Source of the DNA: Bacilli bacterium
GTDB lineage: Bacteria > Bacillota_I > Bacilli_A > RFN20 > CAG-826
Length of the DNA stretch: 64,000 bases
Assembly (NCBI GenBank): GCA_050952805.1
Contig: JBMNLM010000001.1
Span: 397,713 to 461,712 of the forward strand
Reading direction: 5' to 3'
In this document: positions 1 through 64,000 of the stretch, piece by piece
How positions within the stretch are numbered: the stretch's first letter is position 1
Layout: each line of letters starts with the position of its first letter
Program-made: the position numbers and the translations under genes
Notes under the pieces: generated by a model
Database searches by the model: none
Seen by the model: only the letters and a program-made list of their open reading frames with translations
What the model was told of the DNA's origin: nothing

Positions 1-1593
1 ACTCATAAATAGTGAACTAGTAAATCCACCAAAATCAACATTTTTATAAAGCCAAAGGAAGAGTTCCGCTGGTGTTCTTCTTGGTAGTGTTTCTACTTTT
101 ACTTCCGCTAGATAGTACTGAAATTCTTTAATCGGCATGCATGATGGGTGCGGTTTAAAGTAAAAGACTGCACCGTTTTCATCTGGAGTTAGGCGGCGTG
201 AACGATAACTAAGTTTTGCGTCCTTATAACTTTCTTTTTGTTTGTTAACAACTTTGCCGTTAAACTCGCCAAATCCGGCTTCGATTACTGCAAAAGCCTT
301 GTTATTTTCGTTATATAAAGTAATTTCTTTTGTCTTTGAATCATATTTTGCTTCAAATTCAAAAGAACGTACGACATTGTAATATTCAATCGTTTGATCA
401 ATATAAGATTTATTAAACTCCAGTTGTTGTTCGCCAATTGTTATATCATTTGTTTTAAAGTCACGAGTTCCTGTAATAACAACTGGTTGCTTAGAAGGTT
501 CAATAAATTTACTTTCAAAGTAGGCGATTGCTTCATCTAATGTTTTTAAATTATTGTCATTATCGTAGTAGTATTCACCAGTTTCTTCGTTATATGAATA
601 AGCAAGCGCACCTGCCATAAACGATTTACGTGCGAAAGTTTGGAGTTCTTCACTCATTGCAAAGAAGATTTCTCCTGGTTGAACTTTACCAATGCTATCA
701 AGCATTTTAGTGCGGTCAGCTTTTACACTACTTGCATCGTTTTCTAAAAGTTCTGGGAATTGCATTAAATGATTAACGTTAGGATAATTTGCATCAAGCA
801 TAAAAGCAAGACGGTCTAAACCTCTAGCCGTTCCTTCTAACTTATAATTTTCATTAAGTTCAGTTCCAGGTTGAACAAAATTAATGTAAAAGTCGTTAAC
901 TGCACGATTTTCTTCGTTTTCGTATTCACCCAAAACTTCTTCAAAATAGGATTTTTGTGCACTATAAATGTCGTTATCAAGTCTATCTTTATAAAAACTA
1001 TACGTACCGGTTCCATCACTTAATAAAGTAACGTTTAAATCCGCGAAGTTAACACCACTTTGAACCATGATGTCTAAAATTAGACTAACTGTTAGGTCGT
1101 TAATATAGAGATGGAATTTGGCTTCGCTATCGGCCGCGATAATTTCCCTTACTTTTTCACGCATTGCTAAATATTCGTATTTACTAACGCGATTATCAAG
1201 TGTTTGACCTGGTAGAAATTCAAAATTTGGGAAATTATCTTTTGTGTATTGAACGCTAAAAGTATTACCACGTTCAAACCAAAAGTACGTATTTTCTGCG
1301 TTTGCGGTGTACGCAATTAGCGAACCATAAAGAACAGGCATCGTTCCAGTAAGGACAAAAAAGACGTAATCGTGATCGTCATATTCGGGAATTACATAAT
1401 CAAATGGCGGTTGTTCTTCTTTGTTCTTCTTTGAAACGACTTGATGTGTTCTCATATCATAAAGTTCGTTTTGGAAAATAACGTAAGGGCTATCTTCGCC
1501 ATTAACGTAAGTTTCACTTGTTACCGTCTCCTTATTACAGCCACTTAACGTAAGAAGGCCAATAAGAAGGGGAATAAATTTTTTGAGTTTCAT
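1..1593 (-). CDS. Lipoprotein of unknown function. The N-terminus is in the window and the C-terminus lies beyond the window start.
   Basis: Minus-strand frame stays open from ATG at 1591-1593 to the window edge. The N-terminus MKLKKFIPLLIGLLTLSGC is a signal peptide with a lipobox. No catalytic motif was recognised. Confidence 0.55.
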   Translation of the reverse strand, partial: MKLKKFIPLLIGLLTLSGCNKETVTSETYVNGEDSPYVIFQNELYDMRTHQVVSKKNKEEQPPFDYVIPEYDDHDYVFFVLTGTMPVLYGSLIAYTANAENTYFWFERGNTFSVQYTKDNFPNFEFLPGQTLDNRVSKYEYLAMREKVREIIAADSEAKFHLYINDLTVSLILDIMVQSGVNFADLNVTLLSDGTGTYSFYKDRLDNDIYSAQKSYFEEVLGEYENEENRAVNDFYINFVQPGTELNENYKLEGTARGLDRLAFMLDANYPNVNHLMQFPELLENDASSVKADRTKMLDSIGKVQPGEIFFAMSEELQTFARKSFMAGALAYSYNEETGEYYYDNDNNLKTLDEAIAYFESKFIEPSKQPVVITGTRDFKTNDITIGEQQLEFNKSYIDQTIEYYNVVRSFEFEAKYDSKTKEITLYNENNKAFAVIEAGFGEFNGKVVNKQKESYKDAKLSYRSRRLTPDENGAVFYFKPHPSCMPIKEFQYYLAEVKVETLPRRTPAELFLWLYKNVDFGGFTSSLFMS

Positions 1594-1656
1594 TTTTCTA
1601 ACCTCTTAATAGATTAATAACATAACTATTATATAGTAAAAATCTAAAACTAAATA

Positions 1657-1680
1657 AAAAGCGTGCATTTTGCACGCTTT
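1657..1680 (-). terminator. Rho-independent terminator downstream of tRNA-Ala
   Basis: Hairpin GCGTGCA-TTT-TGCACGC followed by a T-run when read on the minus strand. Confidence 0.5.
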
Positions 1681-1690
1681 AATAGCTTAT

Positions 1691-1766
1691 TGGTGGAGCT
1701 GACGAGGATCGAACTCGCTACCTCCTCCATGCCATGGAGGCGCTCTCCCAGGTGAGCTACAGCCCC
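1691..1766 (-). tRNA. tRNA-Ala (anticodon GGC)
   Basis: 76-nt cloverleaf on the reverse complement with the Ala-identity G3:U70 pair, anticodon loop AUGGCAU and a CCA end. Confidence 0.8.
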
Positions 1767-1855
1767 AATAACGCTCAATAATTCTAAGTTATGTTATCAA
1801 ACTTGTCAATATAATTAAGAGTTATTTTAGATTGATATTTATCTAATTTTGTTAT

Positions 1856-2524
1856 TTATTCTTGAGCGTTTTCGCTAGTTTCTACTTCTTTAAAGGCTTT
1901 TCCAAAAGGGAGAGTTAAAAGTAGACCGATGTAGTTACCTGCTAATAAGAGTAAGAGATGAAGGATACCTTTTCCAGTAAATAGTTTATGGGAAAGGGAA
2001 ATATACATTAATTCACTAATATAGGGGGAGCTTCCCATAGCGACATAAGCAAAGGCAATTACAAACGTAATTAAATAGTGATGACTCTTCTTCTTTGTTC
2101 CTTTAATTGCTAGTTTCATAATGCCAATACATAAGCCTGTAACGATCGCTAAACCAATAACGCTAAGAGGATGAGCGCTCATTTTTTCCTCTATTAAATA
2201 ATCGACTGTGTTCCCGTATTTATTTCCATAAATTGAGAAGCGAATTAAGTTTCCTAGTAATCCAATCGTTAAAAGACTTACAAAAAAGCCAATTAAGACG
2301 TCGACGATATGCTCGCTTACTTTACCTTCAACGTGGACTGATTCAGTCATAAAGAAATAATTATAAATAAAGACTCCAATTCCGTAAATTAAGCCATATA
2401 CAAGAGCACCAATTAAATAATTATAGTAGTGATAGGCAATGACGTTACCTAGCGCGGCCATTGCAACAATTATTCCATTTACTATGCTTCCTGATATTAC
2501 TTTTAAAACTCTTTTTTTACGCAT
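1856..2524 (-). CDS. Hypothetical polytopic membrane protein
   Basis: ORF with at least 6 predicted hydrophobic helices. The preferred start is ATG at 2522-2524 (MRKKRV), preceded by the RBS AAAGGGGAAA. The longer ORF-track start at 2572 lacks an RBS. Confidence 0.45.
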   Translation of the reverse strand: MRKKRVLKVISGSIVNGIIVAMAALGNVIAYHYYNYLIGALVYGLIYGIGVFIYNYFFMTESVHVEGKVSEHIVDVLIGFFVSLLTIGLLGNLIRFSIYGNKYGNTVDYLIEEKMSAHPLSVIGLAIVTGLCIGIMKLAIKGTKKKSHHYLITFVIAFAYVAMGSSPYISELMYISLSHKLFTGKGILHLLLLLAGNYIGLLLTLPFGKAFKEVETSENAQE

Positions 2525-2639
2525 TTTAATTTTCCCCTTTTTATTACTTTTAACCGCTTTTGAGTATAGCATAATTACACTATTTTTTATATATCACTTG
2601 TGTGTAAATTTTCTCGTGTTTTTATCATACTTTAATCTA

Positions 2640-2668
2640 TTGATTAAGAAACAACGTTATGGTATATT
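2640..2668 (+). promoter_or_regulatory. Sigma-A-type promoter for the riboswitch-antiporter operon
   Basis: -35 TTGATT at 2640-2645, a 17-nt spacer and -10 TATATT at 2663-2668. Confidence 0.5.
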
Positions 2669-2669
2669 C

Positions 2670-2795
2670 GTAGGGAATCTCCGAATCTATAAATTTGAGT
2701 GGGGGACCCAAATTAACTTGGGGTGAATTAACTAGAGTTAAGAGGACACTTACTGTCCTTAACCCGTCAGCTAACCTCATAGGAGTTATTAAGGC
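2670..2795 (+). promoter_or_regulatory. Candidate c-di-AMP riboswitch (ydaO-yuaA/kimA class) in the 5' leader of the CPA2 antiporter gene
   Basis: Ordered conserved blocks GGGGGACCCA (2701-2710), GGGGUGAAUU (2720-2729) and CCCGUCAGCUAACCUCAUAGGAG (2763-2785) match the remembered core of the ydaO motif. The element sits between a promoter and an RBS/ATG at 2813-2828. Identified from memory of the motif, not by a covariance search. Confidence 0.6.
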
Positions 2796-2825
2796 CTTAA
2801 TATTTATAGATTTGGAGGAAAGTGT

Positions 2826-4154
2826 ATGGAATTAATTTTCAAAGTAGCGGTCGTCTTAATCGTTGGTTTTATTGGTGGTCGACTTGCTAGATTACTTAAA
2901 TTGCCTGATGTGTCAGGCTATTTAATTATGGGTCTATTTCTTGGACCATCTTTATCGATCATATTTCGCGGTTACGAAGGGTTTATAACGTCTGATGATC
3001 AACATACGTTAAAGTTTATTAGCGAAATGGCTCTTGCCTTTATTGCCTTTTCAATAGGGAGCGAATTTAACTTTAAACAAGTTAAGAAAATGGGCAAGCA
3101 AATTAACATCATTACGATATTTGAGGTGCTTTTTGCAATACTTGGCGTGTTTATTATCTTATTTTTTATTCCAAAACCAGGGCCAATTATGCCAGATGGT
3201 TATGACCCGTTTACAAAAGAAAACATCGCTTTTGGTCTTGTTTTAGGGTCAATGAGTGCTGCGACGGCGCCGGCGGCAACGCTAATGGTAATTCGTCAAT
3301 ACCGTGCCTATGGGCCTGTTACTAAGTCACTTCTTCCTGTCACTGCCTTAGATGATATTTACGGTATCGTTGCCTTTGGTTTTGCTTTTTCTATAGCACA
3401 AATCCTAACTTCAACGAGTGATATTCCTATTGCACTAATGATTGCAAAACCATTTATTGAAGTAATCGGGTCGGTGCTTATTGGTATGATCCTTGGCTAC
3501 GTTTTATCTAAACTCGCTAACGTGATGGAGAAATCGCGCGATGACTTACAAGTTCTTTCAATCGCCACGATTCTTCTTTCAATTGGCATTATCTATTTAT
3601 TAAATAAATGGTTGAGTCAGTACGCCATCGCGCTTTCTTCCCTGCTTAGTAGTATTACATTAGGAACAATGATTGCGAATCTCGTGAAGAAACCACATAA
3701 CACATTTTCTAGTGTTAACGATTTTACAACGCCGTTTTATGTTCTTTTCTTTACTCTAGCAGGAGCATCACTTGACCTAAGAATTTTAGGACAAAGTGCT
3801 TTAATTGCAATTCTTGCAGTTAGCTACATTTTAGCTAGAGGCTTTGGTAAGTATTTAGGCGCTAGAACAGGGGCAACGATTGCAAAATCAGAAAAAACTG
3901 TGCAAAAATACCTTGGTTTAGCTTTGCTACCCCAAGGTGGGGTATCCCTAGGCCTTCTCGTTATGGTTCAAGCACAGATGCCGGAGTTTTATCCGCTAAT
4001 TTCTACAATAATTATGTTAAGTATCTTGTTTTATGAAACGAGTGGGCCAATTTTTGCTAAAATTGCTATTAGTAAAGCAGGAGAAATTAATGGCCTTGAT
4101 AAACTTGAATTACTTTCAAGTATTGAAGGCATTGAAGCAGTTGAGGAGGTATAA
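2826..4154 (+). CDS. Cation:proton antiporter, CPA2 (Na+/H+ exchanger, Pfam PF00999-like) family, with no fused RCK domain
   Basis: 442-aa ORF with about 12 TM segments. The GYLIMGLFLGPSL and LALLPQGGVSLGL regions are typical of Kef/NapA-type exchangers. RBS GGAGGA 8 nt upstream. Confidence 0.8.
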   Translation: MELIFKVAVVLIVGFIGGRLARLLKLPDVSGYLIMGLFLGPSLSIIFRGYEGFITSDDQHTLKFISEMALAFIAFSIGSEFNFKQVKKMGKQINIITIFEVLFAILGVFIILFFIPKPGPIMPDGYDPFTKENIAFGLVLGSMSAATAPAATLMVIRQYRAYGPVTKSLLPVTALDDIYGIVAFGFAFSIAQILTSTSDIPIALMIAKPFIEVIGSVLIGMILGYVLSKLANVMEKSRDDLQVLSIATILLSIGIIYLLNKWLSQYAIALSSLLSSITLGTMIANLVKKPHNTFSSVNDFTTPFYVLFFTLAGASLDLRILGQSALIAILAVSYILARGFGKYLGARTGATIAKSEKTVQKYLGLALLPQGGVSLGLLVMVQAQMPEFYPLISTIIMLSILFYETSGPIFAKIAISKAGEINGLDKLELLSSIEGIEAVEEV

Positions 4155-4156
4155 TT

Positions 4157-4513
4157 ATGCAAATTCTATTTATTGTTTTAAATGATTTATCACACTTACA
4201 AGAAATTTTAGAAATTTTTATTGAGCAAAAAGTTCGGGGAGCTACAATCCTTGATAGCGAAGGAATGGCAAAAGCCGTTTTAGAATCGCAAGGTTTAAAC
4301 TTTTTGTTAGATGGACCTTTTGCAAAAACTCTACCTGAAAAAGTTAATGGTTCAAAAACCATCTTTACTGTTATTCCTGAAGATGAAAAAGTTGGTGAGG
4401 TAGTCGAGGCTATTCAAAGTGCGCTAACTGATACTGATGAAAAAGTCATTGGTTTTATGTTTACGCTTCCAGTTTCTGGTATTTATCCTTTAAAACCAAA
4501 AAAGACAAAATAA
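4157..4513 (+). CDS. PII-like (GlnB-fold) signalling protein resembling DarA/PstA c-di-AMP receptors
   Basis: 118-aa protein. The N-terminal ILFIVLNDLSHLQEILEIFIEQKVRGATILDSEGMAKA region follows the PII/DarA beta-alpha-beta pattern (compare DarA [37 protein letters not shown]). It starts 3 nt after the antiporter stop. Similarity was judged by eye. Confidence 0.55.
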   Translation: MQILFIVLNDLSHLQEILEIFIEQKVRGATILDSEGMAKAVLESQGLNFLLDGPFAKTLPEKVNGSKTIFTVIPEDEKVGEVVEAIQSALTDTDEKVIGFMFTLPVSGIYPLKPKKTK

Positions 4514-4657
4514 GTTTTAACTATTAATCCTCCTCTTACTTGTTCTTCTTGCTTTCACTTGAAAAGTCATATTATTATCGGCTCAGATTGATTATTTTAT
4601 TTATGATAATCAGTCAAAATAATATCTTATTTTAGAGCGGTTTAGAAAACAAAACAG

Positions 4658-4686
4658 TTGCAAAACCGGCATCAAAGTTAGAAAAT
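4658..4686 (+). promoter_or_regulatory. Candidate promoter for tRNA-Arg
   Basis: -35 TTGCAA at 4658-4663, a 17-nt spacer and -10 GAAAAT at 4681-4686. The tRNA begins 9 nt later. Confidence 0.4.
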
Positions 4687-4694
4687 ATGGCTAT

Positions 4695-4771
4695 GGTGCA
4701 TTAGCTCAGTTGGATAGAGCATTCGCCTCCTAAGCGGAAGGTCCCCTGTTCGAGTCAGGGATGCATCGCCA
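4695..4771 (+). tRNA. tRNA-Arg (anticodon CCU)
   Basis: 77-nt cloverleaf with anticodon loop CUCCUAA, T-arm GTTCGAGTC and a CCA end. Confidence 0.8.
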
Positions 4772-4776
4772 TTAAG

Positions 4777-4804
4777 AAAACGAGAAAATTTCTCGTTTTT
4801 TTTT
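4777..4804. terminator. Bidirectional rho-independent terminator between the convergent tRNA-Arg and tRNA-Pro/polC transcripts
   Basis: Hairpin AAAACGAGA-AAATT-TCTCGTTTT flanked by A- and T-runs. Confidence 0.6.
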
Positions 4805-4812
4805 AATAAAAA

Positions 4813-4889
4813 TGGTCGGAACGATGAGATTTGAACTCACGACCTTCTGGTCCCGAACCAGACGCACTACCAAGCTGTGCTACGTCCCG
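4813..4889 (-). tRNA. tRNA-Pro (anticodon CGG)
   Basis: 77-nt cloverleaf on the reverse complement with anticodon loop UUCGGGA and a CCA end. It is identical to the tRNA at 55262-55338 except for the anticodon stem-loop. Confidence 0.8.
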
Positions 4890-4920
4890 ACAATATACTA
4901 TTTGTAATTATAAATAAGTA

Positions 4921-7900
4921 TTAAAAGAAATCAAATAAATTAAGTTGGTTGGTTTCTGGTAATCCTTTTAACACGCCAAGTTCACGCATTCTGTCAATAT
5001 TTTGTGAATTAAGTTTTGTTCGTTCAACTAAGTCTTGGACACTCGTAAACGGTCCGTCTTTTCTTGCTTCTATAACTGTTACAGCGGTATTTTCTCCTAG
5101 CCCATCAATTGTAATAAAGGGTGGGATCAATTTGCCGTTTTCTTTATCGACAATAAAGTTAAGTGCATCACTTTTATAAAGGTCAATATTTTCAAAAGAA
5201 TAGCCGCGATCTAGCATTTCAAGTGCAATTTGCAAGGTTCTTTTAACATCTTCTTCTTTTTGGTCAGCCTTATCTCGTAATATTTTTTGTGATTCTTCTA
5301 GTCTTTTTCTAATTGCTTTAGTGCCACTAATCATTGCTTGAATATCGTATTGCTTTGAGCGAACGCTAAAGAAAGTCGCGTAATATTCTAGAGGATAATA
5401 AAGTTTAAAGTAGGCAACACGAAACGCCATCATGACGTAGGCTGTAGCGTGCGCTCTTGGGAACAAGTATTTAATCATATTGAAACTATCAATATAGTAA
5501 TTTGGAACACCTTTTTGCCTTAATAAACTTAAATATTGATTTTGAACGCCTCTTCCTTTTCTTACGCTTTCCATAATATTAAAGGCAATACTAGGTTCAA
5601 CTTCTTTTTCGATTAGATATGTCATGATGTCATCACGACATCCAATAACACCGTCTAGATTTGTTTTTCCAGTCTTAATAAGTTTTTCAGCGTTATTTGC
5701 CCAGACATCAGTACCGTGACTTAGTCCTGAAATAATAATTAACTCATTAAATGACTTCGGTCTTGTGTCTTTTAGTAACCTTCTTACAAACGATGTTCCA
5801 AATTCAGGAATACCTAATGCACCAGTTTCTTCTTCTAAATAGTTTTTACTTAGTTTTAATTCTTTTACAGATGAAAATAGTGATAATACTTTTTTATCTC
5901 CTAAAGGAATATCGTTAATGTCAACGCCCGTTAATTCGCTCATCATTTTTAAAGCAAGCGGATCAACGTGACCAAGAAGGTCAAACTTTAAAATGTTGTC
6001 ATGAATTGCATGATAATCAAGGTGTGTTGTTTTCCATGTTGCATCGATATCATTTGCAGGATATTGAACAGGAGTGAAATCATGAATATCAAAATTTTCC
6101 GGCACGATAATGATTCCGCCAGGGTGTTGACCTGTTGTTCTTTTAACTTCATTTATTCCGCTTGCAACATAGTCAATTTGTGCTTTAGGTAAGGTTGATA
6201 AATCATATTTTGCTCGTTCATAAAAGCCAAGAGCAAATCCGTATGCCGTTCTTTCTTTAATTGTATCAATAGTTCCAGCACGGAAAACTTTATCTTCTCC
6301 AAGAAGTTCACGCGTATATTCGTGAGCGCGAGCTTGATAGTCACCGGGGAAGTTTAAGTCAATATCAGGAACTTTATCGGCTTTAAAACCTAGGAACGTT
6401 TCAAAAGGAATATTTTGCCCGTCACTAATCAAAGGTGTATCGCACAGTGGACACTTCTTAGGAGGTAGGTCAAAACCACTTTTATAGTCTCCTTCTGGTT
6501 CAAAGTCTGTATATTTACAATTTGGACAACGATAGTGCGGTTTAAGAGGGTTAACTTCGGTAATTCCTGCCATAGTCGCGACAAAACTAGATCCAACTGA
6601 ACCTCTAGAACCTACGACATAACCATCATCGTTTGCCTTTTTAACAATTTTATATGACAAATAGTAAATAACGGCGTAGCCATTTGAAATAATCCCTTCA
6701 AGTTCGCGATCTAATCTTTGTTTAACGATAAATGGTAAATTTTCGCCATATAATTTATGGGCATTTTCAAAAACTAAATCATGAAGAAGGACGTCAACAT
6801 TTTCAATTTCAGGCGTATAGAGCTTATTTTTTAGCGGTCTAACACTTTCGATTTGATTAGCGATTAAATGCGTGTTTTCAATAACGTATTCTTTTGCTTC
6901 TTCAAGTGAGAAAATTTCTGGTTTTACAAAAGCATCTAACATTTCTTGCGTTGAGCGATAATGTTGATCAGGATTTTCAAAAGGCGCCATATTATCTCTT
7001 TCAAAAGGATAGAGGGCGTGTGGAACTTTACCAACAGCTTTAGCAGAAATTAAAACGTCTCTAAAAATCTTATCTTCAGGGTTTTCATAGTGAACGTCAC
7101 CTGTGACCACAAGAGGTTTTCCTGCAATTCGTGCCGCTTTTGCAATGTCTTTTAGAAAAATGTAGAGTTTTTCTTCACTTTCAATTTTATTCATATGTAG
7201 TAAATGTGAATAGTTTGCAGGCGGTTGAATTTCTATATAATCATAAAAACTCATAACGTCTACGAGTTTCTTTTCGCTTCGCGTCATAGCGGTTTGGAAT
7301 ATTTCTCCGTTAAAACAGGCAGGACTAATAAGAAGATTTTCACGATATTTCTCAAGTATAGTTCTAGGAATTTTTGGAACTTCTGCTAAGTAGTCAATAT
7401 GCGAAAGGGAAATTAGTTCATATAAATCTTTTATTCCTTGTTGGTTTTTCGCTAAAGCAATAACGTGATAAGGCATAAGATGCTTATAAATTACGTTATC
7501 AATTTTTAGCGAACTTAAATCTAAGTGTCGTAAGTTTTGATTATCTAAAGTAAGTTTAACGAGCATTGCTTGCCAAACTTCATTTAGCACTTGTGCGTCA
7601 TAATCTGCCCTGTGAGCTTGCGAACGATCATAAATTACTTCAAAGTTTCTTGCCAAAGCTCCTAAATTATGACTTCCTGATTCTGGAAATAAGTAGCGCG
7701 ACAAGGGGAGCGTATCAATTACAGGATTATTTAGAGGTTTTCTCCCCATATCGATTAAAGCTTGATTTAAAAAGCCAACATCAAATTGTGCGTTATGAGA
7801 AACAAGGATTGTGTCGCCAATAAAAGCTAAAATTCTGTCAATTACCGTTTCAATTAACGGTTCATTGTATAGCATCGCCGGTGTAATTCCTGTTAATTCA

Positions 7901-9318
7901 ATTGTTTTATCAGATAAACTAACACCTTCGCCTGGGTTAATAAGAATGTTAATGCGGTCAATAATCATTCCTCTACTAACTTTTATGGCTCCAAATTCAA
8001 TAATCTTGTCGTATCTTTCGCTTAACCCTGTTGTTTCAAGGTCAAAGACAGTGTAAGTTGCACTATTTAAGACAATTGGATTAGGATTTAAAATAAAGTT
8101 TGGTTCCGTGTCAATCATGTAAAGTTCCGCGCCATATATAACTTTTAAGTCATATTTTTTACTTAAGGCGTAAACTTCTGGGAACGCTTGAACACAGCCG
8201 TGGTCAGTAATAGCAATCGCTTTGTGCCCCATGTTTTGGGCTAAATCAAAATAGCCTTTAACAGTGCCAACCCCGTCCATAACACTCATTTTTGTATGTG
8301 TATGAAGTTCAATTCGCTTTTTAGGTTCAGTATATGTTTCTTTTCTTAAAGGTGTAGGAGGTAATAGACTAATAGCATCAATTTTTATAGAGATTCCGTT
8401 TGTAAACTTGTCAAATTGAACTTGACCTTTAATCCTAACGTTATCACCAACATTAATTTTTGGAAGTTCTGGGAAACGACTGAAGTCGTTTTTATAAATA
8501 AAAACTTTTGCCGATATTGCCCGACCATTCTTTTGAACACCAAAAGTATGAATTAATGCGTTAGATCTTGTTACTCTAACTTCCTTGCTAAAGACTTTGC
8601 CATCAAAGTCTACGCTTACTAGATTTAAGTTAATGTCACGAATCTCGGTATAAGGATATTCGCGCTTTTTCCGTTCATTTTCGCGCTCTTTTATCATTAT
8701 CTCAAGATTTTTTTGCATTTCGTCATCAATTAAATTAGTGACATTTTCTGAGGCTAACTGTCCTTCATAACCATATTCTTGTTTATCGCTATCATCAGGA
8801 AAAGGAATTTCCTCTTCTTCATCTCCGTAAATTAATTCTTCTTCCTCTTCGGCAAGGGAAAAGTCTTCTTCATCTTCAAAAGGTTCAATAAATGTTTCTA
8901 CTTCAAATGTAAAAGGATAAGAAATTTTATCGAGCAATAAATTAAAGTCTATTGTAAGTCCCTTGAAAATTTCTTCCTCTTCTTTACTAGTTGGAATTAG
9001 CGTAATCTTTTGGGTGTTAGTTTTAAGACAACTTTCATCAAAAGGTAAAAGAGTTCGTTTGTAATACCAAGAATTAAATAAACTAATAGCGTGTTCGCTC
9101 GTTACATTAAATAAATATGAATATTTGATTTTACATTGATAATTTAGTTTTGACACAGCAAAAATAAAGCTATCTAATAAGGAAAAATTCCAAGGACGAC
9201 TAACTGCTATATCATAGATCCAGCAGTTATTGACCTTTTTATAGCCAATCATTTCTAAATCATAATCATTAGGATTTAGATTTAGTGAATTAATAAAGCG
9301 TGTCGTTAATTTATTCAT
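4921..9318 (-). CDS. polC: DNA polymerase III alpha subunit, Gram-positive PolC type (PHP, OB, exonuclease and polymerase domains)
   Basis: 1465-aa ORF with HTHTKMSVMDG PHP motifs, DnaQ-like exonuclease motifs (FDLETTGL) and a PolC zinc-finger CPNC...CPLC. Conserved position after rseP. Confidence 0.95.
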   Translation of the reverse strand: MNKLTTRFINSLNLNPNDYDLEMIGYKKVNNCWIYDIAVSRPWNFSLLDSFIFAVSKLNYQCKIKYSYLFNVTSEHAISLFNSWYYKRTLLPFDESCLKTNTQKITLIPTSKEEEEIFKGLTIDFNLLLDKISYPFTFEVETFIEPFEDEEDFSLAEEEEELIYGDEEEEIPFPDDSDKQEYGYEGQLASENVTNLIDDEMQKNLEIMIKERENERKKREYPYTEIRDINLNLVSVDFDGKVFSKEVRVTRSNALIHTFGVQKNGRAISAKVFIYKNDFSRFPELPKINVGDNVRIKGQVQFDKFTNGISIKIDAISLLPPTPLRKETYTEPKKRIELHTHTKMSVMDGVGTVKGYFDLAQNMGHKAIAITDHGCVQAFPEVYALSKKYDLKVIYGAELYMIDTEPNFILNPNPIVLNSATYTVFDLETTGLSERYDKIIEFGAIKVSRGMIIDRINILINPGEGVSLSDKTIELTGITPAMLYNEPLIETVIDRILAFIGDTILVSHNAQFDVGFLNQALIDMGRKPLNNPVIDTLPLSRYLFPESGSHNLGALARNFEVIYDRSQAHRADYDAQVLNEVWQAMLVKLTLDNQNLRHLDLSSLKIDNVIYKHLMPYHVIALAKNQQGIKDLYELISLSHIDYLAEVPKIPRTILEKYRENLLISPACFNGEIFQTAMTRSEKKLVDVMSFYDYIEIQPPANYSHLLHMNKIESEEKLYIFLKDIAKAARIAGKPLVVTGDVHYENPEDKIFRDVLISAKAVGKVPHALYPFERDNMAPFENPDQHYRSTQEMLDAFVKPEIFSLEEAKEYVIENTHLIANQIESVRPLKNKLYTPEIENVDVLLHDLVFENAHKLYGENLPFIVKQRLDRELEGIISNGYAVIYYLSYKIVKKANDDGYVVGSRGSVGSSFVATMAGITEVNPLKPHYRCPNCKYTDFEPEGDYKSGFDLPPKKCPLCDTPLISDGQNIPFETFLGFKADKVPDIDLNFPGDYQARAHEYTRELLGEDKVFRAGTIDTIKERTAYGFALGFYERAKYDLSTLPKAQIDYVASGINEVKRTTGQHPGGIIIVPENFDIHDFTPVQYPANDIDATWKTTHLDYHAIHDNILKFDLLGHVDPLALKMMSELTGVDINDIPLGDKKVLSLFSSVKELKLSKNYLEEETGALGIPEFGTSFVRRLLKDTRPKSFNELIIISGLSHGTDVWANNAEKLIKTGKTNLDGVIGCRDDIMTYLIEKEVEPSIAFNIMESVRKGRGVQNQYLSLLRQKGVPNYYIDSFNMIKYLFPRAHATAYVMMAFRVAYFKLYYPLEYYATFFSVRSKQYDIQAMISGTKAIRKRLEESQKILRDKADQKEEDVKRTLQIALEMLDRGYSFENIDLYKSDALNFIVDKENGKLIPPFITIDGLGENTAVTVIEARKDGPFTSVQDLVERTKLNSQNIDRMRELGVLKGLPETNQLNLFDFF

Positions 9319-9324
9319 AATTTT

Positions 9325-10569
9325 TTAAAGCAGTAAAGTTATATAGAAAATATCTTTAATTGTGACCGCAATCATTAGACCAAAAAGAAGAATAAGCCCA
9401 ATTGCAGAGGCAACTTGTTTAAATTTAGGATTAACTTCTCTTCGAATAATTGCTTCAATTATTGAAATTAATATGTGCCAGCCATCTAAGCCGGGGAATG
9501 GTAATAAGTTAAAAACGGCAAGGTTAACGCTAATTAAACCCCAGAAAAAGAGATATTGACCAATACCAAAGTTAGTTAATGTATCTGAAGTTTGATTGTA
9601 TATTCCAACAAACCCTGAAAGGTTTTTAAATCCACCTTTTTGGAATAAGGAGCCTATACCTCTTCCAATTGCCGTAAAGGAAAATCCAAAATCACTAAAT
9701 GTCTTTTGTAAGGCTACTTTAGGTGTATTAAAATACTCTCTTTTTGAAAAACTTAGACCAATTGATTCAAACGTATATCCTTTACCAGGATTAGTTTCAT
9801 CTTTTAAAACAGTCTCAATTTGCAGGGTTTTCGTTAAAATTGTCGGTTCTTCTTGGCCTTCGATGTAGCGAGAAAACTTAGCGTCAAAAGTAAGCACAGA
9901 TGTTTTTGTAATATTTTCTTCAAAACTTGCTTGAGTTAATTCTTTTGTTGTTACGTCAACTAAACGTATTGCGTTTCCGCTAAAATCGAGATCAGCGTAG
10001 CTTCTTGGGAAAAACATTACGTAATATTCTTTATCAGGAATTGTTGAAAGCGTTCCAATTCCGAAATGTTGAATTTCGTCTTTGCCAATTTGTACAAATT
10101 CAAATTCAATCGCATCATTATCTTCTAAGTTATATACGGTCTGCGCTTTGCTAGTTTCAGTAATAACTAGAGACGTTAAGAGTTGCGTTTGTTTTACAAA
10201 CGTGTTTGCCATAAAGAAAATAAGAAGGCCGAGAACTAAGTTCATAACAATTCCCGCGCTCATAATTCCCACGCGTTTTCCGCGATTTATTTTTAATAAA
10301 CTACGTGACTCAGGAATTTCTTCATTTTCAAACTCTTTTGGAATACCATCTTGCTCGCCAAACATTGAAACGTAGCCGCCAAGTGGAAAAGCGCGAACAG
10401 AGTAATACGTTTCCCCTTTTCGTTTACGATAAATTTTTGGACCAAAGCCAATTGAAAATTCAAAACAATATACATCAAATCTTTTCGCAACTAAAAAGTG
10501 TCCTAACTCGTGAAAAGTAACGAGTATTCCAAGCATTAAGATAAAAAGTAAAATACGTAATATAACCAC
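9325..10569 (-). CDS. rseP: Regulated intramembrane site-2 zinc metalloprotease RseP/RasP (with PDZ)
   Basis: HELGHFLVAKRF (HExxH) in TM1 and LDGG in the C-terminal TM. Conserved dxr-rseP synteny. Confidence 0.85.
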   Translation of the reverse strand: MVILRILLFILMLGILVTFHELGHFLVAKRFDVYCFEFSIGFGPKIYRKRKGETYYSVRAFPLGGYVSMFGEQDGIPKEFENEEIPESRSLLKINRGKRVGIMSAGIVMNLVLGLLIFFMANTFVKQTQLLTSLVITETSKAQTVYNLEDNDAIEFEFVQIGKDEIQHFGIGTLSTIPDKEYYVMFFPRSYADLDFSGNAIRLVDVTTKELTQASFEENITKTSVLTFDAKFSRYIEGQEEPTILTKTLQIETVLKDETNPGKGYTFESIGLSFSKREYFNTPKVALQKTFSDFGFSFTAIGRGIGSLFQKGGFKNLSGFVGIYNQTSDTLTNFGIGQYLFFWGLISVNLAVFNLLPFPGLDGWHILISIIEAIIRREVNPKFKQVASAIGLILLFGLMIAVTIKDIFYITLLL

Positions 10570-11735
10570 TATTTAGCTATCCCTTCAATGTGTTTTTTTG
10601 TAAGTTTTTGTATCTCTTCATTTACTTCTATAAGTCGTTGAAGATTAATATCATTATGATTTAAAAAATCATATTCACGCTTATAAATATAGGTAACAAC
10701 ATCAATAATTTCAAGAAAAGTAATTTTTTCTTCTAAAAATGCATGGACCGCGACTTCATTTGCAGCGTTTAATATTGCAGGATAAAAGCCTTTTTTACTT
10801 AAGGCATCATAGGCTAGATTAATAAGCGGATAATTTTCTTTATCTGCATTAATAAACGTTAAGTTTGATAGTTCAGCTAAATTAACTTGTTCTGCATTTG
10901 TTTTATGACGGTTGCATTTATGAAGTGCATAAGAAATTGGTATATGCATGTCCGTTGGCCCTACTTCAAATAAAAGCGATTCATCGACAAAACGAACGAT
11001 TGCATGAACTTTGCTTTGTGGATGAATAATAAAAGATATTTTTTCTAGCGGTAAATCAAATAAATAACTCGCTTCAATAATTTCAAAACCTTTATTCATT
11101 AAAGTCGCTGAATCTATTGTAATTTTTGGACCCATTTTCCACGTTGGATGGTTTAGTGCTTCATCATTTGTAACGTTTTGAAGTTCTTCTTGCGTTCTTC
11201 CTAGAAATGGTCCTCCGCTTGCAGTAATAATTACTTCTTTTACTAAATCGGGGTTATCGCCAAGTATCTTAGAGATTGCAACGTGTTCAGAATCAATTGG
11301 GTAAATTTTAGCGTTCGTTTTTTCTTGAATGCTTTTAATTAATTCGCCGCCAACAACGATTGCCTCTTTATTAGCTAGAGCAACATCAATTCCTAATTCA
11401 AGAGCGTGAACAGTAGGTGCTAGTCCAACAAAACCAACTAAAGCATTAACAACTAATGTCGGTTTTGCAGCATCAATAACCTTAATTAACCCTTCATCAC
11501 CAGAAAAAAACGTAATGTTAGGAAATCTATTTCTAAGATTTTCTAACTCTTTAGGATTTTGAATACAAACATATTTCACGTTAGGAAATTGTTTAATTAT
11601 CTCGTACACCTTGTTAATGTTTTTTCCAACGGAAAAACCAACAAGTCGAAATTTATCTTGTTCTTCACTAATAATATCAAGCGCTTGAGTACCAATGCTT
11701 CCACTAGCACCAAGTAAAACAATATTATCGATCAT
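10569..11735 (-). CDS. dxr: 1-deoxy-D-xylulose 5-phosphate reductoisomerase
   Basis: N-terminal LLGASGSIGTQALD NADPH-binding motif. 388 aa. cdsA-dxr-rseP order. Confidence 0.9.
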   Translation of the reverse strand: MIDNIVLLGASGSIGTQALDIISEEQDKFRLVGFSVGKNINKVYEIIKQFPNVKYVCIQNPKELENLRNRFPNITFFSGDEGLIKVIDAAKPTLVVNALVGFVGLAPTVHALELGIDVALANKEAIVVGGELIKSIQEKTNAKIYPIDSEHVAISKILGDNPDLVKEVIITASGGPFLGRTQEELQNVTNDEALNHPTWKMGPKITIDSATLMNKGFEIIEASYLFDLPLEKISFIIHPQSKVHAIVRFVDESLLFEVGPTDMHIPISYALHKCNRHKTNAEQVNLAELSNLTFINADKENYPLINLAYDALSKKGFYPAILNAANEVAVHAFLEEKITFLEIIDVVTYIYKREYDFLNHNDINLQRLIEVNEEIQKLTKKHIEGIAK

Positions 11736-12928
11736 ACAAGAAAACTCCAGCCGTTATGCATAAAGATAATAATGATTGAAACAGCTAAGGCAACGACTAA
11801 AAGCGAATCAATACGGTCTAGAATTCCGCCGTGCCCTTTTAAGATGTTTCCAAAATCTTTAATATCAAATTTTCTTTTAATTAGACTAAAGAATAAGTCG
11901 CCTAGTGTTGCAAAAAATGGCATTAATATCGAAATTAAGACAATGTAATACCATTGGTGATGTGATAAAAACGGTAAAATTGGGTTACCAACTAATGAAC
12001 AAATTAGTGCAAATAAGAAACTTGCGACAAACGATAAAACGATGCCACCGATAAATCCTTCAACCGTTTTATTAGGGGAAATGCGCGGAATTAATTTACG
12101 TTTTCCAAACAAAACCCCTACAAAATAGGCTCCAATGTCTGTTCCAATCGTTCCAATGACAACATAAAGCAGCAAGAATGAAGAGATTACTCCTTTACTT
12201 GTAAACCCTACATCATAATCATTTGCCATGTGTTGCGGGAAAAAGCGAAGGAAAAGGAATGCTTGAAAACCAAGTCCAACAATAATAATCATAAAGAAAA
12301 TATAGCTTGCTGTTGAAAAATCGAATTTTGGAACAAAAATTAATGTTATTACAATAAACATCAAAGTCACAAGAATTCCAAATGTCGATACTTCAAGCCG
12401 TTCAAAACCTGTATAAAAATGCCATTCTTTTACGTTAAAGGGGTGAATACCATTAGCTTCGTTAGCAATCATGTTATTTTTCATAAATATCCAAAACGTA
12501 AGCGAATACGTCATGATATATACAAAAAGATAGAGGAAGACAAAGCCTTTTTTAACTTGTGTCGCCTTAATAAATTCATAAATCGCAATTGATAAGGTAA
12601 TAAAAACAACGACGATAAACCACCATCCACCAACAAAGAAGGCCGGTACAACAAGAAGGGCAAGAATTACTGCAGTAATTATTCTTACAGTCATTGATTT
12701 TTTTGCATCCTTGTCTAGCTTATTTACTGTTGGACGATGATTGTTGTCTTTTTTAGATTTATTTTTTTCTTCTTTAGAGACTTCTTTTACTTCAACTTCT
12801 TCTACTTGATTAGCATCTTCTTGATCTGTTAAAAATTGATGTCCGCATTCTGGACAAATATCTATATCACGCTCAACTTCGACATTACAAACTGGACAGT
12901 TTTTCATGTCTTTTGCACGTTTTTTCAT
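11732..12928 (-). CDS. cdsA: Phosphatidate cytidylyltransferase (CDP-diglyceride synthase) with an N-terminal Cys4 zinc-ribbon extension of about 130 aa
   Basis: C-terminal CdsA signature SLIKRKFDIKDFGNILKGHGGILDRIDS. The N-terminus MKKRAKDMKNCPVCNVEVERDIDICPECGH is a CxxC...CxxC zinc ribbon. RBS GGAGG upstream of the ATG at 12928. Confidence 0.85.
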   Translation of the reverse strand: MKKRAKDMKNCPVCNVEVERDIDICPECGHQFLTDQEDANQVEEVEVKEVSKEEKNKSKKDNNHRPTVNKLDKDAKKSMTVRIITAVILALLVVPAFFVGGWWFIVVVFITLSIAIYEFIKATQVKKGFVFLYLFVYIMTYSLTFWIFMKNNMIANEANGIHPFNVKEWHFYTGFERLEVSTFGILVTLMFIVITLIFVPKFDFSTASYIFFMIIIVGLGFQAFLFLRFFPQHMANDYDVGFTSKGVISSFLLLYVVIGTIGTDIGAYFVGVLFGKRKLIPRISPNKTVEGFIGGIVLSFVASFLFALICSLVGNPILPFLSHHQWYYIVLISILMPFFATLGDLFFSLIKRKFDIKDFGNILKGHGGILDRIDSLLVVALAVSIIIIFMHNGWSFLV

Positions 12929-13656
12929 TCTTCAATTCCTCCAAACCTACGTTTTCGTTTCGAAAACTCTACTAAATCGGCTTCTAATTGTTCTTCTCTG
13001 TAATCTGGCCAGTAAACTGGATTAAAAATTAATTCTGTATACGCTAGTTGAAATAATAAGAAATTTGATAAGCGTTGTTCGCCGCTAGTTCTAATTAATA
13101 CGTCAACAGGCGGATAGCCAGCAGTGTATAAATAAGAAGAAATTAAATCACTATTAATTTCGTCTAAGGTTATTAATTCGTTTTTATAATCACTAGCGAT
13201 ATTTTTAATCGCTCTTTCAAGTTCAGCATAACTTCCATAATTTAGGCAAATATTAAAAATTAGGCCTTTGTTATCTTTTGTTTCTTCTTTTGCCTTTGCA
13301 ATAAGTTCTTGCGTCTTTCTCGGTAATTTTGTTAAATCGCCACTTGTAGCAACTTTTATTCCGTGTTCCTTTAACGTTGGAAGTCGATTCGTAATTTCTT
13401 TATTTAGAGAAGAAAAAAGAAAATTAATTTCGCTTTTTGGGCGATTCCAATTTTCCGTAGAAAAAGCATAACAAGTCATAACTTCAATTTTTCTTCGATT
13501 GCACTCTAAGGCAATTTCAAAAATTCTTTTGCCACCTTCACTATGACCAAAAGAGCGTGGTTTATGACGCTTTTTAGCCCATCTACCATTGCCATCCATA
13601 ATGAAGGCAATGTGTTTTACTCCGTAGTTTAGATCATTTAAAGTTTTACTGTTCAT
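12925..13656 (-). CDS. uppS: Undecaprenyl pyrophosphate synthase (cis-prenyltransferase)
   Basis: HIAFIMDGNGRWAKKR motif. 243 aa. frr-uppS-cdsA order. Confidence 0.9.
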   Translation of the reverse strand: MNSKTLNDLNYGVKHIAFIMDGNGRWAKKRHKPRSFGHSEGGKRIFEIALECNRRKIEVMTCYAFSTENWNRPKSEINFLFSSLNKEITNRLPTLKEHGIKVATSGDLTKLPRKTQELIAKAKEETKDNKGLIFNICLNYGSYAELERAIKNIASDYKNELITLDEINSDLISSYLYTAGYPPVDVLIRTSGEQRLSNFLLFQLAYTELIFNPVYWPDYREEQLEADLVEFSKRKRRFGGIEE

Positions 13657-13673
13657 ATAAAAACCTAATGTTC

Positions 13674-13696
13674 ATTATACCTTATTTAAGGTATAA
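13674..13696 (-). promoter_or_regulatory. Candidate promoter -10 (TATAAT, reverse complement of 13674-13679) overlapping a 10-bp inverted repeat, upstream of uppS
   Basis: Perfect inverted repeat TTATACCTTA-TT-TAAGGTATAA at 13675-13696. TATAAT lies 17 nt upstream of the uppS ATG and RBS AGGT. No convincing -35. Confidence 0.3.
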
Positions 13697-13774
13697 AAAA
13701 GGGATTATTATAAAAATCTTATTTTATAAACGATAATCGTTAAATTTTATTTAAATAAAATTTGTTATTTTTTA

Positions 13775-13801
13775 ATAAAAAAAAGAGTACCTAAGTACTC
13801 T
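13775..13801 (-). terminator. Rho-independent terminator after frr
   Basis: Hairpin AGAGTAC-CTAA-GTACTCT at 13784-13801 followed by a T-run on the minus strand. Confidence 0.55.
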
Positions 13802-14352
13802 TATACGGTCATTATTTCTTCTTCTTTTTCAGCGTAGATTTTATCGACTCTTTCAATTAACTCATCTGTTACTTTCTGTAACTCGTCTTGCGTTCTAAAC
13901 ACATCGTCTTCCGTGTAATTATCAGTGTCTTTTTTAATTAAATCGTTTGCTTCTCTTCTTGCGTTTCGAATAATAATTTTTGTTTCTTCAGCGTATTTTT
14001 TAGCTTTTTTCGCTAAGTCACGTCTTCTTTCTTCATCAAGTGGAGGTATGATTAAGCGAACTGCTTCGCCATCATTAATCGGATTAATTCCTAAGTTTGA
14101 ACCGGCAATTGCTTGATATACAGACTTTAAGTCATTGCGATCATAAGGTTTAACGAGTAGTTGCCGTGGTTCCGGAACAGAAATTGCACATATTTGAATA
14201 ATAGGAATTCTTTCCCCATAATAATCACATTCAATTTTATTTAAGAGACTAGCGTTAGCTCTCCCTGTACGAAGTGTCGTAAGATTTTCTTCAAAATTTA
14301 CGATTGCTTCTTCCATTTTTTCTTTTGCATCTAAAATATAGATATCTTCCAT
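13801..14352 (-). CDS. frr: Ribosome recycling factor
   Basis: 183 aa with RTGRANASLL and VPEPRQ motifs. pyrH-frr order. Confidence 0.9.
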   Translation of the reverse strand: MEDIYILDAKEKMEEAIVNFEENLTTLRTGRANASLLNKIECDYYGERIPIIQICAISVPEPRQLLVKPYDRNDLKSVYQAIAGSNLGINPINDGEAVRLIIPPLDEERRRDLAKKAKKYAEETKIIIRNARREANDLIKKDTDNYTEDDVFRTQDELQKVTDELIERVDKIYAEKEEEIMTV

Positions 14353-14365
14353 AATTATCTCCTCT

Positions 14366-15082
14366 TTACCTCTTTATATGTGTTCCTATTGTAGCATTTT
14401 TTAGGACTTTAAGAAAATTTTCACTGTTGTTCATGTTAAAGACAATCATCTCAATATCAGTGTCTTTTAATAGTTCAAGTGCTTCTTTATCCATTGCTTT
14501 TACATCTAGATCAATTAGTTCTTGATAAGTAGCATTTTTTATTAATTTTACATTAGGTTTTGTAAGAGGAAAATCTGTGTAAACGCCTTCAACACCGTCT
14601 TTTGCCATTAAAATTACATCGGCATTAATATCAATTGCGCGAAGGGCTGCACACGTATCAGTAGTAAAAAACGGCTTACCGGTGCCGCCTGCAAAAATGA
14701 CAACTTTTTTCTCGTCTAAAAGTTTATTTGCTTCTTCTTTAGAGTATTCTCTAACGACATTTTTTATCGGTAATGCGCTTAAAACCTCGGCAAAAACGCC
14801 CTCTTTTACTAATCGGTGCTTTATAGCTAAGCAATTTAGCGTTGTCGCGATCATACCCATGTAGTCACCATCGACTTGGTCAATTTGTAACTCATTTGAT
14901 AATTTTCCGCGCCAAATATTACCAGCGCCAACGACGACGCCAACTTCTAAACCATGTTCAACGTACTCTTTAATAACGTTAACTACGTCACTTAGCATCT
15001 TGCTAGAAATGATTAAATCATTATCTTTATCTTTTAGTGCTTCGCCACTTACTTTTAGAACAATGCGTTTATAATTTTCCAT
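14366..15082 (-). CDS. pyrH: UMP kinase
   Basis: RIVLKVSGEAL N-terminal motif. The ORF-track start at 15097 is TTG. ATG at 15080-15082 (MENYKR) has RBS GGAGGA and is preferred. Confidence 0.9.
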   Translation of the reverse strand: MENYKRIVLKVSGEALKDKDNDLIISSKMLSDVVNVIKEYVEHGLEVGVVVGAGNIWRGKLSNELQIDQVDGDYMGMIATTLNCLAIKHRLVKEGVFAEVLSALPIKNVVREYSKEEANKLLDEKKVVIFAGGTGKPFFTTDTCAALRAIDINADVILMAKDGVEGVYTDFPLTKPNVKLIKNATYQELIDLDVKAMDKEALELLKDTDIEMIVFNMNNSENFLKVLKNATIGTHIKR

Positions 15083-15130
15083 ACCTATTTCCTCCAAATT
15101 TAATAAAGAAAAACATCCGTGAAGGATGTT

Positions 15131-15967
15131 TTAGTTTTGACAGGATACTTTCGCAACACCGTCGCCAACTTGATAGCGGACGAATTTCACGACGCGATTG
15201 TCTTTTTCTTTAAGAACGTTCGCGACTTTCTTTTCGCCATCAAGTAAGTAAACTTGATCGGCTAGTGTTGACTCACTAAAGTATTTGTTTACTTTACCTA
15301 AGATAATCTTTTCTAAGATATTTTCAGGTTTTTTAGCGAGTTCTTCATCATTTTTCGCTGCTTCAAGTTGAATTTTCTTTTCGTGTTCAACTTCACTTGC
15401 AGGAATGTCGTTTCTTGTAATATAGAAAGGATTATTCGCTGCAATGTGCATTGCTAAACCTCTAGCAAGTTCGTCATCGGCTTTTTCAAGAACGACAACA
15501 CTCGTAATTTTTCCGCCCATATGTTTATAGGCAAAAACGTTTTCTCTTTTAGCACTAATTACTTCAAAGCGACGAAGTAATAGTTTTTCGCCAATTTTAA
15601 GCGTTGCTTCTTGTAAGAGTGGGGCGACAATTTCTTGTGCTTGTTCTAGCGTTTTGGCATTGCTTTCAAATAAAAGTGTTGCAATTTCGTCAACAAGATT
15701 AACAAAGATATCACCGCGTGAAACAAAGTCTGTTTCGCAATTTACTTCGATGATAATCGTTTTATTTGCACCAATAAGTGCAGTTGTTAATCCTTCTGCG
15801 GCGGTACGTGCTTGTTTTTTTGCTGCAGTAGCAATTCCTTTTTCACGTAACCAGTCTTTTGCTTTATCTAGATCATAATCATTAGCTTCAAGAGCGTTTT
15901 TACAATCCATCATTCCTGCTCCGGTCATTTCACGAAGCATTTTAATTAATTCAATTTTATTTGCCAT
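15131..15967 (-). CDS. tsf: Elongation factor Ts
   Basis: 278 aa with MREMTGAGMMDCKNAL UBA-like N-terminus. RBS GGAGG. rpsB-tsf order. Confidence 0.9.
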   Translation of the reverse strand: MANKIELIKMLREMTGAGMMDCKNALEANDYDLDKAKDWLREKGIATAAKKQARTAAEGLTTALIGANKTIIIEVNCETDFVSRGDIFVNLVDEIATLLFESNAKTLEQAQEIVAPLLQEATLKIGEKLLLRRFEVISAKRENVFAYKHMGGKITSVVVLEKADDELARGLAMHIAANNPFYITRNDIPASEVEHEKKIQLEAAKNDEELAKKPENILEKIILGKVNKYFSESTLADQVYLLDGEKKVANVLKEKDNRVVKFVRYQVGDGVAKVSCQN

Positions 15968-15971
15968 TAGT

Positions 15972-17141
15972 TTATTCTCCTTCCTTTTCAGTAGTTTCTA
16001 AAACTTCTTCCTTTTTAACTTCGGCTTTTTCTTTAGTTTCCGTTTCTTTAACTACTTTTTTTGTTGTTGTTTTTTTAGGTTTTTCTTCTTTTGGTTCAGC
16101 TTTTGTAGCTTTTTTCGTCGTTTTCTTGGCAACTTCTTTTTCTTCGACTTTTTCTTCAGAAGCTTTAACTTCTTGTTCGACTTCTTCGGCTTCTACTTTT
16201 TCTTCTTTTTTAGCAGTGCCGTGAACCTTAGGTTTGTCGCTATGTTTAGTTTTGACTTTGCGTGGACGACTTTCTTCTTCTAACTCTTCGTCTTTATCTT
16301 CAATTTCACCTTGTTTGTTTAGTGAATCTTCAAGAGTTTCAGGTTCTTCTTCATCGTCTGGCGTATAAGCAACAATCGTCATTCCGCCTTTTGCTTCTGC
16401 AACGGCGTCAGCCATAAGTTGTAAGAAAAGATTAACGGTTTTACTTGCATCATCATTTGCAGGAATACCGTAATCTGCAAGTCTTGGGTCACTGTTTGTA
16501 TCGATTAAGCCAAAAACAGGAATTCCTAATTTTTTCGCTTCTTTTACAGCGTTCATTTCATAAAGTGGGCTCGTAATAACGAGAGCTTCTGGAACACGAC
16601 GCATTTCTTTAATACCACTAAAGTAGAGCGTTAAGCGATCCATTTCTTTACGAACTTTTGAAAGATCTTTCTTTGATAATTCTTCAAAACCACCATCGGC
16701 TTCTTTCATTTCTAATTCACGAAGATAGCGAATCCGGCCTTGAATCGTTCTAAAGTTAGTTAATGTTCCTCCAAGCCAGCGGTAGTTAATGTAAAACGAA
16801 CCGCAACGTTCGGCTTGTTCGCGAACAAAGTCAGCATGTGATTTTCTCGTGCCAACAAATAAGACTTTTCCGCCTCTAGTGACAATATCTTTTAATTTGT
16901 CATAGGCTTCTTCAAATGCTTCAATCGTTTTTTCAAGATTGATAATGTGGACGCCATTTCGTTCACCATAAATATATGGTTTCATTCTTGGATTCCAAAG
17001 TCTTGTTTGGTGACCAAAATGTGCTCCTGCTGTTAATAATTTTTTCATTGTTACAACCGGTAATTGGTTGCTTGGAAGAACTTGATCCATCGTTACTTGT
17101 TCTTCAACGACTTTTTCTTCCACCTTTTTTTCATCACTCAT
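15972..17141 (-). CDS. rpsB: 30S ribosomal protein S2 with a C-terminal lysine/glutamate-rich low-complexity extension of about 135 aa
   Basis: Conserved S2 core up to about residue 255 (GGTLTNF, VFVGTRK). The tail is rich in K, E, T, V and A. ATG at 17139-17141. Confidence 0.9.
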   Translation of the reverse strand: MSDEKKVEEKVVEEQVTMDQVLPSNQLPVVTMKKLLTAGAHFGHQTRLWNPRMKPYIYGERNGVHIINLEKTIEAFEEAYDKLKDIVTRGGKVLFVGTRKSHADFVREQAERCGSFYINYRWLGGTLTNFRTIQGRIRYLRELEMKEADGGFEELSKKDLSKVRKEMDRLTLYFSGIKEMRRVPEALVITSPLYEMNAVKEAKKLGIPVFGLIDTNSDPRLADYGIPANDDASKTVNLFLQLMADAVAEAKGGMTIVAYTPDDEEEPETLEDSLNKQGEIEDKDEELEEESRPRKVKTKHSDKPKVHGTAKKEEKVEAEEVEQEVKASEEKVEEKEVAKKTTKKATKAEPKEEKPKKTTTKKVVKETETKEKAEVKKEEVLETTEKEGE

Positions 17142-17251
17142 GTGTGATCCTCCTTTTTGTTTTTTCCTCCATTAGTTCTAAATTAATTCCTACTAATTAG
17201 CAGACGCGAATTAATAATTCCTAATGTGTGTATTGGTTTTTAACCGGCGAT

Positions 17252-17280
17252 ATTTTACCATAGGTAAAAAGATTGTGCAA
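17252..17280 (-). promoter_or_regulatory. Sigma-A-type promoter of rpsB-tsf
   Basis: Read on the minus strand: -35 TTGCAC (rc of 17275-17280), a 17-nt spacer and -10 TAAAAT (rc of 17252-17257). This leaves a leader of about 100 nt before rpsB. Confidence 0.55.
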
Positions 17281-17320
17281 TAAAAAAGACTACGTAAAAA
17301 CAAGGAAAATTTTAAATTTA

Positions 17321-18247
17321 TTATTCTTCTTTTTTGTCTTTATTGACAAATTGTCTTGGGTGATAGCGCATATAGTCGCTTACAATTTTTTCTTCGGATA
17401 TATGTGTGTAAATGCTTGTTGTATCTAGTGACTCATGACCGAGTAGTTCTTGAATGACACGAATATCTGCTCCGTGGTCTAGAAGATTTGTCGCAAATGA
17501 GTGACGAAAGAGGTGCGGGTGAAGGTCAAGATATTCACCAGTTTTTTGTTCAATATTCATTAATATTTTTTCTAAACCTTGCAAAGTTAATTTATTTCCT
17601 TGAAAGTTAAGAAAAACAATATTTGTCGGTCTCGGGTCTTTACGACGCTTTAAAAGCGTATTTCGTAAGCCTTTTACATAAGTATTAAGAGTATTTAGCG
17701 TTTTTTTATCGCAAATTACCGTTCTTTGCTTGTCGCCTTTTCCAATAATGTTAATTGTTTGGGCACTATAGTTAATGTCTTGTAAAGTTAGGTTAATAAG
17801 TTCGCTAGCTCTTATGCCTGTCGCGAAAAGAAATTCAAGAATCGCCTGATCGCGATCGCGAAGATAATCGGTGCGTTGTCTATTAGCCTCAAGAAGCTGC
17901 TCAACTTCGGAACTAAAAAGGACTCTCGGCAAAGGATTTACAGCTTTTGGACTTTTTATATAAATTGTCGGGTCGTTTGTAACTATCTCTTTATACTGTA
18001 AAAACCAGTAATAGTGGCGAAGCGAGGAAATGTGTCTTTTTACAGTTCTTTTTGAAGAACCTTCTTCAACAAGTTCTTTTAAGTAGTTACGAATTTCGTC
18101 GCGACTTACATCATCGTCAGTTTTATTAATTTTTAAAAGATAGGCATAGTATCTTTCTAAATCACTTACATATGCCTTTATCGTATTTGGCGAATAATTT
18201 CGCTCAAATTTTAGGTAATCGACAAACATTTGAATCGTTTTATTCAT
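17321..18247 (-). CDS. xerC: Tyrosine site-specific recombinase XerC/XerD (CodV-like)
   Basis: 308 aa with an N-terminal SAM-like core-binding domain (LKFERNYSPNTIKAY) and C-terminal catalytic R..HxxR..Y residues (LFRHSFATNLL...IYTH). Conserved trmFO-xerC neighbourhood. Confidence 0.8.
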   Translation of the reverse strand: MNKTIQMFVDYLKFERNYSPNTIKAYVSDLERYYAYLLKINKTDDDVSRDEIRNYLKELVEEGSSKRTVKRHISSLRHYYWFLQYKEIVTNDPTIYIKSPKAVNPLPRVLFSSEVEQLLEANRQRTDYLRDRDQAILEFLFATGIRASELINLTLQDINYSAQTINIIGKGDKQRTVICDKKTLNTLNTYVKGLRNTLLKRRKDPRPTNIVFLNFQGNKLTLQGLEKILMNIEQKTGEYLDLHPHLFRHSFATNLLDHGADIRVIQELLGHESLDTTSIYTHISEEKIVSDYMRYHPRQFVNKDKKEE

Positions 18248-18252
18248 ATTAA

Positions 18253-19539
18253 TTAATTTTCAATTTCTTCTTTAAATTGTTTAATCGAATTAAGCGCTAG
18301 TTCGATTTGTTCTTCTCGCGACAAATTCTTAGGATTTGGGAGAATTCCAAAGTTAGCATTCATCGGCGAAAAGTGAACTGGACTTGCATTAATTATATAA
18401 TTAATAAGCGCTCCGTGCATGGAAAGATATGGAATTTGCAAGGTTTCTTTCTTTTTTAAGCGGTTTAAGACATTGATCGCAACAAGCAATCCGCTTGCCG
18501 CACTTTCAACATATCCTTCGACTCCAGAGAGTTGTCCGGCGATAAAAATATCATTATTTGCTATTAAACTTAGGTCGCTATTTAGACTTGCTGGAGAATT
18601 AATATAAGTGTTTCGGTGCATTAATCCAAAGCGAACAAACTTAGCATTTTCTAGTCCTGGAATTAGACGAAAAACTCGTTCTTGTTCAGAGTAAGTTAAA
18701 TTTGTTTGAAACCCGACAAGATTATAAAGAGTCGCATTTATATCTTCTTGGCGAAGTTGTACGACCGCGAAAGGCCGCGACGCTTTATCTTTTTCTAAAC
18801 CTCTTGGTTTTAATGGACCAAATCTAAGTGTGTCAAAACCTTTTTTTGCCATGACTTCTATTGGCATACAACCTGAAAAATAATTAGTATCAAAACTACT
18901 TACTTTAGCAGTCTTTGCGTTTATTAACTCATTATAAAAAAGTGCATATTCTTCTCTTGTAAACGGACAATTTAAATAACTGTCATCTCCTTGCGAATAG
19001 CGAGATTTAAAATAACCAATATCTAGATTTATTGAAGAAAATTCAATAATTGGACTACTTGCATCAAAGAAATATAATGACTCTTCGCCAATTATTTCTT
19101 TTAGTTCTTGTTCTAGACTAGGACTAGTTAAAGGACCGGAAGCAATAATTGTTATACCTTTAGGAATTTTTGTAACTTCTTCACCAATATATTCAATATT
19201 TGGGTGAGTACGAATTTTCTCATCTAGCGTTCTACTAAAAATTTCGCGATCTACAACTAAAGCATTACCGCCCGGAATTTGACTTTCATCAGCGGCTTTA
19301 ATAATTTCCGAGCCTAAAATGCGCATTTCTTCCTTTAATAGTCCACACGCATTAGTAAGCGCATTATTTTTTAAGGAGTTTGAACATACTAATTCCGCGG
19401 CAAGTTTAGTTTTATGTGCAGGGCTTTCCTTAACTAGACGCATTTCAAAAAGACGAACTTTTATTCCGCGATTAGCTAGATATAATGCTGCTTCTGTGCC
19501 TGCTAAACCAGCACCAATAATATTTACAACTGATTTCAC
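18253..19539 (-). CDS. trmFO: Methylenetetrahydrofolate-tRNA-(uracil54-C5)-methyltransferase TrmFO (Gid)
   Basis: N-terminal NIIGAGLAGTEAAL FAD motif. 428 aa. topA-trmFO synteny. Apparent GTG start at 19537-19539 without an SD. Start uncertain. Confidence 0.8.
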   Translation of the reverse strand: MKSVVNIIGAGLAGTEAALYLANRGIKVRLFEMRLVKESPAHKTKLAAELVCSNSLKNNALTNACGLLKEEMRILGSEIIKAADESQIPGGNALVVDREIFSRTLDEKIRTHPNIEYIGEEVTKIPKGITIIASGPLTSPSLEQELKEIIGEESLYFFDASSPIIEFSSINLDIGYFKSRYSQGDDSYLNCPFTREEYALFYNELINAKTAKVSSFDTNYFSGCMPIEVMAKKGFDTLRFGPLKPRGLEKDKASRPFAVVQLRQEDINATLYNLVGFQTNLTYSEQERVFRLIPGLENAKFVRFGLMHRNTYINSPASLNSDLSLIANNDIFIAGQLSGVEGYVESAASGLLVAINVLNRLKKKETLQIPYLSMHGALINYIINASPVHFSPMNANFGILPNPKNLSREEQIELALNSIKQFKEEIEN

Positions 19540-19564
19540 AACTAAATTATAACAATCATTAATT

Positions 19565-19600
19565 AAAAAGTGGGCAATGAGGATTTTTTGCCCACTTTTT
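19565..19600 (-). terminator. Rho-independent terminator after topA (bidirectional hairpin)
   Basis: 12-bp stem AAAAGTGGGCAA / TTGCCCACTTTT flanked by T-runs in both orientations. Confidence 0.6.
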
Positions 19601-19614
19601 TAAGTTATTTTTCC

Positions 19615-21570
19615 TTAAGATTTTTTACTTTTTCGCCTTCGTTGCATGCTTCGTTTATACGTACAATTTGGGAAGTCACTACAACTTATAAATTGGCCGT
19701 ATTTTGAAGTCTTGTAAACTAGAGGTTCACCACATACAGGACAAAGTCTACCAGTATATTTTTCAATTTTTAAAGATTTACGATAATTACATTCCTTATT
19801 TAAACATTCAATATATGGACGATATTTGCCTTCTTTTACGATTAGGTCTCCGCCACACTTTGGACATTTTTCATCAAGAGGAACATTTTTCGTTTTTTCA
19901 AAAGTTTCATCAAGTTTTTTTGAAAAATCATCATAGAATTCTGTTAAGAAATCATTTTTTGTAAGCTTTCCATCACTAATTTCATCAAGTGATTTTTCTA
20001 AGTTTGCCGTGTATTCATATTGAACGATAGGTTCAAAATATTTTTCTAATATTTCAATTGCTTTCATGCCTTCTTCTGTAGGCGTAAGCGTTCCTTCTCT
20101 TAAGATGTAGTTGTTTTGAGCAAGACGCGAAATAGTAAGAGCGTAAGTTGAAGGTCTTCCAATACCTTTTTCATCCATTTCTTTAATAATTCGCGCTTCA
20201 CTATAGCGTGATGGTGGTTCCGTAAATTTTTGTTCTTCTTCAATATTTAGGATTTTAAATTCATCACCAATATTAAATTCCTTGCCAATTGGGTTAACTT
20301 TACGGTCAAATTGTTCGTAAACGAGGCGATAACCTTTTTCAACAATTTCTTCACCACTCAAAGTGAATAAATTACCATTGCTCGTAAATGTAATTGTCGT
20401 AACTTCTGACTTTGAAGGTGTCATTAAGGAAGCAAGAGACCTGTAATATATAAGGCTATAGAGCTTATATTGATCGTCAGTTAATTTATATTTTTCTCTT
20501 ACTTCATCAGGATAGTTATCTAAACGAGTCGGTTGAATCGCGCTATGGGCGTTTTGAACTTTTTGTTTGCTCGTTAATTTTTGTTTAAGTTTTTTATCGC
20601 GAACATATTCTTGTCCGTATTTACTAGCGATATAATCTTGCGCTTCAGGAATATAGTCTTCTTTTAATCTAACTGTATCCGTACGGAAATAAGTAATTAA
20701 GCCTTCTGGGCGATCCGTTGTTTCAAATAAACTTTGGGCAACACGCATCGTGCGATCACTTTGAAAACCAAAGCGATTAAAGGCTTCTTGTTGAAGACTT
20801 GAAGTCTTAAAAGGAAGTTGCGGTTCTGTAAATTTCGCGCGTTTATTTATATCCTTTACTGTTAAAGTAGGCGCTAAATGTTGAGTTATATCTAATAATG
20901 CAGCCTTATTTGGAATTTTTTTGTTTCCTAAATAATCAGTATTTAGACGTAGCGTATACTCTTTATCTTCATTATTAAAAGTAACGCGAAGGAGCCAGTA
21001 TTCTTCTGGGACAAACGCTTGAATTTCCCGTTCCTTATCAACAATCATTTTTAAGACTGCTGATTGAACTCGACCTGCAGAAGTTAGGAAGGCTCTCGTT
21101 TGTAAAAACTTTGAAAGACCAAAGCCAACAATGCGGTCAAGCATTCTGCGTGATTCTTGGCTTTCAACGAGATTTGGATTAATAGTCGTTAAGTTATCAA
21201 AAGATTCTAAGATTGCTTTTTTAGTTATTTCATAAAATAGCGCTCTTTTTACTTTTTCATCAGGCATATTTAAAACTTGCTTGATGTGCCAAGCAATCGC
21301 TTCCCCTTCGCGATCAGGGTCACTTGCAAGAATAACTTCATCAGCTTCTTTGCTAAGCTTTCTTAAGTTATTAACGATGTTTCTTTTTTCAGGATCTATT
21401 TCATAATATCCTTCAAAACCATTATCAATATCGATACCATATCCGTGTTTTCCTCGTTTTGTACTTAAGTCACGAATATTACCGACACTTGCAGTTACAA
21501 CGTATTCATCTCCAAGATATTCTTGGATTGCTTTTGTCTTATTTGGCGATTCTACAATAACTAACTTCAT
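19615..21570 (-). CDS. topA: DNA topoisomerase I with C-terminal zinc ribbons
   Basis: TOPRIM N-terminus KLVIVESPNKTKAI and C-terminal CPKCG / CPVCG zinc ribbons. The ORF-track start at 21576 is GTG. ATG at 21568-21570 with RBS GAGGTGG is preferred. Confidence 0.9.
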   Translation of the reverse strand: MKLVIVESPNKTKAIQEYLGDEYVVTASVGNIRDLSTKRGKHGYGIDIDNGFEGYYEIDPEKRNIVNNLRKLSKEADEVILASDPDREGEAIAWHIKQVLNMPDEKVKRALFYEITKKAILESFDNLTTINPNLVESQESRRMLDRIVGFGLSKFLQTRAFLTSAGRVQSAVLKMIVDKEREIQAFVPEEYWLLRVTFNNEDKEYTLRLNTDYLGNKKIPNKAALLDITQHLAPTLTVKDINKRAKFTEPQLPFKTSSLQQEAFNRFGFQSDRTMRVAQSLFETTDRPEGLITYFRTDTVRLKEDYIPEAQDYIASKYGQEYVRDKKLKQKLTSKQKVQNAHSAIQPTRLDNYPDEVREKYKLTDDQYKLYSLIYYRSLASLMTPSKSEVTTITFTSNGNLFTLSGEEIVEKGYRLVYEQFDRKVNPIGKEFNIGDEFKILNIEEEQKFTEPPSRYSEARIIKEMDEKGIGRPSTYALTISRLAQNNYILREGTLTPTEEGMKAIEILEKYFEPIVQYEYTANLEKSLDEISDGKLTKNDFLTEFYDDFSKKLDETFEKTKNVPLDEKCPKCGGDLIVKEGKYRPYIECLNKECNYRKSLKIEKYTGRLCPVCGEPLVYKTSKYGQFISCSDFPNCTYKRSMQRRRKSKKS

Positions 21571-21593
21571 TTCCACCTCACTTATGCACCATA

Positions 21594-21622
21594 AATATAA
21601 AGCGACTAAAATGATTTGTCAA
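21594..21622 (-). promoter_or_regulatory. Sigma-A-type promoter of topA
   Basis: Minus-strand -35 TTGACA (rc of 21617-21622), a 17-nt spacer and -10 TATATT (rc of 21594-21599). Confidence 0.55.
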
Positions 21623-21672
21623 ACAATATAAACACGCAAAAAAACGTTTATTTATATAAATAAAAAAACTTA

Positions 21673-22455
21673 TTAATCATTACTATTTTTCCAAATATCA
21701 ATAATGTCTTTTGCGCTCTCTACAAGATAAGCTCCATCGCGAATTAAGCGATTTCCTCCGCTATTATCAGTTGCCCGCCACGGCACGCAAAAGATATCAC
21801 TACCTTTATTAAGGGCATAGTTTACTGTAATTAGTGTCCCTGAGCGAATTTTTGATTCAACGACCAATACTCCTTTAGTTAGGGCAGCAACGATACGATT
21901 GCGCTCTGGAAAGTACTCTCTACTTGGTGTTGTTTCCCCTGGATATTCACTAAGTACTAATCCTTTATTAATAATATCTAGATATAATTCCTTATTTCTT
22001 GCAGGATAAGGCCTATCAATCCCGCTTCCTAAAACAGCGATAGTTTTTCCTTCGTTATTCAAAGCTACTTCATGAGCACAGCCATCAATTCCTGCTGCTA
22101 AGCCGCTTACGATTGTAAAGTCTTCTTTAACTAGGTCACTTACAATCGTTTCCGTTATTTTTAAGCCCGTTTTACTCGCTTTTCTAGATCCAATAACAGC
22201 GATTGCCTTACTAAGATCACTAAGTAAATTAATGTCTCCGTGATAATAAACGACTAACGGAGGTCGATAAATCGTTTTAAAAACATCAGGATAGTCATCA
22301 TCTATAATCGTAAAATAGTTTCCTTTAAAGTTTTTTGTTACTTCCTCTATTTGTTCTTGCGTTACTCGCTCTTTTGTTTCTATTGCATGATAAATCTTGT
22401 CAAAGTCACCTGCATACTTTTGACTAAAATATAATAATATTTCTCTTCCTTTCAC
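21673..22455 (-). CDS. dprA: DNA processing protein DprA (Smf)
   Basis: 260 aa with the Rossmann-like DprA core (VIGSRKAS...GIDGCAH). GTG start with RBS AGGAGG. dprA-topA synteny. Confidence 0.8.
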   Translation of the reverse strand: MKGREILLYFSQKYAGDFDKIYHAIETKERVTQEQIEEVTKNFKGNYFTIIDDDYPDVFKTIYRPPLVVYYHGDINLLSDLSKAIAVIGSRKASKTGLKITETIVSDLVKEDFTIVSGLAAGIDGCAHEVALNNEGKTIAVLGSGIDRPYPARNKELYLDIINKGLVLSEYPGETTPSREYFPERNRIVAALTKGVLVVESKIRSGTLITVNYALNKGSDIFCVPWRATDNSGGNRLIRDGAYLVESAKDIIDIWKNSND

Positions 22456-22501
22456 AAAAAAACCTCCTATTAATAAATAGGCGGCAAAAAGAAGTTTTAA
22501 T

Positions 22502-23125
22502 TTAAAAAAGTTTTAATTGTTCGTAATGAGCATTACTTACTGGTTTATATGAAAAGCGATGAACACCTTTTATTGGACCATAAGTTCGAAGCGCATCTAA
22601 ATGTTTTTTTGTAGGATAACCTTTATTTTGCTTAAAGCCGTATTGCGGATACTTTTTATCTAGTTCATTCATAATTTCATCGCGATGGACTTTTGCAATA
22701 ATTGAGGCTGCGGCAATACTTAGCGAATTTGCATCTCCCTTAACTAATGGGATTACTTTTTTATCACAATTTAAGGGCATCGCATCTGTTAAAACTAAAT
22801 CATATTTAATTTTTATATTACTTAAAGCAATTTCCATTGCTTTTTTACTTGCTTGATAAATATTAATCGCATCAATTTCTGTAGGGGAAATAACGGAAAT
22901 TTGGAAGTCTAAGGCTACATTTTTAAGCTCTTTTGCTAATTCTTCGCGCTTTTTCACACTTAAAACTTTTGAATCATCAATTAAGTCATTCTCATATTTT
23001 GGCGGAAGAATAATCGCACATGCAACAACGGGTCCTGCAAGAGGACCGCGCCCCGCTTCATCAATGCCTACGATGTAGAGAGCGCCTTCTTTACGATATT
23101 CAATGTCTTTATTTTTATTGTGCAT
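22502..23125 (-). CDS. rnhB: Ribonuclease HII
   Basis: 207 aa with the N-terminal GIDEAGRGPLAGPVV motif. rbgA-rnhB order. Confidence 0.85.
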   Translation of the reverse strand: MHNKNKDIEYRKEGALYIVGIDEAGRGPLAGPVVACAIILPPKYENDLIDDSKVLSVKKREELAKELKNVALDFQISVISPTEIDAINIYQASKKAMEIALSNIKIKYDLVLTDAMPLNCDKKVIPLVKGDANSLSIAAASIIAKVHRDEIMNELDKKYPQYGFKQNKGYPTKKHLDALRTYGPIKGVHRFSYKPVSNAHYEQLKLF

Positions 23126-23996
23126 TTGGTGTTTCTAAACTAATTGGTCCAAAAAGACCATTTCTAAATTCTGTAAGGAGTAAATTATTAACACGGTCCT
23201 TAAAATCTGGCCTATCAATAAGAATTCCTCGTCTTTCTGCAATAGCTAGAAATATATCTGGTTCACTGTTTAAATTCAAGGGAATATCAAAACGAGAAAA
23301 TAAATTACTCTTATAATTTTCATATAAAAAGTGAAGTAAATAAGTAGCGAGTACTTCAGTGGGTAATATGTCTTGCCTAATTGAGCAAATAAGTGCAAGA
23401 TTTCTAACTGTTTCTTCATCTTCATAGTTTGGTGGAAGAATTCCTGGAGTATCAATAAGAATAAACTTGTTTTCTACATTAATGAGTTGCTGGGCTCTAG
23501 TTAGTCCTGGTTTATTTTCAACTTTAGCAACTTTACTACCGGCAAGTTTATTAATTAAAGTTGATTTTCCACTATTTGGAATCCCAACGACTAGTACACG
23601 AGGAATAAGCCCTTTATAACCAGTTGAGGCTGTTTTTGTAGGATTAACTTTGCAAATATCAACTATTTTTCTTTTTATTTCATTAATAAAACGATTATTA
23701 TTAAGATTTCCAAAAAGGACGAGCTCATTTTCGCGCTCAAATTCTTCTTCCCAAAGTTTTGTAATATTGTTGTCCGCTAAATCGGTTTTATTAATGATTA
23801 AAAGTCGTTTTTTATTTTTAATTATTTCACCTAAGTGAGGGTTACGACTACTTCGCGGAATACGCGCATCGGCAATTTCAATAACAAGATCAACGACTTT
23901 TAAACGACTCTCGATATTACGGAGAGCCTTTTGCATGTGCCCTGGGAACCAGTGGATATTCTTTTCGTTATTCATTAGTATCTCCGCATATCCCAA
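23115..23996 (-). CDS. rbgA: Ribosome biogenesis GTPase A (YlqF/RbgA), circularly permuted GTPase
   Basis: NKTDLA, GIPNSGKSTLINKL and DTPG motifs in permuted order. 293 aa. Confidence 0.85.
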   Translation of the reverse strand: MGYAEILMNNEKNIHWFPGHMQKALRNIESRLKVVDLVIEIADARIPRSSRNPHLGEIIKNKKRLLIINKTDLADNNITKLWEEEFERENELVLFGNLNNNRFINEIKRKIVDICKVNPTKTASTGYKGLIPRVLVVGIPNSGKSTLINKLAGSKVAKVENKPGLTRAQQLINVENKFILIDTPGILPPNYEDEETVRNLALICSIRQDILPTEVLATYLLHFLYENYKSNLFSRFDIPLNLNSEPDIFLAIAERRGILIDRPDFKDRVNNLLLTEFRNGLFGPISLETPNAQ

Positions 23997-24697
23997 AGCA
24001 AATAATAATGTTTGCCTTTATATTTTCCGTCTTCAAGAATCTCATCAACGTGCCCTGTAATTAAAACAAGAACGCCTACAATGTCTTCACGTTTTATTAA
24101 GCCGACATCATCGACACGCGAATCACTACTGTTTGCTCTATTATCACCCATCACAAAATATTCAAATTCATCAAGGTTTTTAGGATAGGATGCTAAGTTA
24201 CCTTTAGCAGTATTTTGCTTCGCATCACTCGTTAAATACGCTTCATCAAGTGTGACATATTCTTCACTATCTACAGGCCTAATTTGAACTGTATCTTCAG
24301 CGTTTACGCCGCCTTCAATAAAATTAATTCCTTCGTTAGGAAGCGCGATAACGCGTTTAATATAGTGTTCAAAGCCGTCAGACGTATAATGCTTAAAAAC
24401 GATGATGTCGCCGCGCTTTATTTTATCAATAGCCTTTTTATGATTATCAACAAGACCAAATTCCTGATTTTCAAGCGTAGGATACATCGATGTTCCAGAT
24501 ACATAAATTTTCATGTAATACGTATCAACAAAAATTAGTCCCGAACCAATAATCATAAAAAGAATAAAAAGGACCGTAAGGATAATAGAAAGAACTTTTT
24601 TCCATTTTCCTTCACGTTCTTCTTTTTTGTCTTCTACTTCTGGGTGTTCTTCTTTTTTTAGGGCCGTTTCGATTTCAACCATATAATAATTATACAA
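23975..24697 (-). CDS. lepB: Signal peptidase I
   Basis: SGTSMYPTL (catalytic Ser box) and the GDNRANSSDSR box. Single N-terminal TM. The ORF-track start is TTG. ATG at 24680-24682 is an alternative. Confidence 0.8.
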   Translation of the reverse strand: MYNYYMVEIETALKKEEHPEVEDKKEEREGKWKKVLSIILTVLFILFMIIGSGLIFVDTYYMKIYVSGTSMYPTLENQEFGLVDNHKKAIDKIKRGDIIVFKHYTSDGFEHYIKRVIALPNEGINFIEGGVNAEDTVQIRPVDSEEYVTLDEAYLTSDAKQNTAKGNLASYPKNLDEFEYFVMGDNRANSSDSRVDDVGLIKREDIVGVLVLITGHVDEILEDGKYKGKHYYLLWDMRRY

Positions 24698-24750
24698 TAA
24701 TATAGCTAAAACATAAAAAAAACACTCTTCGGTGAAGAGTGTTTAAATTA

Positions 24751-25098
24751 CTAAATTTTTTCTTTAATTCTAGCTTTACGACCAGAACGTTTACGAATAT
24801 AGTAAATTTTGTTTCGTCGTACTTTACCAACTTTTAAGACTTCAATTGAAGCGATAACGGGGGAATGAAGGGGAAATGTCCTTTCAACTCCAACCGTACC
24901 TGATCTTTTACGAACGGTGAATGTTTTGTTAATTCCACCGCCTTGGACTGCAATGACAACGCCTTCAAATGCTTGAATTCTTTGTTTATTGCCTTCAATA
25001 ATCCTAACGTTAACGCGGACTGTATCGCCACTTGCGAACTTAGGAAGATCGGTACGAAGTTGGGAAGCACTAATTTCATTGACTAATTTGTTACTCAT
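24751..25098 (-). CDS. rplS: 50S ribosomal protein L19
   Basis: 115 aa with conserved L19 sequence (FKAGDTVRV..., RRSKLYYLR-like C-terminus). Confidence 0.9.
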
Positions 25099-25165
25099 GA
25101 TTAGGCTCTCCTGTTCTTAAATTGTTTTTTTGTCAACGCACATTGTTTTGTCGCTGACTTATGCA

Positions 25166-25194
25166 ATTGTACCAAAGGTAAATCTATTTGTAAA
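25166..25194 (-). promoter_or_regulatory. Candidate promoter of rplS
   Basis: Minus-strand -35 TTTACA (rc of 25189-25194), a 17-nt spacer and -10 TACAAT (rc of 25166-25171). This gives an rplS leader of about 60 nt. Confidence 0.45.
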
Positions 25195-25199
25195 TAAGA

Positions 25200-26600
25200 T
25201 TATCCAACTATTGTCTTAACGACAAAATAGGCGACATATAGACCTGCTAGGACGTATAAAGTTACGGAAATTTCTTTACCTCTTCTACTAATTAACATTG
25301 CAACGCAGTAGAAAATTAATCCGATTCCAAGACCATCACTAATCGAATAGGTAAGAACGATTAAAAGGAAGGTAACAAAGGCGGTAAAGGCAACAATGCG
25401 GTCTTCCCAGTTTATTTCTTTTAAGTTCGCGGCAAACATTGAAGCGCCAACAGAAACTAGGGCCGCACTTAAGACTGCGGGCGAGTTAAATACTGTAAAG
25501 ACAGGGAAAATGAGTGCACTAAGTAAGAAAAGTGTCCCTGCAGTAACGGCGACAACACCAGTTTTTGCGCCTAATTCAACAGCGACGTTACTTTCTGCAA
25601 ATGATGTAACTGTTGAAGTTCCAATTGGCGCACAAACAGCGGCACCAACTGCATCAGCTAAAACAGCACGTTTTCCGTCTACTAAATTACCATCTTCATC
25701 AACGACACCAGCACCTTTTCCAACTGCTAAAAGCGTTGCCGTTGTATCAATCATGTTTACAAAAATAAGCGAGAAAATAAAAGCATAAGTTGATGGATTA
25801 CTTAAAGCCGTAACCCAGTCATCACCATTTTTAAAGATACCAAAAATAACTTTATCTAATCCTTGGCCACCCCACTTTGCGTTCGTGTCATAGTGAGGAA
25901 GAGCAAGGTTATCGGGAAAGAAGGCATAATGAAGGATTACGCCTACGATTACCGTAGCGACTAACCCAATAGGAATTGCAAATTGTTGAACTTTTTTGTT
26001 TGGAATAAACATTAAGCCTAAAACAACAATAACGGCAATTAAACTAAGTAAAACTTCGGGTTGACCTAAGTCCCCTAAAGCAACTAATGTACTTGGATTT
26101 GCAGTAATTAAACCACTATTTTTTAAGCCAACAAAGGCAATAAACCCGCCTAAACCGGCACTTAATATCCTTTTTACGTCATTTGGTATAGCGTTAATTA
26201 TTTTTACCCTTAAGGGAGTAAGTGTAATAAGAAGATAAATTACACCTGCAAGAAACATAACAATTAATGCTGCTTGCCAGCTTCCTAGTGCCCCATAAAT
26301 TACATCAGCAAGATAGGCGTTAACGCCCATCCCGGCACTTAATACAATTGGGAAATTGCCATATAGTCCCATAAAGATACTTATGACACCACTAACAATT
26401 GCGGTTGCAACAAAGACGCCATCAGGATCCATGCCCATATCGCTTAAAATTGAAGCGTTTAGGGGAAGGATATAAATCATAGCGATAAATGTTACTAATC
26501 CCCCAAGAATTTCTGTACTTAATTTGGAACCACGAGCTTTAATTTTAAAGAAGTCGTTAAAACGACGCTTCTTTTGTGTGGGTTCTAGATTATTTTCCAT
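25200..26600 (-). CDS. NCS2-family nucleobase permease (AzgA-like guanine/hypoxanthine or xanthine/uracil permease)
   Basis: 466 aa with about 13 TM. The LSTEILGGLVTFIAMIYILPLNASIL N-terminal region is typical of AzgA/PbuG-type permeases. Confidence 0.75.
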   Translation of the reverse strand: MENNLEPTQKKRRFNDFFKIKARGSKLSTEILGGLVTFIAMIYILPLNASILSDMGMDPDGVFVATAIVSGVISIFMGLYGNFPIVLSAGMGVNAYLADVIYGALGSWQAALIVMFLAGVIYLLITLTPLRVKIINAIPNDVKRILSAGLGGFIAFVGLKNSGLITANPSTLVALGDLGQPEVLLSLIAVIVVLGLMFIPNKKVQQFAIPIGLVATVIVGVILHYAFFPDNLALPHYDTNAKWGGQGLDKVIFGIFKNGDDWVTALSNPSTYAFIFSLIFVNMIDTTATLLAVGKGAGVVDEDGNLVDGKRAVLADAVGAAVCAPIGTSTVTSFAESNVAVELGAKTGVVAVTAGTLFLLSALIFPVFTVFNSPAVLSAALVSVGASMFAANLKEINWEDRIVAFTAFVTFLLIVLTYSISDGLGIGLIFYCVAMLISRRGKEISVTLYVLAGLYVAYFVVKTIVG

Positions 26601-26684
26601 ATGTTAACCTCATATATCTATTGCTAATAGTATACATTATTTATAATAAATAATCGTTATATTTTTGCCGTTAAGTATTTTTAC

Positions 26685-26713
26685 TTGACACTATATAGTA
26701 AAGCAATTAAAAT
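26685..26713 (+). promoter_or_regulatory. Sigma-A-type promoter of rpsP
   Basis: -35 TTGACA at 26685-26690, a 17-nt spacer and -10 TAAAAT at 26708-26713. RBS AGGAGG at 26725-26730. Confidence 0.6.
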
Positions 26714-26735
26714 AACTAGCGAACAGGAGGAAATT

Positions 26736-27020
26736 ATGGCCGTTAAACTACGTCTTACTCGCATTGGCCGCACCCACGAACCTTACTATCGTATCGTTGC
26801 TGCCGATAGTCGCTATAGCCGTGATGGACGTTTCATTGAACAAATTGGTACTTATAACCCACGTAAAGACCTTAAAGAAGCTGTCGTAGATCGCGAAGCT
26901 GCCTTAAAATGGTTACAAAATGGGGCTCAACCAAGTGAAACTGTTCGAGCAATCTTTAATCGTCACGGTATTATGGAAGAATTTCACAACTTAAAACTTC
27001 AAGCAAAAAAGGATAAGTAA
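26736..27020 (+). CDS. rpsP: 30S ribosomal protein S16
   Basis: [35 protein letters not shown] is a canonical S16 N-terminus. The longer ORF-track start at 26685 lies inside the promoter. Confidence 0.9.
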
Positions 27021-27022
27021 AC

Positions 27023-27289
27023 ATGGGAAAATATGAAAATATTGTTCGCCAAATTGTTGAACCACTCGTCCAAAACAAAGACGCCCTCTTAATTCGCGAA
27101 GTCGATCGCCCAGAAGAAAACTCGTTAACTGTAGTCGTCTATGGTGAAAAAAACGATATCGCTGTCTTAATTGGGAAAAAAGGTAAAATCGCGAACGCTA
27201 TCCGTGAAGTTGTCTCAATTGCTGGACGCCTTGATGATAAGCGCGTATTTGTGAAATTTGAATCCTTTGAAGACGCAAAGGAAAACTAA
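27023..27289 (+). CDS. KH-domain RNA-binding protein (YlqC/UPF0109 family)
   Basis: 88 aa with the GKKGKIANAIREV KH motif. Conserved position between rpsP and rimM. Confidence 0.75.
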   Translation: MGKYENIVRQIVEPLVQNKDALLIREVDRPEENSLTVVVYGEKNDIAVLIGKKGKIANAIREVVSIAGRLDDKRVFVKFESFEDAKEN

Positions 27290-27311
27290 AAGCTGGCAAC
27301 AGCTTTTTTTT
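27288..27311 (+). terminator. Rho-independent terminator after the rpsP-ylqC pair
   Basis: Hairpin AAAGCTG-GCAA-CAGCTTT followed by TTTTTTT. Confidence 0.6.
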
Positions 27312-27332
27312 AAAATTTCACAGTTTTAAATT

Positions 27333-27347
27333 TGTTATAATTTAGAT
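27333..27347 (+). promoter_or_regulatory. Extended -10 promoter (TGTTATAAT) abutting the rimM start codon, giving a putative leaderless transcript
   Basis: TG at 27333-27334 and TATAAT at 27336-27341. ATG at 27348, only 6 nt downstream. No SD is possible. Confidence 0.35.
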
Positions 27348-27863
27348 ATGAAAAACGAATATATAAAGGTAGGAAATGTCGTTGATACTTTTTCATTAAA
27401 TGGGTCGTTAATCATTTATCCAACGACCGATTTTCCTCTTGAACGTTTTAAAATAGGAAACGAGCTTTTCTTATATAACCACGACAAAAATGATGTCTTA
27501 ACCGTGCAAATTGCAGGTGTTTCTTCAAAAAGCCCTTATTTAATAGTTAAATTCAAAGAACTGAATTCAATTTCAGAAGCCGAGCAATATCTTAAATATG
27601 AACTAGTTATTAATCGCGAAGAAGCAAGTCTTGACTCAGGCTATTTTTTTGAAAGTGATGTCTTAAATTTAGATGTCTTTACTGATAACGATATTTATGT
27701 TGGGAAAGTAGTAAAAATTGAAGAATACGGACCTTATAAAACATTAAGAGTCAAAAGAAAAGGTAAAAATGATGTCTTAATTCCTTATGTTGAGCAATTT
27801 ATCGAAGAAACTAACCTAAAAGAAAAGAAAATTATTATTAAACCAATCGAGGGACTATTATGA
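27348..27863 (+). CDS. rimM: 16S rRNA processing protein RimM
   Basis: 171 aa with RimM N-terminal beta-barrel and PRC barrel. rimM-trmD overlap of 4 nt. Confidence 0.85.
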   Translation: MKNEYIKVGNVVDTFSLNGSLIIYPTTDFPLERFKIGNELFLYNHDKNDVLTVQIAGVSSKSPYLIVKFKELNSISEAEQYLKYELVINREEASLDSGYFFESDVLNLDVFTDNDIYVGKVVKIEEYGPYKTLRVKRKGKNDVLIPYVEQFIEETNLKEKKIIIKPIEGLL

Positions 27864-28621
27864 AAATAACAATTCTTACCTTGTTCCCTGAAATGTTTAC
27901 AGGAATATTAGAAAATTCGATAATTAAGCGCGCAATTGCAAAAAACGTCGTTGAAATCGAACTTTTAAACATTCGCGATTTTACTAAAGATAAATATAAT
28001 CGCGTTGATACTCCTCCAATTGGTGGTGGCGCAGGATTAGTCTTAAAAGCTCAGCCAATTGTTGATGCACTACGTAGCATTGAAGATGGTCATAAGATTC
28101 TTCTTTCACCACGCGGAAAACAATTTAAGCAAGAAAATGCAGAGTTATATTCGCAAAAAGACCATATAATTCTAATTTGCGGTCACTATGAAGGTGTTGA
28201 TGAGCGCGTAAATAATTACGTAGATGAACTTGTTTCAATTGGTGATTATGTTCTAACCGGGGGAGAAATTGCTGCGATGGCAATTACAGACTCAATCGTT
28301 CGACTTCTTGATGGAGCAATTGATAGTGAATCTCTTAAAGAAGAAAGTTTTACTTCTAACCTTCTTGAGTATCCGCAATATACAGAACCTTATGATTTTG
28401 AAGGATTAAAGGTTCCATTAATTTTGTATTCAGGAAATCATAAAGCAATTAATAAGTGGCGTCATAAACAAGCTCTTCTTTTAACTAAAGAACACCGCCC
28501 AGATTTATTTGATTTAAGAAAACTAACAAAAGAAGAAAAACACCTTCTAAGTGAAGGCGATAATCCTGATTGGCTTATAGAAGCAATCGAAAATAGTAAG
28601 AAATTTACTGATAAAAATTAA
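27860..28621 (+). CDS. trmD: tRNA (guanine37-N1)-methyltransferase
   Basis: MKITILTLFPEMF N-terminus and the SPOUT knot region GGGAGLVLK...YVLTGGEIAA. Confidence 0.9.
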   Translation: MKITILTLFPEMFTGILENSIIKRAIAKNVVEIELLNIRDFTKDKYNRVDTPPIGGGAGLVLKAQPIVDALRSIEDGHKILLSPRGKQFKQENAELYSQKDHIILICGHYEGVDERVNNYVDELVSIGDYVLTGGEIAAMAITDSIVRLLDGAIDSESLKEESFTSNLLEYPQYTEPYDFEGLKVPLILYSGNHKAINKWRHKQALLLTKEHRPDLFDLRKLTKEEKHLLSEGDNPDWLIEAIENSKKFTDKN

Positions 28622-29955
28622 AAAGGCATTCCACCTGGCGGCATCTTGCCGCTTTTTTTGTATTGTTGCATTTGCTTCATCATTTGTTGCATTTGATCAT
28701 ATTTCTTTAAAACGCGATTAATATCAGCATTCGTTGTTCCACTTCCCTTAGCAATTCGTTGTTTGCGGGAATTTTTAATAATTTTTGGATTCGCACGTTC
28801 TTCTGGTGTCATTGAGTTAATTATTGTTTCAAAGTTTTTAATTTCTTTTTCTGCTAGAGCTTGTTGTTCAGGTGTAATTTTTGGTGCGCCAGGAATTAAT
28901 TTTAATAGACCACCAAGAGAGCCAAGTTTTCTAACTTGTTTTAGTTGATCCATCATATCGTCTAAAGTAAATGTGCCTTCCATAAACTTATTAGCTGATT
29001 TTCGCATTTCTTTTTCATCAAGGTTTTCTTGTGCTTTTTCTACTAGAGTTAAAATATCGCCCATCCCAAGAATTCTATCTGCCATTCGTTCAGGATAGAA
29101 AATGTCAAGGTCTTCCATCTTTTCGCCAACACCAGCAAATTTAATTGGAACTCCCGTTAAATAACGAATTGAAAGCGCTGCTCCTCCACGAGCATCACTA
29201 TCAAGTTTTGACATAATTGCACCAGTTAAATCTAGACGCTTATCAAAGCCTAAAGCCGTATTAACAGCATCTTGACCACTCATAGCATCAACTAAAAGTA
29301 ATATTTCATCAGGGTTAATTGCTTCGCGAATAAAAACGAGCTCATCCATTAATTCGTCATCAATTGTAAGACGACCCGCAGTATCAATAATTAAAACATC
29401 ATATTTATCGTAATATGCTTTTTCTTTGGCAACTCTAGCAATTTCTACAGGATCAGCATCCGTTCCAAGGTTAACAATATCTACACCAACTTCTTTTGCA
29501 ATCGTTTCAAGTTGATCTATAGCTGCGGGACGATAAACGTCTGCTGCGGCTAATAAAACTTTTTTATTTAATTTATTCTTTAATAAATATGCAAGTTTTC
29601 CTGCTGTAGTAGTTTTTCCTGTACCTTGAAGACCAACTAACATAATAATCGTTGGTTTGTTTTTGTTATAGATTATTTCATTGTCATCACTACCAAGAAG
29701 GGCGACAAGTTCATCTTTAACAATTTTTACAACCATTTGCGAAGGATTTAATTCATCAAATACTTTTTCGCCAATTGCTTTTTCTCTAATATTATCAACG
29801 AAATTTTTAACAACTTTATAATTAACGTCAGCTTCAAAAAGAGCAATGCGAATTTCTTGAAGCATTTCTTCCATATTTTTTTCTGTTAATCGTGATTGAC
29901 CTTTAAGTTTTTTAAGAATCTTTGAAAATTTATCTGTCAGTGCTTCAAATGCCAT
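28618..29955 (-). CDS. ffh: Signal recognition particle protein Ffh
   Basis: MAFEALTDKF start at 29953-29955 with RBS GGAGAG. GTPase motifs GLQGTGKTTT and DTAGR. Methionine-rich M-domain at the C-terminus. Confidence 0.9.
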   Translation of the reverse strand: MAFEALTDKFSKILKKLKGQSRLTEKNMEEMLQEIRIALFEADVNYKVVKNFVDNIREKAIGEKVFDELNPSQMVVKIVKDELVALLGSDDNEIIYNKNKPTIIMLVGLQGTGKTTTAGKLAYLLKNKLNKKVLLAAADVYRPAAIDQLETIAKEVGVDIVNLGTDADPVEIARVAKEKAYYDKYDVLIIDTAGRLTIDDELMDELVFIREAINPDEILLLVDAMSGQDAVNTALGFDKRLDLTGAIMSKLDSDARGGAALSIRYLTGVPIKFAGVGEKMEDLDIFYPERMADRILGMGDILTLVEKAQENLDEKEMRKSANKFMEGTFTLDDMMDQLKQVRKLGSLGGLLKLIPGAPKITPEQQALAEKEIKNFETIINSMTPEERANPKIIKNSRKQRIAKGSGTTNADINRVLKKYDQMQQMMKQMQQYKKSGKMPPGGMPF

Positions 29956-30289
29956 ATTTCTCTCCTTCAATTAGTTCTTTTACAAGTTGTTTTTGATGTT
30001 CGTTTAAGTCGGTTTTTGCAAGGTTTTCTAAAAGAATAGTGCGATTTTGCGACTTTTTAGCTAATTGCAAAACGTCTTCGAATTTTTCTAAATGCGCTTC
30101 AGACTTACTTAGATTATCGCTAACTGCCGCTTTAGAAATTTTCAATGCATCCGCAATCTCTTGAAGCGATAAATCAAATTGATAATACATTTTAAAAACT
30201 TCTTGTTGCCGTTTTGTAAGTAATTTTCCATACATTGCAAACAAGCGGTTTAAGTAGACAAATCGTTCTAGGTTTTTTTCTAATTGCAT
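29945..30289 (-). CDS. ylxM: YlxM/UPF0122 family putative DNA-binding protein
   Basis: 114 aa with a sigma-70 region-4-like HTH (LSLQEIADALKISKAAVSD). Conserved position immediately upstream of ffh. Confidence 0.75.
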   Translation of the reverse strand: MQLEKNLERFVYLNRLFAMYGKLLTKRQQEVFKMYYQFDLSLQEIADALKISKAAVSDNLSKSEAHLEKFEDVLQLAKKSQNRTILLENLAKTDLNEHQKQLVKELIEGEKYGI

Positions 30290-30290
30290 A

Positions 30291-30587
30291 TTAAGTCCAA
30301 ATTAAATTGATAATAACAAGAAAGACAACGTTTATTAAAAATCGCGTAAATAGACGTCGATGAAAGTATTGATTTTTCCACACCCCATTAGGTGAGCGTT
30401 TAAATTCTTGATACGTAAAAATTAGGCTAATTACAAAACAAGATATAACAATTACTAACATCGATGCCCAAAGATAATTAACCGAGCCAACAGCAAATCC
30501 AATCGATGTTACGATTACTCGCGTTATATAAAAAACAGCAAGAGCTATTAAAAAACTAAGAAGACTAAACGTTATCATCATAATCAT
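30291..30587 (-). CDS. Small hydrophobic membrane protein (hypothetical)
   Basis: 98 aa with three predicted TM helices. It overlaps the ftsY 5' end by 23 nt. No homology was recognised. Confidence 0.3.
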
Positions 30588-31566
30588 CTCCTAAACATAA
30601 CCCATACAAATATTTTTCTAAGTCAAATTCCATGAGATCATCCATTTTTTCGCCTAAACCAATAAAACGAACAGGAACACCAATCTCATCTCTAATTGCA
30701 AGAATTATTCCGCCTTTACTCGTTCCATCCATTTTTGTAATGATGACACCAGTAAGTCCGGTCGCTTCTGCAAATGCTTTAGCCTGGATTACACCATTTT
30801 GACCAGTCGTAGCATCAATAATTAAGAAAACTTCATCAGGAGTTCCATCAATTACGCGGCCAATAACACGACGAATCTTACTTAGTTCATTCATTAAATG
30901 CATTTTTGATTGAACTCTTCCGGCGGTGTCAACAATAACTAAATCATAGTTTTCATTCTTTGCTTTTGTTACGCCATCAAAGGCGACACTTGCAGGATCT
31001 TGATTTTCTTTTCCCGAAATTATATCAACGCCGATTCTTTCCGCCCAGACTTCTAGTTGTTCAACAGCGCCAGCTCTAAATGTGTCGCCGGCAACTAAAA
31101 GAATGCGTTTTTGCTGCTTTTTATAGCGATGTGCAAGTTTTGCAATCGTTGTTGTTTTGCCAACGCCGTTAACGCCAACAATCAAAAGCACGGTTGGTCT
31201 TCCTTCAGCAAACGTAATTTCATTTTGAATATCTTCACCTTGTTGTAAGTATCCAATAAACATCTTATCAACGAGAATTTCATTAATTATTGTTGGATCA
31301 CTCGTTTGTCTATTAGCTGCTTCAAGTTTACTTGCTTCAATAATTTCAAATGCTAATTTAACACCGACATCAGCCTCAATTAAAATTTGAAGTAAACCTT
31401 CAAAATATTCTTCGTTTGCGACATCATATTTTTTCGAAAGGCCTTTTAAGCGTGATGAAAATTGTTTGCGGCTTTTACTCATGCCGACAACATATTTTTC
31501 ATTTACTGGATCAGTTTTCTTTTCCTTTTTTGAAAATTTCTTTTTTAATAAATTAATTAATCCCAA
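30565..31566 (-). CDS. ftsY: Signal recognition particle receptor FtsY
   Basis: GTPase motifs [10 protein letters not shown] and DTAGR. 333 aa. rnc-ftsY order. Confidence 0.9.
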
Positions 31567-31567
31567 T

Positions 31568-32245
31568 TTAAATAGCCTTCTTTTCTAATGCGTGTCTTGC
31601 TGCTTCTTGTTCGGCAGCTTTTTTTGTTTTGCCTTCGCCTCTTCCTAAACATATATCGTCTAAATAAACTTCGACAGTAAATGTTTGGTCGTGGGCAGGT
31701 CCTTTTTGATCTACTAAAACATAGTGAACGGTCTCGCGTTTTTCTGCTTGAATCGCTTCTTGTAGTTCATTTTTATAATTTGTAGTGCGTTCAAAGCGAA
31801 ATCCCTTAATTGGAGGTAAGAAAATTTTCGCAAGAATATTTGTTGTTATTTCAAACCCTTGATCTAAATAAAGAGCACCCGCGAAAGCTTCAAAAACATC
31901 TTCATAAAATCTTTCGTTTTCAAGAGCTTCTTTTAAATTGATGCTTTCGCCAAATTTCATATATTTTTGAAATTCAAATTTCTTTGCAATTTTTGCTAGC
32001 GATGAAGCCTGAACGAGTTCGCTACGCATTTTTGTCATTTCCCCTTCGCTTAACTCTGGGTATTCATCATAAATAAATGCGGCGACAATTAGACCAATAA
32101 CAGCGTCCCCTAAAAACTCAAGACGTTCATAACTTATTGAATCATGATCAATATTACAACTTGAATGAGTAAAAGCCTGCTCAAAAAGAGCTTCATTTTG
32201 TGGGGTTATCCCTAATTTTGCAAATAAATCATTAAATTTACTCAT
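31568..32245 (-). CDS. rnc: Ribonuclease III
   Basis: RNase III signature ERLEFLGDAV and a C-terminal dsRBD. 225 aa. Confidence 0.9.
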   Translation of the reverse strand: MSKFNDLFAKLGITPQNEALFEQAFTHSSCNIDHDSISYERLEFLGDAVIGLIVAAFIYDEYPELSEGEMTKMRSELVQASSLAKIAKKFEFQKYMKFGESINLKEALENERFYEDVFEAFAGALYLDQGFEITTNILAKIFLPPIKGFRFERTTNYKNELQEAIQAEKRETVHYVLVDQKGPAHDQTFTVEVYLDDICLGRGEGKTKKAAEQEAARHALEKKAI

Positions 32246-33215
32246 TACTCATCCGTTCTTTAATTTTTGCAACGACGTCATTTTTTGCCATTTTATAAGC
32301 AACCTCAAGCGCACTTTCAAATGCATAGGCATTACTATTACCGTGAGCCTTAACAACAATTTTATTAATCCCAACTAGCATAGCGCCACCGACTTTTTTA
32401 TAGTCCATCGTTGTTTTAAGTTTATTAACTCCTTTTTTCGAAAACACATAACCGATTTTTGTCCAAAAGGAAGTTGTAAAAACATCTTTTAACATATTTC
32501 CAAAAGTTTTCGCGATTCCTTCGCTTGTCTTTAAGAAAATGTTACCCGTAAATCCATCACTAACGATAACATCAGCATCTTTTAACAAAGCATCTCTACC
32601 TTCGATGTTACCCATAAAATTGACTTCTTTATCATTTTTTAGAAGCTCGTAAGTTTCCACAAGCATTGGTGTACCTTTACCTTCTTCTGCACCGTTATTT
32701 AATAAATAAGTTTTTGGTTTTTCAGTATTAAACACGGCACTAGCGTAAATTTGCCCCATTTTTGCAAACTGTACGAGTTGCGAAGGCGTGTTTTCTGTGC
32801 TGGCACCAACATCAAGAACTGTTACAAAGCGACCTTCTACAGGTGTAGGAAAAGCCGTAACTAATGCAGCTCTTTCTACATTAGGAATTAGTTTTAACTT
32901 AATCGTAGCAGCACTTAAAAATGCACCAGTACTTCCGGCTGAAACAATTCCGTCAGCATCTAGCGTTGTTACTGCTTCAATTGCTTTATACATTGAACTA
33001 TCTTTAGCCCTCATTACATCAAGAGGTCCAGCGTTCATTGCTATAACATCATTTGCACTAATCTTAACAATATCTTCGCTTAGTCCAGCAAAAGCCGATT
33101 CTTTTCCAACTACTACAAGTTCTACATCTGGGTGATTTTTGTGAAAATCCATCACGCCTTTTGCAAGTTGTTCAGGTCCGTGATCACTACCCATTAAATC
33201 AATAACTAGTTTCAT
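32238..33215 (-). CDS. plsX: Phosphate:acyl-ACP acyltransferase PlsX
   Basis: MKLVIDLMGSDHGPE N-terminus typical of PlsX. 325 aa. Confidence 0.9.
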   Translation of the reverse strand: MKLVIDLMGSDHGPEQLAKGVMDFHKNHPDVELVVVGKESAFAGLSEDIVKISANDVIAMNAGPLDVMRAKDSSMYKAIEAVTTLDADGIVSAGSTGAFLSAATIKLKLIPNVERAALVTAFPTPVEGRFVTVLDVGASTENTPSQLVQFAKMGQIYASAVFNTEKPKTYLLNNGAEEGKGTPMLVETYELLKNDKEVNFMGNIEGRDALLKDADVIVSDGFTGNIFLKTSEGIAKTFGNMLKDVFTTSFWTKIGYVFSKKGVNKLKTTMDYKKVGGAMLVGINKIVVKAHGNSNAYAFESALEVAYKMAKNDVVAKIKERMSNE

Positions 33216-33222
33216 AAATTAC

Positions 33223-33975
33223 TTATTCATTCCTTTGAAAAAAGATTGATAAAAGTCTAAGTATACGAATATAAATCATTATTATCGTAATTAATAACGA
33301 AAACGATGCTACCCATTCGTATTTCTTATCTAATCCACTTTCGACGACTGCGTTAGCATAATCAAAGTCAAAAACAAACATTAAAGCTGAATAAACTAAG
33401 AATGCTAAAGCAATAAGAAAATAAACTCCTGGGGAAACAGCATTAGCACCCATTACAAAGACCGTTAAACTAACGATTAATGATGCAACTAGTGCCCCAA
33501 GAAGTAAGCTTGTCATAAATTTAAAAGTGAAAGCTCGGTTTCTAAACGTATTGTTTTTATAAAGTAAAAGCATAATAAAGAAAATAGCAACCGTTGATCC
33601 AACGGCAATTAAAACAATACCAGGAGCATATAACTCCATAACCGCGCTTAATACTCCAAGAGAAATACCTTGTGTAATCGCATAAACAAATGACATAACA
33701 TTTGCGGTTTTTGGAACAAACATTCCAACAAAACTTGCAATAAGTGCAAATATTCCACTAAGTCCAAATGCAATCCAAAGGGCGTTTGTCATTTCAACAG
33801 TTGGAGTTTCACCAACAACAGTAACTCTCATTCCTAATAGGACAGAAATAATTCCTGAAACAATTGTTACCGCAGTTAAAATAATTGTTTTAGTCGTAAT
33901 ACCAGCCATCGTGGCTCTATTTTCACTAACTGCTCTGTTTGCATATCTACCAAATACAGGGTTTCTATATCTCAT
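33223..33975 (-). CDS. Bax-inhibitor-1/YccA (TMBIM) family membrane protein, tentative
   Basis: 250 aa with 7 predicted TM helices. The C-terminal LLITIIMIYIRILRLL region resembles the BI-1 family C-terminal motif. Confidence 0.45.
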   Translation of the reverse strand: MRYRNPVFGRYANRAVSENRATMAGITTKTIILTAVTIVSGIISVLLGMRVTVVGETPTVEMTNALWIAFGLSGIFALIASFVGMFVPKTANVMSFVYAITQGISLGVLSAVMELYAPGIVLIAVGSTVAIFFIMLLLYKNNTFRNRAFTFKFMTSLLLGALVASLIVSLTVFVMGANAVSPGVYFLIALAFLVYSALMFVFDFDYANAVVESGLDKKYEWVASFSLLITIIMIYIRILRLLSIFFQRNE

Positions 33976-34037
33976 ATTTTCACCTCCATCGCAACATATA
34001 TAATATATTATTTATATTAAATTACCTAACATAACAC

Positions 34038-34066
34038 AAAAAAAATAAGGATTAACCTTATTTTTT
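34038..34066. terminator. Bidirectional hairpin terminator downstream of fakA
   Basis: AATAAGG-ATTAA-CCTTATT flanked by an A-run and a T-run. Confidence 0.45.
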
Positions 34067-34168
34067 GTTATGTTTTGACTAGTGAATAAGCAATTTGACC
34101 TTGATTTTGCAAGGTTTCGCCTGCAAATTCACACTATTTTTATAAATTTGGTTTTGATGAGATTTAGA

Positions 34169-35827
34169 CTATTCAACCCCAACAATGAAACTATAAACGG
34201 GTTGATTACCCATGACTAGATCAATATCAATTTCTTCGTATTTTTCTTCTAATTCTTCTTGAAGTTCTTCAGCCTCTTCTTTACTAATATCTTCTCCGCA
34301 AATTAGCGTAATAATTGAAGACATATCATCAACCATGTGCTCAATTAGAATTCGAAGAGCTTCAAATTTATCTTTAACGGAACAAACAATTTCTTTGTCG
34401 TTTAAGCCCATGTAATAGTCTTTTTTAACTTCGATGCCATCAATTGTCGTATCTTTAATCGCAAAAGTAACTTGACCAGTTTTAACTGTCGAAAGGGCAT
34501 CATTCATGTCTTCTAAAAGATCTTCAAGTTCACCTTCAGGATTAAAGTTCATGATAGCAACTAAACCTTGCATGATCGTTTTACTTGGAATGATATGAAC
34601 TTTTACGTCTTCATTTTCCGCATTAACGATTTCTGCAGCTTGATTAGCAGTTAAGACAATATTTGAGTTATTTGGGAAAATGAAAACATTATGTGCATTA
34701 ACTTTTTTAATCGCTTCAATAAAGTGTTCAGCGGCAGGATTCATCGTTTGTCCGCCCTTAACAACATAATCTACGCGATACTTCTTAAATAGTTCTTCTA
34801 GACCATCACCACTAGCAACAGTAATAAGCGCATATTCTTTTTTCTCATCACTAGCATGAGCATGGCCATTTCCGTTTTCAAACATTAAGTGATTGTGTTG
34901 TTCACTCATGTTTTCAATTTTTAAAGAAATGAATTCGCCAAATTGTTGGGCATAATTTAGCGTATTACCTGGTTTTAGCGTATGAATGTGAACTTTTAGG
35001 ATTTCTTCGTCTTTTACCATGACGATTGAATTACCTTGAGAGTTAAGAACACTAGCAAAACGTTTTTCATGGAATGGGCGCTTGTTTTCCTTATCTAAAC
35101 GAAGAATAAATTCCGTACAATAGCCGTATTCTTCTCCTTCAACTCCAGTTTCAATGCCTGCAAATGGTTTTGCTTCTTGTTCTTCAAAAGCTGTAGCTTG
35201 CTTTTTAACGATAATTTCACCAACTAAGCCGCTATACATACCTTCAAAAATCGTAACTAAACCTGCGCCGCCACTATCAACAACACCAACTTCTTTTAAA
35301 ACAGGGAGAAGGTCAGGTGTTCTTTCTAGTGAATCGCGAGCTTCATCAAGTAAAAATTCAAAAGCTTTTTCAATCGTCCAATCAGGACGTGCTTTTTCTA
35401 GAAGCGCATTTGAAGATTCTCTAATTACAGTAAGAATCGTTCCTTCAACTGGGCGCATGACCGCTTTATAAGCAACTTCACTACCACTAACCATTGCCTC
35501 GGCTAGTTCAACAGCATTAATTTTATCTTTATTTTCTAAAGCATTAGCAAAGCCGCGGAAAATTTGACTCGTAATAACGCCAGAATTTCCTCTTGCCCCC
35601 ATAAGGAGACCTTGGCTAAATGCTTTAGCGATTTGATAAATATTTGTATCATTTCGGTTTGCAATTTCTTTTGCTCCACTTGAAACTGTTAAGTTCATGT
35701 TCATCCCTGTATCACCATCTGGGACAGGGAAAACGTTAAGAGCATCAATTGCAGGATAATTGTTATATAAGTTATTAGCTCCGGATATGAACATTTCTTT
35801 TAATGTTAAGCCATTTAATTCTTTCAT
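34169..35827 (-). CDS. fakA: DAK2-domain fatty-acid kinase subunit FakA (YloV)
   Basis: 552 aa with the N-terminal Dak2 domain (DGDTGMNM) and a C-terminal FakA domain. Conserved yloU-yloV pairing with the upstream Asp23 gene. Confidence 0.8.
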   Translation of the reverse strand: MKELNGLTLKEMFISGANNLYNNYPAIDALNVFPVPDGDTGMNMNLTVSSGAKEIANRNDTNIYQIAKAFSQGLLMGARGNSGVITSQIFRGFANALENKDKINAVELAEAMVSGSEVAYKAVMRPVEGTILTVIRESSNALLEKARPDWTIEKAFEFLLDEARDSLERTPDLLPVLKEVGVVDSGGAGLVTIFEGMYSGLVGEIIVKKQATAFEEQEAKPFAGIETGVEGEEYGYCTEFILRLDKENKRPFHEKRFASVLNSQGNSIVMVKDEEILKVHIHTLKPGNTLNYAQQFGEFISLKIENMSEQHNHLMFENGNGHAHASDEKKEYALITVASGDGLEELFKKYRVDYVVKGGQTMNPAAEHFIEAIKKVNAHNVFIFPNNSNIVLTANQAAEIVNAENEDVKVHIIPSKTIMQGLVAIMNFNPEGELEDLLEDMNDALSTVKTGQVTFAIKDTTIDGIEVKKDYYMGLNDKEIVCSVKDKFEALRILIEHMVDDMSSIITLICGEDISKEEAEELQEELEEKYEEIDIDLVMGNQPVYSFIVGVE

Positions 35828-35839
35828 AACCTTACACTC

Positions 35840-36196
35840 CTACATCACTTTCACACCTTGGATGTAAACGTTAATCGCACGAAATTTTACATCAAAGGTT
35901 TTTTCTAATTCATATTTAACCTGTTCTTGAACGCCACCAATAATCTCGGTAAGTTTTAATCCGTAAGCAACGATAACATAGACATCAACATTCCAGCCTT
36001 GTCTTGTTTCGTTTGCAATTACGCCTTTACTAAACATTTTTGGATCTAGTAAATATTGGAGGCCGCGGCCTTCTCTGTTGCGGTGAGATAGCGAAACGAC
36101 ACCATAACAATTTAGTGCAGCTTCAGCGGCGACATCTTCAATTGCTTTGGCAGAAACTTCCATACCGCCAAAAGGTGTTTTGTTATCTTTGGCCAT
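35840..36196 (-). CDS. Asp23/Gls24 family alkaline-shock protein (YloU-like)
   Basis: 118 aa matching the Asp23/DUF322 family. ATG at 36194-36196 with RBS GGAGG. Confidence 0.8.
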   Translation of the reverse strand: MAKDNKTPFGGMEVSAKAIEDVAAEAALNCYGVVSLSHRNREGRGLQYLLDPKMFSKGVIANETRQGWNVDVYVIVAYGLKLTEIIGGVQEQVKYELEKTFDVKFRAINVYIQGVKVM

Positions 36197-36235
36197 TGCC
36201 TTACCTCCACTTTTAGGTATTTATACCTAAACGTT

Positions 36236-36263
36236 ATTATACTTATTTTCTTTCGTTTTGCAA
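36236..36263 (-). promoter_or_regulatory. Sigma-A-type promoter of asp23-fakA
   Basis: Minus-strand -35 TTGCAA (36258-36263), a 16-nt spacer and -10 TATAAT (rc of 36236-36241). Confidence 0.5.
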
Positions 36264-36300
36264 CTTGCACACATTTAATAAGCACCAAATTGTTAGATAT

Positions 36301-36350
36301 AAATTGTATAAAACAGTGCATTTTTGCTGCTAAACACTGCAAAAACGCAC
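36301..36350 (-). terminator. Rho-independent terminator ending the rRNA operon plus PH-domain gene transcript
   Basis: 12-bp stem GTGCATTTTTGC / GCAAAAACGCAC (one mismatch) at 36316-36350, immediately after the stop at 36351. T-rich tail on the minus strand. Confidence 0.5.
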
Positions 36351-36824
36351 TTATTTTGTTTTTTCTACTTTAGCGACATATAAACTCTCGCTTAGATTTT
36401 CGCTAAGTTTACTAAATACTTCATCAAAATTTTTAAGCGGGAAAATTAGATGGATTTTATTCTTACTTGTAAGTATTGTAAGCGTGTCTAATTTAAAAAA
36501 TGGTCCTAAATATCGCGGGTACTTTCCGACTTGAAGAACCTCATCATAACTTAGTTCAATTTTCTTTTTACCTTTAAAAATAACAACTTTTTCTTTATCA
36601 AATTCAAGAAGCGTTTTTGGTTTACAAAGAAAACTAATTAAAAGGTATATGGGATAACCGACAAGCAATATCGTTACGACTAAAATAATGATCCCGTCTG
36701 TTACATTCTTTTCTTTTGTAATTGAAAAAAGAATCGCTGCAAAAAGAGCAGCTAAAACAATTGAAGCAACTAAATAAATTACAATCTTCCAAATAACTTT
36801 TTTATCTTTTACAGCACTTTGCAT
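36351..36824 (-). CDS. Membrane-anchored bacterial PH-domain (YdbS/YdbT-like) protein, hypothetical
   Basis: 157 aa with two N-terminal TM helices followed by a beta-rich domain. Its ATG at 36822-36824 is only 27 nt downstream of the 5S 3' end. Confidence 0.45.
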   Translation of the reverse strand: MQSAVKDKKVIWKIVIYLVASIVLAALFAAILFSITKEKNVTDGIIILVVTILLVGYPIYLLISFLCKPKTLLEFDKEKVVIFKGKKKIELSYDEVLQVGKYPRYLGPFFKLDTLTILTSKNKIHLIFPLKNFDEVFSKLSENLSESLYVAKVEKTK

Positions 36825-36851
36825 ACTCTAATTATAATATAAAAAAAGTTT

Positions 36852-36957
36852 GGCAACTTGCTATTTTCCCCGAAACGGATATCTTCGCCGCTACTGTGCT
36901 TAACTTCTGTGTTCGAGATGGGAACAGGTGTGTCCACAGCGCCATCGTCACCAAACC
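36852..36957 (-). rRNA. rrf: 5S ribosomal RNA
   Basis: The reverse complement begins GGTTTGGTGACGATGGCG...CCCATCTCGAACACAGAAGTTAAGC, which matches the conserved 5S sequence. Confidence 0.85.
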
Positions 36958-37045
36958 ATTTTGAGCCTTATTCGCTCAAAACTAAATACTATCTTAACAT
37001 GTCTTTCTAAAAATTAATAGTTAATTTTCGCATATATTAACGAAG

Positions 37046-39933
<2,888 letters not shown>

Positions 39934-40225
39934 TTTCTTTATTTGTTGTTAATAAATGCGTTTAATAAAATCAACTTGGTAATTTTTGTTTGTCTCAATC
40001 GCTTTCTTAGTAAAAAAAACGACTTAAACAGAAAGAACATGTTTTTTTATAGTATTTAGTTTTCAAAGAACAAGGTTTTGAGCAACTTAATCGCTCAAAA
40101 CTAAACAGATATACGAACGTCTAATACGAATTAGCATTAGTTTCTTTTTAAAGACGTATTCTAAGAAAACGTCTAGGTTTTTGTTTGTACAATTGTTTGG
40201 ATATTTTTCCAAACGGTTTCTCCAT

Positions 40226-41783
<1,558 letters not shown>

Positions 41784-41907
41784 TTATTTTCCTAGTTCAT
41801 ATTTTTTGTTAAAACAAATTGACGTTATTTTGTTGTACATCTGTTTAGTTTTCAAAGATCAAGTTTATTACGTAGTAATAATAGTGCGCTTGGTAAAGCG
41901 CTTTTAT

Positions 41908-41936
41908 AGGTTATCATTATGTTAGTAGCGTGTCAA
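41908..41936 (-). promoter_or_regulatory. Candidate rRNA operon promoter
   Basis: Minus-strand TTGACA (rc of 41931-41936) with a weak -10 TAACCT 17 nt downstream. Low confidence, and other AT-rich candidates exist in 41784-42120. Confidence 0.2.
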
Positions 41937-42172
41937 GCGATTTTTTTAAGAATTTACGCTTTCTATCTAACTTTTTTAACCTTGGTCGTACACGGATTTT
42001 TCCGTACACTTGCAATATTAAACCACAACTAACTTATATAGACAAGAGAAAAAGCTTAAAAATTTAAAATAAGTGGATAAATTAAACAAATTATTATAAA
42101 TATTGCTAGTTCCAAGGTTAAAAAAAAGCAAGTGCGTTCGTCACTTGCTTTATTATTAGTTTAATTTTTAAG

Positions 42173-42802
42173 TTATTGGGCAGGCGTGTAAACCATAGTA
42201 AGCTTTTCTATTCTTACTAATTCATTTGCTTCATACGTTTCTCCGTAGAGTTCAAGCATGTACCCATACTTATTATATATAGTATAGGTAATTTCATAGT
42301 TTCCAGTTTCTTTATCGACAGGAGGTTCAACTTTAAAATTTTCACTAGGATTACTTATATAGAAGTTAACTCCTGCAGCTTTTTCTTCGGTGCCATAGGA
42401 ACCTAAATCTTTAAATTCCTTGTCAACGCTATTTGCCATAATAAAAGTAAGAAGACTTCTTTCGGCCTCGGTTCCAAGGTTTCGTGATTCATCTTTTGAG
42501 GATCGAGTAATTTTTTCGGTTTCGCTAAGCTTAGTTTTCTTATAAGTAGTAAGTTCGATTTCGTAATATTCTTCTAAATCTTCGCGTAGAGCCGCTGTTG
42601 CGAGTGCTTTTTCTTTAAATTCTGAATAACTTACTAGAAAATAATCTTCTTTTTGTTCTTCTTCTGAAGGAGTTTCTGTGGGAATTTCTGTTTCATGTTG
42701 AGTATCGTCGCTTACAACTTCAGATTTATCGTTTTTATTTGTACAACCTGCTAATAAAGCAACTAGAGATAGAGCAGTAAAAAGTTTTGTAATTTTTTTC
42801 AT
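42173..42802 (-). CDS. Lipoprotein of unknown function
   Basis: 209 aa. N-terminus MKKITKLFTALSLVALLAGC with a lipobox. Acidic, low-complexity mature N-terminus. Confidence 0.55.
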   Translation of the reverse strand: MKKITKLFTALSLVALLAGCTNKNDKSEVVSDDTQHETEIPTETPSEEEQKEDYFLVSYSEFKEKALATAALREDLEEYYEIELTTYKKTKLSETEKITRSSKDESRNLGTEAERSLLTFIMANSVDKEFKDLGSYGTEEKAAGVNFYISNPSENFKVEPPVDKETGNYEITYTIYNKYGYMLELYGETYEANELVRIEKLTMVYTPAQ

Positions 42803-42925
42803 ATATATATTTCCTTCTTTTTGATGATTCTATAATACTAATAATATTCGGTATTGAAAATAGTAAATACTAGGAATTTCGCATGTAGCGCTACGTAATA
42901 TTCTTAAATAGTAGTTTATTACAAA

Positions 42926-42958
42926 GAAAAATAGCGACCAATTAGGCCGCTATTTTGG
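42926..42958 (-). terminator. Rho-independent terminator after tpiA
   Basis: 9-bp stem AAAATAGCG / CGCTATTTT with an 11-nt loop, followed by a T-rich tract on the minus strand. Confidence 0.45.
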
Positions 42959-42968
42959 AAGGTTTTTC

Positions 42969-43721
42969 TTACATATTTTCGATAAGTTGTTTATAACTTT
43001 CGACTGAAAGCGAGGCGCCACCAACAAGAGCACCATCAATATTTTCCATCGTTAAATATTCATGGATGTTGTGAGGTTTAACGCTTCCGCCGTAGAGAAT
43101 ACGAAGTTTATCTGCACTTTCTTTACTATATAGTTTAGCGATAATACTTCGAATATATGCACATACGTCTTCAGCAATTTCTTTACTAGCGTTTTTACCA
43201 GTTCCAATTGACCAAACAGGTTCATAAGCAATAACGAGTTTATCAAGGTCTTTTTCTTCAATATCTTTTAAACCTTCAATAACTTGTTCTTCAACAACAA
43301 TTTTACTAATTCCTTTTTCAAATTGCTCAAGCGTTTCGCCAACGCAATAAAGAGCGCCTAGTTTAGCTTCAAATAACCGTTTAATTTTCTTATTACAAGA
43401 TTCATTAGTTTCGTTGTAGTAAGTTCTTCTTTCACTATGGCCGACTAGACACATTGAAATCGGTAAATCTAAAAGCATTGGAACACTAACTTCGCCAGTG
43501 TAAGCGCCACTATCTAGATAATGGCAGTTTTGTGCTCCTAATATTAAGTCTTTGTTTTCTTTAGCGACTACTTCTATAGCAAGAAACGGCGCAGTTACGC
43601 CAATATCAACATTTTTTTCTTTTGCGAGTTTGGTAAGTTCTTTACTTTCGCGAGCAAAAGCTTCCGCTTCCGCGCGCGTTTTGTTCATTTTCCAGTTACC
43701 AATTAATAATTTCTTACGCAT
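42969..43721 (-). CDS. tpiA: Triosephosphate isomerase
   Basis: MRKKLLIGNWKMNKT start at ATG 43719-43721, 1 nt after the pgk stop. Catalytic AYEPVWSIGTGK region. The ORF-track extension to 43766 overlaps pgk and is unlikely. Confidence 0.9.
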   Translation of the reverse strand: MRKKLLIGNWKMNKTRAEAEAFARESKELTKLAKEKNVDIGVTAPFLAIEVVAKENKDLILGAQNCHYLDSGAYTGEVSVPMLLDLPISMCLVGHSERRTYYNETNESCNKKIKRLFEAKLGALYCVGETLEQFEKGISKIVVEEQVIEGLKDIEEKDLDKLVIAYEPVWSIGTGKNASKEIAEDVCAYIRSIIAKLYSKESADKLRILYGGSVKPHNIHEYLTMENIDGALVGGASLSVESYKQLIENM

Positions 43722-43722
43722 A

Positions 43723-44931
43723 TTATCCAATGACATCGATTCCAGGTAAATGACCGTCGTTTTCAATCATTTCTAAGCTTGCTCCGCCTCCGGTTGAGAC
43801 GTGAGAGAACTTATCTTTATAGCCAAATTCTGCAGCGGCTGCGGCACTATCGCCACCACCAATAACGCTAAAGCAATCTTCTAATTCGGTAATTGCTTTA
43901 CAAACAGCAATTGTTCCTGCTTGGAAATCACTTTGTTCAAAAACGCCCATTGGTCCATTCCAAAAGACCATTTTTGCGCCTTGAAGTTCTTTTGTGAAAA
44001 GTTCAATTGTTTTTGGACCAATGTCCATTCCTTCAAAGTCGCTAGGAATTTCATCGGTTACAATTTTTTCTGTCCAATCTTTAAAGCCGTTAGTGGCAAC
44101 GGAGTCTACAGGAAGAATAATTCTTCCATCAGCCTTTTTAAGACACATTCTTGCGTAATCTAGTTGATCATCTTCAACTGGAGAAATTCCAACGCCTTGG
44201 CCTAGAGCCTTTTTAAAGGTATACGCCATCGCGCCACCAATTAAAATCTTGTCGCATTTTTCGAGTAACTTATCAATAACTTTAATTTTGTCACTAACTT
44301 TTAAGCCACCAAGTACGGCAACGTATGGGCGATCAGTTTCAGAAACATCAACGCATCTACGTAAGTTTTCGACTTCTTTTTCAACTAAGAAACCAAGGGC
44401 GACTTCTTTGCCTTCTTCTTTTAAAATCGTTGGAACGCCAACTGTAGAAGCATGAGCCCGGTGAGCACTACCAAAGGCATCCATTACGAAAATATCAGCT
44501 AAACTTGCCCATTCGCGTGCAAGTTCTAAGTCGTTCTTTTCTTCGCCTTTTTCATAACGCGTATTTTGAAGAAGTAAAACTTCGCCAGGACCAATGAGTT
44601 CGACAAGTTTTTTAACCTTTTCGCCGCGCGTTACATCACTAAATGTTACTTTATCGCTACCAAGAAGTTCTTGAAGGCGAATAAAGACAGGTAACATTGA
44701 GTTCTTTTTCTTCGCGGCTTCAACTTCTTCTTCACTAAGTTTATGTTTAATTTTTCCAAGGTGAGAAAATAAGACTACTTTTGCGCCACCTTTTAAAAGA
44801 TATTTAATCGTTGGTAAGGCTTGAATAATTCGGTTGTCATCAGTAATAACATCACCTTTACGAGGAACGTTAAAATCACAACGAACTAAGACCGTTTTAT
44901 TTTTCACGTTTAAATCTTTTATTGTTTTCAT
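43723..44931 (-). CDS. pgk: Phosphoglycerate kinase
   Basis: 402 aa with RCDFNVP and GGGASLE motifs. gap-pgk-tpiA order. Confidence 0.9.
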   Translation of the reverse strand: MKTIKDLNVKNKTVLVRCDFNVPRKGDVITDDNRIIQALPTIKYLLKGGAKVVLFSHLGKIKHKLSEEEVEAAKKKNSMLPVFIRLQELLGSDKVTFSDVTRGEKVKKLVELIGPGEVLLLQNTRYEKGEEKNDLELAREWASLADIFVMDAFGSAHRAHASTVGVPTILKEEGKEVALGFLVEKEVENLRRCVDVSETDRPYVAVLGGLKVSDKIKVIDKLLEKCDKILIGGAMAYTFKKALGQGVGISPVEDDQLDYARMCLKKADGRIILPVDSVATNGFKDWTEKIVTDEIPSDFEGMDIGPKTIELFTKELQGAKMVFWNGPMGVFEQSDFQAGTIAVCKAITELEDCFSVIGGGDSAAAAAEFGYKDKFSHVSTGGGASLEMIENDGHLPGIDVIG

Positions 44932-44991
44932 ACTAAAAATCCCCTTTCTTTTTGTAAAAAAGCGCCCGGAGGCGCTTTTAAAATTTTATTG

Positions 44992-46017
44992 TTATTTATT
45001 TAGTTCTGCCATTAACTTGGCAAGACGGATAAATTGTGCCGTATAACTATATTCATTGTCATACCAGGCAACAACTTTAACGAGTTGTTTACCATCAACT
45101 TCAAGAACTCCCGTTTGTGTGGCATCAAAGATTCCACCTTCTGGACGTCCGATAATATCGGTACTTACGAGTTCTTCATCAGTATATCCTAAGATATCCT
45201 TAAGTTCGCCTTCGCTTGCTTTTTTCATTGCAGCGTTAACTTCTTCAACAGTAACTTTTTTCTTTAAGACTAGTGTTAAGTCTACTAAAGAACCATCAAG
45301 TACTGGGACACGAAGGGCACCACCATGAAGTTTTCCTTTAAGTTCTGGTAAAACTAGACCAATAGCTTTTGCAGCACCAGTTGTCGTTGGGACAATGTTT
45401 TGTGCGGCAGCACGGCCACGACGAATTTTACCTTTTTTCGGTAAGTCTAGCGTCGTTTGGTCATTTGTGTAGGCGTGAACGGTCGTCATATAACCAATTT
45501 CAATGCCAAATTCGTCGTTTAAGACTTTTGCGACTGGGGCTAAGCAGTTTGTCGTACAGCTTGCACCACTAATGACTAAGTCACCTTTTTCAAGTAAGTC
45601 ACTGTTTACACCATAGACAAAAGTATTTGTTTCTTTGTCGGCTGGGGCACTAATTAAGACACCACGAACACCTGGATCTAGGTGTACACTAGCGTCTTTT
45701 TTACCTTTAAATCGTCCAGTACATTCTAAAACGATTTCGACTCCGTATTCACTCCAGTCAATTTTGCTTGGGTCAGGTTGACCAATTACAGGAATTTCTC
45801 TTCCTTTGTAAACAATTGCATTTCCATCAGCGCTGACGCTAATGTCATCAACTGCAAAGCGACCATGAGCAGAGTCATATTTTAATAAATAAGCAAGGTT
45901 AGCGGCATCGGTTAAGTCGTTAATCGCGACTACTTCCATGCCTCCAACTTCTTCGATTCGACGAAAGGCTAATCTTCCAATTCGTCCAAATCCGTTAATT
46001 GCAACTTTAACTGACAT
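44992..46017 (-). CDS. gap: Glyceraldehyde-3-phosphate dehydrogenase
   Basis: INGFGRIGR NAD-binding motif and the catalytic SCTTNCLAP segment. RBS GGAGGA. Confidence 0.9.
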   Translation of the reverse strand: MSVKVAINGFGRIGRLAFRRIEEVGGMEVVAINDLTDAANLAYLLKYDSAHGRFAVDDISVSADGNAIVYKGREIPVIGQPDPSKIDWSEYGVEIVLECTGRFKGKKDASVHLDPGVRGVLISAPADKETNTFVYGVNSDLLEKGDLVISGASCTTNCLAPVAKVLNDEFGIEIGYMTTVHAYTNDQTTLDLPKKGKIRRGRAAAQNIVPTTTGAAKAIGLVLPELKGKLHGGALRVPVLDGSLVDLTLVLKKKVTVEEVNAAMKKASEGELKDILGYTDEELVSTDIIGRPEGGIFDATQTGVLEVDGKQLVKVVAWYDNEYSYTAQFIRLAKLMAELNK

Positions 46018-46146
46018 AAATGTCCTCCTTCTTTAATACGGTTATATTTTACACTATTTGATTATTTATTTATAGAAAAAACAACAAAAAAGATGATATA
46101 TCGCTCTTTTTTTACCGAATTGTTCAAAATTCCGTTTTTTACCTAT

Positions 46147-46164
46147 TGAATATCATGATATTCA
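46147..46164. promoter_or_regulatory. 18-bp perfect palindrome TGAATATCATGATATTCA, a candidate operator between the XRE gene and the gap operon
   Basis: Exact dyad symmetry, seen directly. It sits 5 nt downstream of the XRE stop and about 95 nt upstream of the putative gap -10 (TAAAAT, rc of 46046-46051). Confidence 0.4.
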
Positions 46165-46168
46165 GTAC

Positions 46169-46393
46169 TCATTCGGTAAAAAAATCAGTTATTTTTACGT
46201 CTAAAGCGTCCGCAAGACGATATAAAACTAATATTGAAGGATTTCTTCTGCCGTTTTCTAAGTCAGATATATAATTTCGATTCACACCAGCATCCAGCGA
46301 TAAGTTAAGTTGACTTACGCCTTGATCCTTGCGAATTTCTCGAATTTTTTTTCCTAATTTAAGTAATCTTTTTTCTTCATTCATTTTCTTCAA
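46169..46393 (-). CDS. XRE-family (Cro/C1-type) helix-turn-helix transcriptional regulator
   Basis: 74 aa. The LKLGKKIREIRKDQGVSQLNLSLDAGVNRNYISDLENGRRNPS region is a classic XRE HTH. It overlaps the whiA stop by 17 nt. Confidence 0.7.
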   Translation of the reverse strand: MKKMNEEKRLLKLGKKIREIRKDQGVSQLNLSLDAGVNRNYISDLENGRRNPSILVLYRLADALDVKITDFFTE

Positions 46394-47339
46394 GTGCTTT
46401 CTCTGCTAGTTGTCTTATTTTTATAAATAAGTGATTGATATTACTTTTAGTAACTGGGGGATCAAGATTTAGGCGTTCACTAAGAAGTTCAGCGAGTTCA
46501 CTCATCGTTGCATCTTCTCTTTCAAGGCGAAGTTCCATTAACGCGGCTAGTTTTTCATTGTCTTCAGGTTTATCGCCGTAATATTTTTTAACAATTTTTA
46601 TGTTTTCTATTTGTTTTTGACTACTTTTAACCGTTTTTGCATAATTTGCCTTATCACAAAGTAATACACGGTTTAGGGAATTTTGCATATCGCGTTCAAT
46701 ACGAATATTTTCAAAAAGAAGCGAGCTATTTACTGCGCCAATAAAAATAAGAAATTCACCAATTTGATTACTTTTTTTAAGATAAACGCAATATTTGTCG
46801 CGACGTTTTTGAATTTTTGGTGTGAAATTAGCTTTATCAAAGCGTTCAATTAGTTTTGCAAAACGTTTTGCAAGTGTTTCATTAGATGTCGTAATTTCAA
46901 GATGATAGTTCGTAGACTTTGGACTCGTTACTGAGCCTGAAGCAAGAAAAGCACCGGTTGCATAACCTGCCGCAGTATCATCACTATAAACAACTTTTCT
47001 AGGAATCGTTCCGTCCATAAACGAAAGCGATAAATCTTCAATAATTTCTCTAATCTTACTTCTTACGACAATTACAAATCGAGTCGATTTATTAAAGCGT
47101 TGATTAGTAAGATAGGTAAATGATACATCAGCATCATAAATTTCTTTTACAAGGTTAAAAATATACTTTGCAACTTTCGCATTATTTGTCTCTGCAAAGA
47201 GTAAATTCTCATTATTTCGCTTTGCAAAATAGCCACCAAATCGGAAAAACCCTGCTAAAAGGGCCTTTTTTCTAACAAGAGCATAGGGGGCATTAGCAGT
47301 GGCAATATCTTCTTTTACGTATTGAGTAAAGGTAATCAT
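46377..47339 (-). CDS. whiA: Sporulation/cell-division regulator WhiA (DNA-binding, LAGLIDADG-like plus HTH)
   Basis: 320 aa. Conserved rapZ-whiA pairing. C-terminal HTH. Confidence 0.85.
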   Translation of the reverse strand: MITFTQYVKEDIATANAPYALVRKKALLAGFFRFGGYFAKRNNENLLFAETNNAKVAKYIFNLVKEIYDADVSFTYLTNQRFNKSTRFVIVVRSKIREIIEDLSLSFMDGTIPRKVVYSDDTAAGYATGAFLASGSVTSPKSTNYHLEITTSNETLAKRFAKLIERFDKANFTPKIQKRRDKYCVYLKKSNQIGEFLIFIGAVNSSLLFENIRIERDMQNSLNRVLLCDKANYAKTVKSSQKQIENIKIVKKYYGDKPEDNEKLAALMELRLEREDATMSELAELLSERLNLDPPVTKSNINHLFIKIRQLAEKALEENE

Positions 47340-48184
47340 TGACGTTTTTTAATATCGCGATGAATCTTAATAACTGTATATTTATCATCAAAATATTTTG
47401 TTAGTTCATTAATAAAATAGACGCTTCGGTGTTGGCCGCCAGTACAACCAATTGCAATTGTTACGAGACTTCTTCCTTCGTTAGCAACGTCTTCTAAATA
47501 GGGAGTTAAAAAGGAAATTAAATCTTCCCTATAACGCATCGTAATTGCATATCTTTGTAAGTAATCAATTACATCCTTATTATTTCCCGTAAGATTTCTT
47601 AACTTTTTATCATAATAAGGATTTGGGACTGCTCTTACGTCAAATAAGAAGTCAATTTCACGAGGTATGCCATATTTAAAACCAAAGGAAATAAACATGA
47701 CTATTGTTTTTCCTTCGCTTTTCTTATTTTCGCGGTAGCGTTTAAATAAAGCTTTTCTAAGTGTCGAAACATCAATATCAGTCGTATCTAGACGAATCGT
47801 TGCTTCATCTTTTACTTTTTCAAACTCATTAAATTCAGCTTGAAGACTCGTTTTTAAGTCGTATCCTCGAACTTGAAGGGGATGAGCGTGACGCGTAAAT
47901 TTATAGCGATTTAAAAGTTCTTGCTCATCCGCGGTTAATAAAATCAAGTCATAATCAATTTCTGGATGTTTTTTTAATTCTTTAACGTAATCTTCAACGT
48001 GATGAATATAAATTTGAATGAGTGTTTTTTGATCTTCTTTTTGATTAAAATTCTCAAGGAATTGTGGAAGTAGTTGAACGGGCAAATTAGCAATAATAAA
48101 ATATTTCATCTCTTCAAAAGCAGTCGTTGCACTACTTTTGCCAGATCCTGATATTCCGCTTAAAATAATTAATTTATTTTTCAT
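47336..48184 (-). CDS. rapZ: RNase adapter protein RapZ (YvcJ), P-loop NTPase
   Basis: LIILSGISGSGKSSA Walker A. 282 aa. Confidence 0.85.
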   Translation of the reverse strand: MKNKLIILSGISGSGKSSATTAFEEMKYFIIANLPVQLLPQFLENFNQKEDQKTLIQIYIHHVEDYVKELKKHPEIDYDLILLTADEQELLNRYKFTRHAHPLQVRGYDLKTSLQAEFNEFEKVKDEATIRLDTTDIDVSTLRKALFKRYRENKKSEGKTIVMFISFGFKYGIPREIDFLFDVRAVPNPYYDKKLRNLTGNNKDVIDYLQRYAITMRYREDLISFLTPYLEDVANEGRSLVTIAIGCTGGQHRSVYFINELTKYFDDKYTVIKIHRDIKKRQ

Positions 48185-48242
48185 TGCCTCGCTAAAAACA
48201 CATCATTAACTACATATATATAATACCACTTTGAGTGTATTT

Positions 48243-49184
48243 TTATTTTGCTTTATTGCGATTTAAAGCGCGAAGTCGCTTTGAAACAGTAATTGCGGCG
48301 ATTGCCCCATCACTTTGAGCTGTAACAATTTGTCGTAAATCTTTTTCGTTAATGTCGCCAACGGCAAATAAGCCTTCAACACTTGTTTCCATATTTTTGT
48401 TAACGAGCGCATAGCCTCGTTCATTTCTTACATCAAAGTTTTTGAGCATATCGCTTTGCGCGGTCGCGCCAACAAATGGGAAAACGGCGGCGACTTCTAG
48501 AGTTCTATCTTCGCCGGTTAAGATGTTTTTAACATTTAAACCTGTTACTTTTGTCCCATCACCTAAAACTTCAACAGGAATTGTATTTAAGACTAATTCA
48601 ACATTTTCTGTTGCTTTAACGCGTTCTGTTAGTTCTTCATCAGATCTAAACTCATCGCGACGATGGATCAAATAAATTTTCTTAACGATTTTAGCAAGGA
48701 ATAGTGTTTCTTCTAAAGCTGAGTTTCCGCCGCCAATTACGGCAATTTCGTGGTCTTTATATAAAGCACCATCACAAACCGCGCAATAACTTACGCCTTT
48801 TGAAGTATATCTAGCTTCGCCAGGAATTTTTAGTTTTCTTTCTGTCGTTCCAGTTGCAACAATTGCAAAATGAGTGTTAAACACTTCATCTATTGTCGTA
48901 ACATTAAACGTTCCATCTTCATTTTTTGCAATATCAACAACTTCGCCATATTCGATTTCAATATCATTTTCGCGAACTTGTTCAAACATTTTAAAAGCAA
49001 GGTCTGGTCCTGAAATTGTCGTAAATCCAGGATAGTTTTCGACAGCTTGCGTAATATTTAATTTTCCTCCAGGTGCACCTTTATCAAGAATCTTTACAGG
49101 AACATTAGCTCTTTTTAAATAAATCGCGGCAGTAATTCCTGCTGGACCTGCACCAATTATAATTACAGGATATGTATTATTCAT
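48243..49184 (-). CDS. trxB: Thioredoxin reductase
   Basis: VIIIGAGPAG FAD motif, the redox-active CAVCDG and the GGGNSA NADPH motif. Confidence 0.9.
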   Translation of the reverse strand: MNNTYPVIIIGAGPAGITAAIYLKRANVPVKILDKGAPGGKLNITQAVENYPGFTTISGPDLAFKMFEQVRENDIEIEYGEVVDIAKNEDGTFNVTTIDEVFNTHFAIVATGTTERKLKIPGEARYTSKGVSYCAVCDGALYKDHEIAVIGGGNSALEETLFLAKIVKKIYLIHRRDEFRSDEELTERVKATENVELVLNTIPVEVLGDGTKVTGLNVKNILTGEDRTLEVAAVFPFVGATAQSDMLKNFDVRNERGYALVNKNMETSVEGLFAVGDINEKDLRQIVTAQSDGAIAAITVSKRLRALNRNKAK

Positions 49185-50523
49185 TTTTGTTTTCCTCCTT
49201 TATTTCATTTTTTGTATCATTTAAATTTTCTTCTTCTATTTCTTTTATTTCTATATTAGTGTTCGTGGCTAATTTTTGTTTACTAGCGAAATGTCTCCAA
49301 ACGTGGTTTATAACGATTCCAAGAATACTAACGCCAACAAAAATTAGCGCCCAAATATAACTCCACTTTGATTTTTCACCCATATTAAAACTAGGATCAC
49401 GAAGTGGCTCTAAAATTGCTCTTGTCATTCCGTACCATAAAAAGTAAGCAAATCCCATGTCAAGTGGTTTACGCCACTTTTTAAGTCCGCAACCTATACC
49501 AAAATAGATAACAAAGAATCCTGCTAAGTTAATCATCATTTCTATAAAGAATAGCGGAACTCTAAATTCTCCATCAATTATCATGTTTTGTCTTATAGCG
49601 TAAGGTAAAAAAGCATAGTTATTAATATCTGTCGCTGCGCCATAGACTTCTTGGTTAAAGAAGTTTCCAAAACGTCCGACAGCTTGAGCGACGAGTAGCG
49701 TTGGTAAAACAATGTCAACTGCTTCTTCTAATTTGTAAAGTTTTCGATATTTAAAATAGTAGAAAAGCATTCCGCCGAGAGCACCAAATATTGCTCCACC
49801 CATAATTGCGAGTCCGCCACTTCTAAAATCGAAAACTTTCGCAAAATCTTCGTTAAATCCGCCTACTGTCCAGTTTCCGATAACGTACCAGATTCTTGCG
49901 CCAATAATTCCACTAGGGAAAGCAACATAAAATAAGTTTTCCATTACGCCGTGGCGTTTGTGTTTTTTATAGAAAACGTGTTCACAAATCGCTAGCGATA
50001 ATAGCGCGCCTGTAAGAATGAATATTGCATAGAAAGCAACAACAGGATTAGCACGGTTTAAAGGTATCCCTCTAGGTAAAGGGAACGTAATTAAGCCCAA
50101 ATATGCATATCCGTCAAAAGCAATAAACGCTGCAAAAATGGCTCCGATTAGGCCAAGAGCCCACATTAACGTTGCATATTTGATGTTTTTTTCTTTTGGA
50201 CGGAAATGGTAGTAATTAAGAAAAAATATTGCAAGACCTACCGTAATCATAAAGCCAAACAGAGCAGATCCTAGCGTCGACATAAGTATTGCAAAAGTTT
50301 TTCCGTTACTTGCTTCAACAAAAGTAAGACTTAAGGCAACAACTAAAAAGCCAAGAATATTTATAAAGGGACTTAAAGAAACATAGAGAAAACTATTTTT
50401 AAATAAGCTTTCATACTCTTCATCGTTTTTACGAATTTTATTAATTGCGAGGCCTAAAAAAGTAAAGCCTGTTGCAATAATAAGTAGGCCGAGTGTTAGA
50501 AATATATAATTAATCGTTTTCAT
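49177..50523 (-). CDS. lgt: Prolipoprotein diacylglyceryl transferase with an N-terminal membrane extension of about 170 aa
   Basis: Lgt signature LVAQAVGRFGNFFNQEVYG. 448 aa versus about 270 typical. Extra N-terminal TM helices and a K/E/N-rich C-terminus. Confidence 0.85.
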   Translation of the reverse strand: MKTINYIFLTLGLLIIATGFTFLGLAINKIRKNDEEYESLFKNSFLYVSLSPFINILGFLVVALSLTFVEASNGKTFAILMSTLGSALFGFMITVGLAIFFLNYYHFRPKEKNIKYATLMWALGLIGAIFAAFIAFDGYAYLGLITFPLPRGIPLNRANPVVAFYAIFILTGALLSLAICEHVFYKKHKRHGVMENLFYVAFPSGIIGARIWYVIGNWTVGGFNEDFAKVFDFRSGGLAIMGGAIFGALGGMLFYYFKYRKLYKLEEAVDIVLPTLLVAQAVGRFGNFFNQEVYGAATDINNYAFLPYAIRQNMIIDGEFRVPLFFIEMMINLAGFFVIYFGIGCGLKKWRKPLDMGFAYFLWYGMTRAILEPLRDPSFNMGEKSKWSYIWALIFVGVSILGIVINHVWRHFASKQKLATNTNIEIKEIEEENLNDTKNEIKEENKNE

Positions 50524-50577
50524 AAATTACCTAATAAGAATATAGCACAAACTAAGTAAATAATTTTACTTAAATGC

Positions 50578-53403
50578 TTATTTTAAAACCTCTTTTAAGT
50601 ATTGTCCCGTATAAGAAGCAGGGTTTTTACTTACTTCTTCTGGAGTACCAGTCGCAATAAGTTGTCCTCCGCCATTACCGCCATCAGGACCAAGGTCAAC
50701 AATATAGTCGCCTTGTTTAATAACATCAAGGTTATGCTCAATAACGATAACGGTATCGCCATTTAAGACGATACGTTTTAAGATTTTAAGAAGTCTTTTA
50801 ACGTCATCAGTATGTAAACCAGTCGTTGGTTCATCTAATAAATAAAGTGTTCTTCCTGTCGAGCGTTTCGTAAGTTCAAAAGCTAGTTTTACTCTTTGTG
50901 CTTCTCCTCCACTTAACTCTGGAGCAGGTTGACCAAGCTTAATATAACCTAGACCAACATCAATTAATGTTTTTAGGATTCTCTTAATCTTAATTCTTGA
51001 ATCAAAAAATACATAAGCATCTTCTACAGTCATATTTAAGACATCACTAATGTTTTTTCCTTTATAGAAACAAGCGAGCGTTTCGCTGTTGTATCGTTTA
51101 CCATCACAAACTTCACAACGTACATAAACATCAGGTAAAAAATTCATTGAAATTCGCTTTACTCCTGCACCTTGACAATGTTCGCATCTTCCGCCGCGAT
51201 TATTAAAAGAGAAATAACCTTTATTAAATCCCCTTGCTTTTGCATCGGGAGTCTCGGCAAAAACGGCACGGATTTCATCAAACACCTTAGTATAAGTCGC
51301 TGGGTTTGATCTAGGAGTGCGGCCAATTGGGTCTTGAGAAATATGAATTACTTTATCAATGTGTTCTAAGCCACTTATTGAATCGTGCTCACCAGGATTT
51401 GTATTTACACCACGAAGATATCCATCAACTGCTTTATAGAGAATATCGTTAACGAGTGTAGACTTACCACTTCCGCTAACGCCGGTAACTATTGTCATAA
51501 CACCAAGCGGGAATTTAACATCAATATTTTTTAAGTTATGGCATCTAGCACCTTTTACTTCTAAAAATTCACCATTTCCTTTTTCGCGAACTTTGGGAAC
51601 GTCGATTTTCTTTCTGCCGCTTAAATAGTCGCCGGTAATTGAACGCGGACAATTCATAATGTCTTCAACTGTTCCAACTGCGACAACTTCGCCACCATGA
51701 ACACCAGCGCCTGGGCCAATATCGACGATTAAATCAGCATTTCGCATCGTTTCTTCATCGTGTTCAACAACAATTAATGTATTTCCTAAATCGCGCATTT
51801 CTTTAAGCGATTTAATTAATTTTGCATTATCTTTTTGATGAAGACCAATACTTGGTTCATCAAGAATGTAAATAACTCCACTTAATTTTGAGCCAATTTG
51901 TGTAGCTAAACGAATTCTTTGGGCTTCGCCGCCTGATAGTGTTGCTGCTTGTCTAGCTAACGTTAAATAATCTAGACCAACATCAACAAGAAATGACAAG
52001 CGATTATGAATTTCTTTAAGAATTAGATCAGATATCGTAACTTCTGAAGGCGAAAGTGTCTTTTTCGTTTCTTCTAAGAAATTCCTTAATTCACCAATTT
52101 GCATTGTTGATAATTCATAAATATTTTTGTTATTAATTCTTACCGAAAGAGCTTCTTTGTTAAGTCTAGCTCCGTTACAGGAAGTACAAATAATGTCTTG
52201 AAGGAACTTCGCGTAGTAGTCACGCATAAATTCACTCGTTGTTTCTTCGTAGAGTCGCTCAATTTTTGTCTTAATTCCTTCAATATAACCAGTACGAAAT
52301 ACAATGTTTCCGCTTGAACTTTTAATTGTGTATTCATGGGGTTCAGGAGAGCCATTTAAGACAATTGAGCGCTGTTTTGCAGTCAATTCCTTCCATTTAA
52401 CGTTCATTGGAATGTCATAAAGACTACAAAGTTTCTTAAAATCTTGCCATTCAAGATTTTGCGATTTTGTAATATTTTTATAATATTCAATCGCCCCTTC
52501 ATTTAGTGACAAATTATCATCAGGAACGAGTAAATTTACATCAACTTCGCGCTTTATTCCTAATCCTCTACATTCAGGACAATAGCCAATTGGGGAATTA
52601 AATGAGAAAAATCTTGGTTCAAGTCTCGGGACACTAAAACCACAATATTTACAAGCATGCATCGTACTAAAGAAACGTTCTTCGTTGTTTAGTAAAACGT
52701 AGAGAACTCCGTGTCCCCAGTCTAGAGCAATGTTAATACTATCTAATAAACGCCCAAATGAGTCTTCTTTTAGGCCAAGACGATCAACGATAATATCAAT
52801 ATCGTGATACTTGTTTTTTGAAAGTTCGGGCACTTCATCAATACGATAATTTTCTTTATCAACTCGTAAACGCATAAAACCAGCTTTTTGTATTTTTTCT
52901 AGTGTTTCTTTATGCGTTCCTTTTTCGCGAACAACGACAGGAGCAATAATTTGTACACGAGTATTTAGGGGATACTCTTGAATAATATTAATAATTTGTT
53001 CCGGCGAAAAAGCAATGATTGGTTCATTGTGAGTTGGGCAATAAGGAACACCAATGCGCGAATATAAGAGTCTTAAATAGTCATAAATTTCCGTAACCGT
53101 TCCTACAGTACTTCTTGGATTTGTGTTTGTTGTCTTTTGTTCAATCGAAATTGCAGGACTTAGTCCTTCAATTGAATCAACATCTGGTTTAGAAAGGTTA
53201 CCTAAAAATTGTCTAGCATAGCTAGATAAACTTTCAACGTAACGGCGTTGGCCTTCGCTATAAATAGTTTCTAGAGCTAGAGTACTTTTTCCAGATCCTG
53301 AAAGGCCTGTAAAAACAATAAACTTATTTTTTGGAAGAGTTAAATCAATATTTTTTAAGTTATTGTCTCTTGCGCCCTTTATCTTAATCTCATTAATGTT
53401 CAT
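50578..53403 (-). CDS. uvrA: Excinuclease ABC subunit A
   Basis: 941 aa with two ABC modules (GLSGSGKSTLA, GVSGSGKSTLV), zinc fingers CKYCG / CEHCQGAG and LSGGEAQR signatures. Confidence 0.95.
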   Translation of the reverse strand: MNINEIKIKGARDNNLKNIDLTLPKNKFIVFTGLSGSGKSTLALETIYSEGQRRYVESLSSYARQFLGNLSKPDVDSIEGLSPAISIEQKTTNTNPRSTVGTVTEIYDYLRLLYSRIGVPYCPTHNEPIIAFSPEQIINIIQEYPLNTRVQIIAPVVVREKGTHKETLEKIQKAGFMRLRVDKENYRIDEVPELSKNKYHDIDIIVDRLGLKEDSFGRLLDSINIALDWGHGVLYVLLNNEERFFSTMHACKYCGFSVPRLEPRFFSFNSPIGYCPECRGLGIKREVDVNLLVPDDNLSLNEGAIEYYKNITKSQNLEWQDFKKLCSLYDIPMNVKWKELTAKQRSIVLNGSPEPHEYTIKSSSGNIVFRTGYIEGIKTKIERLYEETTSEFMRDYYAKFLQDIICTSCNGARLNKEALSVRINNKNIYELSTMQIGELRNFLEETKKTLSPSEVTISDLILKEIHNRLSFLVDVGLDYLTLARQAATLSGGEAQRIRLATQIGSKLSGVIYILDEPSIGLHQKDNAKLIKSLKEMRDLGNTLIVVEHDEETMRNADLIVDIGPGAGVHGGEVVAVGTVEDIMNCPRSITGDYLSGRKKIDVPKVREKGNGEFLEVKGARCHNLKNIDVKFPLGVMTIVTGVSGSGKSTLVNDILYKAVDGYLRGVNTNPGEHDSISGLEHIDKVIHISQDPIGRTPRSNPATYTKVFDEIRAVFAETPDAKARGFNKGYFSFNNRGGRCEHCQGAGVKRISMNFLPDVYVRCEVCDGKRYNSETLACFYKGKNISDVLNMTVEDAYVFFDSRIKIKRILKTLIDVGLGYIKLGQPAPELSGGEAQRVKLAFELTKRSTGRTLYLLDEPTTGLHTDDVKRLLKILKRIVLNGDTVIVIEHNLDVIKQGDYIVDLGPDGGNGGGQLIATGTPEEVSKNPASYTGQYLKEVLK

Positions 53404-53501
53404 TTTTTCGCTCCAACTTATATTGTACCTAGATAATGAGTATTTTTCATTTGATATACTTTATTTATCAAATAATATTGATAATAAAGTTATATATTAC
53501 G

Positions 53502-53530
53502 TTGAATTTGCTAATTAAATATTATAGAAT
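53502..53530 (+). promoter_or_regulatory. Sigma-A-type promoter of the ABC transporter operon (short or no leader)
   Basis: -35 TTGAAT at 53502-53507, a 17-nt spacer and -10 TAGAAT at 53525-53530. The ATG at 53539 is 8 nt downstream. Confidence 0.45.
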
Positions 53531-53538
53531 TTTTGAGT

Positions 53539-54420
53539 ATGGAAGTATTAAGAACAAACAAATTAACGAAAAAATTTAAAAATAAATTCGCCGTAAAAGA
53601 TGTCTCAATGGTCATTAATGAGGGCGATATTTATGGTTTTATTGGCGAAAACGGTGCGGGAAAAACGACTTTTATTCGTCTAATTGCAGGATTAGCTAAC
53701 CCAACGAGCGGAACTTACACTCTTTTTGAAGGAGAAAATAAACCAATTGCCGCGATTGTTGAGGCTCCTGCTCTTTATTTAAATTTAACCGCTCTTGATA
53801 ACATGAGAGCCTACGGAAAATTAGTAGGCATTCAAGATGAACAAAAATTTCGTGAACTTCTTGAACTTGTAAAACTTAACGAAGTCATTGACTCAAAGAA
53901 AAAAGCAAATCACTTCTCACTAGGTATGAAGCAACGGCTTGGGATTGCAATGGCACTTCTTGATGATCCAAAGTTTTTGATTTTAGATGAGCCGATGAAC
54001 GGTCTAGATCCTGAAGGTGTCTACTTATTAAGAAACATAATAAAAGACTTAAGTGATAAAGGCATTACCTTCTTAATTAGTTCGCATATGCTAAGCGAAT
54101 TATCAAAAATCGCTACAAAATACGGCTTTATTCATCAAGGTGAGCTAGTAAAAGAGGCAACTCTTAAAGATTTAGAAAACCTTCAACGGCATTTTATTCA
54201 TGTAAAAATTGATAGTTCACAAAAGGAACTCGCTACAGAAATTCTTAAAAAAGCAAAATATAACTTTGATGATGAAGACGATATAAAAGTATATGACGCT
54301 AAACTTGATGATGTCTTTAACCTTTTAAGGAAAAATAAAATTGAAGTTAAAGCGATTAAAGAAGAAACTCCTTCAATTGAAGACTTCTATTTAAAACTAA
54401 TTGGAGAATTAAATGGGTAA
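53539..54420 (+). CDS. ABC transporter ATP-binding protein (ABC-2/export type)
   Basis: Walker A GENGAGKTT, signature LSLGMKQRL and Walker B LILDEP. The ORF-track start at 53533 is TTG. ATG at 53539 is preferred. Confidence 0.8.
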   Translation: MEVLRTNKLTKKFKNKFAVKDVSMVINEGDIYGFIGENGAGKTTFIRLIAGLANPTSGTYTLFEGENKPIAAIVEAPALYLNLTALDNMRAYGKLVGIQDEQKFRELLELVKLNEVIDSKKKANHFSLGMKQRLGIAMALLDDPKFLILDEPMNGLDPEGVYLLRNIIKDLSDKGITFLISSHMLSELSKIATKYGFIHQGELVKEATLKDLENLQRHFIHVKIDSSQKELATEILKKAKYNFDDEDDIKVYDAKLDDVFNLLRKNKIEVKAIKEETPSIEDFYLKLIGELNG

Positions 54421-55210
54421 ATTACTAAAATTAGACTTATATCGTCTAAGAAAAGAAAAAGCACCATTAGTAGGAATACTTGTAAGCGTAGGAATACTTA
54501 TTCTTTCAGTAATTGTCTTTTCAATTCAAGGCTATCACGCTTCAAATAGTCCTTATGACTATGATTTATTCCTTAGTCCAAATGAAGTATTTTTGCAAAC
54601 ATCTTCTTTTGCATCAAATATTCCTCTTGTTCTTTATATTGTGACAGTAACTTTTACTGCTAGAGATTTTTCAAATAAAACGATAAGACTAAAAATTCAA
54701 AAAGGTTATAGTAGGACAAAAATTTACTTCTCAGCGCTATTTGCAAATTTAATCTTTTGTCTTCCAATTATCTTAATTAGCGGTCTTATTAACTATTTTG
54801 TTGTTTATGCATTTAATCCCCCAGCATCCATTACCGGTGATGATGTCTTAAAAATGTTTATAAGTATTTTTTATATCATCTTATATTCGACATTTTTTAT
54901 CTCACTTGCGACTGCTGCGACTTTTTCAACAAGAAAGACTGGTTCAGCAATTGTTATCGGCTTAGGTGTAATTTTCGGGGAAGCAATTTTTAGTCAAATC
55001 ATTATTTTTAGTATCATTTTCCGCTTTGAAAACGTACCAAAGTGGGTAATGAAAATGCTTTCAATATTTCCTAGTAGTTCATTAAGTAAAATAGCAAGTT
55101 CAGATTATAACGGCTATGACATTTTAATTTCTTATTTAAGTCTAGCGATTTATATCGCTATAACAAATGTATCAATTATATTTAACTTTAAGAGAAGAGA
55201 TATTGCCTAA
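54413..55210 (+). CDS. ABC-2 type transporter permease
   Basis: 265 aa with 6 TM. Overlaps the ATPase gene by 8 nt. Confidence 0.6.
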   Translation: MGKLLKLDLYRLRKEKAPLVGILVSVGILILSVIVFSIQGYHASNSPYDYDLFLSPNEVFLQTSSFASNIPLVLYIVTVTFTARDFSNKTIRLKIQKGYSRTKIYFSALFANLIFCLPIILISGLINYFVVYAFNPPASITGDDVLKMFISIFYIILYSTFFISLATAATFSTRKTGSAIVIGLGVIFGEAIFSQIIIFSIIFRFENVPKWVMKMLSIFPSSSLSKIASSDYNGYDILISYLSLAIYIAITNVSIIFNFKRRDIA

Positions 55211-55223
55211 TAATACTTAGAGA

Positions 55224-55251
55224 TTGAAAAAGCCGATTAATCATTTATAAT
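55224..55251 (+). promoter_or_regulatory. Sigma-A-type promoter of tRNA-Pro(GGG)
   Basis: -35 TTGAAA at 55224-55229, a 16-nt spacer and -10 TATAAT at 55246-55251. The tRNA 5' end is 11 nt downstream. Confidence 0.55.
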
Positions 55252-55261
55252 ATTAGTACTG

Positions 55262-55338
<77 letters not shown>

Positions 55339-55345
55339 GGAAAAT

Positions 55346-55383
55346 AAAAAAACCGCTGTTTTGCAGCGGTTTTTGTTATTTTT
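55346..55383. terminator. Bidirectional rho-independent terminator (tRNA-Pro on plus, PFOR gene on minus)
   Basis: Hairpin AAACCGCTG-TTTT-GCAGCGGTTT with T-runs on both strands. Confidence 0.6.
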
Positions 55384-55391
55384 GCAAGGTT

Positions 55392-58300
55392 TTAGCCAAA
55401 CTTCTTAATGCGTTCGTAGCGTTTTCTTGCTTCTTGTTCTGACTTAGTTAAGAGTTCTTCAGCGTGTTCTGGATTAACTTTTGGAAGTTGTGAGAACCGG
55501 TTTTCACCCATAACAAATTCACGGAACAACGAGTAATCAGGTTCTTTGTTGTAGTCTAATTGAAGTGGTGATTTACCTTCTTTTTCTAGACGTGGGTCAT
55601 AGCGGAAGATATTCCAATAGCCACTTTCAACAGCTTTCTTTTCAACCGTATTGTGATTACTTAAGCCGCCTTTAATACCGTGTTCAACACAAGGTGAGTA
55701 AGCAATTACAAGCGACGGACCTTCATAACTTTCAGCTTCTTTAAGTGCTTTAATTGCAGCATTTGGATTAGCACCAAGACTAATTTGAGCGACATAGACA
55801 TCGCCATAAGCCATTGCCATTAAGGCAAGGTTTTTCTTCGTGCCCGTTTTTCCGCTTGCGGCAAACTTAGCAATTGCACCAGTTTGTGTTGATTTTGATG
55901 CTTGTCCACCTGTATTTGAATATACTTCTGTATCAAGAACGAGGACATTAACGTCAGCACCACTTGCTAATACGTGATCTAGACCGCCGTAGCCAATGTC
56001 GTAAGCCCAGCCGTCACCACCAACAATCCAGACAGATTTATCAACAAAGTCATCCTTGTAGAGAAGACTTTCTTTAATCGCTTCGTTTCTACTATTTTCG
56101 ATTAAGGTGATTAATTTATCTTTGATTGCTTTTGTGTGAGCTCTATCTTTTACGTTAGCAAGATAATCATCAATTAATAAAGCGAGTTCTTCTTCAACAT
56201 CAGCTTTATTTGCTTCTAAGATTTCAGCGATACGAGCGAGTTTATAGTCAGTCGCTAAGCGCATTCCAAAACCAAATTCAGCATTATCTTCAAATAAGCT
56301 ATTAGCCCAGGCAACACCTTCGCCTTCTTTATTAGTAACAAATGGCGTACCTGGCGTTGAGCCACAATAAATTGAGCTACAACCAGTAGCGTTAGCAACG
56401 AGCATATCTGCACCAAAGAGTTGCGAGACTAAGCGATAATATGGTGTTTCTCCACATCCTGCACAAGCACCACTAATTTCCATATAAGGCATCTTAAAGC
56501 CAACACCTTTAATAGCATTTTGTAGTGGTTCTGGTAGTAAGTTATCTTTATAGGTAACTTCTTTATAGAGATAGTCTGCAGCAGCTTCTAAATGAATTTC
56601 TTCTTTAGTATCGCGCATTTCAAGAGCTTTTTGTCCACGTTTTCCAGGACACGTTACAACACAAAGTCCGCATCCTACACAGTTTGCAGGACTAACTTGA
56701 ATACGGAACATGTATCCTTGAAGTCCAGGACCCATTGCAGGAATTAAGTCATCTTTAACGTCTTCAGGTAATTTTTCAATTTCTTCTGGCGTTAGTAAGA
56801 ACGGACGAATTGTCGCGTGCGGACAGACGAACGAACATGTATTACATTGAATACAATTTTCACTAATCCAATGTGGTACTTGGTCAGCAATTTGACGTTT
56901 TTGTTTGAAAGTAACATCATTTTGCATCGTGCCATCAAGAAGATCAAAGTTTGTAAACATTGAAGTTGGTAGGTCATTACCTTCAAGTCTTTCAATTGGC
57001 GTGACAAATTCATCAAAGTATTTATCACCACTTAACTTAACTTCTGCGACTGGTTTTAATTTTAACCATTCTTTATCAACTTTAATTTCGCGAAGGCCAT
57101 CGGCACCACGATCAATTGCATCATAGTTTTTCTTAACGACAGCTTCACCTTTTCTGCCGTAAGTTGCTTTTGCAAGTTTTTTCATCCAGTCTTTTGCACT
57201 TTCATAATCCATAATTGATGGATTTAGATAGAAGAAACTAGATTGTAAGATTGTGTTTGTATGTCTTCCCATACCAATTTCACGCGCGATTGCGTTAGCG
57301 TCAATTACAAAGAATCTTGCATTACGTTTTGCAAGTTGATATTTAACGCGATTTGGCATGCTATTTAATAATTCTTCATCAGTTAATTCAGTATTTAAGA
57401 GGAACGTTCCGCCATCTTTTAAGTTGCGAAGCATATCGTATTTAAATAGATACGTATCTAGTGAGCAACTAATAAACCCTGCATTTTCAATGTAATATGG
57501 TGAATGAATCGGGTTTTTACCAAAGCGTAGGTAACTTCTTGTTGCTCCACCAGCTTTTCTAGAGTCATAGGCAAAGTAGGCTTGCGCGTATTGTCCGGTT
57601 GCATCTCCAATAATTTTAATTGAGGATTTATTAGCCGAGACAGTTCCGTCACTTCCTAAACCGTAGAATAAACATGCATGGTTATCGTGAACGATATGAT
57701 AATCTTCATCAGGTTTAACACTTAAGTTTGTTAAATCATCTTCAATACCAATCGTAAAGCTATGCCATGGTTTGTTATCTAAGAAATCAAAGACTCCTTT
57801 AATGTGTTTAGGTTGTGTATCTTTACTACTTAAACCGTAACGTCCACCGTAAACTTCGATATCTTCACGGTTCATAAGTTTTAGAGCACTTACGACATCA
57901 ACGTAAAGTGGTTCGCCAACAGCGCCCATTTCTTTAGTTCTATCTAGGACTGCAATTTGTTTTACAGTACTAGGAATAACACTACTTAAGTGTTTAGCAC
58001 TAAAGGGACGATATAAGTGAACTTTTACAAGACCAAGTTTTTCGCCTTTACTATTTAAATCGCGAACTACTTCGCCAACAGTATCAGTAATACTTCCCAT
58101 AGCAACGATAACTTTTGTTGCATCTTTTGCACCTTCGTAAACAAACGGAGCATATTTTCTTCCGGTTAATTTACTAGCGGCTTCAAAATATTTTTCACTT
58201 ACTTCAATAACATTTTGATAGTGTAAGTTTTGGGCTTCGCGGGCTTGGAAATAAATGTCATCATTTTCCGCTCCACCACGAGTTACTGCATTAGTATGAG

Positions 58301-58934
58301 GATTTAGAGCACGTTTTCTAAATTCAGCGACTTTATCAAGAGGAAGGAGTTTCTTCCATTCTTCATCTTCGACAAATTCAACGTTTTGAATTTCGTGAGA
58401 TGTTCTAAAGCCATCAAAGAAATGTAGTACTGGTACACTTGCGTCAATTGCGACAAGGTGAGCAACGTTAGCAAGGTCTGCTACTTCTTGAACAGAATGT
58501 GAGCATATCATCGTAATACCTGTTTGACGTACAGCGTAGATATCTTGATGATCACCAAAAATTGAAAGGGCACGTGCTGCTATTGACCGAGCTGAAACGT
58601 GCATGACAGCAGGTAATAGTTCACCAACCCATTTGTAAATGTTTGGAAGCATTAGTAAAAGACCTTGTGAGGCTGTATAAGTCGTTGCAAGTGCACCGGC
58701 TTGAAGTGAACCGTGAACTGCACCACTTGCACCGCCTTCACTTTGTAGTTCTGCTACTTTTACTTTGCTACCAAAAAAATTAAGCTTCCCTTGTGAAGCA
58801 TAAATGTCAATCAATTCCGCCATTGGTGAGGATGGGGTAATTGGGTAAATTGCAGCAACATCAGTGTAATTATAACTAGCTAGCGCCGCTGCGGTATTTC
58901 CATCAACGGATAGAAATTTCTTTTTAACTTCCAT
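55392..58934 (-). CDS. nifJ: Pyruvate:ferredoxin (flavodoxin) oxidoreductase, single-polypeptide NifJ/PFOR type
   Basis: About 1180 aa with two 4Fe-4S ferredoxin motifs (CIQCNTCSFVCPH, CVGCGLCVVTCP), the TPP-binding GGDGWAYDIG and the DGNTAAA N-terminus. ATG at 58932-58934 with RBS GGAGG is preferred over the ORF-track start at 58958. Confidence 0.9.
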   Translation of the reverse strand: MEVKKKFLSVDGNTAAALASYNYTDVAAIYPITPSSPMAELIDIYASQGKLNFFGSKVKVAELQSEGGASGAVHGSLQAGALATTYTASQGLLLMLPNIYKWVGELLPAVMHVSARSIAARALSIFGDHQDIYAVRQTGITMICSHSVQEVADLANVAHLVAIDASVPVLHFFDGFRTSHEIQNVEFVEDEEWKKLLPLDKVAEFRKRALNPHTNAVTRGGAENDDIYFQAREAQNLHYQNVIEVSEKYFEAASKLTGRKYAPFVYEGAKDATKVIVAMGSITDTVGEVVRDLNSKGEKLGLVKVHLYRPFSAKHLSSVIPSTVKQIAVLDRTKEMGAVGEPLYVDVVSALKLMNREDIEVYGGRYGLSSKDTQPKHIKGVFDFLDNKPWHSFTIGIEDDLTNLSVKPDEDYHIVHDNHACLFYGLGSDGTVSANKSSIKIIGDATGQYAQAYFAYDSRKAGGATRSYLRFGKNPIHSPYYIENAGFISCSLDTYLFKYDMLRNLKDGGTFLLNTELTDEELLNSMPNRVKYQLAKRNARFFVIDANAIAREIGMGRHTNTILQSSFFYLNPSIMDYESAKDWMKKLAKATYGRKGEAVVKKNYDAIDRGADGLREIKVDKEWLKLKPVAEVKLSGDKYFDEFVTPIERLEGNDLPTSMFTNFDLLDGTMQNDVTFKQKRQIADQVPHWISENCIQCNTCSFVCPHATIRPFLLTPEEIEKLPEDVKDDLIPAMGPGLQGYMFRIQVSPANCVGCGLCVVTCPGKRGQKALEMRDTKEEIHLEAAADYLYKEVTYKDNLLPEPLQNAIKGVGFKMPYMEISGACAGCGETPYYRLVSQLFGADMLVANATGCSSIYCGSTPGTPFVTNKEGEGVAWANSLFEDNAEFGFGMRLATDYKLARIAEILEANKADVEEELALLIDDYLANVKDRAHTKAIKDKLITLIENSRNEAIKESLLYKDDFVDKSVWIVGGDGWAYDIGYGGLDHVLASGADVNVLVLDTEVYSNTGGQASKSTQTGAIAKFAASGKTGTKKNLALMAMAYGDVYVAQISLGANPNAAIKALKEAESYEGPSLVIAYSPCVEHGIKGGLSNHNTVEKKAVESGYWNIFRYDPRLEKEGKSPLQLDYNKEPDYSLFREFVMGENRFSQLPKVNPEHAEELLTKSEQEARKRYERIKKFG

Positions 58935-59001
58935 ATATAAACCTCCGTAAACAATCATATATAGTATACATTAATTTTCTTTCTTTTAACTGGCGAATTT
59001 T

Positions 59002-59025
59002 AAAAAAAGCCTTATAGGCTTTAAT
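59002..59025. terminator. Hairpin terminator between the hypothetical wHTH gene and the PFOR gene
   Basis: AAAGCC-TTATA-GGCTTT flanked by A- and T-runs. Confidence 0.4.
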
Positions 59026-59044
59026 TAGTAATTGTTTCTTTGTT

Positions 59045-59464
59045 CTATTTATTTTTTCTTCGTTTTTGTTCTTCGTTAATTAAGCGTTTTAAAGCGCGAA
59101 GTTCGCGGTCTGTTAAAACGCGGTTTTGATCAATCATGCCGCTATTGCCGATTGTCATTTTTTTATAAATAAAGTCGCCAATTGACTCATATTCATCAAG
59201 CTCTTTTTGCGTTACAGGAACAATTTCACGCGGTTTTTGCTGGGTTTCCTCATAAATTGCAATGTGTTCTTCTAAAGCAGGTAGTAATTCTAGATAGTTA
59301 AAATTCGTATCAAATTTAATAAGCGGATTAAAATAAACTAAATCGTCCGTTATAACACTAGGTACGCGTCCTGTCTTTTTAGAAAGCATTTCTAACGTTA
59401 CGTATTTACGATTAAAACTTCTTAATGCGCGTGCGTATTCTCTTACTCTTGTTATTCCAATCAT
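59045..59464 (-). CDS. Hypothetical small protein with a possible N-terminal winged-HTH
   Basis: 139 aa. The N-terminal RVREYARALRSFNRKYVTLEMLSKKTGRVPSVITDDL resembles the Rex-N/wHTH pattern. Basic C-terminal tail. No confident family assignment. Confidence 0.4.
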   Translation of the reverse strand: MIGITRVREYARALRSFNRKYVTLEMLSKKTGRVPSVITDDLVYFNPLIKFDTNFNYLELLPALEEHIAIYEETQQKPREIVPVTQKELDEYESIGDFIYKKMTIGNSGMIDQNRVLTDRELRALKRLINEEQKRRKNK

Positions 59465-59576
59465 ACTTTAATTATAGCATACGTTTTCTTTTTAAAAGGG
59501 CGTGCTATTCCTTATCTTTAATTTAAAACTTTAGATTACATGTATCAAAATTAAACTTTTAGTTAAATTTGTAGCG

Positions 59577-59918
59577 TTATTGGTTATAAGTCATTAGAAG
59601 GATAAAGGAAACGACAAAGGAAATGGATGCGATGACAATCGCAGCAATTGATAAGCCCTTACCAGTTCCATCCATCTTATTAGCGTTACTTAAACCAATC
59701 CCGCCAAATACCCAACCGAGAATTGGGCTAAAAAACGAGCAAACAAACCCTGCAATTGCAAAGCCATTTGACTTTTTTTCTTCTTTTTTAACAGCCTTTG
59801 CTTCTACTTCACTCGTATAATCATAAACTTGTTGAGGCTGGGCAAAACGGTGTCCGCAATTTGGACAAAAGTTTTGATGATCTTCAACGTTAACATTACA
59901 AACTGGACAGTTTTTCAT
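59577..59918 (-). CDS. Zinc-ribbon domain membrane protein (paralog of the CdsA N-terminal module)
   Basis: 113 aa. MKNCPVCNVNVEDHQNFCPNCGH (Cys4 ribbon) followed by two TM helices. RBS AAGGAG. Confidence 0.55.
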   Translation of the reverse strand: MKNCPVCNVNVEDHQNFCPNCGHRFAQPQQVYDYTSEVEAKAVKKEEKKSNGFAIAGFVCSFFSPILGWVFGGIGLSNANKMDGTGKGLSIAAIVIASISFVVSFILLMTYNQ

Positions 59919-60037
59919 GTCTTTAACTCCTTATGTAATATTCTCTTTTATTACGATTTAATTATAAAAGATTTAACTACTTTCGTAAATAGAAGCATTT
60001 ATATATATAAATTAAGCATTGTTTTGTGGCGTTTTCC

Positions 60038-60067
60038 TTAAAAAAACGCTTCTTTTGAATAGAAGCG
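60038..60067 (-). terminator. Rho-independent terminator after tRNA-Lys
   Basis: Hairpin CGCTTCT-TTTGAAT-AGAAGCG with a T-run on the minus strand. An adjacent second hairpin GCGTTTT/AAAACGC is also present. Confidence 0.5.
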
Positions 60068-60077
60068 ATATAAATCG

Positions 60078-60153
60078 TGGTGGACCGTACAGGGATCGAA
60101 CCTGTGACCCATTGATTAAGAGTCAATTGCTCTACCAACTGAGCTAACGGTCC
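60078..60153 (-). tRNA. tRNA-Lys (anticodon CUU)
   Basis: 76-nt cloverleaf on the reverse complement with anticodon loop CUCUUAA, T-arm GGTTCGATCC and a CCA end. Confidence 0.75.
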
Positions 60154-60198
60154 AAAAGGAACGAGTTAATAATAACGCAAATTTAAAAAATAAACAAC

Positions 60199-60222
60199 AA
60201 AAAACCCTAGTTTTCACTAGGG
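60199..60222 (-). terminator. Rho-independent terminator after the 409-aa lipoprotein gene
   Basis: Hairpin CCCTAGT-TTTC-ACTAGGG with flanking A- and T-runs. Confidence 0.5.
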
Positions 60223-60243
60223 TTAATTGTTTAGTTGTTTAGT

Positions 60244-61473
60244 TTAGTCAACTACTGTAAAGCTACTAGGTTCTAATGGTCCAAGGTTTGGCGTTGTATA
60301 CCAACTTAAGACACCTTTATAGTTAACCGTTTTGCCTTTATTCGCGTGGAAGAATTCGTTGAATTGAGTTTGAAGTTCTTTACCCATATGGTAGTTAAGT
60401 CCACAAACAATTTCAACAGTCGTTGGTTCACCATTTTTATCAACTGCTTCACCAATTAAGATGATGTTTGTATGGTCGCCTAAAATGACATCTTCAACAA
60501 CGGCGTTGTTACGGTCAGTAAGGTGATCCATAACAAGATTATCAATTTCGATAAGGGCACTATCTTTGCCTGCTAGTTTTGTTTCGAGTCTTTCTTCGTC
60601 GTTAGCAGCTTTAGCGTAATCATAAAAATCTTGCGCAGTTAATTTGTTGTAGGCTGGTTCTTTTACTTCTGGGAAATCAGCTGGGTTTTCAACTTTAATT
60701 TTTTGGACCCATTGAATTTGGCTAAGGCCATTAAATGCACTTGCTTTACCAACAGCACTAATTAAGTCGCCTTCGACAAAGCCATCATTTTGGAAGTCCA
60801 TAACTTTAAAGACGTTAAAACCTTCAAGACCATCAGCAATTGAGAGACTGTTCCAGTCAGTTAAGATTTGCGTAATATAGCCGCGAACGCCAATTAATTT
60901 ATCGGCTTCGGCATCTTTTGCTTCGACTAAGTCTAACCATTCGACTCTCCATTGCGGATAGACGTAAAAGTCATAAATTAGTCGTTCGCTAGTTTCACCA
61001 ACTGTAACGGTTCCATAGAGACGTCCTGCTCTTGCGTTTGGACGTTTTGAAATGTCTTCATTACCACTTTGAAGCCATACTGGATCATATTCTTCAAAGA
61101 GTGGGGCAATTACGATGCTAGTTGCATCATCACTTGTTGGTTGTCCAATTAAGAAACCAGCGAGTGCTTCGTCTTCTCTAAATGACCAGGTAACACTAAA
61201 GTCTTTCCCTTTTCTCTTACCACTAATGACAGCATTAATGTCATAGCCATCACGTAAATGATAACCATTTTCGGTTGGGAAATTAGGATGCGAGGTATTG
61301 AGATACTTTGTTTGGTTTCCTCTATCAATTAATAAAGGAACGTATTGAATTACCTCTTCTAGTGTTGCTCTTTCTTCAGCACGTCTTTCTTCAGCGGATT
61401 GTCCGCCGCAACCAACTAACGTCGCCGAGGCAAGAAACCCTAGCAAAATCGCTGTTAATTTTGTTTTTTTCAT
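60244..61473 (-). CDS. Lipoprotein of unknown function, encoded last in the sugar ABC transporter cluster
   Basis: 409 aa. N-terminus MKKTKLTAILLGFLASATLVGC with a lipobox. No recognised catalytic motif. Confidence 0.6.
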   Translation of the reverse strand: MKKTKLTAILLGFLASATLVGCGGQSAEERRAEERATLEEVIQYVPLLIDRGNQTKYLNTSHPNFPTENGYHLRDGYDINAVISGKRKGKDFSVTWSFREDEALAGFLIGQPTSDDATSIVIAPLFEEYDPVWLQSGNEDISKRPNARAGRLYGTVTVGETSERLIYDFYVYPQWRVEWLDLVEAKDAEADKLIGVRGYITQILTDWNSLSIADGLEGFNVFKVMDFQNDGFVEGDLISAVGKASAFNGLSQIQWVQKIKVENPADFPEVKEPAYNKLTAQDFYDYAKAANDEERLETKLAGKDSALIEIDNLVMDHLTDRNNAVVEDVILGDHTNIILIGEAVDKNGEPTTVEIVCGLNYHMGKELQTQFNEFFHANKGKTVNYKGVLSWYTTPNLGPLEPSSFTVVD

Positions 61474-61495
61474 ATTTATTTATTCCTTTCTTTTT

Positions 61496-63016
61496 TTACT
61501 CAATATAATCTTTTAGTCTTTTTGTGACAGAGCTAATTACTTCATCAGGTGATTTACCACCTGCGAAAAGTAGGTCCATCGCGGGGGTAATTTCTTGGCG
61601 AACAAAGGAACTGCCAACAAATGCTGGATCAGTAAAGCGAATCCAAGCATAGTCTTCATCTTCATAAAATTCTGCGTTCATCTTTGCTGTTTGCTGAATT
61701 ATTTTTTGTTCTGGTGAGAAGTTTTGTTCAGCTGGATCAGCATTTAAGAAGTTCGAATATAGTTCACTTTCTTGCATTGTTTTTGTAACAGGGAAGTAAG
61801 ATGTTCTCATCGCGAATTCATCGTTAACGACGGTTGTAAGATGACGGATAATCTTCCATGAAGTTAACTTATCTTCATAACTTCCGCGGTCAAAGATAGC
61901 AAGGTTTGTTCCTTGAGAAATGACAAACTTCTTATCAGCATCTTTATAAGGAATTGGGTGACTTTCAAGTTCAAATGGGAATTCAACCGCACCGTGAGGG
62001 ATGTTTTGGTCCGCACCTGCACTTGAAGAAATCGTAAGGACACATTCACCACGTTTAAATGGTCCAGAAGCATAAAGTGCTTCACCAAATGATTTTGGTG
62101 TACCAATAATGCGTTGGTTATATAAGTCCTTAAAGAAGGCTAGAGCTTCACGCGTTTCGGCACTATCGAAGCGAATATAGCCATAGTTAATATCCTTACC
62201 AATTTCCGTATACGTTCCGCCCCATTGACGGATGGCCGTAATAAAGAAATTAGCGGTACTATCCCAACTAAACGGTCTAAAGTCTTCTTTTTTAACATTA
62301 CGGAAGTCAAATGCGACCGTTGAGGCAAACTCTGCGTAGTTTGGAGCATCTTCAGCAGGAATGGCTGTTGCTATGGTTCCGTCTTCTAAAACGACTTTTC
62401 CGTAGTAGCCAAGTTCATCAACTGCAGTAATGATTTTTGCACCAACTTCTGCTAGTTCGTCCCAAGTTTCCGGAACCTTAATTGTTTCATCGTGTTTATT
62501 CATAACATCGAAGAAGCTCTTGTTTGCAATCATAACTTCGGTTGATTTGTTCCATGGTAAACCAATCGTTATCGGTTTAGAGTAATCATATTCTCCGTCT
62601 TCACCACGTTGATAAACCATGTTACGATTTTCTTCTAAGTAGTTAGGTTTAAAATCGCTAAGATCGATACCTTCTTCTGGGTCATTGATGAAGCCATCAA
62701 GAGGAACCATAATGTTTGCAGCTAGGTAATCCGCAAAGTGGTCAGGATAGCCATTTGCAATGTTTGGATAGGCTTCATTACTAACAGAAAGCGAAATTGA
62801 TTGATTAAGAGAGTCATATCCGCCTTTTGTTTCGTATTTAATATCGACATCGTATATTTGGCCAATTTCTTTTAACATCGGTTCAAGAACCGAATTAATT
62901 GCGCCACCGAAACCAGTCCAGAACATAATGCTTTTTTTCTTGCCGCCACCACACCCACTAAGTAGCATTAACGACGTAAGGGTAAGCGAGGTAGCAGCTA
63001 ATTTAAATTTTTTCAT
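61496..63016 (-). CDS. ABC transporter extracellular solute-binding lipoprotein (family 1, carbohydrate/CUT1-like)
   Basis: 506 aa. N-terminus MKKFKLAATSLTLTSLMLLSGC with a lipobox. MalE-like size and composition. Adjacent to a MalG-like permease. Confidence 0.75.
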   Translation of the reverse strand: MKKFKLAATSLTLTSLMLLSGCGGGKKKSIMFWTGFGGAINSVLEPMLKEIGQIYDVDIKYETKGGYDSLNQSISLSVSNEAYPNIANGYPDHFADYLAANIMVPLDGFINDPEEGIDLSDFKPNYLEENRNMVYQRGEDGEYDYSKPITIGLPWNKSTEVMIANKSFFDVMNKHDETIKVPETWDELAEVGAKIITAVDELGYYGKVVLEDGTIATAIPAEDAPNYAEFASTVAFDFRNVKKEDFRPFSWDSTANFFITAIRQWGGTYTEIGKDINYGYIRFDSAETREALAFFKDLYNQRIIGTPKSFGEALYASGPFKRGECVLTISSSAGADQNIPHGAVEFPFELESHPIPYKDADKKFVISQGTNLAIFDRGSYEDKLTSWKIIRHLTTVVNDEFAMRTSYFPVTKTMQESELYSNFLNADPAEQNFSPEQKIIQQTAKMNAEFYEDEDYAWIRFTDPAFVGSSFVRQEITPAMDLLFAGGKSPDEVISSVTKRLKDYIE

Positions 63017-63068
63017 AACGTCTCCTTTTCTATTATTTTATTAAGTTCCACGTAGTAAACGTAGAATA

Positions 63069-64000
63069 TTAACCTTTAATACCGCTACGCGAGACTCCGC
63101 GCATAATGTATTTTCTAAAGAAGATAAATACGATAAGTAGCGGCGAACTAATAATCATCGAACCGGCAATCTTAACCGTGTCATGACTACTAAACTCACT
63201 AGTAAACAAGCTCATAAGACCATTACTTACTAGTTTCATCGTGTGTTTAACCCCAAACCAATTTTCAAGCGGGGCGTTATTACCCGTTGCAATTAAGTTA
63301 GGCCAAATAAAGGCGTTCCATGCCCCCATTACGTTAAGAATTGTAATCGTAACGATGGTCGGCATTGCAATTGGAATCATTACGCGCCACAAGTAATTAA
63401 ATTCTCCAAAGCCATCAACTTTTGAGGCTAAGAATAATTCGTTAGGAATTTGTTGGAAGGTCATCCTAAGTTGGAAAATGTAGAAAACACTAACACCGTG
63501 AACGAAAATTAACGCCGCGAAAGTGTTAGTCCAGCCAATTCCAACTGTCGTTTGGAAGTTTGTAATAATCATCATTTCGCCAGGAACCATCATCGTTGCA
63601 AGTAAAATTGCAAAGAGGACATTCTTCCCTTTAAATTCAAGACGAGCAAAGGCAAAAGCACAAAGAATCGTCGTAAATACGGTAAAGAGCGTTGAAATAA
63701 GAGCAACGATAATCGTATTTAGGAAGTAGGGAAGGAAGTTATGAGCTTTACTTTGAACAATCGTAGAAAGCTGCGTTCCTAGTGAATTAAGTTGCGCTTG
63801 TGATAAATTCCCACCTAAAATAATGCGGAAGTTAATAAATGTTGGGGTACCAGTAAATAGTTTCAGGGCCCCCTCAGTTACTTCTTTGTTATACGTAGTT
63901 GGGTGTTTTAAGGAAGTAACAATCATAAACCAGAAAGGTACGAGGATAAAGAGCGCGAATAGCGTTAAGAATAAATAAATTAAAATCTTAATTACGATTC
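63069..64000 (-). CDS. ABC transporter permease, MalG-like (CUT1), 5' end beyond the window
   Basis: EAA-loop LASKVDGFGEFNYLWRVMIPIAMP. The reading frame stays open upstream of the ORF-track Met at 63926 to the window edge (…LVPFWFMIVTSLK). Confidence 0.8.
   Translation of the reverse strand, partial: IVIKILIYLFLTLFALFILVPFWFMIVTSLKHPTTYNKEVTEGALKLFTGTPTFINFRIILGGNLSQAQLNSLGTQLSTIVQSKAHNFLPYFLNTIIVALISTLFTVFTTILCAFAFARLEFKGKNVLFAILLATMMVPGEMMIITNFQTTVGIGWTNTFAALIFVHGVSVFYIFQLRMTFQQIPNELFLASKVDGFGEFNYLWRVMIPIAMPTIVTITILNVMGAWNAFIWPNLIATGNNAPLENWFGVKHTMKLVSNGLMSLFTSEFSSHDTVKIAGSMIISSPLLIVFIFFRKYIMRGVSRSGIKG

Follow-up and report, generated by a model that had tools for sequence, protein, structure and literature searches.

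c-di-AMP is an essential 'potassium and osmotic' messenger in Gram-positive bacteria. A preliminary description of the stretch of DNA analysed here (64,000 nucleotides in full, hereafter the window) had proposed a c-di-AMP riboswitch of the ydaO/kimA class in the leader of a cation:proton antiporter gene. The locus raises the question of whether this leader is really such a riboswitch and, if it is, whether the messenger would raise or lower the synthesis of the antiporter. The direction of regulation was absent from the preliminary description; the expression platform found at this locus differs from those of kimA, ktrAB and kdp, which suggests activation by the ligand. Outside the riboswitch locus, the 64-kb window also encodes PolC, an rRNA operon and tRNAs at a GC content of about 35%. 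A diadenylate-cyclase motif was not found within these 64 kb.

The Rfam search that had been proposed for the candidate was strongly positive. Scanning the whole window with cmscan returned RF00379 at 2669-2800 on the forward strand; its score is 79.2 bits (E 9.3e-17), where the gathering score is 38. The match is full-length, covering model positions 1-134 of 134, and it is the sole cis-regulatory match in the whole window (Rfam 15). The aptamer and the strands on which the argument turns are as follows.

2669-2800, forward strand: c-di-AMP (ydaO/yuaA) riboswitch aptamer, predicted from the RF00379 match, with its functional core at 2679-2793
2679-2682, forward strand: 5' strand of P1 (CUCC), partner of 2782-2785 in the aptamer or of the Shine-Dalgarno (SD) nucleotides 2814-2817 in the alternative fold
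2782-2785, forward strand: 3' strand of P1 (GGAG), identical in sequence to the SD core
2749-2754, forward strand: 5' strand of the pseudoknot (CUUACU) in the P7 loop, partner of 2788-2793
2788-2793, forward strand: 3' strand of the pseudoknot (AUUAAG) in the 3' tail, its last 3 nt being the base of the terminator stem in orthologues

In the window each of the 26 modelled aptamer pairs is a standard one, the core of the aptamer shows full conservation, and the score (79 bits) is as high as that of relatives. The pseudoknot forms 5 of its 6 pairs, with a single C2753/U2789 mismatch, and P2 has just two Watson-Crick pairs. The promoter, the RBS/ATG and the three sequence blocks on which the first proposal was built, namely GGGGGACCCA (2701-2710), GGGGTGAATT (2720-2729) and CCCGTCAGCTAACCTCATAGGAG (2763-2785), are all located where they had been read. 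Every computationally checkable feature agrees with membership of RF00379. Sequence comparison thus confirms the assignment of 2679-2793 as a predicted c-di-AMP (ydaO-class) aptamer at the extreme 5' end of a putative two-gene operon mRNA, and the conserved core suggests that it would bind the ligand (two c-di-AMP).

The aptamer is placed between the signals for transcription and translation of the antiporter gene.

2640-2645, forward strand: -35 box TTGATT, read in the sequence and also returned by a promoter consensus scan
2660-2668, forward strand: extended -10 box TGgTATATT, with TG at 2660-2661 and TATATT at 2663-2668
2814-2818, forward strand: Shine-Dalgarno sequence GGAGG, 7 nt 5' of the ATG
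2826-2828, forward strand: start codon ATG of the antiporter gene

A spacer of 17 nt separates TTGATT from TATATT. Matches of this kind in the consensus scan are no commoner in the region than in shuffles; the position of this one recurs in relatives, since the -35/-10 pair is found at the same place relative to P1 in orthologous leaders. The promoter lies directly 5' of P1 in all leaders examined, and the end of the -10 box is 10-12 nt 5' of the P1 CUCC (33 leaders). The predicted start of transcription is probably at about 2672-2676, only 3-6 nt 5' of P1. The order of promoter (2640-2668), aptamer (2679-2793) and ATG (2826) on the sense strand is shared by the orthologues.

Loci were sampled from genomes (80), metagenomes (25) and an exact-protein look-up (8). 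A full-length RF00379 match is present directly 5' of the antiporter gene in 32 of the 40 loci scanned with Rfam, and a motif-anchored local search located the aptamer 5' of the orthologous antiporter in 96/109 loci, so that the conserved leader expected from the first proposal does exist. Among the 109 loci searched, the aptamer is absent from the Acholeplasma laidlawii / A. oculi / A. granularum group and from a few distant loci. Covariation of the helices, the other expectation of the first proposal, was seen in an alignment (A2) of 65 distinct homologous leaders with an Rfam-style structure and pseudoknot. Standard pairs occupy 95.4% of its cells compared with 38-52% in slid controls, and compensatory changes number 227 cells compared with 75 +/- 7 in shuffles. 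Clear double changes are found in P2, P6, P7 and the pseudoknot. In the pseudoknot they number 12-13 and run from AU to GC pairs, as in CUUAAU/AUUAAG, CUUGG/CCAAG and CUUUAG/CUAAAG. P1, P3 and P5 scarcely vary and are uninformative on covariation either way; P1 is CUCC/GGAG in 65/65 leaders.

These data bear directly on the possibility that there is no RNA element at all, and that the match arose by chance or the sequence is part of a 95-aa open reading frame at 2439-2726. The frame does overlap the element. It had been dismissed as spurious from the start, and the alignment upholds this, as the indels among close relatives are not multiples of three, would break the reading frame and fall within RNA loops. 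A full-length covariance-model match at the E-value given above, compensatory changes in four structural elements and, in 96 loci, a position with the promoter on one side and a conserved gene's SD on the other effectively refute this explanation.

Two genes follow the leader.

2826-4154, forward strand: cation:proton antiporter gene, Na_H_Exchanger/KefB-like, 442 aa (PF00999, E 2e-28)
4157-4513, forward strand: gene of a predicted P-II-fold protein, 118 aa (PF00543 and AlphaFold/Foldseek)

The match of the 442-aa product to PF00999 is above the cut-off and is its sole Pfam domain; an RCK domain was not found in the antiporter with Pfam. Homologues are named 'cation:proton antiporter' or 'Kef-type K+ transport system membrane component KefB' in their sources. 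The match to TIGR00932 (CPA2) remains below threshold (46 bits, cut-off 238). The name CPA2 cation:proton antiporter given in the preliminary description therefore stands as a family-level assignment only, one which PF00999 and the source names favour and the sub-threshold TIGR00932 match leaves at that level. No sequence relative of the antiporter was found in the PDB at E<=0.001. Its homologues come from Acholeplasmataceae, Acholeplasma, Izemoplasmatales and 'Bacilli' MAGs, which fits the reduced-genome host proposed earlier, of an Acholeplasmataceae-type, Mollicutes-like kind as judged by these homologues.

Only 2 nt separate the antiporter stop from the second open reading frame, and the P-II-fold gene lies directly 3' of the antiporter gene in 96/104 loci, so it is probably co-transcribed with it. 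The match of its product to PF00543 is borderline (25.5 bits, cut-off 25). The AlphaFold model has a pLDDT of 76.7, with low confidence in the T-loop region, and Foldseek gives a probability of 1.0 to GlnB, GlnK, GlnZ, PotN and PstA at about 20% identity. Sequence model and predicted fold agree in placing the product of 4157-4513 in the P-II superfamily, and it may be a regulatory partner of the antiporter. A closer identity as a PstA/DarA homologue was considered and set aside, as PF06153 gave no match at E<=0.01 and the likeness to PstA (Foldseek rank 28) is one of fold only.

The aptamer itself is ordinary. What is new at this locus is a co-varying helix which is made from the aptamer's own 5' strand and pairs with the SD (anti-SD helix). 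Its two strands were located in the minimum free energy (MFE) fold.

2679-2699, forward strand: 5' strand of the anti-SD helix, consisting of the P1 5' strand, the GAA junction and all of P2
2796-2817, forward strand: 3' strand of the anti-SD helix, in which lie the AUAGAU box (2806-2811) and the SD

This long-range helix of 21 bp is present in both the free MFE and centroid folds, and its duplex energy of -24.4 kcal/mol was reached by 0/2000 shuffles. Within the clade of at least 70% protein identity, the P2 5' strand and the box 5' of the SD change in concert, giving the P2/box pairs AUCUAU/AUAGAU, AUCUAC/GUAGAU, AUCUUC/GAGGAU and AAUCUUU/AAAGAUU. The covariation was assessed by a permutation test in which the 5' strand of each leader was paired with its own SD region and with those of other leaders, using nine leader subtypes. 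For this clade the cognate total was matched by 6 of 362,880 permutations (p = 1.7e-5); nine distant leaders, used as a negative control, gave p = 0.4. The anti-SD helix exists in the free folds and co-varies across the clade, in a platform without a terminator. No terminator was found in the window between the aptamer (2793) and the ATG (2826), nor in the closest relatives L001 and L081 (such numbers denote individual leaders), and among the closest relatives it decays stepwise from L082 and L002 over L003 to the window. A hairpin at 2788-2801 (AUUAAGGCCUUAAU) was examined as a residual terminator or competitor of the pseudoknot and rejected, having only -0.7 kcal/mol and being absent from L001.

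Folding of the leader in its two states gives opposite fates for the SD. In the free ensemble the probability of being unpaired is 0.00-0.01 for 2814-2817 and 0.14 for G2818. When the pairs of the aptamer are imposed and the strands of the pseudoknot blocked, the SD is unpaired with a probability of 0.99-1.00, and GGAGGA sits in a hairpin loop. When growing transcripts were folded, P1 was favoured for 3' ends at 2786-2807 and the long helix became abruptly dominant at 2810-2816. Compared with the aptamer-constrained fold, the free fold gains about 20 kcal/mol in stability, a difference in which the energy of pseudoknot, tertiary contacts and ligand is uncounted.

Since the SD core GGAG has the sequence of the P1 3' strand, both compete for the P1 5' strand, and a P1 locked by the ligand should leave the SD unpaired, as expected of an ON switch. 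We therefore favour a reading of the leader as a translational ON switch in which binding of c-di-AMP would free the SD, with a probability of roughly 0.58. According to this model, the P1 5' strand, the GAA junction and the P2 strand would choose between the 3' elements of the aptamer and 2796-2817. In the absence of the ligand, the 21-bp helix would form once about 2810-2817 has been transcribed, burying the SD and preventing translation. If c-di-AMP is bound during transcription, P1, P2 and the pseudoknot would be locked so that the invading strand could not displace them, and the SD would be displayed in a hairpin loop for translation. High c-di-AMP would then lead to more exporter being made, provided that the antiporter exports K+. 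Binding of the ligand, the sense in which the switch responds, the kinetic nature of its control and K+ export by the antiporter are the parts of this model that we infer. The invariant CUCC/GGAG of P1 is in keeping with its serving both as an anti-SD and as a mimic of the SD.

The translational ON switch has a natural counterpart in the add adenine riboswitch of Vibrio vulnificus, where in the apo state the SD is sequestered by an aptamer strand and the ligand releases it. That switch belongs to a different aptamer class with a different ligand and operates close to thermodynamic equilibrium. The helix in the window is far more stable, which implies kinetic control. Given the difference of about 20 kcal/mol, the ON switch would need kinetic trapping within roughly 20-25 nt of transcription. 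Such trapping is plausible by analogy with the picomolar affinity and two ligand sites reported for c-di-AMP riboswitches as a class (PMC7266159).

The same stability could be taken to mean that the aptamer is real but the switch in this lineage is unresponsive to the ligand or dependent on another input. In that case the 21-bp helix would brake translation constitutively, or else contribute to processing or stability (as an RNase III substrate or by protecting the 5' end), having arisen after loss of the ancestral terminator. The excess stability of the helix over the aptamer secondary structure, the pseudoknot mismatch and the two-pair P2 of the window, and the stepwise decay of the terminator are all in its favour. 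Yet the core is fully conserved and scores like that of relatives, which argues for continued selection on ligand binding, and the helix takes exactly the strands that are protected in the ligand-bound fold and co-varies with them. The reported affinity and paired ligand sites, moreover, make the required kinetic trapping plausible. We consider an unresponsive switch improbable.

The terminators of more distant leaders have to be reconciled with an ON switch. Most orthologous leaders contain an intrinsic terminator immediately 3' of the pseudoknot strand (AAGCGUAUAA...UUAUGCGUUU, then a U-run). In about 47/66 leaders its stem begins on the AAG with which the pseudoknot 3' strand ends (last 3 nt). 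The leaders sharing this AAG base span 48-72% protein identity and have very different upper stems, and the G of AAG forms a G-C pair in the group of about 50% identity. In L003, L022, L027 and L015 a hairpin with a U-run behind it takes the entire pseudoknot strand as its left arm. The class has been described as a 'docking' riboswitch in which the ligand recruits the pseudoknot 3' strand (PMC10907184), and since this strand also provides the base of the terminator, docking would compete with the terminator. The competition is energetically modest, as the terminator hairpin loses only 2.6-5.4 kcal/mol when the pseudoknot is locked and stays stable (-5 to -15 kcal/mol).

Both devices, terminator and anti-SD helix, are present in L002, L004-L008 and L082, and so must act alike, which is coherent only as ON. 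If the terminator were an OFF device, the read-through transcripts made at low ligand would have their SD sequestered by the helix and the gene would never be expressed. Extending the argument, the whole antiporter-associated branch (Acholeplasmataceae and relatives) could be a natural ON class that induces a K+ (cation)/H+ exporter together with its P-II-like partner. Ligand-driven docking of the pseudoknot would weaken the terminator sharing its base, and the ligand-locked P1 would hold the invariant CUCC anti-SD off the SD. We regard this extension as tentative, at slightly under even odds. For the terminator-type orthologues the ON reading draws on geometry and coherence, and energetically it is weak.

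The main competitor of the ON switch is a conventional OFF switch like those of kimA, ktrAB and kdp, in which c-di-AMP would lower expression of the antiporter. In the orthologues the ligand would promote the adjacent terminator, in the window it would occlude the ribosome-binding region, and the long-range helix would have some other role, for instance protection of the mRNA 5' end. Precedent is on the side of this view, as every experimentally tested member of the class is OFF (PMC6488665, PMC10636490, PMC11963983). So are the strong intrinsic terminator right behind the aptamer in most orthologous leaders, the persistence of its hairpin with the pseudoknot strand locked, and physiology, since an OFF switch would suit a Na+/H+ exporter that is required when conditions are hyperosmotic and c-di-AMP is low. 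A Na+/H+ or uptake role of the antiporter would fit OFF as well and, together with the pseudoknot mismatch of the window, would count against the ON switch.

The structural evidence points the other way. We found no structure occluding the SD for the bound state in the window; the enforced-aptamer fold leaves GGAGGA exposed, and the SD has a single strong partner, the P1 5' strand, which is occupied in the bound aptamer. An OFF switch acting by termination would be expected to have an antiterminator, and none was found in 12 representative leaders folded after blocking of the terminator's right shoulder, although the same procedure recovers the published antiterminator of the validated OFF switch of Dehalobacter sp. 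CF, used as a positive control (sequence from the supplement of PMC9337991). Folding of truncated transcripts likewise gave no antiterminator in the terminator-type orthologues. Candidates picked by eye (the 5' flank with the left shoulder; the pseudoknot extended into the P7 5' strand) were inconsistent across leaders or lacked covariation and were discarded. The paper on the kdp OFF riboswitch likewise describes no antiterminator (PMC6488665), so the missing antiterminator in the orthologues is no proof of ON. The anti-SD helix of L002 and L004-L008, which would silence the low-ligand read-through transcripts, is a further difficulty for an OFF switch. Weighing these points, we judge a conventional OFF switch unlikely, though to be taken seriously.

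Comparison with characterized systems helps to place the translational ON switch. The kimA, ktrAB and kdp riboswitches are OFF switches that act via transcription termination (PMC6488665, PMC10636490). The elements of B. subtilis kimA/ktrAB and B. thuringiensis kdpFABC resemble that of the window in aptamer class, pseudo-two-fold helices, pseudoknot and core blocks, and in lying in the 5' leader of an operon for monovalent-cation transport; presumably all of them report the c-di-AMP/K+/osmotic state. They control K+ importers by means of a terminator, whereas the element in the window precedes a KefB/CPA2-like antiporter and has no terminator, and unlike in those systems the 5' strand of the aptamer itself pairs with the SD, from which ON is predicted. 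A blastn search of the aptamer against plasmids returned no comparator riboswitches 5' of K+ importers.

The riboswitch 5' of ablA in Dehalobacter sp. CF, a validated OFF switch (PMC9337991), has the same aptamer, and its switching principle is alike in that a P1 strand has a choice of two partners. In Dehalobacter it is the P1 3'/pseudoknot strand that pairs with the terminator's left shoulder, a P1 5' mimic about 55 nt downstream; this pairing is the antiterminator, and the ligand consequently gives termination. The leader in the window is the mirror image, in that the P1 5' strand pairs with an SD region that mimics the P1 3' strand. Elsewhere in the class P1 has different sequences, such as CGCU/AGCG in Dehalobacter, compared with CUCC/GGAG here.

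Translational control by this class is represented by riboCdA, where the SD lies within the pseudoknot 3' strand and docking hides it, giving a translational OFF switch (PMC11963983). The leader in the window would share with riboCdA an SD under translational control of a c-di-AMP aptamer. This canonical ydaO platform was not found here, since the SD (2814-2818) is outside the pseudoknot 3' strand, 21 nt beyond it. In 2025 riboCdA was turned into an ON version by engineering, the reason being the 'inherent OFF genetic output' of the natural RNAs (PMC11963983). This version operates, as the proposed switch would, by strand displacement, with a sequestering stem on one side and an aptamer element on the other. 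The engineered version is man-made and sets a stem-loop against the pseudoknot, whereas the arrangement here is natural, conserved and co-varying and has the P1/P2 5' strand as the competitor.

At the level of the transporter, c-di-AMP stimulates the K+ exporters CpaA and KhtT through RCK_C domains (PMC10636490). CpaA and KhtTU resemble the predicted system of the window in being CPA-superfamily antiporters under c-di-AMP control and, if the switch is ON, in that more messenger would lead to more export. Their control is allosteric and acts on the protein, whereas here it would act on the mRNA. An RCK_C (TrkA_C) domain or subunit of the CpaA/KhtTU type was not found in the antiporter or the neighbouring gene, and the conserved partner here is a P-II-fold protein instead of an RCK subunit. 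No natural ON c-di-AMP riboswitch and no riboswitch-controlled exporter was found in the searchable literature, outside of which the primary discovery papers lie.

To our knowledge, c-di-AMP represses importers at both the RNA and the protein level and stimulates exporters only at the protein level. If the leader is an OFF switch after all, the locus would be an ordinary addition to RF00379 with an unusual translational platform. If it is the ON switch that we favour, it would provide the missing case, an RNA-level control of an exporter which complements the RNA-level repression of import, and RNA-level induction would stand in for the RCK_C domain that is absent from the antiporter. It would also mean that this structurally complex aptamer can be wired both ways, and would offer a ready-made natural ON sensor. 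The conserved module of antiporter and P-II-like protein is also flagged for the c-di-AMP regulon of Mollicutes-like bacteria.

Helix P1 of the c-di-AMP aptamer reads CUCC/GGAG in all 65 distinct riboswitch leaders (alignment A2, columns 7-10 and 121-124; window 2679-2682 and 2782-2785), in contrast to P2, P6, P7 and the pseudoknot, which covary freely in the same alignment. Throughout the family, the 5' strand of P1 is thus a perfect anti-Shine-Dalgarno (anti-SD) sequence, and the 3' strand mimics the SD. When the aptamer pairs are imposed on the fold, the leader downstream of the aptamer forms a hairpin of -6.5 kcal/mol (window 2796-2838), with GGAGGA in the loop and the AUG weakly paired. 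Judging from this modelled fold, the hairpin could be an SD-presenting structure of the bound state.

Complementarity to the SD was also observed in leaders of other orthologous antiporter genes. The leader of locus L019 (about 2470-2510) has no terminator, and its 5'-end AUAUUCUCC is fully complementary to GGAGAAUAU, which spans the SD and an upstream AUG; a uORF of 9 codons (MKKDDFIII) begins at this AUG, is out of frame and overlaps the start of the antiporter gene. The SD region of L063, located about 90 nt past the terminator, pairs with the 5' strand CAAUCUCCGAAU, and the SD of L014, GAGGUGCU, is paired with AGCAUC, which adjoins the pseudoknot strand. SD-sequestering arrangements in L063, L062 and L014 are sporadic among distant orthologues and seem independent.

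Other genes and RNAs, in the window unless a locus is named, are as follows.

1694-1766, minus strand: tRNA gene, on one side of the operon
1856-2572, minus strand: divergent membrane protein gene, 238 aa
4157-4513, plus strand: P-II-fold protein gene, directly 3' of the antiporter gene
4695-4768, plus strand, and 4816-4889, minus strand: tRNA genes, on the other side of the operon
36848-41782, minus strand: complete 16S-23S-5S rRNA operon
L008 3870-4058, plus strand: T-box (RF00230)
L032, L036 and L039, about 2003-2192, minus strand: T-box (RF00230)

T-box leaders (101-105 bits) adjoin the antiporter locus in several relatives; those of L032, L036 and L039 lie on the strand opposite the riboswitch, immediately upstream of its promoter. 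The product of the divergent gene, a membrane protein of 238 aa, scores 31.3 bits for the formate/nitrite transporter family, short of the cut-off of 34.6; L081, L086 and L087, the closest relatives, keep its gene beside that of the antiporter. Two of the tRNA genes are convergent, directly after the P-II-like gene.

In 96 of 104 loci, riboswitch-less ones included, the P-II-fold gene comes immediately after that of the antiporter. Its products, 116-123 aa in length (window, L041, L053, L076 and others), belong to a small family of 173 proteins found, restricted to Acholeplasmataceae-like bacteria and mostly annotated as hypothetical. Their T-loop region (residues about 34-66) is predicted, at low confidence, to be long and partly helical.

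The antiporter and P-II-like pair occurs with no c-di-AMP riboswitch in L041, L046-L048, L053 and L054 (Acholeplasma oculi, A. laidlawii and A. granularum group) and likewise in L055, L056, L059, L061, L076 and L080. A plain promoter-like site and an SD precede the antiporter gene of A. laidlawii (L053 2400-2490). RNA control in the cultured Acholeplasma group, from which the riboswitch is absent, was therefore either lost or never gained.
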